Positions 1 to 64,000 of a stretch of 64,000 bases of DNA are shown one piece after another. A model generated the notes under the pieces. That model saw nothing but the letters and a program-made list of their open reading frames with translations, ran no database searches and was not told where the DNA came from. Positions within the stretch are counted from its first letter, which is position 1, and each line of letters starts with the position of its first letter. This DNA comes from Styela clava (lineage: Eukaryota): NCBI RefSeq assembly GCF_964204865.1, contig NC_135250.1, positions 14,694,001 through 14,758,000 on the forward strand. The letters are read 5' to 3'. Both the position numbers and the translations under genes were made by a program.

Positions 1-3000
1 ACTTCAATCATCACATGTTTGAATACCCGAGCTCACTTCTACTGATTTGTTATTATTTTACAATTTTTTTTATAAATTAACTGTCGTACTTGCTAAGTGT
101 CCACTAAGTGAAAATCTACAAAAAAAGCAGTGTTTAATAATGGACTACATTTTTAACCGAATCCAAAAATATTCCGTAACTTAGTCGACCCTTCCTCCGA
201 GGAGTTTTTGTTAAAACATCTTAATTAACTGTTAATCTTGATAGCAAACATGGGGGGCAGGGGGGGAGCTGACTGTGATGGTCGTATCGCTACCCAGTCT
301 ATACCGAATAACTGTGTGTTTTGTATATGATTTTTATTGATTCAATGCTTGTATTCTGGTTGACAAAATAAATCTCCCTCTCGTATTCAGTCATGTTTTT
401 TAACCTAGTTACGAGACCGGTATTGTACCATTATAGGTTGGAGATATTCATCTTTTTTGTATACCGGTACCGTACAACTTGTCCTGCCTATTGGCAAGAT
501 GGCCAACATTTTTGTTCGTAGGCCTATTTCAGTATTTACTAAATAATTTAGTTTTCACCTCTTGCAGCCTTGGTACGGTACCGGTAGTTTAAATAACGCG
601 TCCGCATGCCTTCAGTAAATGATTGCTAGCTGTACAGGTATAAATGCGTAAAACCAGTAAACAAACGTGATAGAAATGGTACGGGTTATAGATTGCTAAT
701 GTTAAACGCTTCCAGTACCGGACGGACACGGACCCAAAGCGACATTAGGGCCGCATTTGCAGCGCATATCCCACAGAGCACGGCGCGTTGGCAGAATCTC
801 ATGGTCTAATGAGAATGACGTCATCGGAAACACCGCGCTGATTAAAAGTTTAATGAACGATTATCAAAAATCTTGACCGTGTTTATCATGATAAAAATAT
901 CAAAAAAGATGTAAAAAATATTCTATCCTCAAAACTGCTCACGTATACAATGAAAGATATCTGGAAAATTACAAAAAATGCAAATTTCTGCTCTGGTGAT
1001 CACATTTCCCATAAGAGCTAATGTTAAAAAAAATTTTTACATCACTTTTATTTTTTGCGCGTAGGATGGGTTTTTAATGAATAAGGTCTATTCTCAGTAT
1101 CTACAATGTCTTATCCCCAAAATAGCTAATCAGTTTCAATTACATTATTTTTTAGGTTTAAAAATATATATTTCATCAATATAACACACACACACAACGT
1201 TCTGCACACCCACCGAAATAAGACTAAGATTAAATATAAAGAATAAAACAGCAATGCACCCAATATAAAAGCCAACCAAGGTGAATTGGACTCGGACTGT
1301 GAATATCACAAGTGCACGTCTTACTATACTGTAGTATAAATTCAAATTAATACGCGTTAAGCTAGAATCCGTGATGCAAAAACTCAAAAATACTTCGCCG
1401 AGGTTATTTTGCCTTTGCGACGTCACAATAGTCCTGTGGTAACAATGATTATTCATTATGACGAAACAATTGCACAAATGTGCATGTCATACTGAATCTC
1501 CATTTTTATGGGTTCGGAATTCTTAAAATAAAATCTGAGTTAACAGACAAGTGCGCAGCATTACATAAATACCTATTTTATAAAAAACTCAAAATCGCCA
1601 AAAATGACTTACGCAATTCGGTTATTAGCGTGACGACATACATGTACCAGCGCTGCGCGCATTAACACATATTCAATTCATTTATTATTTTCTCTCATTC
1701 TGCAGTCAAACCTATGTTAGCACAGATGCCATGTACTCGGCATATTTATAAATTACATAAAGAACCGCCGTTACGTAACGACGACCGTTTAGTTATGTAA
1801 GAATTGTAAAGCGGACATTTTCCGTATTTGCGACCACACAGATATGAACGACTTAAAACACGAAACAGGCCATGCGACATCTTACTTGAATCGACAGTAC
1901 ATCGATAAATCCGAGCATTAGTAGTTTGATAACAATTTTTTTGCAGAGAATATATTTCATTGAGGCGACCAATCAAGGATCCGAATCCAGAAGAGTAAGT
2001 CAGAATATTTGAACAAAAGTATAAATTTTTTTATTTCACTTATCTGACTCAATACGATAGCCTAATTAACAAATAGAAAGTAGAAACAGCTAGAATTGAG
2101 ATATTCCCATATTATAAGAGATGTGAAATTAGAACACAAAAATGTAATAAATTCGGGGGAAGGGACATACCATTGGCACATACAATCGCGTTTCGTCGCT
2201 GTCAGTAATTAAGTAACAAAGGAAAACTCGCAGATGAGCTTTCGAATGGGTAATGGTATATTTTAAACTTTTGACAGGTCCTGTGTGAGCTGACTGGACC
2301 TTTTCGAAACAAACTTTTACCTATCGATCTTAACACGTTGGGGAATAGATATTAATATTGATTTTTCCTTTATTAAGCTTGATGAATAAAATTGAAATTT
2401 TTGTCAATCAAAGTCGATTGTGTCCAACTGTGGAAAGCAAAATCAACATCTCCCTTCCCTTCCAATTATTAAAGTATTATGTAACGTAGTTATATAACCA
2501 AATTTTACGATGTTCGTCACGATTATATCACACAGCGTTAAGTTTAAATACGAAAGTGCGTTGCAAAGTTTTTTTGAAAATGTTCAAGATAAGAGTCGTT
2601 CTAACACCTTGCTATGAAAATGTAAACTGGCAAAATGGGGCGTAGGAATACATGTGTAATATGTAGCAGCGCGGTCCACTTTAGTATATATTCAACTAAT
2701 TTATTATTTGTTTATTATTTTCTCTCAATCTCCCAGTGTATCCGTACTTGAACGTCCACCGGGTAAGTATGTCTGGGACTTAATCCACGTAAATAGAATT
2801 ATTAAAAATTATATAACGTAGTTATATAACGTAGGTATATAATTTATATATATCAACTATACTCACGGTGATGCCACTGGATAGTTTCGCTTCGCAATGT
2901 TTGACAGTCTATTGCACAGCGTTGTTGCGTATAGGAAAGACTTAAAAGTAACGGTTTGAGGGTTTTATTGAAGCTTGTAAAATTATTGTTAGAGTCAGAT

Positions 3001-5265
3001 GGCAACAAAGCGATTTACCACAGAAAGGTTAAAGATAAATCCATCACAATTGCAGAAAGCGTGCATTTTCTTATTACAGAATCTCCAACTTTGCTTTTCT
3101 TCGTATTACAGTAACTGTTTGGATATATTTTTGTAGTTGTTGTGGTTTATCATGTTGTCATTGTTTTTCGGAAAAAATCGCTTTTCCTCGCAACTAACTA
3201 CGATCGCCATTTCAAATTATAAAGATGGATGAAATCGCTAGAAGACTATTACTTTTGTTTGTAATTTGGTCTTTCAAATTTCATCTCAGTCCCATGGGAC
3301 CAAAAATACCCTTCGAGACCATATTTGAACAGTTCCTCGTTTTGAAATGAAAGCTATCGGCGCTTGGCATATTTGTTACCTCAGCACTAGCTCACGTGAC
3401 ACGGCAGTGAGATAAAACTCTATTGCGTGTCGCGGTATGCATTTTCGCAGTATGCATATGTGAGATAGGTAGGAAATCGCAGTTTCATCTTTTATCGCCG
3501 AATTAATTCCTCATCGCATCGACTGGCCCACTGGTGAAACTGAAACCACACTTTTTCTGGCTTGTCAAACAAATATCGATTGGCGCAAAGTGGTCGTGTA
3601 AACAATGGGAAGCGGTTTCTGTCGTCTTATTCGTTTGGCTCAGAGATCTCAATAATTGTTCCTATTATGGTGACATTTTATTGGAAATTACCAAGTGTTT
3701 AAGAAGTTATGCAACAAAAAACATTCTTTACAAGTGCTGTAGACCCGTTAGGCATTACCCCTCTCGAAATTATCATGCAGGTGAGATGAGATCTTATTAC
3801 CAATCGAGCGATCTGAAAGTTTCAAAAAATTATCGAAAACTTCGGTTTTTATTTATGCTTTAATGACTATATAGGATCAACACAGCCCCGTTACGACAAC
3901 AGACGACCGCCAACAATCTGATGAGTGAACTCATGTTTTGGGCAGTCAATTTACGGTAATGATAGGACTTATCCTCGTGTAACCTCATTCTGTGACGTAT
4001 TGTGTTATGTAACAGAAAAGAACGAGAGAACGTAAAATCGAGAGAATATAGCGAATGTCGCGCAGGCGGGTGAGTGCGCATTTCATTATACTGGACAGTA
4101 AAGTATAAGAACTGTGATGGCAGATTGTCACTGATTTTACGAAATGAGTATTCATTAGCAAAGTAGATAATATATTTTAGCAATCAGAAAATACTGCTAA
4201 GTATATTTTATTCATATTTAAAATAATATGCAGTTCGTTCAGCAAGCTTTATCACTCTTTGTATATGACAAATAACAGAATAAGCGAGAGAAAGCAGTAA
4301 CACCTACATTGAAATGATCGACTTCAAATATGATCAAGTTTATTGAATATTATGAATAGACAAGTTTACCCGTTAGTAGCCAATTCAGGAAACCTCATTT
4401 ACTCATATGAGATCGAAAATATCAACTATACTCAGCCAAACAAACTTACGTAAGAGTATAAAATTACATAATTCTAGAGTCTAGACACGGAACACTTGAC
4501 GCTCCTTCTTTGCTCGAAACAGTGAAACGAATGAGTTTATTGTTACGTAATGGTAACTTTTTTGGTGATTTGTCGGCTTTAGAAAACAGCCTGTCACAAC
4601 GTAAGGATCGTCCTTTGAATGTAGGGCAGTAATTTTTTTTAAAGTTGTCCCTGTTCGTGACATCAGAAAAAATAATTTTCGGTATTAGATTGAAATTCGT
4701 CTCAATATCACGGTATCAATTCATGACTTCATGGAGACGCTTAATTTAAATAAGATACCGGTAGGTATAAAATCGAGATAGGGCATGAATTGAACATGAA
4801 CATTGAACATGATTATTGGTTTTTCTCACGATAAAGATATAATTGATATATGTACAAAATAGATATTATAAATCCGTAAACTTCAGTTTCTCAATAATTT
4901 ACATCTAAAAACGGACTAAAATAAAAGGAAAACTGTTATGGATTTTCATCAACAAAACTTCATATATTGGGATACGTTTATGCTGGTTACATTTCAAGTT
5001 TATCAATTAAACCGCAAACAAAATAAAATAAAAACGCCGTACGCGATTGCCTGGTGGGCCTACGCTTTGCAACCTTCATTGCGTTATTGCGCAGACAATA
5101 CCAATCCTCCATTTTTAATTTCCAGTTATATTAAATGATCTGTGTGTGCAATATATATCAGAGACTTTAACAAATTCGACGAAAGCTTTGTGTTACGGGA
5201 TTTTTTAATATTAATTCAACTTTGAAGATAAACCGGCATTGGGAGTATAAACTTTAAACGACGGA

Positions 5266-8200
5266 ATGGGAGAGGTTTACGTCATGAAAAGGCTGATTTC
5301 AAGATTGGTAGAACAATTACGACAAGACGCTCAAGATATTGACGTTTCTGGTAGGTATATTTTATTATTACAATTTTAGTATTGTGGAAATCTCATTAAT
5401 CGTGAGTTTTTAAAATTTGTATTATTGGTTGTATTATAAGAATGCCACTGGTCAAGTATTATTCCTGCTTCGCCAGGGCTTACAATGTTGGTATTGTCGA
5501 ATTACCATCAAGCATAGAGGTTTTTAAATTGGTATTGTTGATTGCTTTTTGAAAATCTGTCTGCAAAATTTATTTATTTTTCTAAAGTTTTAAAAAATAG
5601 TCAATATAAATTACCACCTACAATACATTCGTCATTTGTACAACATACGTTTGCCTCGTATTATAAATAAAATTTGAGCGCCTAAAATTTTCTGCAACCT
5701 TTTAATTTTTTTTCAAGTTTATCCTGCTGAAAGGTTGTGCTCGGGATGTCAAGAGTTTCTCTATCACCCTGTAACATCACCATGTGGCCATAGCTTTTGC
5801 GATGAATGTTCTAAGGGTTCTGTAATGTGTATCCACTGCAAACATCAGTTAACGCTGTCACAATTGAGGTATTGTACTTTTAAAGCTTCAACACTGATAT
5901 CTACTGGTTAATAAATGGGGTCTAGCTTACAAAAAAATCAAGTTATCAACGATGGTTTGTTCCAGATGTGCAGACAGATATTTTTATTATAACTTTATAG
6001 AAATCGATTGTCTCGCCCAATCGTGCTTCTAACCATTGTTTTCTAAGCGATCACTTCCTGTATAATCTCTATATTACTATGGCATTCAATCAGGCATAAT
6101 TATGTAACACAAAGACACATCGTGGTCCGACAATCCTCTAGAGTAGAGTCTAGACAAAAGTGTTTCAGGGATGGAAATGGCGGTCAAGTGCAAATGATCG
6201 ACTCTTTAGGTTTTACATATATTAGTTGATTAGATGTTTGAATAAGTTGTGGAATGAAATTAATACATGAAAATAAATACTAAGTCATCGACTCGATATT
6301 AAAATTGTACCCCGTGGGGCAGAATATCCAAATTTAAAATTTGATTTTGCCAACTTCAACAGGGTGAACGTAACACTGAGTTATGTGTTAGAGATGTTAT
6401 TCCCGGACGACTATTTATATTTTCAACTTATATCAGAAGGCGACAAATTGCTTCAAAACTCTTTGCACGATGAAGCTTTATCCAAATACAATGAGGCTAT
6501 ATCACATAGTGAGTAGATATTTTCTCTTTTACATTACGGTCATTTCCAATATTTAGCTCTGGAGCATGTCTTCCCAACCGCCAGTCCGCGGACATTCGTT
6601 GCGTAGCAAGCCGTTTTATCGACAGGCGTTGAATTTTATTTGACATATAGAGCCAAATGGTTGCCCGGCGGTGTTTAGACCGACGAGCAATCGGCTGCCA
6701 TTAATTCTAGCAAGTGTACAAATCTACACACGCTTGATTTAGTCCGTTCTGATCCAGCCCATAAGTGAACTTAATAATGATACATAATATATTGATATTG
6801 CTGTACCTGAACGATAAAATAAACAAAAAAAGCGAAATATGAAGCTTTGGAGTATCACGTCACGTATCGAAATACTTCCAAAGATATGACTCAATTACCC
6901 GTTGCTATCGCCATATTAACTGTGATCTGTGTCTGAATTCATACCGAATTTCATATTGACGAGGTGGTAGATATTACCACGAATATTTATATTCCACTAT
7001 TTTAAGCTGTTGTAAATATTTCCTTTCCATTGAGTTACTGGATTATGTAACCATTTTTATGGTATCGCTTGACTAAAGAGTTATCGGTAATTTGTTGGAA
7101 ACTGCGATTGAACAAGAATATCGCATCTCGCCAAGGTAATTAATACACTTGCAAAATATCATCGATTCAATTTACGTCAATAATCGAAATCTATTCTGTT
7201 TTAGTTCCCGGAAAAAATCTTGCGGTATTAAAAAGAGCCATAGCATATAATAAAGAGGGACATTGGAAAAGGGCTCTCAGTGATGTCGTTTCGGTAATAT
7301 TGCGAGGCAAATATGCTTCAAAGGTTGGTATGAGTACTACTTGATTTTCATTTCTACTGTATGAAGAATAAGTCAATGACGGAGATTGTTTATTACTTAT
7401 CCATGCAACAAAAATATTTGGTCTGAATTAGGAAAACCCCCAATTTTATGCACCTTCATAGTTTTAAGGAGTCATTAAACATTCCCCACGCTGAGAAGTT
7501 GAAATATCTGAAATGAGCGTATTTTTGCCATTTTAAAATCACTTGATGGTATTACATTTTTTTGAATTCACGAGGAGTTATTTGCCCTTGCACAGGCTAT
7601 TAGAATCGCGTCATGATTGACATAAGTTAATTTTTGAAGTTAATAGTAATAGATATAAGGATTGTGAAGCACCTATTAGTTGTCGATTTTAAACACACTG
7701 TATTGTTAATACTCGATCCTGTTGTTCAGAGTAAAGAAATGCCCACGCAAGAACTACTATTTCACGAGGAGGAAATCATTGGAAAAATAGTTCAGGTAAA
7801 ATTATGTTTAAAGGCATGATCAAATCAAGTTGGCAACTTTTGGTATACAAAGCTTACTATAAAGCACAGTTTGTGGAATCTGTGTCATTTGTTCTGAAAA
7901 CGTAGAATCAAATTAAAGTTGCCCAAGAATTACATTGAATCGAACATGGACCTGCAGCATTTTTTATCTTGATTAATAATTTTAGATCGCTTTTGTAGAT
8001 TATACTAAATGTTAATTTCCACATGATTCTTTAAACATTGCACTTTTTACTTGTGTCTCAAATTGAATAGTGAGCAGTCTCAGATTCACTACACAAACAA
8101 TACATTAAAATCAAGTAATTTAAAAAATTGGCTAAATGTTTTTGATGCATTCTTGCATTAATTGTACATAAAGTCTTGAGAATTTTACCATAGCTGCTTT

Positions 8201-11200
8201 ATTGGTACCAACTATCTGAAAGTTAGTACAGACGCCAAGTTCAAAATATTGCTTTTCATTTTCGGTGGGACCAAAGGCATTTTTTATCTTCGGTTGGGTT
8301 TCATCTTAGGTATGATTCTTCATAAATATATCAATCTTATTTAGCGAATATGCTGATATCATTGGTTAAACACTGTTTTACAGGCATTTACAGAGGAAAT
8401 TTCACATAAGAATTTTTCCCACCAATGCAGTTCATCAACATCCCAGAAGTGGACGTATCCCATAGCAACGTATTCGGAAAATTCTTCGAGCATCCAATCA
8501 CATGACGAACTTTGCTCAACTGAAGACCAAATTAGCGAAGATCCTATATTAATGGGTAAACGTTTTGAAAAACTCACATAAAATTTCAATTTCATTTTAA
8601 TAAAAAATATTGTCTTGATGCTGTTATTTGCGAAACAGATGTTTAACCCTTCCCTATGCACTCGATGTTCAAATATAAGAAACTAATAATAACATGGACT
8701 GTACTATGGCGTTAATCGCCATTCGATTCCTTCATAGTTTTTCGATATAGAATAGTGAATTAATAACTGAATATTTTACTATTTACAGATTTACAACGTT
8801 TTCTTGAATTAGTGATTGCGGCAAATCTACCATTACTAACACGGAGTCATTCCGCATCTTACTGTCACTTCAACGGTTTGTAAATAATTAATTCTTGTAT
8901 ATTACTTTCGACAGCGCAGGATAATACGTTTGTCGCAACCAATGATGTTGTACTTATAGCAAATGCACGATAATATTGAAATGCGCATATTAACTAATCG
9001 GTAGCAATATTTTGGACATAGCGAAATGTATCTTCCTAGGCGTAATGACTTGATTGGGGCTCAACATGGCAGAATCGATTTTGTTTCCCCAACCGACCAG
9101 GATCAATCTTGAAAATGAAGAGTAAAACTAAAAATGGAATTTCGTCTTTAGATTCGACGCGAAATGAAGTACTTGAAATAGCGGAATCAGATACATTCAA
9201 CTGTATTTTGTGTTCCAGATTACTATATGATCCCGTCTGCACCTCGTGTGGTCACTCATTTTGCCGTGACTGTCTTGACAGGTAGTTATTGTAATAATTT
9301 ATTGCTTCGCTCTGGGCCACGTGTCCATATATTTGAGCGTTGCTCTCTTGTTATAGTTAATTTCCGTTCAGCAGTGGAAACATGGCAGCAACTTATTGCT
9401 TTTCGAATGGGAGCGTCGGCTTATTCCTATTTTGACGCCACAACTGTGAAACTGGGTTACAGACTGGATCAGAACATACTTTTTTTTTTTTGCTGTGTTT
9501 AAACAGGAAAATACTGATATCACAGAAGCAATTCAGAATAATAAAACTTTGTTTATTCCGATTAGAGTTAGGTATAGAGTAGACTGACACCCTGAAACGA
9601 ATAATAAATTGATCTGATGTCTTCAAAATCTTCTTTAAACGTATATTTATAAACTTTAAAAATGTCAGATAATAATACTTAACCTCTAACCTCTCTTTAG
9701 GTGGTTTGATCATCGGCTAACTTGTCCAATGTGCCAAAGTAAAGAAGTGCGTGCTATTCAAAAAGACTCAAACAAATGTTATTCTCTAGCAACAGATATT
9801 ACTATGAATATTTTAATGCAAAAATGTATTCCTAACCTGGTAAAAGAAAGAGAATTATATCGCGAGGAAGAACGCAAGGTTATAAGGTTAGATGTTACAG
9901 CCAATTATTTCAAAAATATCATCGTTGTATTTGAATAGGAAGCATTCAGATGTATGACTGTAACTGTGTTGCCAGAATCGAGCACGGTCTACTTCATAGT
10001 CATGCTTTTTGAGGTACAACTAAAAATCATACGCATCATTCTCATTATTAAATGAATATGCCGCCGATTTTTCTCATTTGTTTCTTCATATACCCGGCAT
10101 CGGACGTCGAATGACCTAAATTCAAACCCCATAGCTAGTTTTTTAAGCAAACCAATTCATTGATGATCACCTTTTATTAATTTTGAAAACAGGGAGACAG
10201 TTCCTATTTTTGTGTGTACCCTGGCTCTGCCGTATGTTCGTTGTCTTCTTCATGTACACGAGCCAAGATACAGACTTATGATGAGGAGGGTTGAAGAATT
10301 CCACAATGGAAATTTTGGAATGGCCACAGCATCAACTATAGCACCGTAAGCTTATACTTTTTCTGTAAATTTGATTCAAAATTTGAGAATATCTTTTTCT
10401 TCGTGTCGATCTTAATCTTAATATAATATCTCGCGTTTATATCGGTATAAACTAAAACCATCATGTGTGTTCACTGTTTACACATTGCTAGCTTTTGGCC
10501 CCTTTTCTCAGAAAGCAGTAGCAGAAAATAAATAAGTACAATAGCCTGTAGTAGCGAGCGGTTAGATAGGTAGAATTGATTTTTTTTATTTTAATCTCGT
10601 TTGTGTCGTAATAATTTAAATCGAAAAGTTACCCAGAGTTTGCGTTCCCACTACAATACTGGATAGGCTACTTCTCCTCTTTGAAGCGCGTGTAAAAGTG
10701 AAACTTTGTATAAAAAAAACATAAAAACGCCAGGTAAGACTTGATTTGACCCCAAGTCCAGAAGTTCCAGTTGAATTGGCAGCGCAATCAATATGTACAA
10801 CATCAACACTGAAGGAGTTTTGTCAATTATATAATTACCAATTATTCGGAAGTGTCGTGCACACGACAAAATTATTTTGAAAACTTTGACTCGTATCCTC
10901 ATTTGACTTGTGCATCCCTGGTCTAACGTAGAGTTTTAGGAAGAACTCTAAGTAGAATTCAAATATTTTAGTATCCTAATAATTTTCATTCAGTTTCAGC
11001 AAATATGGTACAATTTTAAATGTCGAAAAGACGTCCATTCTTCCCGACGGACGATCAAACCTAGTGACAATGGGTACAAGACGTTTTGAAGTCGTACAAT
11101 ACGATAAATGCGACGGATACCACACAGCTAAATTAAATTATATTGTAGACGTCGCAGACGCGGACGAAAAGAGCAAACAGACGACGACAAATATGGCTGA

Positions 11201-12203
11201 AGAGGTAATTTTAATTACAAGCTTTCTTCTTTTCAAGCTTTTATTGTTCGAAATTCGCTTAATTAGTTAACCGCACCGATTTAGTGAAGAAGAAGCTATG
11301 TTTTCAAGTTTGTAGATATATTTCTACTTTTGTCCTCGTAAACCTTTCAAAACAGGCTGATGTGGTAAACATGCTTTCTATCACGTTGGACCAGAGTAGT
11401 AATATTTCTTCATTGTCAGTTTCGTCTATCTGGTCGCGCCTCTGTTTTTCTTGCTTTTAATTGTGTGTTCTTCATTTGTATCATATTAGAGGTAAGTTAT
11501 TGAGTGGACGTCGTGATATGTGTTCAACAACCATGGTCAAACAAGTTGAAATTAAATCTGCATACATTATTCAATTACAGGTTTACCTTCGTGCTAAGGA
11601 GTGCTTCCAAAGATGTTCATTTCGCTTCAAGACAATCACAGAAATGCAAATCGGAAAATTTCCGGAACAAGATAAAACAGAAGTATTGATTGAATTTTAC
11701 GGCCAAGGCATTTACGGATGCGATTAGAAAATTAAACTTTCAGATTGTAAATCTGGTCAGCACTACGACCACAGTTTCAACAAGTTGACCTGAACATGAA
11801 ATTGTACCAAGTATTAAATAACCTTTTGCAACTTACAAATTCTATTTCTAATTGTCTGTTATCTAGCCACATAGCAGACTTGCTGATGGTAAAAAAACAC
11901 GGTGTACGGTACTAATAACTAATCGGCACACGTAGAGGATATACCGAGTGAAAACTTCTTGCATCTTAAAATCTATCGTTTGTTTCTCATCGTCACAATA
12001 ACTGACCTATCTGTCTTTCTTTCAAGGGTGACGACGGGCCTCACTGGGCGTGGTGGGTATTGGCAATGATTCCTTCAAACGACAATTTGAAACTTCATGT
12101 ATTAAAGAAGACACGATTTCGACATAGACTGGCCCTGTTGAATTCAATGTTGAAAAAATTCGATAAAATGTCGTCGGTCCGAGATCTCATGCTTGACGAG
12201 TAG
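5266..12203 (+). CDS. LONRF: LON peptidase N-terminal domain and RING finger protein (LONRF1/2/3-like E3 ligase). Exons: 5266-5350, 5718-5868, 6094-6182 (tentative), 6437-6508, 7205-7323, 7730-7795, 8384-8555, 8789-8875, 9101-9281, 9701-9886, 10193-10345, 10994-11204, 11581-11682, 12027-12203
   Basis: Phase-consistent GT-AG exons encode RING1 (CSGC..CGHSFCDEC..CIHC), TPR-like repeats (EGDKLLQNSLHDEALSKYNEAI; KRAIAYNKEGHWKRALSD), RING2 (CILC..CGHSFCRDCLDRWFDHRLTCPMC) and a LON substrate-binding domain (VPIFVCTLALPYVRCLLHVHEPRYRLMMRR..PDGRS..GTRRF..DGPHWAWWVLAMIP). TAG at 12201-12203. The start codon and exon 3 are less certain. Confidence 0.9.
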
Positions 12204-12881
12204 TAAAAGTAATGAAATGTACTTCAGCCAGCGTCTGTACGATACACGTCGATTGACATCATCCAACAGAGTTCAAGTGAGAATTTTGAACTTGAAACTA
12301 AATTTTTGTGGTACAAAGGCCAAATCAACACTCACCAACATTTTGTAAAACCAAATACAAAAATCGATGTACGCTTGAATCAGCATATTGTATGGGTATG
12401 GCTGATTTGACTTGGTGGTTCAATTCTCAGACAAAATACGAAACATTCGAGTGTTCGAGGAATGTATTTAGAATGTTTAGATTCATCGAATGTCGTCGGT
12501 TCGCAGCATTGAAATACAAATGTTACTACACTAAGACGAAAGTGGGAGCAAATGTATGATGTAACCACTGTGTACTCTAAAACTACGTTTGTAATCTTCA
12601 CACATACTAAATATACATTGATTATTTCAGTGAAGTGTAAAGCAGTGTGCTTGCCAGGCATATAATATTGGTAACGAGAATAGAGCCAACGTTTATAATT
12701 GTTCTGAATTGTAACTTTATTCATTGTTTATTTGTATTATACCTACCTACATGCTCACTGTTTGCAATAATTTTTATTGACTGTCTTCTACAGATAATTC
12801 TTTATCATGCGCGCAAAATGATCATATGATGGTCTTTGTTTGTATATATGATGATTATTGTTCAACTTGCTTTTTATCGAG

Positions 12882-12887
12882 AATAAA
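12882..12887 (+). terminator. Candidate polyadenylation signal of LONRF-like gene
   Basis: AATAAA about 680 nt after the stop, at the end of a T-rich 3'UTR-like stretch. Confidence 0.45.
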
Positions 12888-13792
12888 ATAGTTTGAAAAC
12901 TTTGAGAAGTATTGCAGTGGTTGAAAGAGTTAATTAATGTAGCCTAATAAAAAAAGTAATCATTATTTTTCTACGGAATTGCCACGGACATCACCAGTGA
13001 ATTGAATCATCAACGTGAATTGAAATACCAACTGAACCAAGTCACTTCTGTATTACCAGGTCAGGCACCGCAGTCTTCCGTTCCCCATAAAAAACTTCCC
13101 ACTCTCTGATAAGCACGACAGGACTGCCACTATTGTCTGAATAAAAACATCTATAGATTGATTGACCTCGAAAATCATCTAAAAATATCTAGATAGGAAA
13201 ACAAAACATCCAAAAAATATATCTGAATATGAAGCCACTAAATTTAATAAAAATAAACAAAACAAGAGAGTACAAATAGTTTGTTATATTACATTATAGT
13301 AGATTTGGAAGATCATTTGAAGTTGATGTTGTTACTACAGTTGCTTCAGAGGGATTTTTATATGTTTCTGCAGTACATATTTTTCTGAAACCGAAGCGTG
13401 CAACCTTGTTTATCTTGAATTGGGTTAAGTTTGATGATAACTAGTATTGCATTCAGTGAATCTGTCGTCCTGTTGTTTCTTAGTTTTTATTACAGTTTAT
13501 TGCATTAAATTTTTTTCAACATCAGCGTAACGTAGTAACATTGCTGGCTTACATTGCTGTTGCGGTGTTATTGTTCCACTTTCTGACTTTACAAGATTGA
13601 AGTTCTGTAGCTGACTTTCTGCCCTGCCGATGATGTTTTTTAGGATACCTATGTTTTATGACAGTTGAGTGGAGTTCATCGCAGCTTGTATTCATATATT
13701 TCGTACATATAGTAACAGGTGATTATCGAAGGTACTTTGTTAGTAAGGTGCAGCCCGACGCGAACGGACAGAATGTACAGATGTATGTCCTA

Positions 13793-14120
13793 CCGTGTTT
13801 TCCCGAAAATAAGACCTAGCCTGAATTTTAGGAATGATTTTAATATAAGCCCTCCCCTTAAAATAAGACCTAGTCAATAACGAATTTTTACCTGGTCGAT
13901 AGCAAGAAATCTCTCCCATGCGTTATAAATGATTAATCTGATCTAAAACGTGTGAGAGAGGAAAACGTGACATTTAAGTAAATGGATATCGGTTTTAATA
14001 TTTTTTATATTTGAAAATGTCCTAATTCAGTACTTTCTAATTTTGTTTTTGATAAATAAAATTATAAGACATCCCTCGAAAATAAGCCCTGGATAATAAT
14101 TAGAACGTTGAAAAAAATAT
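13793..14120 (+). mobile_element. Truncated Tc1/mariner (pogo/Tigger/Tc2-type) MITE fragment
   Basis: TA followed by CCGTGTTTTCCCGAAAATAAGAC and repeated AAATAAG(A/C)CC subterminal motifs; matching right TIR not found. Confidence 0.55.
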
Positions 14121-15210
14121 GTCTAGATTTTATAGTTAACATCTAGACTCCAAATTTTACATCTAGATATTGAACAAAATAAATAGATCTAGTCAGTGAT
14201 GAGCTGGGAAAATCGTAACAACCGGAACGCAGCTAATTTGTGAAAATGTAATATATATTTAGAACACAACGCGGACGCTACCACGCTACCAACGCGGACG
14301 CTACTTTCGGGGTCGACCCGCGAAACCACCCCCCTGGCTACGCCGCTGATTATACGTTTTTGCTATACACTGAATATTTGTCTGCTGTAATGTAAAAAGA
14401 ATTATGGCATAACAAAACGTAAGTTAATAAGTAGGTTTACAATATGTAGTAGAACTAGACTTTCTATGACATAATTTTATTTCAACAACCGAAATGCAAA
14501 TGCAATAAAATGTCTAACAACCGGAGCACCGTTCCGAGAAACAGAGAAACAATATATATATATATTCAACGGAAGTATAATATTATGGTCACTAGCGTAT
14601 CGAGAGTGTGCATTGGATCATGTTTTCTTGTACACTGTCATTATTCAAGTATTGAGTTTTTCAAATTGTTTTTAATTTTAAGCCTTTGAACTCTGCTTGA
14701 TTATCTTTGCTTATTTGTTTGTCTAGACTAGAGCAGAACTTTTGTATACACTCAGTTTGCCCATGGACCGTTCCCCGACCTTTGACCCCCGAAAAATTCT
14801 TCCTATATTTTACCATTGCAAAATTTTCGGGGCTGTTTTAAAAGTGCTCTTTCGAGTTGGCACCTGTAAAATTGGGTATGTGTTTCAAACCATCACTATG
14901 ATGCATCGCATACAACAATCTGTTTTTTAAAAGTACCAGTAAAGAATTTTAGCCTAGTCTATCCCAGCTATTTCTGTACTATTTTTTATTACTGCAATTA
15001 AATTAACTTCAAATTTAACTCCTTAGATATTAAATTAACTCCTAGAAAGACAGAGCGATCATTGAATTATCTGATTTATATTTAAGTTTCCGTAACACAA
15101 CAGAAAACTAACGAATAGATTTCAAAAACGCGAAAACGGGGTAATGTTTACAACCACGCTTGAAAATTTGTCTGAGTGTAAATAGTCTGAGTGAGAAAAG
15201 TGACAGAGCG

Positions 15211-15298
15211 GATGCAAAAAGGGAGCATTGTTACGTCACTTTTTGCATCTTACTGATTGGCCAATGTCACGAAATAAACATTGAAGTCACTTCGCGAA
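15211..15298 (+). promoter_or_regulatory. Putative SPT2 proximal promoter elements
   Basis: CRE-like TTACGTCA (15231-15238), palindromic double CCAAT box ATTGGCCAAT (15256-15265) and TTCGCGAA (15291-15298), about 240-320 bp upstream of the ATG. Confidence 0.4.
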
Positions 15299-15533
15299 GG
15301 TGAATGAGCGTTAAGGGGTTTAGTCTAAATTCTCTTTTCAGCTTTTCCTTCTCTGCTAGCTGTGAAATAATTTCTGAAGGTTTGATATAGGCTGCCGAAA
15401 CCGTCTTGCCGCACGCTGCTGTTGAACAGACATCGGCGCAATATTTATGTTTTCACCCTGATTACAGGACTAATACCGTACCTAACTTACCTGCCTACTG
15501 CTGTACTGTACTGTCTGACTGTGCCACTGTGGT

Positions 15534-18500
15534 ATGGATATTAACGATATATTGAATCAAGCAAGAAAAAATACCAAAGAACAAAATGTCGTAAGTATAA
15601 ACCTTTGTCTCTATAGGCACCTAATACCGGTACCAGGTATTATTAAATCTCTACTGCTCCACACACCATCTGACAATGTCTGAATGTGAAACTGTAAAAA
15701 GGGAAGACTGGTAATGGTAAAAATATAGCGTTTAAAAGTTACTACTGGGTAACTGTGAGTTGATAGATTTTAGTCGAATTAGCTGCCCGAGGTGTATAAC
15801 TGACCAATGCCTGAATACTGTCAAGTTCTCACACACTCTTGACCACCACACAAGGTAGGCACTTTTTAGACACTTCTAAAATTGACGTTTATTGACACTC
15901 TGAACAATGTGAAGAAATTAATATTAGACATACTACTGTACTAGCTATTAATATTAGTCATTTTAGCTATCCAAAATGCCTATGCGATGTTTTCACTCGA
16001 ATATAGCAGTTCTAACTTGAAATGGTAACTTTGAACATTTTTCACTTCACGGAAATATTCTATGTAATATTAGGCCTTATATTCTATATTTCGATGTATT
16101 CAGTTATATTTTATATAGCCTAATTTTTTTTAGTCATTCAAGTACAGTACAGATGTTCGTCCTGCAAAGAAGTTGCCTCGTTCAAATGTCAACCCAGAAG
16201 CAATTAAAGCATTTCTCGATAAAAAGAAAAAAAATGAAGTCCATAATTGTAAGTGTAGGAATGTTACAAAACGCGCTTTTTCGCGCTAAAAAATGTACGC
16301 GCCACGTCTGCTAAGTACCGTTACGCCGTGTCAGAATACCGCTCATAAAAACGACTACGGACTGCCTGCTGTTGTTTGGAATTCCATGAAATTTTGACAT
16401 AAACTTAGATAAAATACACAACTATGATTCAGTATTTGAATTTTTTCATTGGCGCATAAATTTTCCAACATTCGGGGCTTTTGAAAATTACGCTGATGTT
16501 ATATGTACTGCAAATTAATGATATTGTCTATGGACACCAATAAAATATATATGGACGCATGTATGTCATTCCTAACTTGATACTTACCAATTTTTATGAA
16601 GTTTGTTCAATCAGAACATCGTTAATTATTACCCGCAACGAGGCACTGCCAAACTAATATGCACAACTCCAGGGTTGATTTGCGACGATCTTCCGACGGC
16701 CTCAATGATCGTTGCCAGAATAAAATCCTAAAATAATCCCAATTTTTCTTAGATGTGACGCACATCGAAAGATTAGTGATTGATATGTATGTGTTCTTTT
16801 TTCATATTCATTAAAGTTCTTGTTAAAAAAAGTCAATTCGCATACGATTACGAAACTGTACAAATTAATTCAAGGCACAGGAAGTATGATCTTAGCACGC
16901 TGTCTGTCAACGCGGATCAGTTATCGATTGAATGTCGACATTTTCCCTCGCAGCGATTTCTCTCGTTTAGCGTTTCACTAAGCGCGTTAATATCTTACGA
17001 GTTAAGGAATATTAAATGATAATTAATCGTTCATTAAGGTCGGATATGAAAAACGATAAATCAGTTAATTGCCGCGTAGGCGGGGACTTGCGTAGTGGGA
17101 AAGTCGTTGCCGACCAGAGGTTATGTAAAGTTTAGAGACTTTCTCGTACATAATTAATTGGAAAGCAGCTAATTTCGTTAAAAAGAATTTGTAAACTTTT
17201 TTGCATTAGGTTCTTCTATTCACAATAACTTTTCATTCCTAATTTTTTTCGATTACCTTCAAAAATAGCCGAGATACATTCTGTTGTTTATCGGTCTGAC
17301 ATTCTCGCGGTCACAGTTTTTGAGTCGGCGCAATACAACCCTTATGGAAAAAATTGGCATATCGAGCGATACTTAAATGCCGATATCTCCGTTAATTCTT
17401 GACCCTTTTTCGCAAACTTGGTATTGTTTTCTTGTTTTCACTTAGATCTATCCACTGGTGTAGTTTTTATTTAAATCGGATGAACTTTAATTTTTTTGTA
17501 ACATGCCTAGTAAGTGTAATATCAATATGGTTATTCTCATCAAGTTTATTTTATTATTTATCCAAAAACACAAGAAACTGAGTTCGCAAAAATCACTCTT
17601 CACCCAACATGTTGTGAAGTTAATCGATAATCAAAGTGTTGTTATTGGAAAATAATCAAATAATCAACTTTAATTAATTTGCTGTTGATGTGTGGTTTAT
17701 TTGTTTAATTACAAACAAATTTATCCATTTGAGAACTTTTTAATATGTCTATCTGTTTTATTTGTTAAATATATATGAGAATCTGAATACCTCGTATTCA
17801 TTATCTTCATTTAACTACTGGTAATAGGCCTATTAAAAATCTAAAGATTTTTTCTGTTTTTGGTTCAAGGATAACTAGTAACAGTTAAGTCCAAAACTCA
17901 CTTAATTTTCAAAGATACCCATATGTATTATTACCAGATGGTTGAAATCACAGTGACTCCATTCCCGGATCGGGAGGCTCATTTTTTAACCTAACTTTTG
18001 AGGTTTTTTGGTATGACGACTTCACGAAACATCAGCCCAAATGCCGTTTCACAGAAGCACAACTAAAAACTATGATATAAAGATTTCAATTTCAGAATCG
18101 ACTTTGACAAAAACTTTTAAATTAATATTAAAATTAAATACAAAAATTGTAAGCAGAGGAGGATAGCTTTACTTATTTATTTAATTAGAAGTATTGAAAA
18201 ATCATGATGGAAAAAATAATTAGATGGTTTTGCCGTATTAGAGGTAAGCAGGAGCTGAATCCGGTAAATTTTTTTGCCAGCCTTGGCTCCAGGCTCTGGC
18301 TCTTCATCCCTAATTATTATTAATACTCATTTATATAACTGTTGTGACATTTGATGAAACATATATATTCATGTTATGAATTCCACAATATTTTTAACTT
18401 CTGGTAAAGATCTGAGCCTACATGAACATAGACTAATAATATTCACATTATTGGCTATTGTTATTTTTGAAAACAATATTGAAAATTTCATCCATTTTCA

Positions 18501-21500
18501 AGTGGTCGAAGCACAGAAGAAGAAAGAGGGACTGCAAAAATTAAGGGACGAATCTAAAACAACAAGGAAAGCAAATTCCATGGCAAAACGCACCAAAGAT
18601 AATTTGAAGGTTTGGTTTAAACAATGCAATGCTCATTAAATATCCATTATCAAAATCTTTGATTTTTTTAATAGTAATTTGGAATTATTAGTAACATTCA
18701 CCTCATTGTTGTCTTTCGCCATGAAAGCGGTCTCCTCTCAAGACAACTAGACTGAAAATACAGTCTAGTATATGGCGCCGTATTTTCTTTGATCACATAT
18801 CAGAAATAGGCTCAACCACCCGCAACCCTTGTTAGGTATTTCTGTTCTACATTGCACACACACACAGCTTCAGTCAACTATCACTATCACCTGGTGCAAA
18901 TCACACTCTATGAATTCTTTCGATAATTTTCCATGAATCTTACGAACTGGAAATCTTTTTTCCTAGTAATCAGTTTTTCTTGTTACAGGTTTACAAAGGC
19001 GAGGATGTATTGGGTATTTATGCAGAACCAAAAAAAAGGAGACGTAGGGGCGGACATTCGCCGCTGCGGCTTTCACCTGAAGCAGACAGAAAGCATGGAG
19101 CATTTATGAAGAGTATTTCCAAGGTAAGGTTTAAGATAATGATTGGTAGCACAAATGTGCTCTGAGTTTGTTTGCATTGGGTTGATTATTTATATTTAAT
19201 ATGTTGCAATGTTGTAGTAGAATTTACATTGAGATATCATACTGATGATGGTAATGTGTTTTGTCGGAAGTAATGCCATTTATCAGTGGAATTGAATGTA
19301 CCTAAATATTATGTTATTTTTTATCTGCATATTGGAAAATCTTATTCTCCAGTTAGAGTTTGATTCATTTCAGCTTCACAACATTGAAAATCGAGTCAAT
19401 AATTGGAAATTATTTTTGTAAATTCAGATCAAAGTTCCGGGCATAAATGATGATGAAAGTGATGAAGATGAATACAAGGAACCTGTTCTTGAACAAGATG
19501 AGAGAAAAATAAGGAAGCTAGAAAAAAAAAAGGCAAAAGCAAGATCTGCTTCTAACCTTGAATTTGGTGATCTTCTGCAACTTGCTGAGAAACATAAAAA
19601 TAAAGTTGACTGTCCTTCGTCTGATTCAGAAAACAGTGATAGTGACTCAGGGGAAGATTCAGATGGTACTTAAAAATATTGTCTTTCAACATTGATCTAT
19701 TATGTAAAGCAGGAGTGTGCAAACTGCGGCCCGCGGGCCAAATGCGACCTATAAATTGTCGGCCCGCAAAACGAATTCTTAATTTAGTTTAATCTGGAAC
19801 ACATGAGTAATTCCCTTTGCGTTGCCAAACTTATACTCCAGTCCAATCTATTATTGATGCCAATGATGTTACAATACCCTAACAGCTAGCTTGTGCGAAG
19901 CGAACAACGCATGTCATAACATCAATATCCAAAATTTTTGTCTGTGCACCCCCTGATGTAGAGCATAGGCTAATTTTTATTAGAAAACAGTAGTTTCGTA
20001 GAATCTTACTGGCTTTAGCATTTTTTTTAAATCCATGATGTTTGATACTTTTTGCGTCATCGGAATTATCATTAGGCAGCAATGATATGCAAGTGTTATT
20101 AAGAGCTAAAAGGTCTAGGAATACCCAAACGAGTTGTAATTACTTAATTGAAATACATAAAATTCTATATCGTTGTTTCATGGGTAATGTAGTGACGATT
20201 TAGTCATTTGTCAAAGTGCCATGAACTAACTTTTATCCTTGGATTTCACTGAGTGACCTACATATTTTCAGGTAGTACAGATAAGTATGGACGACCTTTG
20301 ACTGCTGAAGAAAAATATCAAAGAGAGAGAATGAAAAGAAGAGAACTGGAGGAGAGGCTAAAATGTGCAAGTGGTGAGATTGAGCATCATCGGTTAACAG
20401 ATTTGTTATCAGCTTGAAAATCAATATTCCGTAGTAAATATTATAGTTGATATATTCCTTATGCTTGAATGAAAGTGTATTAATTCCTTAGCTATGCTTT
20501 ATGTAACATTATTTCTCAGCTCCCAAAGCAACACCGACAAACATGAATTCCCATAAATCAAAACCTTCTAGTGGTTTTCTTCCGAACTTTAAAATTGGAA
20601 AATTGAGTTCTGGAATGTCCGAAGAAAGCAAGCGTGCTAAGGTGAGGGTTTCATAACATAATATTACATAATTAACAGGTAATACGTCTTTTGTCTATGT
20701 AATTGTAAACCATTATTCATGACACTAGTATATGATCAGGCCATTTCCTCCTGCTTGCTCTCTTAAAGTTGTACTAATATCTGACACATTTTTAGTTTGT
20801 GCTGCCACCGAGTTTCCACTTTTGTTTTTATAAGGTAAAACTTCTGATGGATAAGTTGAAAAAGACTTCTGCGGAAAAGGGGAATGATGATCAGAGTGAA
20901 AATAAAGGATCGTCCAAGCAAAGAAAGGCACATTCTGACAAAAAAATGCACAAAAGTCATTCAACACCATCTTTAACACAACTAGACAAACAGAAAGATA
21001 AAAGGGTTAAAGAAGGGATGCGAAAACCTAAACCAAGTGGAATCAATAATACAAAGACAAAAGAAAGCTCAACAAGATCTAAAGATGAAAAGTTAAAAGG
21101 TCTTCCTGATTCTAGATTAATGTTGTCTAAAGCATCGTCATCGAAAAATTCGCAAATGATAAGAAAAGAAAAACATGTTAGACCATCATCCGACAGTGAA
21201 GCAAAACAAACACACATTGAAAATCACTTTAAACCAAGGAAGAAACAGTTACAAGGTAGCAGTAATTTAAAGTCATCAACACATAAACGAATAGAGGAAA
21301 AATCCATAACAAATCCATATAAACACACTGTAGTTAAGCCTTCAACAGCTACTAAGAGAACTGCTGATACACTGGTTGATCCATGGTCAAAATCGAATAA
21401 AGGTAAGCATTATTATTTTTTTTTTTAAATTTTGTTTTATAGTCCTATTTAGACTCATAGAAAACTACATATATTGGTAAAATATTCTAAATAATTTTGA

Positions 21501-23598
21501 TAATGAGCAACAGTCATTGCATTAAAAAATAACCAAACTACCATAATAATTTATTTTAATATCATCACCATTAGCATTACACACTTCACATAAACCTATA
21601 ACCTAACTTTTGAAACTTCAAATATATTGCTAGTCAGTCGTCAGCCGCGGTGCTTGTTACCCATTTGCTGTGGTCGTCTAACTCATAAAAAAGGAACAGA
21701 TTACTCGCTAAATATCCCAACTTTCATGAAAATTTTCTTGAATTCCATCACTGCATACTGCTCGTGATTGACTATCTGTTCATCCATTTAAAATGTTTAA
21801 AGTTAAAAAAAAAACTGCTTTTCTTCCTTCTTATAATCAGGTGCTGGTGCATGTTCAAACACTGTTAAAAAAATGAAAATGAAATCTTCGGAGCAACATA
21901 TTCCAGCAAAAAAAGCATGCACGCTAAGTGTTACAAGTGAATCCGTTCGTACAAATTATCCCGGAGTTGCTCAAGCTGATCCATACATCCAAGCATACAG
22001 GAAAAATGGGAAAGTGATACGTAAGGCATTTAGGACTTTATGATTTCCGATAATTGTAACTAACAGAATTATTATTGCCCAGGAGGTCATTTGGAACATA
22101 TTCTAGAGCAGGTGGGCGAGGGTTTTGGACTTGGGACCACAAATTTTGCCCATCTAGACCGGCGGGCCATGTGAGTGTGACGTAAAAGTTACATTTTATG
22201 AACAATATTTACAGTGTTACCAAAGCAAAAGGGGTAAACAATAATTGCCTTGTGACCAAACTAATTTAATCATAATTTCAACAAATTCCTTGAATTATTT
22301 TTAGCTAAAACATCGAAATTTGGTTTTAGTTTGGTTGTGGCAGCATCAGGCGGGCCAGATTGAACTACCCAAGGGGCCGGATTTGGCCCGCTGGCCGCAG
22401 TTTTCCCATTGGGCAACTTTTGAGCAAAGCCTCTTGATTACTGAAACTTTTGGGTACAATTATACACAAGCAGATGTTCAAGTTATGAATAAATTTTCCT
22501 AATTTTGATAGAAGTAAAGTAATTGATAAATTTATTGGTTCCTTTTTATGTCACCCTATGTTGACGCAGGCATGTATTCATTTTCTTACGATTATTTACC
22601 TTGAGTCTGTATATATTTGATATATTCTTCAGCTAAGTTAACACCAGAAATGGTTGCTCGGTGCAAAGCTGTCATTGCAAGAAAACTACAGCAAGATGGA
22701 AAGGTTCCACATGGGAGGGGTCACCACCCACCACCAACAAAGCAGAGATACGGCGTTATTGCAGATGATGACAGTGATGAATATGATTCTGAATTAGATG
22801 ACTTTATCGTTGACGAGGAAGACGAACAAGGTTTGATTTGTTTTATATAGAACTCAATACTTATTATATGAATAGATTTTCATAGAGTTTCGATTGAAAA
22901 TCAAATTTTTAAAAACATTGAGGATATTGAAAACAGATTTTGGTATCAGGATTATTTACGTCTTTGATGCCTGTTATGCTGACTTGAAATAAACCTATTA
23001 TATTGGTATTCTTACTACTTGTGCTTGTTTCCAGTTGTTGATGATGATGAAGTTGACGTGTCTTCTCATATAAAAGCTATCTTCGGATATGATAAATTAA
23101 AGTATGGACGAGAGAGTGAATGGGAGTTATCAAGGATGGATGCCAGTTATAAAGATATTGAAAAAGAAGAGAAAAGAAGGTATTTTTCTTTTTTTTTCTA
23201 CTTTGTCTTATGAAATGTTCGTCTAGATTCTAGAATACTTAATACTGTTCTCTACTGTGATGCTTTATTCCATAGTTGTTGGGAATTTGTAAGAAATCTG
23301 AGATTTGAGAAAATGTTGAACACCCGTTCATACGTTCTTCTTGCAACATCTTTATTCTATTACTATGGAAAATGAATGTAAACTTTTCTCAGCATGATAT
23401 AAATATGCATGATACATCTGTGGGTCATTTTTGGTAGCATCTATGCCATTGAGAGTATAAAGAGTATCTTGTTGAATATTACCTAGTTATTTTATGGAAT
23501 TAATTTGTAGTTTAAGGATAGCGAGAGAAGAGGATGCTCGAGAAGCAAAACTTGAAGAGGAAAGGATGAAAAAATTATTGAAAAAAAACAAAAGATAA
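15534..23598 (+). CDS. SPTY2D1: Protein SPT2 homolog (histone H3/H4 chaperone). Exons: 15534-15590, 16134-16248, 18503-18609, 18989-19123, 19428-19665, 20272-20373, 20520-20641, 20835-21402, 21841-22020, 22633-22830, 23035-23179, 23511-23598
   Basis: N-terminus MDINDILNQARK..KYSTDVRPAKK..AIKAFL, then MAKRTKDN, FGDLLQLAEK and RPLTAEE motifs, and a C-terminal SPT2 domain (EYDSELDDFIVDE..VSSHIKAIFGYDKLKY..MDASYKDIEKEEKRSLRIAREED). All junctions are GT-AG and in phase. TAA at 23596-23598. Confidence 0.92.
19710..19955. mobile_element. hAT (Charlie-like) MITE in SPT2 intron
   Basis: TIRs CAGGAGTGTGCAAAC / GTGCACCCCCTG, GCGGCCCGCGGGCC subterminal motifs, 8-bp TSD ATGTAAAG/ATGTAGAG (7/8). Confidence 0.8.
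22109..22413. mobile_element. Degenerate hAT (Charlie-like) MITE in SPT2 intron
   Basis: Left end CAGGTGGGC after TTCTAGAG, internal GCGGGCC repeats and 3' GGGCCGGATTTGGCCCGCTGGCCGCAGTTTTCCCA; right TIR eroded. Confidence 0.6.
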
Positions 23599-24191
23599 CA
23601 CGGATCTTTTTTTCTGTGCTTCATTGACGATTCGTCATAAAATTCAATCATAAACCCATAACTGTATAAAAATGTTGAGTAAACGCAAAAATTGAATATA
23701 TTTTATTTGAGTGCAATTAAAAGCATTTGCTTGTTGTTTTGATTGATATGATTGATCTCTTGGTCGTTACCGATGCTTATAAGTTTAAGGCGATACTGAT
23801 ATTAAACTATTTTCAGTATTTTTTCATGATTATCATTCGAATGAGACAGCTGTTTTCATTTTTATTGTTTTTTTTTATCATTAAGACTCAAATACTCTGG
23901 TTCAAATTTTTTTTCGAGCATCTTGCTATCTGAAAAACATTTTTGCCAATAGCCTGATAAAAGGGTTTTTAAAAGGGTATTGAAAACGTATCTTATTTGA
24001 CAATAGAGATATATCATATTATGATGGCTACTAATTATCGTACTAAATTTGAGGACTTTGTTATGTTGGGAAATTATGTTTAATGTCAATATCCATGTTT
24101 CGTTTTCTCGCTTCAATAATCTAACGAACTATGACAACGGAAGGTTAACTTTTGTAAAATGAAACATTATTTGGACCTTCTGAAGTATGTG

Positions 24192-24262
24192 CACCAAGAT
24201 GTCGTACAACCTGAACTCCGGTTGTGTACCAGGTTAGGGTTCAAGTTTGTGACATCTTGGTG
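24192..24262. repeat. Short hairpin MITE-like element with TTAGGG-containing loop
   Basis: CACCAAGATGTCGTACAACCTGAAC ... GTTCAAGTTTGTGACATCTTGGTG inverted repeat around TGTGTACCAGGTTAGGG; the same core recurs at about 57296-57316. Confidence 0.6.
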
Positions 24263-24848
24263 AGCAGGAGTACCAAGTTTTCCTATTGAATTGCTTAACT
24301 TTTGATGCCAGTTAGTTATATGGTGATGCTTCTTTATATTTGATCTTATAATGTTAAATTGCTTTTATTTATGAAATGTCTATTGTTTGTATTGTCTATG
24401 CTGAATTAAACTGCTTGTGATGGAGAGTATTCAATTACACTGCAATTTCAATATTTGGGAGTATGTAAATTGTAAACCAATGGGATTATCGCGGGTGCCA
24501 ATTGTCCCTATTAATGCTGATTCAACAAATGTGGAGTATTTCAGACTTCTGCAGCACAAAGTGGGATGGGGGCGTTTTCAAAAGGCTCCAGTGTGATGCA
24601 TTTGGTGTTCAACCTGCCAAAGTATATATAATATGCTAGCGTGCATTATTTATAAATGATCTTCCTTCGTATGATCACATAGCTTGAGATCTTTCAATTT
24701 TCCACGCCAAGTTGGGACTCGATAAGTGCACTAACGACCGGTGGTTCCCCCAAATAACAAAAACAACGTTTTCTTTTTAGATCTATATCTTACTAACATA
24801 AAAGTCGATTAATTTCAATCTTGACGTCCATAATCCGTCGCCAGGTTA

Positions 24849-27800
24849 TTAAATATTATTTGAAGATTTCTCATCTTCGCTCTCTAGGCGTGACTGTTCA
24901 ATAACCCACATTCCTCCTCTGAGCGTGACCCCTAGACCGGATTTTCCCCCATTATTTAATGATTGAGTTTGCGATGTCCTATCTGCTTCCTCTTTTGCAA
25001 TTCTAATTTGCTCTTTGACTATTTCGGCTTCTTTTTTCCAAAGTTCCAAATTGGCATTGCAAAGATTCAGCAAATCTTCGCATTCTGGAAGTGCTTGAAC
25101 CAACGTTTCGTAGCAGCGCAGTGTAACATTCGTCGAAAATCCAACCTTAAAAATAAATAATCCGAGTTCGATTGTAAGTACAGTCGAGTTTTTACATTTG
25201 TTTCTTCGTTCCATTCTCAAAAAAGACACACCCATTGTACAACTTGAAATCAATGCGCTCACCTGCCCTTCAGGTATATCATACTGTAGATCTCGATCCA
25301 TCATTGGCAAGTAAGAAAATCCATGTTTCTTCCTCAAGTCTCCTTCAGCCCAAAACTCTTCGTATAAATCGTAAACTGTGGCTTTTGTAACTTCCCAACT
25401 TTTGGCATTTGAACACAAATCACACGCAGTCATCATCATGCTCGTGAGAGAGTGCCTAAACAAATAACCACATCTTTAACTTCTGTAATTTTACATCAAA
25501 TTTGTTAACAATAAAAGAAGTACCATGCACCTGTGAGTATGGTTCTTTATATCAAATTCGTCATTACTGAGCAGATCGTTAAGCACTCTCTGATTTGAGA
25601 AGAACAACGCCAAGTCGGTAGCTAATATGGCATCCATCATTAAACCGAGCAAAAAATCATAGGATTTTTGATCCATTCTGGAGAAAATTTGATGACCCTC
25701 TTGATTTAAAATTGTCAAAAGCATTTGATAGTGGTGTTGTTCCATTGTTGACGTCGGATAAAGCGCGGCCAGAGGGTGTTCAATCTTTTGTAAATACTGA
25801 TTGGAGAATGCTCTGTGATCCACATCATGAGCTATACAAGCAACTACTAATCCCACCATTTCTAATTTGGAAAATATTCCCTCCGTGCGTTTTAGAATAC
25901 AATACATGCAATGCGCAACGGTCACTGCATGTTTCCAATTGTGATATGGTTTGTTTCTGTAGTTTTTTCTTATTGCTAAAGTGAATCTTGCCAGATCTTC
26001 AGCTGGTATTGCAAAGTCCGGAGAACTAAGATCATTCACAATGTGTATGAAAAATCCCGGTAGTTCAATGTCGTAAGATGCGACTGAAAATTGAAACCTG
26101 AATGTACATAAAACAAAAATCTGAATCTTTATATGATATATAGATATATTCGTGTGACTTGACTTTAGTATAGTTTTGTTTTTTGCATTGCATTCACACC
26201 AAAGCATTTTGACAGTCTACACTCAGTGGTTCCCAACCTTTCTACCCTGGCGGACCGAAATGTACTCGCGGACCGGCAAAAATTAGAATGAGTGGAACAG
26301 AAAATAATAACATAATATTTGCATGGTGTCAGGCAATCACTATGCTTTTAAAAAAAAGATACACTTAAAAACGTTACACATGAAGAAAAACTATCAAACA
26401 ATGTGCCCGCCAAAAAATGAAATGGGGGAAACATAAAATAATAACATTCCATTATGCGTAAAAAAAGGCACACATCTCACATAAAAACATGTACATGCCA
26501 AATCATGTATAAATGCAATTAACTCCAGTGAGAATTTCACTACTGTTTCGTTTCCATTACAGCAGGGGTTCTCAACCTGGGGTTCGCGAACCCCCAGGGG
26601 TTCACGAGAAGATTTCCAGGGGTACTTGGATGGCAGTCGAGTTTTCGTGTGTTGCTATTTTTTAATATCCTTATTACTACCAGAGAAAAATGCGTGAAAA
26701 AATTGAAACTCAGCGTAGATTTTCCCTGATCTTGCGCTGTTGTGATTATGACTCAACAATGTGAATTCACGGCTTTGCAGGTAAACTGTGAAATCTCAAA
26801 AGACAGTGTGCTGCGAGTAGGGATGTTCGTATCCGAATACTAAACTATTCTAGAATGCTTCTGAAAAAACATTTCGAATATCGTTAAACTAAATTAACAG
26901 AACCAAATCAATACTGCACCAATTTTTTCCCAACATAGGTGAAGTTATTTTTTGGAATTGCTCATTTTCACCAGTGCTTTTTTTTTTTATATCAAATCAT
27001 GGTTGCAATGTAGGAATTTAAGAAGCTTCTACGTGCTTTTCAGTTAAAAAATTATGGAATTGAGATGACATGTGTTGCAACTTGCAAGCATTGTGGTATA
27101 TTTAAATTACTTAAATAAGCTTTACAAACAAGATAAAACAGTCAAATAGCTATACCAATCAGAGACAACCTAATTCAACCCACAAATTGCCGAACTGATA
27201 AGCAAGATTTGCGTTGGAATAAACAGCAAATAATATTTGCAAAAGCCGTTTAAATTGAAAATTGTTATTCGTAAATAAATCCGCTTGTTTTTCATATTTT
27301 GTTGCGACGTTGTAAACGTTTCCATAATCATTACAAACATCTTAAGAACATATCTGGACACAATTTATCCCATGTCTGTCTCGAATCTAGGCCAGATGCT
27401 CTATTAAAAGCGCAGAATAATTTCCTATGAAATTTTCAAAACACCGACTGCGATTTTCACAACACTAATTTTGTTATCAAAATCACCGATTGTTCAAAAT
27501 CGGAAATTCCCATGCAACGGTTACTAAAACGATCGTCGAGATTATATGACATTTTCAGCCTACAATAACTTTTATGTGGCGTAAAATATTTAATCCCGAC
27601 AACTACAGGAATTTTAAATGTCCTTCTATATTAATTTAATTGTGTTCAGTGTAACTTGTTGTTGCGTCGACTTGCGACAAAATAAAAGGTTTCTACTGTA
27701 ATATACCACGGCAATCTGTGGACATAATAACGCGAGGTGAAAATTACCATGGCAATCCGCGGACATAAAAGTGTGTGGTAACGTGCTTGATAATATCGTG

Positions 27801-30800
27801 TTTTGATTTGTATTTTCGCGAATTTGACAAATCTGAGCTGTTCTTGTAACTTTGACACGGCTCTTTCGCGTATCTATCGGCTCTAATGCTTTGAAGATAA
27901 CACCTTAGACAAAACACAGCGTCAGCAATAAAATTTCATAGAGTTAATTTTATTTCAAAAAGTTAATTGAAGATACTTTACATTAACTATTTTATATAAA
28001 AAGCTACGCTAGTTCCACGTCGGTAGTTTTAGAATGAATAAAAAGTGCCTCGCTCGCCCAATTGACAAAAAGAAATAAACAATTTTAATTTTATCTTTCT
28101 CGTAATACAAGACATTCGTCTTCCACTATTTGTGATTTCGCGAGAATAAAAGCCAAAAATAAAAATCATTACTGGATGAATAACACCGACGAAAACAATG
28201 GGCGATTCTAATAACAACATTAGCGCTGTAAATTGTCATCAATTGTGCAATTTCACTGACGATTCATGGTCTCGAGGAAGGATACTGGTACCCAGCAGAG
28301 CTAATGCGTTGGACCAGTGGTCGGCAACCTTTTTCAAGTGACGGACCGGTAAAGCTTGACCAAACTTTTGGCGGACCACCTTTATACAAACGAACTAAGC
28401 CTATGCAATAACTAATACGCATTAGGAAATTTATGTTGACAATATACTAAAAACGACGGTGATGCTATTTAAAGTGATGTCTGTATTTGTTTGATGGCCA
28501 TTAACTGTTCCCATATTCGAGATAGGGTCGACATTGACACTATAGTAACGTGTTTCTTACTTCCAGCCTATTTCGATATTTCGTTTTTGTAGTTATCAAT
28601 ATTGAAAACCAGGCCTCACATTAAGATTTCGGGAAAGTTAACAATGCCTGTATCGTTTTGTTGGGGAGATCTTAGTCGGACTGATGAGTGACATTCTTAT
28701 ACAAGCGTAGAGAAAACAATTTACCCAGCATTATTGCGACATACTGACATGGCAATTGTTTATGAAATAAGACATGTTGCTCAATAGTGTTATGCAGTGG
28801 TCGGCATTCGGCAAACTTCATGTACTTGCGGGCCAAATATAAACATTTCTGGTAGCGCGCGGGCCGCAATATTTCCGCCTTCGAACAATCTCTACCATAA
28901 TTAAACTTCAAATTATGGTGCATTCGCATTGCTATCCTTCTATTGCTGTGTTGAAAGTCTGTCCCAATGAGATGTGTATGTGGCGTTTTTTTTATTATCC
29001 AGTAATACATTGTTTTTTTGTACTTATTATCAATGTGAAAGATGATGTTTTTATGGCGACTCGTCGTCCAATTGATGATCTGACAAGCGAGTACGAAATT
29101 GAATCTAAGTGTAATGCATTTTAGATAAAGCTGTTCAAGACCATATGTTCTTCCGAACGTTCACATTACACGGGTTGCACTGTCGCACAGATGAGCTGTG
29201 GCGCAGTCCCGGGTCTCGGGGTCGAATTTTCGACGACTCGTTTCGTAACGAGTTTAACATTGAAACCCTTAACGACTGCGATGCTGACTGGGCATATCGA
29301 GCAAACCGGTTTTCGAATGCGCAAGAGAGAAAAATATTTTTCCATTCAAGCACTTTGAAATGCTCGATCCGCGTCGCTTCGTTTTCCAGACATTTTCAAA
29401 TTTTAAAAATCAAAATTAACTCGAACGACATTGGCTACTTGTTACATAAGAAGCGCCGTACAGCAGCACTTGTCACCACATAAATTCGTGTAGAGACAAT
29501 AATAAATTTGGGATTCATTGTTTTATTTATTAAATGTCGGGTCGTTCAAGGGCCGCAACAAATTAGCTCGCGGGCCGCATTTTTTCCGACCCCTGGGGTT
29601 GTGTTTGTCTGGTTTACTGTTGGGTGCTGTTTTTTAGTCGTAGGGTTTGTGGTTGGATTGTAGAAGTTTTATTAAGGCCTTGTCCGTTTTTGTGTCACCT
29701 CCCTGCGGACCGGCAGTAACCTTTCCGCGGACCGGTGATGGGCCGCGGCCCGGTGGTTGCCGACCACTGCGTTGGACGATTCAGTATATCCACCAACCGA
29801 CATACCGAAAAGATCGCCCGGCGACGTCGCAAGTTTTGCACATTTTAAATTACGATTAACCGAAATTGGAGAAAACTATTCGAATACAGCTCTAAACGAA
29901 AACGAAAGGGACATCCCTAGCTGCGAGTCTTGCAGAAAGTGATATGCTTATTGAAACTTGAGAGAGATTTTAAGAATTCATTAATTAGGTGGAGGACAAG
30001 GTCATTAACATCAACACCAAGATTTAATTTTGTTACAGCAGTCGGTCAATAAGTTGTTGTTGGAGCACATTGTTAGTCAATATATCACAACAACTTTGTT
30101 TGGTGTATGATTACCAGGGGTTCGCGTTGATTGTTTCGTGACTCGGGGGGTACTTAGCAGAAAAAAGGTTGAGAACCCCTGCATTACAGGATTGCAAACG
30201 AGGCATTAAAACAGGATTTGCAACACGTAGCTTTGCAGCGGCTCACAGTCAATTTATTTACTTCGTTTTAATTAAAGCTATAAGTAACTGGTTGAAAATT
30301 CGGACAACTGTTTGATTGCTCGATTATTCATTCTCAGCGATGGGTATTTTCGTTATCAAGAGAGCTCAAGAATAAATTGTGACAATGATTCGTTTATAAA
30401 TCTGGACTGTAAAGTAGAGGTTTCATCGGGTTCCTCATAGCAATCCTTCTGCAGTTGATCGACGCCCGAAATAAAATTAATTTATAGTACAATGATAAAG
30501 TCGTTGCTAACTTGGCACCAGGCTCATAGTCCTGCTGTGCATCACCCGGAAAATATATCAGCGGCCCCGGTTTTGTTACGCGTCTCGTGACTACCTGCAG
30601 GGTCGCAACAAGTTCATATCTTGTTGGGTGTCATGGTGCAGCTCTGGAATATTATACTGTTCTTGACAGTTTTCGGGTTTAAACAAAGAAATATTCATAA
30701 CCTTTTACTTGGATGGTAATTTTAATCAAGGAAAGCATGCAGAGCGGAAAAAGCACGAATGCTGATTTCCAAGTTTCTGAATCTTGCGAGATTTGACGGA

Positions 30801-33800
30801 GCGCTTTCGCGATGAATCGGAACCGAAAAAGCAAAAAGTGTTATTACTCTTCGCCAAGACGTCGCCGGGCCATTAATACCGCACTTATCAAACACCAATA
30901 TGACGGCGGAAGAGAAATTGCGTAATAAACCAACGTAACTTCGTCTTTTCAACGATTGAGACGGTAGAAAAACAACAAAATGAAATTTGTTGCAAAAAAG
31001 CTTCGCGTACCGGCACCGGTCCGCAGACCGGCGGTTGGGAACCACTGGACTACAGAATGTTATGTGTGGCTTTTCTTATGCTCAAGTGTTGAGGTGTGAA
31101 TATATTACAGCCTTAAAACAGGAGTTAGGGTCCTTCGTACGTAATGGTACCAAATGCGAACATCAAAATTTTCAACCTGAAACTGGTAGCATGGAAGACA
31201 AAAATATATATTCGAAGCTGATTTACCTTTCAAACTCGACTGGAATATCTGGCAAGCTTCCTTTGGTAATTTGTACGATTAATTCAGTAGCTTCTGTTTC
31301 TGGTGCTTTCATACTATTTCTGAACTGTTCTGATACTACCAAATGACTGTTATGCTCGCTTTCCAGTTTTGCATGAATCTAACCACAAATAGGCATTCGT
31401 CCGGTAATGTAGAATGTTTTTTTTTATTGATTGTGATTATATATATGATTTTATCAGTTTTCTTATTTTTAAAATATTTCAATCAATCACAACTTACCCG
31501 AGAATATCTCAGAGCCAAAGCACAAAATATCGCAAACATTGTGAAATTATCTTCATCGAGTTTTGTGAAGGATCCGCCAGTCCGTTTATTGATCATCTGA
31601 ACCACGCCGTATACTTCGCTTTCGCTCATAATGGGAAGGCACAATATGTTGTTTGTTGTGTAACCTAATACATAATGGCAATAAGGACAATAACAAGAAC
31701 TCTACCGCTATATTTACAATCACCCCCAAGTACGGTTCTAGTCGAACGCAAATCATGAAATTGTAATATCTAGTGTAGGCCTATTTGGTAGAACCTTTCA
31801 AGTATGCAAAAAATCTTGAACAGTACAGATAAATTTTGGTACTTTCGGGAATTATTGCCATCCTCATAATATCTATTTAGTTCACCTGTGACTTTATCAA
31901 CCTCCCTGTTGAATCTTGAATCGGCGTAGGCATCCTGAATATTCACGACTGTTTTCGTCGATGCCACATAACCCGCAATACCTTTCGACACATGGAATCT
32001 GAAGAAATTGAAAACCATTTTAGGAAACTTAGCCCTTACAAGAAGCGGATAGATTTTGGCATCCCGCTTCATATAAGCGGATTCAGTTCCTGTCAGAGAT
32101 CGCCTATATATTTCAGTTTGTTACGATATACTCGCTGCCGCGAACTTTGGTACACTGGAACTTTCTAGTCTTTATCTATGCTAGAGTCTAGTCTAGCACG
32201 TACAATGATTCATTTAAGCACTTTATTAACAGAAGATTAAAGGTTTTCAGACACAGTTATTCAACAACGCAACGCGATGGTTGATTTTCTTAGATTAGAT
32301 CCTGAGTCCGGTACCTTACGAATAAAACGACGGTGTTCTAGCATAATAATCATGTGTCAATAAAACGAAAATGAATTTAAAGCAATGGCCCACAAACATC
32401 ACTAAAAAGTTGAAGTTGTAAAAATTACACGGGCTAACATAAACTCACCGAATTTCGTTTCTTTTTTCAAATACTGATTTCCCATCAACCTCGTCACCAT
32501 TATCAAATAAATCGCTGTACAGTTCTTCATTGTTGCTGTCGTACAGAAATAACGTACAACGATCAGCTGAAACAAGCGTTTTTGCAAACCTGGAAATGAT
32601 GAATTATATAAAACAAAGAAGGGGCAGTAAAATAGTTAGATAAGTAATGTAAAAACACTTTACCGCATGATGTGCTCAATGATATTGTCAATATGTGTAA
32701 TGTCATCGAGATAAGTTCGTGAAACATCTAGCAAAAAATCATTCATCTCCGTTTGCTGTTTGAGACTGGAGCACACGGCTGATTTATGAATAGCAAGAGC
32801 ACTCCATTCTAATATACTCTGTAACATTAATAGCTTCACAGAATAAGTACGAAGCATGGGTGTTGTAAAGAGTTATAATGAGGGGGGCAGTAAATATTAT
32901 CTCAACTGATCATGGATACAAACTATTTAGCTTACCTATAGTATAACACAGGATAATGGATGCCTGAATAATGCGCACAATATGCTATGTTTTTTGCATT
33001 TCATTAATTAGTAAATGATTTGAATAAAGTATACCTGCACAATCTGTAGGTCGTTCTGAATATAACAACCATTATGCCAAGACCTGTAGAATTCGACAAC
33101 GGCTATCAAGTCATTGTTGGGAAGAATGACAGGTAAACAAAGAACGGCAATGCCGTCTGCGCTACAATCATCTGTTCCCATTTTTTTCGGAAAACGTGGA
33201 TCCATGTGGACGTCCTCGATACATATTGGCTTTTTAGTTAATGCCACATGCCCCGATACAGTCGTTTTTTTGGAGATGAGAAAACTGAAACACGACATAA
33301 CATGGCTAACATTGTGCGTACATAATTGATTGAATGCCAAAGAAAATTCGAGATATTCCATTTGAGAAATACCACGCGGCATCAGTACGAATTCAAACTT
33401 GTGTATGATGTGGTAATCCATTTCAGTATAGATCCACATTTGGCACGTTATTGAAAACGCAGTTAGCCCACTTATTACCCGGAAGGGCCTCCAAGGTTCT
33501 GTGGTTGTGAGTTAATTTCACTATCTCATTCAATGATCATTTACTAGAAATAACTGGTAGTCAGCTATTACTTGCTCCCGTATGCTAAACAGACTGCTAA
33601 CTGCGATAGATGCCGTAGTGGTCTGTAACAAAATCAGTCGACTCTATCGACTCTAGAGTAGACTCACAACATCATTATCTACCGGTAATTATTTTCGCCA
33701 AAGGGGACGTCCATACATCCGAAACATTGATTTGGTGCACCAACTGCAATCTTGAACCCGGACTACGAACTATAATACCAATTACCATTTGACAAGTATA

Positions 33801-34792
33801 GAGTAATTGGCGACGGATAGTGAATTCATCGCGTGACGTTGAACGAGTCAGCTAAGGGTTATATTTACGAAGTTCAGTCAAAATTAGAGAAATTGATAGT
33901 ACCTTCTTTGGCCAGTTTGTGAAGAATCCCACTGCGGAATTTCTGGGTTATACATGACTAAGGTCTTTCCTATTCCTCCTACTCCGTATAAATTGAATCC
34001 GCTTGAATGCGTTATTTGGCAGAGAGCAGAAGAAAGTGAAAATAATGGACGTAAAAAGTTTCCGCCTTCCACCTTGTCAAATAGATAAATAAATGCCTCA
34101 TTGTAGTTAGAAAACTATTACTCAGGATGCAAAAAGTTGAATAAGCTGTTTCTGGAAGATTTCTGTTTTCCAAATAAAACGTAGCATCTCCTTACATATC
34201 AGTCATTGAAATAACGATGTAAAGAACCTTAGAAAAATTTATCTTACTACTATTGAAAATAAGACAAAATTACACAATTGTGTGATGAAGCTTTCCACGA
34301 GAGGTCATGTTTAAGTCGTCTTACAGCTACTACTACTTTCTACCCTGGCTAAATATAAAAATTCTAATCTCCAGGAGTTATTTTTACCAATTGTCTGACG
34401 CTTACTTTTTTTATAAATTCTGTATTCAGCGGTTGTTCCCCGTCCGGTTGTTCGGTATCCCAGAACATTTCAGAATCAACGCACGAACTTTTCTTCGATA
34501 ATTCTCTACATTGTTCCTTGTTCTTTCTTTTTGTGAGCCATCGCGAAATGTTTTCGCTTCTAACATTTTCCACTACATATTCTTCTAATAATCCAGGATA
34601 AAAAGACAAAAGGGAAGATAAATGTCGAGAGACGTCATCATTTGAAGCCTTCTCGAGGCTGAAATCTTTTACGGGCAAGAAGTCAGGAGAAGACGCTGCC
34701 CTTTCTGGAGCACAGGGACTTATTGCCTGGTGTCCGGGAAATGGCAACCGTGGCTGTGATCCCATTTGTCGATAGGGCCACGGCGATGCCAT
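24849..34792 (-). CDS. PDE10A: PDE10A-like GAF-A/GAF-B 3',5'-cyclic nucleotide phosphodiesterase. Exons (5'->3'): 34792-34406, 34072-33903, 33284-33035, 32818-32664, 32589-32449, 31998-31886, 31664-31498, 31378-31227, 26097-25531, 25455-25263, 25145-24849
   Basis: [80 protein letters not shown] resembles PDE10A. Catalytic domain has [47 protein letters not shown] and PEGQ|VGF. Confidence 0.93.
28315..29769. mobile_element. Nest level 4: hAT (Charlie-like) MITE, about 0.65 kb net
   Basis: TIR CAGTGGTCGGCAACC / GGTTGCCGACCACTG; perfect 8-bp TSD CGTTGGAC (28307-28314, 29770-29777). Confidence 0.93.
28795..29595 (-). mobile_element. Nest level 5: internally deleted SPIN/Charlie-type hAT retaining transposase N- and C-terminal fragments
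   Basis: Ends CAGTGGTCGGCA / TTCCGACCCCTG; TSD GTGTTATG/GGGTTGTG (6/8). Minus-strand remnants from ATG at 29393: [40 protein letters not shown] and [31 protein letters not shown]. Confidence 0.85.
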
Positions 34793-34926
34793 AGTATCCT
34801 CGTTTTGACTAACGTTTCAAATTATTCTGATTTTTCCTATTTCTGGCGACATTCTATTTTTTATATTATGACGTGACAATCCCGATGAAAAAACATAAGA
34901 TGCATCGATTGTAGATGAATATGAAT

Positions 34927-35206
34927 GATGGTTCCCAACCAGGGGCCCGTGGCCGAGCAGTTGAGGGGGAGGGGATTAATTTTGATGCGTTTTTTTTTTG
35001 CGTATTTTTCCGTTTAGAGGAATTTTTATTACGTGAAAAGGTTCTTCCCAGTCGCATTTCAAACAGCTTTGACTTATCAGCCTTCGGTTTGTTTTTGCAC
35101 GCCATAAAATGTTGTAACACAAAGTTTTTTAGAATCGTGAACAGAAGGCTATGGGCTAAAAGCCTTCGGAAGGGGGTCACAAGCCATGAAATGTTGGGGA
35201 CCACTA
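34927..35206. mobile_element. Degenerate hAT MITE just upstream of the PDE10A start codon
   Basis: (GA)TGGTTCCCAACCAGGGG ... GTTGGGGACCACTA imperfect TIRs; TSD not recognisable. Confidence 0.6.
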
Positions 35207-35716
35207 AATTGGAAATATCAAAAACACCATAATTGTAAAATGATTATCGTGTGATTTATGTTTTCTAATATAAAATTCGCTTATTACCCTTTTAATTAGA
35301 AAAATGAACGATGATGCCAAGAAATAAGTTTTTTTTTCAGAATGAGCAAGTTTTTTCTGCAGACTCTGTCACCCATTCCTTTATTTTATTTATTTTATCT
35401 CATTTTGTTCATTTCATTTGCTTTCATCTATGGTACTATATCATGTCATAGTTAGTTTATATGGAGCGCAAGGGTCGGGAACCTAGATCGGTCCGAAAAC
35501 TGACCCGCAGAAAACGATATTCAGTCATTGATAAATACTGCTATATTATTTTTTTTATGGGCTTATATTTATAAAAGTGTTGATTTTGGTTTTGGGATAA
35601 TAAATCCCTATATGTTTTTGTACTCTATTAATTGTACCAAATAGCTAAACGATTTAAAAATACCCACAAGTTTGATGCTAGAGGTAAGCAAGAACACTTC
35701 AGTCACGTATTTAATA

Positions 35717-35982
35717 CAGTGGCGTATCTACGTAGAATGGCGCCCATGGCAAAGTCTAAAAATGCGCCCCCTTGATAGTTGTTTGACAATTTATAATGAC
35801 TCTTATTGAATTGAGGTACTTGTACGTTATTATTTGAGTAAAAATACGAGTTTCAATTATTCCCAATCTGAAATTATTTCATTGAAACTTTTTATGATTA
35901 TACTTTTTTGCAGTCTTTGCGCCCCTGCTCAAACGGCGCCCATGGCACGAGCCATGGCTGCCACACCCTATATACGCCACTG
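35717..35982. mobile_element. hAT (Tip100-like termini) MITE in the PDE10A-SNW1 divergent intergenic region
   Basis: TIR CAGTGGCGTAT / ATACGCCACTG, internal GGCGCCCATGGCA repeats, TSD ATTTAATA/ATTAAATA (7/8). Confidence 0.85.
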
Positions 35983-36448
35983 ATTAAATATCATTGTTTT
36001 TCAAGGAATATGCTGAAACCTTTCGAAACAAAATGATAATATAAGCTATGTGATCTCTCAAAGTAAGCACTTTGGTCGCCCCTGCTCGATAACCAGCCTT
36101 GGTTTATCTCGGCTTTTTTAGCCCAGTAAAACTGCGTGCCTATCTTTTTTTCTCGTAATTGTATGCAATTGACTCTATTTTACTGGTTGGAATGAATTAA
36201 CTTGCATTGACTTGCTGTTTGAATTTTTCGAAGGCAAAATTATGGTTTTGAAGATGTATAAAAAACAAACAGAAATGAAGGCCTTGAGCGCGCTCCCTGC
36301 ACCACACTCTCCGAGATAAAGTTTCTGCCCATGGTTTCTGCCCGTTTTTAACATTGATTTGCCGTCGTCTCTTCGAAACATAAATAGTGATTTCTGAATT
36401 TCTCAGGCAGTCAGGCTTCTACCAATCTTGACTTCAAACTATTAACCG

Positions 36449-39400
36449 ATGGCGTCCTTGACAAGGTAAGATCGTTGATCAACCTATATTTTAGGTGGTA
36501 AACTGTATTACCATTACTCTGCTTCAGTTCAGAACCTTCAGTTCAGAACCGTTCAGAAAGTTCAGACCGTACACCGCCACCCAGGCACCGGTGCAGCTGT
36601 AAGACAAGTTTTTTGAACTCCAACATAATAAATTACAAAAATGACAACACAAGACAAACATGTCTGCATGTAGAATTGAAATTTCTGAATAGGGCACAGT
36701 TCTACAATTCCAGGAATAGCCACCACAATGAAGTACATCGGGTCTCTTGAAGCACACGTAATACGGCCCTCCAAAGTATAAGTATGGTTGTGCAGACAAT
36801 CATCCGAAATGGAGCAAGCTATTTCTCTCGTTTTCTCGTCGAAATGATACCAATAAAAGAAAGATCGCTGACGTCAGTGAGTTCATTATAGTCGGCACAG
36901 ATGCCATTTCCGCAGAGGAGTCGCCACCCCTGTAGCTCCAAAGGCCCACCACATGACTCAAAACAACAAACTGCAAGGAAACGCAACTGGATTCCTTGGA
37001 AAAAATAATCTAATTTACCAAAGGGAGAAAAATTTACCGTAAAATTTGAGAATTTTTATTAAAAGCACACAATTTTGGGGTCTAGTGAAGTAAACGCCGT
37101 GGCTGTCCAAATACTGAAATATCGGGTCTCATGTAGTTTCTTACCTACCATACTTCTAGTGGGCGTAGTATGACATTTTTTTCACGTATCAATCCTAACA
37201 CCATCCAAAAATTACATCACAATGATGTAATAGAGCCCTTCAAATTATACGAACTGCCATCCAAGACGCGCAAACGAGCACCCGAAATCGAACAGTTATT
37301 TCTCTCGTTTTCTCGTCGCAACGATTCCAATAGAAGAGAGAGACCGATAACGTCAGTCAGTTCTTTATCGCCAGCACCAATGCCATTTCAGTCGATCGTG
37401 CGTATATTTGGCAAGCTCTATGACGTGATTCTGATGTCGTAGCGATTTAATTTTTGGATGGCGTAATCAGATGGGGGTTAGGATTGACATATCAAAAAAT
37501 TGTTATGCTACGCCCACCAAAAGTACGTTAGGTACGAAACTACACGAGACCCGAAATAACACCTAACAAAAATGTCAAATGAAAGCTGAAACTGCTCAAA
37601 TAACGCCAAACAAAAATGTGATGTGAAATTGTAATGTAAATAACGTAAAAGTCTGTACGGCGGCGCAGAAAGAAATTCTTGAAACACGCGTTTAGTTCAA
37701 ATCAAGCCCACTAAATTTTCAACTAAGCAGGTATGTTCCATGTCGTTTGAGGTATTGTGTTCGTGCCAGATAGACCCTTATTTTTTTTTTCAAAATGAAA
37801 ATTTGGGTTGTATTTTTACATCGCATTTTTGTTTGGTGTTATTTAAGCACAGCTTTTATTTTCACACCACATTTGTGTTTGGCGCAATTTATGCAGTTAC
37901 GGCGTTTACTTCACGAGACCCCAATTTTGGTCATGTGACAGCCTTCACGTCACGATTGATTTAAATTATTACCGAGACAAGCTTGATTCAGGAATGTTTG
38001 GTTCTATTGAATCAAATCTCGGGGCATCTTGGAATCCGAGAACTGTGCCATACTGAACATTGATGACTCATGAAACTGATGGTTTGGAAAGCTATAATAA
38101 CTAACCCTCTTATAGGAATTGTTGAATAATTGCGAAAAAGCCTTAAAACTTGTATTATCTCTTAACAACTTCACCACATTACCATAAATAAGAAGCCCAA
38201 AATTAACAGTAAAATGAAGGTGATTGTTTTTATTAGATCTGGATACACTGATAAAATCATGATCAACGATTTGGTAAACGATGAATCCCAACATGTTACT
38301 GTGTGAAGAGCCAATATTGGCAGAGCTGATGAGACTTAAAAACTATTAACAAACCACAAACCCGCCCTACCACCCTCAGATCCCTTCCACAAAACCACAA
38401 CAAAGTTTGCTCAATAACTTTCCTTTTAAAATTTTATAATCTAGGGCAGGGGTGTGCAACCTTTTTCGCAAGCGGGCTAAATATCAAAAACTGGGTAAAA
38501 CCGCGGGCGCACCTTCATTTAACATAGGCTTTCTATTGGTTGCAGGCACAAAATACTGTATTTTTGGTATTGATCTCATGGCGTCATCGTAGGGGTTCTT
38601 GCAGAAAACGCATAAATTTCTTAAAACTGTAATTCAAATATATTTTCACACACAATCTAAACGAATTCAGTGAAAAATTTGCTGCTGGATTATTTTCCAG
38701 ACTACTTTTATCCAAATTTGCTTAAATGGAAGTGCTAGCATTTCGATATGACGCTCATTTTAGAAAAAAATATGTAACCGAAAAGTGCCTTATTTGAAGC
38801 CATGACTTTTTTCAAATGTGGAAAGTTATCTTAGTTGAGATGTTTTTTTGGTATAATACGCCAAGATTCGTTTCCAAATACTTTGCTGTCAAATCTTATT
38901 CTAGATTGGATTTAAACAAAATCAACTGATAGGCTGAAACCAAAACTCATTTAGCTTTTGTATCTCTTAATATTAAATTTTTTCAAACTGCTTTCCAGTT
39001 GCCTAATCTTCAGTTGCCCGTTATCACATCATTAGCGTCTGCTCCGCAAATTCCTTTCAATTGTTCGCTGCTCGGCCAGTGACAGCTTTGTGAATCGCAT
39101 TGTTTGCTTCGCTGAAAGGGCATTGTAACGTCATAGGCATAGATAATAAATTGGACTCGAATATAAGCTTTGCAATGCAAAAGGAACCAGATCAAACTAA
39201 ATTAAAAACTAGTTTAGTTGGCTACTACACCATTCAAAATTGGCTCTTCTCCGTGGGCCGCAAAATTTTTTTTCGCGGGCCGCACTTTGCATACCCTTGA
39301 TTTTGCCCCTAGCGTGATTAATCCCTATTTTTGCTACTCGCTAGTGTCAGTGTATATTTACTCAATATAATATTTTATTATTTGCAGTATTTTGCCGGCA

Positions 39401-42400
39401 CCTTCGCAAGTTTCTTATGAATATATTGAACCACAGCGGCAAACCTCAAAAGCAGTTGTTTCTTCAAAATTTGAGCCACCTCCTTATGGACACAGGAAAG
39501 GCTTTGTTCCGCGAAATGAACAAGATTTTGGTGATGGTGGTGCATTCCCTGAAATTCACTTAGCTCAATATCCTTTGGTATATTTTCAAATAATTCTCTT
39601 TTAATTATCTATTTTATTTAATATTACTACTTTATTAGGTTTTTAAATTGTTCAACCAGCAGCATTTTGAATGTATATATCAGGGGTTATATTGATTTTT
39701 TCATATAAAAGTTAATGATTTTTTGAATCAAAAAGCTCTCATACCTCACTTCACCTCACTGGTCAAAATTGTGCCAATAGAATAGTAGGTTTCATCATCT
39801 GAAATTTTCTATTATAATGTTTTGCTTTTCAATCATAATTCACCTTAAAGGAGTTCATTAGCATGAATTTTAAGACCAATTTCTTACTTCAGAAAAATCC
39901 CGATTTCTTAAATGAAAACATGTATTTGTTGTTTTCACATTATGATGGTGGTTATGATATGCGTAACTGACCATTTCTTTGAGCAAGACGAGCCAATATT
40001 TCTAGGGAGAAAACTAGCTTCCGTTTTGGAAAGTTTTTTCAAGATAATCGATATAAGTTTATTTACTCAGACGAATGTACGATTGAATATGATCATTACA
40101 ATAGGAACAACGAAAATAAGATAATATTGAAAGTCGAAAGATATTGACGTTTTGTTTACTTCAGGGTCTTGGACTGAACAAATCAAAAAAATCTAATGCG
40201 CTTGCAGTGAAACTTGATGCAGAAGGAAAAGTACGTTATGATGTCATAGCTAAACAAGGGCATAGTAAAGATAGGGTAAGTACTTCTACTTATTATATAT
40301 GTCGTTACTATAGGCATAGTATTATTTGGTAACATTTGTGTTTGTTTGATATTTTTTTAAGCATTTAGATGACAACCTTGCTCATTACTTTTATTCATGT
40401 GCTATTGATAATGCATGACATTAAAACTTTGTCTGTCAAAGATCCAAAATAATTTTGATTAATTCATCACAATAACTATGAGTCATCATTTACATTTGCA
40501 ATACAATTTTGAAATATGACAGTTTCTATTATTGGATTCGGAATTTAGAATCTATATTCTGAATCATGGCATCAAGATTTTGGGAATTATTTCAGATTAC
40601 TAAAGTTGAAAGGTGAAATTGTCCGGAGTAACACTTCAAACAATGAGAAAAGTGCCAAAGTAGTATTTGATCTATATTTCTTTGCAATCTGAACAAACTT
40701 ATATCTAGATTACAATAAGTAAATCAAACCGATAATACCATACTTTAGTTTTCTTGTCATACAGAACAGTTAATTTTTTATGCTTATTTCGAAAGAAAAA
40801 TTAGCCCAGGAACCAAAATTAGTCACTGGACCTGATAATTTGTTTTTGTAGGTTGTTCACAGTAAATTTTCCGACTTAATTCCAAAAGAAATATTGGATG
40901 AAGATGACCCAGAGTTGCAAAGACCAGATGAAGAGGCTGTGGAAGAGGTGAATATTATTTATAGTCATCACCATTGTTATGGAGTGGGAGGATACAATTA
41001 TCATTTTTTATATTAGTTACATTTCGAGTTTCATTTTTTGATTTTAATGAAATTATTTAAATTAAATCCATACAAAAATGAAATAAGGTAAGTTGTAGCT
41101 GAAGGATGGTCATTGCATATCATCTAAAGATTTTTTATGTAGTTTATTTGACGCTACTGGTGTTTTGCTTTATTAAGTCTTGTTTTTTATGTTACAGACA
41201 ACAGAAGCAACCCGCAGGGCTTTGGAAAAACTGACAAATGAAAAAATCTCAGCCGCAATGCCTGTAAAGCGTGCAGAAGCAAGAGCACCAGCACAATATA
41301 TAAGGTAAATCATCTTAGGCACTGTGAAACTTCTGATTTGTGTGACAACAATGTTACGAGTAAGAATATGAAATCCAAAACAGTGTTTACATTTACATTA
41401 AACATTTTAAAATCTGTATGGACGATATTGGATTGTACTTCAATACAATGGTTTTCATATCAAAAAGACAGCAGCAAATTTCTAATTGAATTGGATTTTC
41501 TGCTTTTAATTGCATACTTTTGTCGTACTTTTGTTTAATTATATTTTGTGTTTTTGACATTTTGTGTCGATTTTAAATGATCACTGTTCCGCAAAATTAG
41601 TTTTTTTACCGGTCCACAAACTGAAAAATGTTGAAAACCACTGCTGCAACCACCACTGTGGATGAACTTTTCAAAAATATAATATATATATTCTTTTTTG
41701 ACTCTATTTTTGCTTATTAATGAAACGAGTTGATCATATATTTGAAACAGGTATACTCCATCACAACAAGGAATGTCGTACAACTCTGGAGCGAAACAGA
41801 GAGTAATACGGATGGTGGAAGTACAATCAGATCCTATGGATCCACCTAAATTCAAGTAAAAATTCAACACATTTTCATAAATAATAGATTAGGTGTAGTA
41901 ATATTAATGTAGTATGGATGGCGCGACAGAAGCATGTAAGACTGGTGAGTTCGGGCCCCTCTTATTAAGACAATCTGGAAAATGTTGAAAAATCAACTAA
42001 AAAGCACCAGACATGCATAAGACTGGGAGTAAATATCTGGAACAAATCTTCGTCATACCATAGTATACCTGGGGTGCCGGTGGACTTTCACTTTTACTTA
42101 CAGGCCGTGAACAATGCTCGATAAACATCCAGATTCCTCAGTTGTCCCACACTCGAAGATAGTGAAATACAGTTCATATTATTCCATAATTGCTCAGGGA
42201 TAATTAGATTGCATGTGGTTTCTCAAATTGCTTAGTTATTGTCAGCATCTTGGTTTTGTGAGCTCGCAGAAAATATATTTTTTCCAATATGAATTTTTAG
42301 AACGAATAAAAAGATTCCGAGAGGTCCTCCAAGTCCTCCTGCTCCAGTGATGCATTCGCCAAATAGGAAAGTTTCCGTTAAAGAGCAGCAAGATTGGAAA

Positions 42401-45400
42401 ATTCCTCCGTGCATTTCCAACTGGAAAAATGCCAAGGTAATTGAATTTGAAATCATAATATTCTGTTATATGCATCCAAGTGATAACTGACAAGCTGACG
42501 GTTTTCCAATATTTTTGTGTTACTGATTCCTATATAGCAGAGGTTCTCAAAGTTCCTAATACGGTGCTCCCGGGCTCTGTGAGAGAAAACCTAGTGGCTT
42601 CGCGAGGTTTTTATTTACTTACTAAAATACTGACTTGCCTTATTTTGTAACTGTTCTTATTTTGTAACGACGACTGCATTAATGAAACGAGACGATAATT
42701 TAAATATGACATTGCCATATCTAGTTCGAATAGATATTTTAAATACCACCTTGTTGCCACAATTTGAATATTCTTTAAATACAAATAAGCAAATAGATCC
42801 GAGTCATTAAATGAAGTGAAATTCAAGCAATTTTAATTTACTCAGGAACATTAACCGGTAAGAAAATAATGTGTTTTATTTTTATGATTTTTATAAATTT
42901 ATGGCGGAGCTCCGTAAATAAGAGTCAACCTCTTCACAGGCTCCATAACACCATAAGTTTGAGAACCCCTGGGATGGGATGTGAACCTATTTGTTAAGAC
43001 ACTATGAGGAATGTTACTTCGTTAAAGTGTTTTTATATTTTTCTAATATATTTCTAATTTTGAACTGCAGGGTTATACAATTCCTCTTGACAAACGTCTT
43101 GCAGCAGATGGCAGAGGATTACAGAGTGTTCACATCAATGAAAACTTTGCTAAACTTGCGGAGGCTCTTTATATTGCGGACAGAAAAGTAGGTTTGTTTG
43201 ATGAATAGCCAATTGGATTAAGATATAATTTCATATCTCAAGGGAGAAAAAACGCAATGATTGAAATCATTAGAAATCGTATAGCAAAACATGGCTTTCT
43301 ATTATTTTGATTTGTCACAATGCATTGAACCTACACATATTTGGGACTATGTATATGTGATTTAATGCCATTAGATTTTATTTCTTATGAGATGGGTCTG
43401 TTAAGAGACTGGGAATGTAAAATATTTAAATGAAAAAATTTGTTTTTTCAATTACTATTTTTTTATGCGAATCCCAACAATGATGGTTATAGGAAAACTG
43501 AAAACAATGTTGGCAGTGGCACCACATGTATTAAAATTGGAAGCCAGCTTTATAGCTAATCTGAATGTATTTTTGAATTAGCTTTGCTTGAAAATAAACA
43601 TCTTAAATATCTTATATAATTTTTGGCTCAATATTTTTCACTTTGCGTTGAGGTTTTGATAAATTGACATCTTTGGCATTACCATAACATTTTTTAATCA
43701 CAAGGCACGAGAAGCAGTGGAAATGAGAGCACAAGTAGAAAGAAAGATTGCTTCTAAGGAGAAAGAATCGAAAGAGAAACAACTCCGAAAACTTGCTGAA
43801 GATGCAAGGATGAAAAGAGTTGGAATCCGGCCTGAGGGAAAAGGTTGGTTGTGTTATATTTGGACAAATTCACAACCATATTTACAATACATTACTTTGA
43901 TCCACTCTCTCAATGTCAAAAAATGCATTGCTGTAATAGGATTTGGGAGATTTGTGTTTTGGTGGCCCAATAAATACCTGGAGTTATGCATTATTTTTAG
44001 TATGTCCAATGATCTGCAACTTCAGATATACTGAACTATTCCGGTTATAACTGGATGCTTGACATGGCTTGACATGGTAACAACCATTCAAGATGTTTTA
44101 AATGTGATGCTTACATGCATAAGAGTTTGTCAAGAGTTTTTCTGTATAGTCACACACGATTCATCTGACGGAGGCCAAACTTTGTCAGACAGGCTTCTTT
44201 TGCATCCAAATTGCATTTCGAACCCAGAACCTCTGGACTGGAATTTCAGCAAGGTACTCATTGTGCTTTGGAAACTGCATTTTAAAAACTTATACACTTG
44301 CTGCAATCATAGTATCTGTATAGATATTAAATTTCGTGATCTGACCTATGTCAATTAAAACATTTTTAAAAGCCTCTAAGCTGTTGCGGTTAACGACTAT
44401 GACAAAAAGTAATTTGCCTAACCAAGTCATAAATAACATACTTGCCTACAACGATGCTTGGTGAAAAATTTTTAAAAAAAAATCAGAAACAAAAAGTATT
44501 GGACATAATGCCACATATTTCTATACAATTTTAGATAAGGATTTGCAAGAAAGAGAAGATCTTCGTAAAGAACGTCATCGAGATAGGCAAAGAGAGAGAA
44601 ACATTGCTCGTGCTGCTCCTGACAAAAGGTAGGAATTTGACATGCTTGGAATATCTAAATATATATATGAAGTCAAGAAAAACTTAAAAAAACATATTTA
44701 TATAGAAATAATGTTTTTGGCTGGGAAGCCATCAAGCAACATAACATATCGTATTACTGGAGGAGAATTGTATTTTTGCTTTCAACATTGTCCGCTTTAT
44801 TAAAAGTGTCATTTTGTTCAGAAATCGCCTGAGAGAAGAGAGAGATATAAGTGAAGAAGTTGCATTAGGATTACCAAACGCTCGACGATCACAAGATTCC
44901 ATGTTTGATCAACGACTGTTCAATAAAACAAGGGTAAGAAAACATTGCATTAGTTCATTATTTAGGTGGCTGTAATGTTAAAATTTAGTGATGGTGTTTT
45001 CTGACAGACATAGAATAACTTCTGATTGCACCAGTATTGTGTGAAGATATGTTCGGAAACATCTCCAACATAGCAGTTGTTTGGGAATTTTAGCTCTGTT
45101 TAGATATCACAAATGCTTTGTTTAACAAACAATTATATCTAGCAATATTTCCATTGTTTCAGGGTATGGACAGTGGTTTTGCAGGAGGTGAAGATGACAT
45201 GTATAATGTGTATGATCAAGCTTGGAGAAGTGAAAAAAATATCGGTAATAGCATTTATCGACCTCGCGCTGATAAAGACAAAGACTTATATGGAGATGAT
45301 GATGTCGATAAAATGATCAAATCGAATAAGTGAGTTTCGGTTTAAAGAGATTATGGATTGTGATATGAATGAGTGAATGATTTGTGTTGGATCTAGATAT

Positions 45401-46342
45401 TGTGAAAACTTTGGAACCATTCCTCTCTTGACAATTTGAGATATCAGATAATTAAGTTGATGCTCATTCTGAACATATTGTCAAAAAAACGTATGAAAGT
45501 GAATGACGGATGATTTTTGTGTAAACAAAAATCTTCAATGATGCGGATCTTAATTAAGAACTCTTGCGTAGTCATCTGCTTAATATGTTTCTATTATTTT
45601 CAAATTGGTTTTCTGCTAGTTCCATCATAAATTGGATATGTCACTGGAACAATTTTCGTTGTGAGAACCCTGCACTTGATTAGTTATGTTAACTTCATCT
45701 TTGCTGCCAATAATCTTCCATAAAGATTCTGAAAATCAACCAACAGTTATTTCTGCCTTCTAGATTTGTTGCTGATCGTGGATTTGAAGGAGCTGATCAT
45801 TCTCGTGAAAGAGAAGGACCTGTACAATTTGAACGAGATGAAGACGATCCTTTTGGTTTGAATAAATTCTTGGAACAAGCTAAACAGGTCAGTGTATAGT
45901 TCGAGAACAATGATGGGTTTTTAAATGCAGTAAGAAATCAAAGATTCCAATTCTGAAGTATATATAAAGGAGCTAGTATGGTTAAGACTTGAGGCGTTTC
46001 CAAGACATTTTGGAGAACTTTTTATTTAAAAACATTGCAAGAAATAGATGCTTCTTATTGAGCTAGTATCTAATCATAGTTTGAAGAAGCAATATTCAGG
46101 AAATTATTTTAATAAGAAGTTGAAGGCGTAAAAAATGTAATTTTTTCCGATTTTCTCAGAGCAGTATTAAGTTTTGCTCTTTGATCTGTCGACTTTTAGT
46201 ACCATTAATAAAATTGAAAGAATTTTCAGTTTATTTTGGGTAAATACCATTGCTTTTTTTTATATTTTTATAGGCAAGTAAGCGACCGGCGGAGTCCGGG
46301 AGCAGTCGTTCTAGAGATGAAAGAAAGAGAAGCCGCAAGTGA
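36449..46342 (+). CDS. SNW1: SNW domain-containing protein 1 (SKIP/Prp45). Exons: 36449-36465, 39388-39577, 40165-40275, 40852-40947, 41198-41304, 41751-41855, 42301-42436, 43071-43187, 43705-43843, 44535-44628, 44822-44933, 45163-45329, 45764-45887, 46274-46342
   Basis: [116 protein letters not shown]..DPFGL. All junctions are GT-AG and in phase. Confidence 0.97.
36524..36568. repeat. Short tandem array of GTTCAGAA-like units at the 5' end of SNW1 intron 1
   Basis: TTCAGTTCAGAACC x2 then GTTCAGAAA GTTCAGACC. Confidence 0.7.
37078..37921. mobile_element. GGG-ended TIR element (MULE- or Merlin-like), outer copy
   Basis: TIR GGGTCT(A/C)GTGAAGTAAACGCCGT at both ends; perfect 8-bp TSD CAATTTTG (37070-37077, 37922-37929). 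Confidence 0.88.
37124..37552. mobile_element. GGG-ended long-TIR (foldback-like) element nested in the previous one
   Basis: About 130-bp imperfect inverted repeats starting GGGTCTC(A/G)TGTAGTTTC; TSD GAAATATC/GAAATAAC (7/8). Confidence 0.85.
38447..39299. mobile_element. hAT (Charlie-like) non-autonomous element in SNW1 intron 1
   Basis: CAGGGGTGTGCAACC ... GCGGGCCGCACTTTGCATACCCTTG; TSD eroded. Confidence 0.72.
42538..42971. mobile_element. hAT MITE in SNW1 intron 7
   Basis: CAGAGGTTCTCAAA / TTTGAGAACCCCTG TIRs; TSD not preserved. Confidence 0.7.
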
Positions 46343-46529
46343 ATGATCACTGCTCAACGACATTCGAATGTTTATTAGCTCGCTATACTTGTTCTAGTGG
46401 CAGTCAAAGATAAACCATTGCCGAAAAACTAACAATATTTGTATGTGAGGAGTTGGATATTGTAAATGTTTTTCGTTTGTTTTTATTGCTGTTATCTTAT
46501 CATGGGCCGAATTTTATATGTAAAGTTTG

Positions 46530-46535
46530 AATAAA
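46530..46535 (+). terminator. Candidate SNW1 polyadenylation signal
   Basis: AATAAA about 190 nt after the TGA. Confidence 0.55.
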
Positions 46536-47121
46536 AAGCTCATTTGACTGTCTCATTCCAACTACTGTTTTAATTTAATTTAGATTTGTATTAAATTAAA
46601 ACATTGCTGATAAAAATCAATGGTCATTTTTCATCTTTCAATCAAAAATGATAGTGATGATGAATATTTTCTTGCTTTTATGAGAATAAATATTTCACTG
46701 GTGAATATTCAGAGGCTTAATGTTCATTCCTACCATACCTGTAGGCAGGGCACCCATTTGCCACAAACTAAAAAAAGGACTGTGGTGAAAACTACTTGTC
46801 CAAAGACATCAGCACAATTAATTGGCAACAAATTTATTTTATTGCAACACAAGATGTGCTTGGAGGGCAAGGGTAGAAAGCAGTATCCAGGAAGTGAATG
46901 AAGATTTACAGCATTCAATGATGAATTTCAGACAACAATCAAAGCTGCATCTGTTTTTTAACAATAAGTTTGATGTTGTGTTTATCTTGTGAAATTAAGG
47001 ACAAATGTTTGAAACAAAAACAAATTTTTAAAAATATACCAAAGAAGAATGTATTGGCCCCTATGCTTGTAGGAGTTTCTTTACCGTGATTGTTTCCCCA
47101 ATTGTGGCTTTTCTAGCAATG

Positions 47122-47763
47122 GAGTGGTTTCCGAACTGTGTGTGGCGAGAAGATTTTAACGGATCATTTTCTACAAATATTTTAATTTTCCTGCATTTGG
47201 AAATAAATATTCACAGTGAATTAATGTTGGAAGCAAAGTACCAGTGCTGATATCCGACATTCAGCCGCTGCATCGTTTATATATAGAGGAAAACAACAAT
47301 GTTTTGTATTACTTTGTTTAAATGTGGTTTTAAAAAAATTTACCTTGCAAATCAATGCCAATGGCGCGGCGGTGTGGCTCATCGTGCTGAGCGTTAGGAA
47401 TACAGCTGCGACACAGCACCTATGATTATTCTGCGTGGGTTTGCATCCCATGTGGGGATGGTGATGTGCGGGAGGATTGCTGGACTCCTTACCGCGGTAG
47501 GGTGGTTCACATAACCGCTGGTCGGTTGCGGCTCCCTCCACCATCAAGTCAATGCTTCCGAAAACAAATAACTAACTAATCCCATACCCGACATGGAATG
47601 GTAACCAGACGAGTGGCCGTGGTTTGCCATATGGTTAAGTCGTCTTATCAACTTTCCTCTTTCCCTGGATAAATATGTGAATCCTATTCTAATATAGTTG
47701 AAAATTTTCCAATTCGCCAGGCTTGCACTGCAGTAACAAAGTGCAAGAGTCTGGGAACCACTG
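47122..47763. mobile_element. Degenerate hAT MITE hosting a SINE insertion
   Basis: GAGTGGTTTCCGAAC left end and TCTGGGAACCACTG right end. Confidence 0.5.
47364..47690 (+). mobile_element. tRNA-derived SINE (about 330 bp)
   Basis: GC-rich island with A-box-like TGGCTCATCGTGCTG, B-box-like GGGTTTGCATCCC, a unique body and an AATCCTATTCTA tail; it does not fold into a complete cloverleaf. Confidence 0.7.
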
Positions 47764-48618
47764 CACTGAAGCATGAGGAACAACTCTTCTCCACATAATC
47801 GCCGTAATTTAAAGGCTGCTATCTGATCTTGAAAGCTGTTGGCTGAAAATAACTACAACTCCTGTTTTATTGAATAAACCTACAATCACTAATACCGTTT
47901 TTTCATGTCATGGTTTTGTGTACAATTCAACTGATCATTGAGTGGATAATAGGCTTGCTTGCATAGACTTTAGGATATTGCCATATAAACACTGAAAGTT
48001 GTAAGTCGACCCTTTCATGACATAAAGTTAAATCATTTTCATGTAATTGGTGTCTGCACCATGAAGATCACTCCGAGATATTTAAATAAAATTTCTTTTA
48101 TTAATATGATCAAATACACACAATAAAAATAAAGATTAAATATTTGGATCTCAAAAGGATACAACTCGTGTAACTATTGGTTTTATCTAATTAATTTATT
48201 TAGGCATAACATGATAATAATAGCGAACTAGCATAGGAATGTAATAAGCAGATACAGTAATTTAGTATATTGTTATAAGCTTTATTGTGGTTATATATTG
48301 AAGAAGTATAAATGCATATAAGTTTATAAAATTAGTTGAAGAAACACAGTTTTGTTTAAAAACGGGATTTGACTAAAAACAGACAAATTTATTAAGCCAG
48401 TTCACAGATTATTATTAGACATGTCAGAATAACATAGCATGAGTTTTCTTAATATCTGATACCACATAATGCAAATCCGATGTGCATGCTTATACCGCAA
48501 ATTGTACTGATGGAATGGAATGTCATTCTATCCGATAAGTTGCATATACATTAACGGTAAATAAACAGTTAGATATAATAATGACAGTGATGAAGAATAG
48601 TTGGTGGCCACATATTTT

Positions 48619-51600
48619 TCAGCCTTGTTTTGGTTCCAATATATTTCTTTCAAAGACGGCCCCCTTTCTACCGTATGCTGTTATTAGATTATTCCAGAGC
48701 TCATCTACTTGAAGAAGATCCCGGTTTCCTACAAAATGTAAGTTCATGATAAGAACATATCACAACAACCCTGAGAAGAGCTTGGAAAATCCACCCATGG
48801 AAGATTTTATCTATCTGATATTTCACCACTCCAAATTCAACCCTTATTTCTGTTAAGATTAGTCACTTCCCTTAGATAATTTAGTCACTTCCCTGTACAT
48901 TATTGTGCTGGTTGTGTTTTAATACATCAGTGAGGCATGTTTAATATTACTATCAGAGAAAGCTGAAGTGGCTAAATGCAAGATTTGTCAAATTCCAGAG
49001 TTCATCTGGCAGAAAAGTTTTAGAGTTACTCATTATGTGTAGCTATTTGTAAAACTTTCACAAGAGAAAAAAAGGTTTTCTTACCAATAATGATTAGTCG
49101 ACGCCGTGCTCTCGTCAACGCAACATTAACCTGATTACGATCAATCAGAAATCCAAGATGTTTTCTCCGCCATTGAATATTTGGCATTGAAATTATGGAA
49201 GAATCGGGAAGTGATCTCACAGTGGATAGTATAACATAGTCTGCTTCACTACCTGTCGTAGAATTAAACAAAGACTTGGTGGTCAGAAAGTCACTTGCAC
49301 AAGAAAGCTCCAAGTATAATTAAAACTACTAATGTGTTCACACCTTGGCTTGTCACGACTGTTCCGACATGAACATCTTGCAAATTGCTGTGATTTCTTC
49401 TGATATTCTCTCGAATTCTTGCACATTGGGCAGTGTATGGTGACAAAATCATGATCCGATGTGTTTGAATTTTGGATGTGTGCAGTCTGATAAGAAGTTT
49501 TATCTAAAAATGGAAATGTGAAACCACCATTGACAAAAGTCACATTATAACAACAGGAGCAAGACTATGTAGCGCTGTCCTATGTTTTTCAAGTGTTGTT
49601 GGCATTGCTATAATTCAGCATGATTTGGAATGGAAATTGACTGGCAATGTCTAGCAATATTAATATGGTCTGATCCAACAGTCAATAACTGCCAATACTG
49701 TCAGCTATGCTATTAATTTTTTGCAGCGATAATTTTAATGATAAAAAGTAACCTAGTTCAAACAGTTAGTTTTAGGGTTGGAATCACAAAATTATTATTA
49801 GGGTACTTTACACTGACTTTTTGTGACATTATTACTCCACAAAAGGGAATTCAGTGCATTGCCCAATCCTCAGTAGTTATATAAAAAAAATTTGACAGGT
49901 CAAGCACACTTCACATACATTTTAAAGCAGTCGAATATTAAATATTTTGCATGGCAACATGCCAGAAGTTTATTTCTGAAAACAAAATCTCACATCTCAA
50001 TAGCCTCATATTTGGTATATCATTTTTACACAAACATATTTAAACCGAAAAATAAGTATTTCTTGAGTAACTATCTATCAGACAATAATATTGAATGCCA
50101 GAACTTACCACTGCTCGGACTTCTGTCATGTTGTATTTCGATTTTTCTCCACCTTCTGAAGATTTGAAGTTCTGAATTTTTTCTTCTCCTTTGACATTCC
50201 AAAACACTGCTGCCGTGTTTTTGATCCACTTAAATGGATCACATTTGTCTTTTGGTCTTTGCAAAACAGATTCATCACAGATAAGCCTATCTTCATAAAA
50301 CATTCTTGATGGAAAGTCCATGATTGTAGGATGCTGAAATATATAACAGATGGAAAAGATTACAAACAAGTTCTATCTGACAACGCTTTCAGCCACAACT
50401 TCTCATGTGGTGACCAGTTTGGCCAGGGTGAGAAAACCCAAGTAATCCTCACAGATTCATGAACTTGGTTAAAAAGGAAAGCCACAATTAACCAGTGGGG
50501 CCATGAATTACCTTGTGGTTTCTAGAATTCATGCAAACATCTTGAATAAAATCATATCACACAGGCCTTAAAACTGTAAACAAATAGAAGATAATTAAAC
50601 AAACATCCAATTTCTCCTTCAAAGTCATCGGATGATTTAAGCGCTATTGATTAATGGCGTTTGAATTTAGGGATTATGTGGTTTCCATTAAGCAATCTTC
50701 CAAGGTGATATGTCAATACCATATACCGGTAATATATATAAAAAATTGTTCTTGCTTATCAGTTATGATGGAAGATGAAAAGCCTTTAATTTGTTTAAAC
50801 TGTTACAGTCAGAGGTGACTTTTCAAGTTCTACCAATTATTATATAAGATCCCAGAAAACGATGGTACTATTTATCTATATTAATGTTTTAAACATCCTT
50901 CTGACAATTGGTGACTATTTATCTCTTTACCGCAGGAATGAAGATTAGTTGGAAATAGCGCATTTTCGATATAGAAACCAGTTCTTGAAAATGCGCTGTG
51001 TCAACTCTAATTCGGTTCCTGACCCATCCCTATTATATAAATACTTTGTGATCAAACTTATTATTTTATTTCAATTCAGGTTGATTCTTGTACAATGAAT
51101 GGAATAACCACAATATAGCACCAAGCCCATAAAAGTCAACACACCAGGCACATCATACTCACCATTCTGTATTGGATTGTAAGCATTCCAGCAAACTCAC
51201 TGTATCGATTGAAAAGTGAGCTACTGAGTCCAAGTCTTTCAGCAGTTGAACATTTGATTACAGGCCTCAGTTGTTTATGATCTCCAATAAGCACAACCTG
51301 AATGTAAAATATCATATTATATATTTTCAGAGTGAGGCAAATCCCTTCTCCCACCTTTTATATTCCTACTTTGGTAATGCTGTTGCAGTTATTCACCTTA
51401 TTTAGGCAAATTTATGTTATTAAAGAACTGCCATTTTGTACTTTTGTTGTCTTCTAGAAATTGATTGAATTGAAAGTGATTTATTATAAAGTTTCAAAAA
51501 AATTCTCATGCATAAATATGACTTGGGCAGGTAAACGCTGTGCATTTATTGGGGAATGTTTTCTCACTATAACAGAGAATATTTAACTGAAAATGTTCTT

Positions 51601-54600
51601 GCTAATGATATTCTGATTACCAGTGATGAAGCTCACTTTTGTTTATCTGGTTTAGTCAGGAACCAAACTTTTTGGTACTGGGCGGAAAGAAACTCTAGAG
51701 CAGTGTTCTTCAACCTTTTTGACTGTGGTATACTTTTTACAAATTTTCCAGAACTTTGTATACATTACAAATACCAATGTTTATTCTAAGCACATATTGT
51801 ACTGCAATATCATCATGCAATCTAATGGGCTATTCCCAAGTGACTCTACAGGGCAATTCCAGAAATTTTGCATGTTGTTAGATGCAATATATTTTTACAT
51901 TTTAGCTACATGTTTTGTTTCATTGTTCAATCAGTTGCTTTATGGAGTTTGAACAAAATTGCACAAAAATTACACACAAGACTTAATTAGTGGATATGAA
52001 ACCAATAGTAAAATACAGCGTGACGCTACAGGATGGCAAATTCACCATGCATTAACGTTACATTGTGCTGTAGTTTGTTGCGATTATAGGCTACAGCAGG
52101 GGCCCATACTGCCATACTATTTTCTGGTGCAGTAGCTGAAGGACCCCTCCATGTGTTGCTCAAGTTACTTAATGTAACACTGTAAAGATCTATGCCAGTA
52201 ATGTGCATATTGTATGTGACACTACAGGACATTTTCCACTTCGGAACAGCGGCCTCTATCATTTCTTAAAATTCTGGTAATAAATTGTTAAATAGGTGAA
52301 GACATGTCCTACAGCCTTGCAAATATTTAAACTGTATTAACTTAAATCCAGTACGTCTATTTCATATGAAATAACTGTATCACACAATCCAACACTTTGT
52401 GTCACAAAATATGTCAAATATACCAAAACTTCTACATTTTAGGTCATTTTGTGTAAACCCACAAAAACCTGAGTGAAATTTTAACTTTTTCGGTGAAGTG
52501 AATGCAGTCCAATAAAAATCCAATATCTTTTGATATAAAAATACGAAACAATTACTTTCACTACACTTTTAAAAAATTGATGAAATTCAACATTTGCTTG
52601 GAATGGCCCTGGTAGGCTAGTGTTCGCAAGTTATACATTTGACTGATGGGCTTGTTGTCAAAGGGAATAATGTTCAACATAATTTCAAAAGAAGTCCATG
52701 GCAGCCGAAATTACCAACCCAGACATTTTACCGCATTATCTATATACTTTGTGATGTACGGTATCAATGTGCTCACGTCGGTTCATTGCGTAAATAACCT
52801 TTTATATTTAATGTGCACTGCGTTTGCGTTGTTGTCTCCCCTTGAATATTTTATAATTCACTATATTCGAGTTTAGAATCCCTGACTTAGGCTGTAAACC
52901 CTTCGTATACCCTTTATCAGTTGTATACCCAAATCATGGACTGGTATACACTTGGGTATACCGTATACCCGGTTGAAGAGCACTGCCTTAGAGCACTACA
53001 CAAAAGGCGACCTCACAGCGAGCAAGTAACAGGGTGGTGTGCAGCTGCAAGTTTTGGAGTTTGTGGTCCTTACTTTTTTAGGATAATGAAAGAGCAGTTT
53101 CATATATCAGCTCGTTATGTGCAAGTGCTGCATGATGCTAAAACTTGAGGAACTTAAAGAAAATGCAATGATGTGTATTGAACAAGATGGAGCAGCTGCA
53201 AAAACATCAATGGATGTTTTGTGAGGATTCTTTTTGGAAATTTGTTTTCTTTGCATGGTAAAGAGGAGGTGATAAGAGAAGATTAACCCTTTCTGTGCGG
53301 TGGGCACGTATACGTACCAACGACAAAAGTCGCTAGATTGCGGCGGGTACGTTGATGTACTCCACTGTTTTATTCAGCAATCGGTCGCAAACTGTTGGTC
53401 TAGTATTTCCGGGTTTTAGTTTATTGATAAGAAGTCTTCTTCGAGATTAACATAAGCGACGGTAAATCTCGCTTTCGTTTATGACGGGAATTTTATTTGC
53501 GGCGGAACGAGGGAGTGTTTTTGAAATTTATGCAAATTTCGGTGTTTTTTGGGTGGTCATAGAAGACATATTATCCCTTCCATCTACCAAAGTATTTTGA
53601 GTTAGATCACGAAATTGCTACAGCAATATTATGCTATTGTTTGCCAACCACGAAGCGGTAACAGTAAAGGATTTAGCAAATATTTCTATTTTTTATCACG
53701 GTTTGAAGTTTCAACTCCCAAGAAAAAAAAATGCCCTTTTTCTATCCGGTTTGTGACTCAGACCACCACTTTTAAAAAAACTTTTTTTTTCATCGCCAAT
53801 TGCAAGCTCTTTAAATAAGCTTCCCAACGAGCCGTCAGTGGGCAGCAGAGGATCAATAGTTTTTCGTTAGTCGATCGATTAGTTGTGGGGGTACAAATGC
53901 ATAAAATCGGCGTAGCAAATACGATTATTTAATTAAAAATAAAAATCGCATGGAAAGGGTTAAGTAGAAAGCACTCAAGTGAGTTATTTTATTATTTTTT
54001 GTTTTTCACATTTTAACAAACAATTTTTTGAGACAACATCAGAATATGGTATGAATAATATGAATATGAAATACAATTACATAAGCGGAATATGACACTT
54101 GTGAGATATTGAGGATTTCCAGGCAATGAAGGAACTATTTATGTACAGTCCTAATTAAATAGGGGCTTCAAAGTCAATAAGAAATTTCAAGGCTTCGAGG
54201 GAGATATTTTGACATTGCATTGTTCCGTAAATACGAACAGTACAATCTTAAAGTTGATATATTCATATTTACATATTCTGCTGCAAAGAAGAAAGGAGGA
54301 ATAATTAACAGATAAGAGAGCTATTTACTGTGATAAACGATAAAGCTTAACACTAAAATATGATTACCATACCTGATCTGGTTCAGTTGTAGCTAATGGG
54401 AGAATAGTTTCTGGTTCACAACTCATTGCACATTCATCAATAATACATTGTCCAAACGAAAGTTCTGAAGAGAAAGACAACGTTGAAAATTTCCATGAAT
54501 ATGAAGTTAAATATGAGGACATAATAGTGATTCATGTAATAGTGATCATATATCCATATATCTACCAATGAAACATTTAAAAAGAATTGAATTATTATTT

Positions 54601-57600
54601 GTATTTATTTTCAATGAACACTGGTAAATAAATTTTAAATATTTGCAATGCTGGAAATTCTGTTCATTTTTTTCACAGTCTGCATGTAAGAATCCTATGA
54701 CCTTGCATCAATTTTTGAAAATAAAATCAGGCACTGATATTTTCACCAATCAACTATGTGGGAATAAACATAAATTTGAAAACAAATAAGCAGTATTTGG
54801 TGTCTAAATATTTGTTTTAATTGCATGTTGCATGTTGTATTGATGACAAATACAGAGGTGGATAAAATGATTAATAACAGCACTAAATTACTTTTTCACC
54901 ATTTGTATACAGCGTTGTACCGGGGGTTGTGAAATCGTTAAATGGGTCATTATTCGAATTTTTACATTTGCATTAAATACAATCATATACAAAAAGCAAA
55001 GTTGAATAAAGGAGGAAAACCACAACAACTTGCTTTAATTATTTTCTCTGGGGAAGTTTTTGGTGGGAATCTTTACAATGAATTTACTGTAAAATATTAG
55101 GATTCAACTGAATCTCTGTCTAACAAAAAAGATTTTCTGAAAATGTCAATCTCTTTTTTCCTTCACTTGGGGACTGTCAACTAAATGCTCTATATATCAA
55201 AATACAAAAAACTATGGATTATTCGGGAAAAATCAGGAAGTATTCATACCATCATTTTGATTCACTGCAGCCATGACTAAATTTTTACATGCATAGTAAT
55301 GAATGAGCAGAAAAATTATTTACCTTCATAGTCTCCCAACTTAGTTGAACTTGCACAGGTACAAATGATGATGTCACAAGACTGAAGAATAATAACTTTT
55401 GCTTTTCTCACCATCGCTTGATAATAATCCAATTGTTTTTTTGTAAAACTTGTTCCAGGAGTTTTAACCCTGTACATAAATACATAATTGATATATTTAC
55501 AAATAGCCTAGTTCACGAGTGATGAACAAATCCAATAAATTCAACCCATTTCTCAAATTGAAGTCATCCGCATCGCCATAATTAACGCATCTCCATTAAA
55601 ATAATATTTTGTAGTATTCATAAGAGGTACTCATAAATGTAATTTTTTTCAATCTGAATTTTTTTTAAATTCGCAGAATTAAAGTTTTTAGAAATCAGTA
55701 TTTACTATGCTCCAATCATAAGATAGAGCAGAGCCATTCATTGTGCAATGTATAAGTGTGGTCATACCTGGCCCATGCTTATTAAGCAGAAGACAGTCAT
55801 AGTTAAAAAATCTAATCATGTAAGAACAATTAATGCCTATTATAAATCCACTGCTAGATTGATCAGTTTAAAGAAATATGCCTGTTTCTATAATGGGATA
55901 TTTAATTATAATTGGTGTATCAAATATGCAAGGTGTATTCATGTATGTATGGAAAGTTTTGTCACTTTTTTGTTATAATACAAATGCTGAATGTTGTATA
56001 CATATATATCATAAGTACAAAAATCCTACTTTGTGTCAAATTCACGAATCTGTTGTGAAATACTTTCAGCATTTGGGTCAAGACTTTGATTCATGTTTCG
56101 AATTAGCTGGTGTAGAGCTAAACTCTTCAGTTCTTCGTTGGGTTTCTTTGCGTCTTCTGAATCCAATGATGGCTCTTCTGGTTTCAAAGGATTTGGATAT
56201 AATTTTTCTTCCAATCCAATACTGTACATCCTCACAACTTTAAGCCTATTTATATCTTTTAAAAACCCTGAAAAGTATGACAAAAAATTAAAGTTCTATG
56301 ATAGAAATCCACCAAGACAATTTTAATTCCAAAATACTCTCATTTGTGATCAACTAAGCAGCAGAGCAACTGGGAACTGGGTACACTGTTTTGTTTTCAA
56401 TATACCATGATTGGGTAACAGATGAAATTTGCCTTGAGTAAAAGAACTATTGAATCATTTTGTGGAACGCATATGGTGGATGTTGAATAGGCAATATTTC
56501 AAAACTACAAAAATTTTTAAGAAAATTGTTAATAGAGTTTCTCAAAACAAAAAACAAAATGTCAATATTTTTACAGAACTCCTTTTTTTATATTTCTAAA
56601 TTACCAAAATTACAATCATTGCTATTGGCAGTGGTGATTATAGAAGTGGTAAAGTTAATATTTTGCCCAAAAAAGATTATTTTACCTGCTGCTACATCAA
56701 CAGATTTGTTAGAAGGACCACAATACAAAACTTTTTTCCCTTCTCCAGAATATTTGTTCATATATGCAAATTTTGCAGCTAAGTGAGCTGCTAAGTATGA
56801 TTTTCCAGTACCTGTATTGATAAATTAAACAACATTCAACTATATGATACAATACTATATGATAATACAATAAGCAATACTAAGTACTACCACAACAAAA
56901 TGATAATATATAAAATTACGAAGATACTTGAAAAAGAGAAATACATATATTACGCATAATACAGAGTGTCCAAAAAAGTTTCGCCCGATTTCCTAGCAAC
57001 ACCAATTGCAAATTTGAATAAATTTTGTTGTATGCTAAATGGGGCTACAGGGGTGGTGATTCCTCAACGGCCCAGGGGCCGGGGCCATGGCCCATCAAGC
57101 TATGGGCCGCGGCCCCATCAAGAAAAATTCAATTACATTACCAAAATTTTCAATTTTTACAAAATTGTCAATATTCGAACCAAAAAAAAATCGCGGGATG
57201 CCACCAAATTTTTTTCTTACTAGGCTATACAGCTATAAGCCTTTATGTAGGAATAAAGCAAAATACCAAGCTAAGAAAATGATACTCCTGTAGTATGTGT
57301 ACCAGGTTAGGGTTAGGACAAAAAAATTTTCAGATTTTTCACATTATAGGTTAATTATGAGTTCGGGGACTGTCTGTGTTAGCCAAGTGAATATTCCCCT
57401 TCACACAACTTGATGGGCCACGGCCCATATCCAATTCGATGGGCCATGGCCCCGGCTTATGGACCGTAGAGGAGTCACCACTTCCACTCAAATGGGGACT
57501 ACAAAATCTAACATCCAATTAGATACAGGTTGACTATGAATTTTTTTTATATTTAAAATATAATAACATTTGATTATAAAGACTTTATAATCGGGTGAAA

Positions 57601-60600
57601 CTTTTTGGACATCTTGTATGTAGTTGTTGATGGTTGATTAACAAATCTTATAGGTTAGGAACAAGTGAACAATATCTGAGACTTGCATAAAATACAAATG
57701 ACATTTCGACAATTAGTTTGAATCTCTGAAATATTACACTTGGGTTAAGTACAAGTCGATAGAAATTCACGAGGTTCGTAAAAGTAAAAAAGCTTTCAAC
57801 ACTCAAACAACATGAAAATATCAATAAAATTTATTTTTAATATATGTGAATAACCTATAAATGAAGCTTTATCATAATTGTTTCACATTTCATAACATTC
57901 CATTCCAAAATCTTTCACCATGTTTATCAAAAATAGTTCAGTGAGAAGATAAAAAGTGATTTGACAAATAAATACATTGTGATTCTGACTTATTGATTCC
58001 GCAATAAGATTACAAGACTCATCATGCGTGATACAACAGTGAACAAGCAGAATGGCTTGTGATATACTTCACTAATATGTTAAGATTTTCCTCAAAGCTT
58101 GTGCCATTTCCGTCTTTTTTGTGTAGATTGCCTGGATTTGTCTAAACTGTAATGGTCTATGAACATTGGTATCATGTTGGTAAACTACATTTCTGCCTAT
58201 CTCACAGGTATCCTGCTGCTGTATTTGATTTTTTCCCAGATCATGATCATATATACGGTAGACTATTCAATGTGAAGTATCAATTTTCACTGTACTACAA
58301 TAAATTGTACTCCTTGGGATTTTATCGCAAATCTTTTTTTTATATTAAAAACAATCTTCAGAGGCAGCACAGCGATTGAGCGTAGTCAGAGGTAAAAAAA
58401 TTTCTTAATTTGACAAATTCGCAAAATCCTAAAAATATGAATCAAAACTAAATATAATTGGGTAGTTTTAACACATTTTTATGTTGATAGATTGGCTTGC
58501 TATTTTGAAGAAATACTGCTTTTATGTTTTCGTAATTCAGAGCAGCCGCGAGTCAAATTGAACACAATTACAGGTAAGTTAACATGACAATGATTACAAA
58601 AAGAGCTTCACAATCTGACAAAATTTTTGAACAAGCTTGAAATTACATTCAATAAAAAAAATACCAGAACCATGGTTCATTTCTAACTATCCAGAACCAT
58701 GAATTTACATGCGAACATGGAAAGCAACTAGTTCCAGACAGAATGAAATTTTCACTTCTGTTACAAGACTTACCTGGAGGTCCTTGAATCAGATGAAAAT
58801 TTTGTCTGATTGCTTTCTGTTCTTGTTTGAATTGTTCTTCATTCAACGAAAACCGAAAACCTTTCATTTTTCTTTTAGTAGCAATATTTACTTCAATTTC
58901 CTCACTGTATGTCATTGGTGCTGGATGTATTGTCCCCAAACAAATGCTTTTATTCAAATCTGATGTGTTTCCAATATTTCTGAGAGTGCTTTGCATTTGC
59001 CTACAATAAGACAAATTAAATATTTATGTAAGAATCATTTGACAAACCTGTAGACACATTGTATGTTGGTACCACAAGTGGAAGATTTCAGGTTCAAACT
59101 CTGGTCAGTTCTTCAAACTACTTGAAGATTTCAGGTTCAAACTCTGGTCAGTTCTTCAAACTACTTGATCTTCAAACTCCCTCTCACAGTGTAACAAACT
59201 GGATAGGGTCTACTCCACAATATCCAAATATTTCAAAACAACCTTGTTCTCAATTGTTTCATATTAGATTAATATAATGATGGACAATAAAATAAATTAT
59301 GATTCTACTTATTCCCAGATGTTGAACATAGAGAACACCTGAGCATACCTGTGTGAGTAAGAGAGTGGAATGACTTCAATCGTCCATCTTGTACCTTTTG
59401 CCTCAGCAAAGCTTTTGGCTTTTTCAGAAAGGTGATTATGGGGTACTTCAAATAATATCCTTAGCTTTTTTGATTCCTATACAAAATTATAAGATAGAAA
59501 TGATAATAAAAAAAATAGAAAATTACAAAATTCAAATATGTTTCAATGACAGACTATGATTTTTGAATGTCCACAAGCCTTTTTATGAAATTTAAAAAAA
59601 TGTTCAACACAATATTACAGAATATCAGAAATATATACAAAAACTATACAATGATTTAGAAAGTACTTTACTCATACCTAGCCTCAATAATATATTAGTC
59701 AAAACAATATAACTCAAACAAGTTACTGCAAATCGACTTGCAAAATATATAGAAGTTGATATATGGTAAAATACAAACCCTCAGTTACTTCAACAAAAAT
59801 TGTGAATAAAGTTTAACAACGAATTAGTTTAGAATTAAATAATCAGCAATATAATGTCCACATATATTTTATTTTTTAAGAATATGAATGAAAAAAGAAT
59901 CGAGAATAAAGTCACCTTGGATGGTTCCTTAACACCTGTAATGATACCATGTAAAACAATAGTGTGTGTCGAAAGTTTGACGTCACTATCTTCAATTTCA
60001 TTTTCTAGAATATTCAAAAATTGAAATATCAATAATAATGAATAGCGATTCATATAATTCGTTTTGAATATTTGACCAGGCCTAGACATGAATGAGAGGT
60101 TAAACTAGGAAAGGAAAAGGGGCATGGTTCCGCCCTTTCATTTCATATTTTTAACCCACATCAAAGTTGTTTTTTTTTGTTCACATTTGTATAAATTTAC
60201 TATTTAACAACCTTAATATGCAAGTTTGTTTCACTGTACAAGCTTTATCAGTCAATCATAACAGATAGCGAAATAATAAAAAATTATAGTAATTCATTTA
60301 TTATTGCAAATTTTAAACCTGCTACTCTACACAAAAAAAGAGAAACTTCACCTGTTGTTGCAGGAATTCCTTTTAATCTGAGACAAAGTAGATCGCCAAG
60401 ATGAAATTTGATATATCTTTCTCCACAAAAATGATCATTTAAATCAAAGTAATTGACAACACAGTATTTACTTTTTACACTGTCACCAAATGAACTATTC
60501 TTCACATCTGTATAAAAAAATGATAACTGTAAATTAAACCTTCAAAAACTGATTAAAAAATAACACATATATCATGTAGTTTTTCATCTCTACAATCTGA

Positions 60601-63600
60601 GATACTTACAAATTAACAGTCTAACTACTGTTTTGAGGAATTCATTGAAAGCTATGTCACCATTATGCTGAAAAACATACCAGCAATCTTTTTCATCTTC
60701 CTCCAGACTATTTTCACACCATCATGTGTTATTGAACTTCCTTCTTTTACTGCACTGTTTGCAGCATCCATTCGTACAAGTGGTTCCCATTTTTTTTGAT
60801 AATCGTCTATTGTCTTTATTGTTCTACTTGCTGTAAAATATAATGATGAAACTTATAATCATTTAAAGGTGTTGGTTTTGTAATGTTAAAATTTTAATAT
60901 TTTTTTGCCTCATTGTACTGCTCAGAGAGCACGTTTTATAAGCTCTTTTGGTTTTTATATGAAGAATATTATTTATCGATGTGTATCCCTAGATCACCAA
61001 ATTAAAAATCGAATCACGAGATTATATATTATTCACCAACATCACAAAAATGCTTCATTTGAATATCAAAAAACCACCTGTTGCTGTTGCATCAGAGGCG
61101 TAAACATTAACAGGATCACGACAATGCTCAATGCAAACATCATAGTTATCTGCTATACGAAGAAGTTGAACAGCTGGTGCAGGTAGAAATCTTTTATCAG
61201 TTGACGATGACATTTGAACAATGAGTGGTGAGCCAGGAGTTACATTCCATTTAATTTCTCTCAGATGTTTTATTGGTTTGGGATTGTTTCGTGTATCCCC
61301 AACCATCCTATCATGCGACGTGGGTATACCAGGCTCTGCTTCCTTTGAAATTCTGAAAATAATACAATATAACTTCATAGCTATAAAAATATAACTGGTA
61401 ATATAAATCCATGCATAATGAACAATATCATTTATATGATCCTAGCCCCTTTATAGTGTTGTGAATCCACAATGACACAATCATGGCATAATCAAATTAT
61501 AACTGCACAATTGAACAACACATGAATATAACTATAGCAGAGCAAGTAAAGCGGTCAGCAGTTGAAGCTTTAGAATACTCATCTTAGTTTCGAACCCCAC
61601 GCCCCCACCTCATCCGTGGTGTAGTAAATTGGGTAGGTAATAGCGAACCACAAAGATTCCTGACCTTCCAAAGTGGCTGCTTGTATAGGACCTTATTCAG
61701 GGCAAAAGGAATAAGCATTGCATAAAAAATTACTTTTCAACAGCTTCTTCTATATCACTTTCGAAGTTGACCTTCTTAAATTCAGAATCGGATCTTCTTG
61801 GTGGTTTAGAAATTATTTTAACAAACGAATTCCATGTTTGTGCAGGAATATTCACTACTGAACTTGTCATCTGCATATTCTTAACATTTTCAATTCCCAA
61901 TCTACTGTGATCATAGTACCTGTAAGAAAATATTATTTCATCATTGTCAAGTACGACAATACCAAAGTGCAAAGTGAAAGCTAATTCATAATAGATAGTA
62001 AACACAAACTTAACAACATCTGTTGCTACTAATACTCCTTATGCTTAGATGAATGGTTTCCTATTGTTAATTTTTATATCCCTTCTGAGCTTGAGATATC
62101 CCCAAGCAAAATTTCTAATACAACAGCACTACTGACAAAAAAGTTAAATTAGTTAGAAAACTAGTTAAATTTATCCTCATTGCATATTTTTTTAAATGAT
62201 TTCTTACCGGAATTTCCATACAAGGCAATATTTATTCAATATGAGATCACCCTGGGAAGTTCGTATTTTCTTTTCTTCATCCACATCTTCAAAATCGTTA
62301 TATGCTACACCTTGTTTAATAGTAAGCTGAGCATATGAAAGTTCATTTGCTCGTCGTGATACATACTTTCTCATCGATGGAAGTGCAATTTGCATATATG
62401 CATCTGTTATCTAAATATAATTTAAAGTTGCACGTTGTTGAAAACATAATTCCAGTTTGTTCCATAATAATACAATAATATTTACCTAACACATTCTGAG
62501 ACTAAATTCGTTTTTATTATAATGAAAGTTGCTCAAGCACTCAATCAGAAATAGAGGAGATTGATCACTGAGTGAAGTTGTAGCAACTAATTAATTTCCT
62601 AAGATCTACTGACACTATATATTATTATCACGTAAAATTGCACATTTGTAATTATCAATCAACATGAGACCTAAAGCAGTTCAGGTCAATACAACCGGGA
62701 AAACAACTATGAGGTAATAATTCCACATAATCAAAGTTCTTGGGAAAAATACGTTGGGCATCAAATTTGTTTTATCTGGGAAAAACATTGATAGGGTCAC
62801 AACCAATGGCTAACTAAATTTGATGGATGAAAACCTTTTTTTTGAGGAACATGTTCCGGCTATTCTGAAGAACACAACTGACTAAAATCTCTGTAAAGTA
62901 AAAATGCAGCAACTCATCAATGACAAAGAGTTTGCTTCATGTATGCCAAATGAATGTTAATCATGTTTGATATTCTATTTTGTATTGGGTGTAGAAGTTA
63001 GTAGAGATATCACAAAAGGAATATTGATAATACAATTTGTTAAGAATGATACTTGCTTTTATTACAAATAGTATTCTCAGCCATCTAATGATACATTGAG
63101 TTCAATTTCCAAATTTCAAGTGAATTACATTATTCACAAATATTCCTATGTTTTTTTCCAAAAAGTTCTCACCAGTGTAACACAAGCCTGAACAACCTCT
63201 GGTTGAGCCTTAAGTGTTTGTGCCTTCTCAGTAATACATAATTGTTTTTCATACTGTTTATCCCTGTCTTCATATTGCCAACATATCCTAAAAATGCAAA
63301 TATCATATTAAAGCCATAATTTGATTGAGTGTTTAGAAAATGATACAATAAGAAAAATTTCACTGTGAAAAATATGAGATTTTACTAAAACATGCTGATG
63401 CTATCAAAAAACTATAAATTGAATTACACGCTTTTCGTTACTATATTTTGAAGTATGATTAATGACTTGATTCTATAGTATAAATAAAAAGTGATTGCAC
63501 TACATGATTTATGCAAGAAAAAGTAATATGGATAAATAAAAATGAATAAACATATAATGATGAGGGAATCACTGAATGATTACGAGGTTTTTGTCTCATA

Positions 63601-63968
63601 ATAAGAAATAAATAACAATCATACAACTTGTTACGCTCAGTTTTTAAATACTGTGACATAAAGTTACTTACATTTAACAATAATTTTGTTATTTGAAATC
63701 ACCAAATTAAAAAAAAAAAAAGGCAAAAGCCACCATGCCATTTTGAGCAAATTCAAGCAAATTTATTCCAACTACATACCTTTGAATTGCGTCATGAAGA
63801 GAAGAAGAAATGTTATGTTTGTTTAGCACAGTATGAATACATCGTTGTATTATAATGTCAATATATCTTCGAATTGGTGAAGAACTCCATGTGTACCGAT
63901 CCAGGCGTAAGGAAAAGTGGAAATTTTTCGTGGAAGTCATTTCTGATTTTTTCTGGATTCCACGATAG
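48619..63968 (-). CDS. HELZ2: HELZ2-like protein (RNB/RNase II-like domain + UPF1-like SF1 helicase), 5' end beyond the window. Exons (5'->3'): 63968-63780, 63287-63173, 62410-62208, 61919-61734, 61352-61078, 60830-60681, 60507-60352, 60004-59916, 59476-59349, 59000-58774, 56811-56686, 56267-56030, 55469-55324, 54464-54373, 51297-51163, 50333-50109, 49503-49344, 49252-49085, 48728-48619
   Basis: RNB motif HFSLRLDRYTWSSSPIRRYIDIIIQR; YQKKWEPLVRMDAANSAV; Walker A LIQGPPG|TGKS; YCGPSNKSVDV; CIIDECAMSCEPE; VVLIGDHKQLRP; IQYRM|HPTI; ILSPYTAQ; TVVTSQG|SEADYVILSTVRS; NQVNVALTRARRRLIIIG|N. TGA at 48621-48619. Confidence 0.9.
51518..53270 (+). pseudogene. Fossil Tc1/mariner-superfamily transposase, internally deleted and interrupted by a hAT element
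   Basis: MTWAGKRCAFIGECF, then ILITSDEAHFCLSGLVRNQTFWYWAERNSR | insertion | ALHKRRPHSEQVTGWCAAASFGVCGPYFF..RYVQVL..EQDGAAAKTSMDVL, with frameshifts and stops. Confidence 0.82.
51701..52985. mobile_element. hAT non-autonomous element inserted into the mariner fossil
   Basis: TIR CAGTGTTCTTCAACC / GGTTGAAGAGCACTG; TSD CTCTAGAG/CCTTAGAG (6/8); GTATACCC subterminal repeats. Confidence 0.85.
53287..53959. mobile_element. piggyBac-type MITE
   Basis: TTAA|CCCTTTCTGTGCG ... CGCATGGAAAGGG|TTAA. Confidence 0.88.
56962..57616. mobile_element. Tc1/mariner MITE containing nested insertions
   Basis: TA|CAGAGTGTCCAAAAAAGTTTCGCCCGATT ... AATCGGGTGAAACTTTTTGGACATCTTG|TA. Confidence 0.85.
57053..57481. mobile_element. 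GC-rich long-TIR MITE nested within the mariner MITE
   Basis: About 70-bp inverted repeats 57053-57122 and 57409-57481 rich in GGCCCAT/ATGGGCC. Confidence 0.75.
59081..59166. repeat. Perfect 43-bp tandem duplication in HELZ2 intron
   Basis: GAAGATTTCAGGTTCAAACTCTGGTCAGTTCTTCAAACTACTT x2. Confidence 0.95.
61535..61729 (+). mobile_element. Degenerate tRNA-derived SINE remnant
   Basis: A-box-like TAGCAGAGCAAGTAAAGCG, B-box-like GTTTCGAACCC (61587-61597), A-rich tail. Confidence 0.4.
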
Positions 63969-64000
63969 CTTTGGAAAAAAAACAAATAACATAATGGATA

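What the first reader, a model, noticed from the sequence alone, without database searches (positions are those of the whole stretch)
26224..31047. Five-level nest of hAT transposons filling one PDE10A intron
Five distinct TIR-bounded elements are strictly concentric: 26224-31047 > 26563-30181 > 26818-29919 > 28315-29769 > 28795-29595. Levels 2-4 have perfect 8-bp TSDs (CATTACAG, GCTGCGAG, CGTTGGAC) and levels 1 and 5 have eroded ones. All five have hAT hallmarks (8-bp TSD, CAG/TAG termini) but different TIR families. Removing them shrinks the 5.1-kb intron to about 0.3 kb, similar to the other PDE10A introns. Deep nesting is familiar for plant LTR retrotransposons. A five-deep, single-superfamily DNA-transposon stack in an otherwise compact gene suggests hAT-into-hAT targeting or cargo accumulation (inference).
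Basis: partly seen in the sequence, partly recalled or inferred. Interest (0 to 1): 0.78.

Follow-up and report, generated by a model that had tools for sequence, protein, structure and literature searches.

The report
Nested dead hAT transposons in intron
One intron of a sea-squirt PDE10A-like gene is swollen from about 0.3 kb to 5.1 kb by short, non-coding hAT-type transposons that landed one inside another, which is what ordinary random insertion is expected to produce in a genome this full of such elements.

Summary
The concentric structure is real. All five TIR pairs and the three perfect 8-bp TSDs sit at the stated coordinates.

Other genomic copies show the uninterrupted target, present once:
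- level-3 site in level-2 family copies, 15 of 19
- level-2 site in level-1 family copies, 10 of 19
- level-4 site in level-3 relatives, 5 of 19

Level 5 is not a local event. In 25 of 25 other copies examined it already lies inside level 4. Levels 4+5 are therefore one 1,455-bp composite family, and the locus records four insertions, not five. Another first-reader note on this stretch (s1-819964) proposed the same.

Four of the five levels share one TIR type; only level 3 differs.

Nothing supports hAT-into-hAT targeting:
- A strictly concentric order has probability 0.09-0.15, given four hits in this intron.
- Uniform insertion predicts 50-800 such stacks genome-wide.
- A suspected hot spot failed: 0 of 8 fetched flanks were level-2-like.

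Reads could not test the assembly; no record spans the nest. Verdict: an ordinary nested-transposon stack of low interest.

The parts
26098..31226 (-). Intron of the PDE10A-like gene (GT at 31226-31225, AG at 26099-26098 on the minus strand); 5,129 bp, 297 bp without the nest
25494..26097 (-). Downstream exon that starts the PDE catalytic domain. The lower bound is the end of the stop-free stretch, not a mapped splice site.
   Evidence: PDEase_I at 1.1e-39. PDE10A chains at 1.7e-62.
31227..31367 (-). Upstream exon (reads ...[16 protein letters not shown]-); its 5' bound is approximate
   Evidence: Frame translation. The phase fits the acceptor at 26098.
26224..26562 (+). L1 left arm. The element is about 1,197 bp of its own sequence, with TIR CAGTGGTTCCCAACC and subterminal GCGGACCGG motifs.
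   Evidence: Family copies. Two of the three copies with both ends have perfect 8-bp TSDs.
30182..31047 (+). L1 right arm. Its first 8 nt (30182-30189) are the right copy of the L2 TSD.
26563..26817 (+). L2 left arm. This is a 509-bp MITE with TIR CAGGGGTTCTCAACCT. Its TSD CATTACAG lies at 26555-26562 and 30182-30189.
   Evidence: Ten of 19 L1-family copies carry the target once. Of 17 L2 copies with both ends, 8 have 8/8 TSDs and 5 have 7/8.
29920..30181 (+). L2 right arm
26818..28314 (+). L3 left arm. The element is about 1,639 bp of its own sequence, with TIR TAGGGATGT. Its TSD GCTGCGAG lies at 26810-26817 and 29920-29927.
   Evidence: Fifteen of 19 L2-family copies carry GCTGCGAG once. The relative L014 has a perfect 8-bp TSD.
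29770..29919 (+). L3 right arm
28315..29769 (+). L4+L5 composite element, 1,455 bp, with TIR CAGTGGTCGGCAACC. Its TSD CGTTGGAC lies at 28307-28314 and 29770-29777.
   Evidence: Nine of 9 intact family copies have perfect 8-bp TSDs. Five of 19 L3 relatives carry the target once.
28795..29595 (+). L5 part. It entered the L4 progenitor before that family amplified. The window copy has a private 7-nt duplication in its 5' terminus.
   Evidence: among the aligned family copies the flanks read GTGTTATG and GTGTTGTG (7/8), and the TIR agrees at 12 of 14 positions by eye; the same terminus also occurs outside the composite context.

Best explanation
Four successive cut-and-paste insertions of non-autonomous hAT-type elements built this stack, each landing in the element that arrived before it.

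1. L1 (about 1.2 kb) entered a roughly 0.3-kb intron.
2. L2 (a 0.5-kb MITE) entered L1.
3. L3 (about 1.6 kb, with a different, TAGGGATG-type TIR) entered L2.
4. A 1,455-bp composite (L4, already carrying L5) entered L3.

The L5-in-L4 nesting happened earlier and elsewhere, and that composite then spread as its own family.

The concentric order needs no targeting. Once L1 was in place, most of the tolerated target space in the intron was transposon. The genome carries so many DNA transposons that stacks this deep are expected.

Shown: the boundaries, the TSDs, the empty sites and the composite nature of L4+L5.
Inferred: the order of events (from nesting), the transposase source, and neutrality.
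For: Structure:
- TIRs and TSDs are at the stated coordinates.
- Base-level empty sites carry a single copy of the target in 15/19, 10/19 and 5/19 family copies (HSP layout).
- Each family makes 8-bp TSDs elsewhere: L4 9/9; L2 8/17 perfect plus 5/17 at 7/8, and L1 2/3; L3 relative 1/1.
- L5 lies inside L4 in 25/25 copies examined.

Age ordering fits the nesting:
- L1 copies are 83-88% identical to the window's right arm, and its TSD is eroded.
- L2 copies are 83-91% identical to the left arm.
- L4 copies are 89-94% identical.

Transposase supply: 150 scored hits over the Pfam cut-off for the hAT dimerisation domain, out of 1,855 candidates, with open frames up to 903 aa.

Chance:
- The conditional probability of strict concentricity is 0.09-0.15.
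- Uniform insertion predicts 50-800 depth-4 chains genome-wide.
- I counted 4-5 foreign insertions in 27.8 kb of family-copy arms that were not used as search queries. They include a 9-bp-TSD MITE and a tRNA-like SINE, so the insertions are not only hAT.

Against: - No read or contig spans the nest, so the assembly is not independently confirmed. Only the L1 right junction is bridged, by X2 record 16 and X3 record 24. The left junction has 27 letters inside L1, fewer than the 31 required.
- A genome-wide count of hAT-in-hAT nesting was not possible, so the expectation rests on a simple model and a small sample.
- L3's nearest relatives are only 78-81% identical. Its age relative to L2 is therefore not shown by divergence.
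- The species name, and with it the published repeat figures, come from other agents' notes. I did not verify them.
- Two L2-family copies carry an 8-bp tandem duplication exactly at the L3 site. It resembles a hAT excision footprint and remains unexplained.
Confidence: 0.9

Rival explanations
1. hAT elements insert preferentially into resident hAT elements, through a sequence hot spot or through transposase or chromatin affinity. The stack would then reflect targeting rather than chance plus tolerance.
For: - Three of roughly five elements with this TIR type in the 64-kb window lie in the nest.
- Two of 25 L4-family copies elsewhere carry hAT-like insertions.
- A footprint-like 8-bp duplication sits at the L3 site in two L2 copies.
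- The TIR-plus-target motifs recur: 4 hits for the left junction and 13 for the right, self included, against 0 for the tool's control.
Against: - Eight flanks at seven of those recurrent places were fetched. None of the 8 is L2-like; they are other TAGGGATGT-type MITEs in unrelated DNA.
- No other L2::L3 composite turned up: 0 of 39 other scored matches span the junction.
- Insertions into family copies also include a 9-bp-TSD MITE and a SINE-like element.
- The nest's L2 and L4 targets (CATTACAG, CGTTGGAC) fit their families' nTnTAnAn consensus poorly.
- Chance models already account for the stack.
Confidence: 0.07
2. The whole nest is a composite that accumulates cargo and moves as a unit.
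For: L4+L5 did exactly this: 25 of 25 copies examined are composite.
Against: - Nineteen of 19 L2 copies lack L3.
- L1 copies lack L2.
- L3 relatives lack L4.
- No second near-identical L3 arm exists; the next best is 78% identical.
- No other match spans the L2|L3 junction.
Confidence: 0.01
3. The nest is an assembly artefact: repeat copies joined wrongly.
For: No read or contig spans the region. The available runs are short contigs and Illumina Hi-C reads.
Against: - Misjoins happen inside shared repeat sequence. They do not create three complete elements, each flanked by an exact 8-bp duplication of the host element's own sequence.
- Contigs covering the low-copy L3 body show few differences from the window in two samples: X2 records 11-13 have 2, 1 and 0 other letters, and X3 records 18 and 20 have 0 (X3 record 19 has 5). 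Paralogues are at most 81% identical.
- The L1 right junction is bridged in two runs. These runs may come from the individual that was assembled.
Confidence: 0.02

Closest known systems
Nested MITEs in maize and rice (Jiang and Wessler 2001, Plant Cell 13:2553). I saw it only as cited and paraphrased in PMC3695323; the paper itself is not held.
   Same: Small non-autonomous DNA transposons lie inside one another. As paraphrased in PMC3695323, nested and clustered insertion may act as a 'safe haven' where further integrations are tolerated.
   Different: Those elements are plant Tourist and Stowaway types with TA or TTA TSDs. Here the host is an ascidian, the elements are hAT-type with 8-bp TSDs, and there are four successive local events in one short intron.
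Carrot DcSto Stowaway MITEs with nested insertions (PMC3695323; passages read)
   Same: One MITE family carries complete copies of another MITE, and the TSDs define each event.
   Different: Those nests are one level deep and were detected by PCR. They belong to a different superfamily.
Transposon-in-transposon chronology analyses, such as the TinT tool applied to Hydra repeats (PMC12220107; passages read)
   Same: Nesting is treated as a routine by-product of successive insertions and is used to order families in time.
   Different: That is a genome-wide statistic. This is a single locus.
Styela clava genome description (PMC7540406; section 3.1.3 read)
   Same: It reports DNA transposons as the largest repeat class, at 23.81% of the genome. 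[quoted passage not shown] That is the pattern seen here.
   Different: Section 3.1.3, the only results section I read in full, gives no locus-level nests and names no TE families below class level; the find passages shown did not include the paper's 'hat' hits. Its supplements were not seen. That the window comes from this species is taken from other agents' notes, not from my own test.

Membership tests
hAT superfamily (non-autonomous members) | 8-bp target site duplication | tested here: met
   In the window: L2, L3 and L4 are 8/8, L5 is 6/8, and L1 is 0/8 in register. In family copies: L4 9/9; L2 8/17 perfect and 5/17 at 7/8, L1 2/3; L3 relative 1/1.
hAT superfamily (non-autonomous members) | Short TIRs that begin with CAG or TAG. 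This criterion is recalled from general knowledge of the superfamily, not taken from a call. | tested here: met
   The TIRs are 9-16 nt and start with CAG (L1, L2, L4, L5) or TAG (L3).
hAT superfamily (non-autonomous members) | Target preference of the nTnnnnAn type (recalled) | tested here: met
   The TSDs of L4- and L2-family copies read nTnTAnAn, often TCTAGA. The nest's own targets fit this only in part.
hAT superfamily (non-autonomous members) | Mobilised by a hAT transposase whose autonomous element has matching termini | not tested
   No level holds a transposase-sized frame: the longest stop-free stretch inside the nest is 162 aa, and no frame was scanned against Pfam. L3 relatives hold no frame over 141 aa. 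The genome has at least 150 hAT dimerisation-domain hits.
MITE | Small (under about 800 bp), non-coding, high copy number, with TIRs and TSDs | tested here: met
   L2 only: 509 bp, copies of 433-529 bp, and 464 first-look candidates. L1, L3 and L4+L5 are 1.2-1.6 kb, so they are better called non-autonomous elements.
PDE10A orthologue (host gene) | GAF domains followed by a PDEase_I catalytic domain that is closest to PDE10A | tested here: met
   PDEase_I in two exons and GAF in one. PDE10A chains score 1.7e-62 against 6.4e-39 for PDE5. Exons were searched separately, and no phylogeny was made.

The most novel reading that the evidence does not exclude
Resident hAT elements in this genome may be favoured landing sites for other hAT elements. 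Nest-born composites such as L4+L5 would then be a regular route by which new mobile non-autonomous families arise. In that case the footprint-like duplication at the L3 site in two L2 copies would be the trace of repeated use of one site.
Probability: 0.07. Interest if true: 0.45.

Novelty: new member of a known kind. Interest (0 to 1): 0.15.

Why it matters
It matters little beyond annotation. The locus is a clean, base-resolved example of how transposon pile-up inflates a single intron in an otherwise compact gene. It also shows a nested pair (L4+L5) becoming a mobile family in its own right. It gives a relative order of activity for four hAT-type families in this genome. It gives no evidence for a new insertion mechanism.

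Tried and rejected
1. Reads. Only short contigs and Illumina Hi-C reads were on offer. Other copies of the repeats dominate the depth, and nothing spans the nest. Neither the assembly nor presence/absence in other individuals could be tested. The 'skips' (for example 26814 to 29930) look like other, empty family copies, not an empty allele.

2. Repeat content of the window by own-genome search. All 39 scored candidates bar one belonged to a single ~850-bp family, so the approach was dropped. A BLAST of the window against my own loci found only 2,564 bp of repeats outside the nest, which is a lower bound.

3. Transposase in L3 relatives. No frame exceeds 141 aa. The module 27342-28274 is shared with a larger non-coding repeat.

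4. Hot-spot idea. It was raised by recurring junction motifs and a footprint-like duplication. It was rejected because 0 of 8 fetched flanks are L2-like.

5. Solo L5. No solo copy was seen directly. The L5-type terminus preceded by a base other than G has 144 exact hits, against 87 with G. About 65 of the 144 lie in one array on contig C3.

6. An L5-less L4 was not looked for, because that would have needed a joined sequence.

7. Jiang and Wessler 2001 is not held.

8. I did not check whether this nest or these families are in print beyond. Supplements were not seen, and the repeat tables of PMC7540406 may bear on family names.
Full report
**The observation.**
- L2, L3 and L4 have perfect 8-bp duplications: CATTACAG, GCTGCGAG and CGTTGGAC.
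- L5 has 6/8.
- L1 has 0/8 in register. By eye, it has 6/8 if the left copy is shifted by one base.
- One such TIR-plus-TSD structure is expected about 2e-7 times by chance in 5.5 kb.

**The host gene.**
- The region lies in a minus-strand gene with GAF and PDEase_I domains.
- Its catalytic exon matches PDE10A structures at 1.7e-62, against 6.4e-39 for PDE5.
- Exons were searched one at a time, and the joined model was left out.
- The intron runs 26098-31226 (GT..AG, 5,129 bp). Without the nest and one TSD copy it would be 297 bp.
- From the stop-free map, neighbouring exons lie a few hundred bases apart or less, so 'compact gene' is fair. I did not map every intron.

**Each layer is a member of a dispersed family.** Own-genome searches gave these first-look candidate counts, which are not copy numbers:
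- L5 part: 743
- L3 left arm: 1,776
- L2 left arm: 464
- L1 right arm: 1,142

**Empty sites.**
- In the 19 other L2-family loci fetched, the two arms are contiguous. In 15 of the 19, the two matches overlap by exactly 8 nt and the copy reads the target GCTGCGAG, or a one-letter variant of it, once.
- In 10 of 19 L1-family loci, the L2 site is uninterrupted and holds the 8-nt target once, as CAATACAG in 8 copies and TAATACAG in 2.
- In 5 of 19 loci found with the L3 arm, the L4 site is uninterrupted and reads CGTCGGAC once. The other 14 share only an internal module.

**TSDs of family copies elsewhere.**
- L4: 9 of 9 intact copies have perfect 8-bp TSDs, with targets of the form nTnTAnAn.
- L2: 8 of 17 are perfect and 5 of 17 are 7/8.
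- L1: 2 of 3 are perfect.
- The L3 relative L014 is perfect.

These are the hallmarks of hAT-type cut-and-paste insertion. They show three successive insertions into elements that were already in place.

**Level 5 is different.**
- When the L5 matches were extended, all 11 first loci continued into L4 sequence on both sides. So did all 14 further loci. That is 25 of 25 examined, out of 39 non-self matches; 14 could not be fetched.
- Across the 11 aligned family copies, the L5 flanks read GTGTTATG and GTGTTGTG, a 7/8 match. The chance of 7/8 or better is 3.8e-4.
- The L5 termini pair at 12 of 14 positions, by eye.
- L5 carries GCGGGCC-type subterminal repeats, whereas the L4 arms carry GCGGACCGG.
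- The L5-type terminus also occurs 144 times with a base other than the composite's G in front, against 87 times with G. About 65 of the 144 lie in one array on contig C3.
- So L5 most likely was an independent element that entered an L4 progenitor. The composite then amplified to at least the 25 copies seen, at 89-94% identity to the window copy.
- The locus therefore records four events.
- The first-reader note s1-819964 proposed the same from the TSD 'age inversion', and my test agrees.

**The TIR families.** L1, L2 and L4 agree at 11-13 of 15 TIR positions, and L5 is close to L4. Only L3 (TAGGGATGT) is distinct. L1 and L4 also share the GCGGACCGG subterminal motif. 'Different TIR families' is therefore only partly right.

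**Is the stack more than chance?**
- If each later element landed uniformly within the intron of the time, strict nesting has probability 0.80 x 0.25 x 0.45 = 0.09. If only transposon sequence is tolerated, it is 0.15.
- Genome-wide, uniform insertion of 90,000-180,000 DNA-transposon copies into 377 Mb predicts 50-800 time-ordered four-deep chains.
- That input uses the published 23.81% DNA-transposon share of Styela clava (PMC7540406, section 3.1.3). The species label comes only from other agents' notes.
- An estimate that does not depend on the label: in 27.8 kb of family-copy arms not used as queries, I counted 4-5 foreign insertions, or 0.14-0.18 per kb.
- Those insertions include a 203-bp MITE with a 9-bp TSD, a tRNA-like 369-bp element, a 263-bp MITE and a hAT-like element in L008. 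A second hAT-like element interrupts L081, but inside the query part, so it is not in the count.
- At that rate, about 0.2-0.4% of L1-sized elements would carry such a chain.
- Other notes of this scan describe further nests in this genome (s1-813324, s1-815937, s1-826124). They are leads that I did not check.

**A lead towards targeting, and its failure.**
- One L2 copy (L047) carries an 8-bp tandem duplication exactly at the L3 site. The same 21-mer occurs at one more place.
- Motifs joining the L2 target to the L3-type terminus recur: 4 hits on the left and 13 on the right, self included, against 0 for the tool's control.
- A query spanning the junction found no other L2::L3 composite: 0 of 39 other scored matches cross it.
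- The flanks at seven of those places, in eight small pieces, are not L2-like in 8 of 8 cases.
- They belong to other, apparently abundant TAGGGATGT-type MITEs in unrelated DNA, including introns of other genes.
- The recurrence is thus explained by the sheer number of such termini.
- The footprint-like duplication remains a minor unexplained item.

**Assembly.**
- No record spans the nest.
- The L1 right junction is bridged by two contigs: X2 record 16 with 56 letters inside L1, and X3 record 24 with 39.
- The left junction has only 27 letters inside, below the tool's criterion of 31.
- Contigs on the low-copy L3 body show few differences from the window in two samples: X2 records 11-13 have 2, 1 and 0 other letters, and X3 records 18 and 20 have 0 (X3 record 19 has 5).
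- These runs may derive from the assembled individual.
- The stronger argument is internal. A misjoin would not produce complete elements flanked by exact duplications of the host element's own 8 nt, three times over.

**Comparison and verdict.**
- Nested non-autonomous DNA transposons, and the 'safe haven' reading of them, are in print for plants. I saw Jiang and Wessler 2001 only as cited in PMC3695323.
- Nesting is routinely used to order repeat families in time, for example in PMC12220107.
- My four literature searches returned nothing about this locus or these families.
- This is a tidy new instance of a known kind. It has one mildly instructive feature, a nest that became a mobile composite family.
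- I see no sign of a new mechanism.

Noticed in passing
L047 (C8:5990724-5990744) and C19:14018896-14018916: Two L2-family copies carry an 8-bp tandem duplication (GCTGCAAG then CCTGCAAG) exactly at the site where L3 sits in the window copy. It resembles a hAT excision footprint, or it could be replication slippage. The identical 21-mer at both places suggests one event that was later copied.
   Followed up: partly
L014-L018 (five loci on contigs C4, C1, C3 and C16): Five L3-relative copies share the same 8-nt flank (ACATTAGT) at their 3' end. They therefore probably sit inside a host repeat that was amplified or duplicated together with them. This would be another co-amplified nest.
   Followed up: no
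window 27342-28274; L016-L032: An internal ~930-bp module of L3 is shared at about 76-81% identity with a larger, multi-copy, non-coding repeat. The flanks of that repeat are conserved among its own copies. L3 may be a deletion derivative or a chimera of it.
   Followed up: partly
G000 C3:432,809-1,060,363: About 65 exact copies of the L5-type terminus lie on one strand, mostly 3-10 kb apart. They point to a large tandem or segmental array whose unit contains such an element.
   Followed up: no
L055 (C3:15834915-15838715), about positions 2309-2678 and 2845-3108: One L1-family copy carries two insertions. A 369-bp tRNA-like (SINE-like) insertion lies within a few bases of the site that L2 occupies in the window. 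A 263-bp MITE with roughly 50-nt TIRs lies in its left arm.
   Followed up: partly
window 38437-39303: This is an abundant ~850-bp repeat. Thirty-eight of the 39 scored candidates hit it at 81-90% identity, out of 5,898 first-look candidates for the 11-kb query. It lies upstream of the PDE gene.
   Followed up: no
window 30722-30947; L057, L060, L062 and L064-L071: The L1 family has an internal unit of about 226 bp that is repeated a variable number of times in tandem in other copies (up to four in L068).
   Followed up: no
run X1 (organism A): A run labelled as a different organism holds pieces of the L4 family at 95% likeness or more. It also holds a 255-letter flank of an L1-family copy whose start is identical to the flank consensus in the Hi-C run of organism B. 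It is probably DNA of the same or a very close species under another label.
   Followed up: no
window 28801-28814: The window's L5 5' terminus carries a private 7-nt duplication (TCGGCAT) that is absent from the 10 other aligned copies covering this site. This is why most own-genome matches start at query position 14.
   Followed up: yes
L087 (C10:12606560-12606830); L092 (C1:6266670-6266860): TAGGGATGT-type MITEs of about 1.6 kb and 0.8 kb sit in what look like introns just after coding exons of other genes, with mirrored 8-bp TSDs (GCTGCAAG and GTTGCAAG). The sizes are inferred from paired motif hits only.
   Followed up: partly
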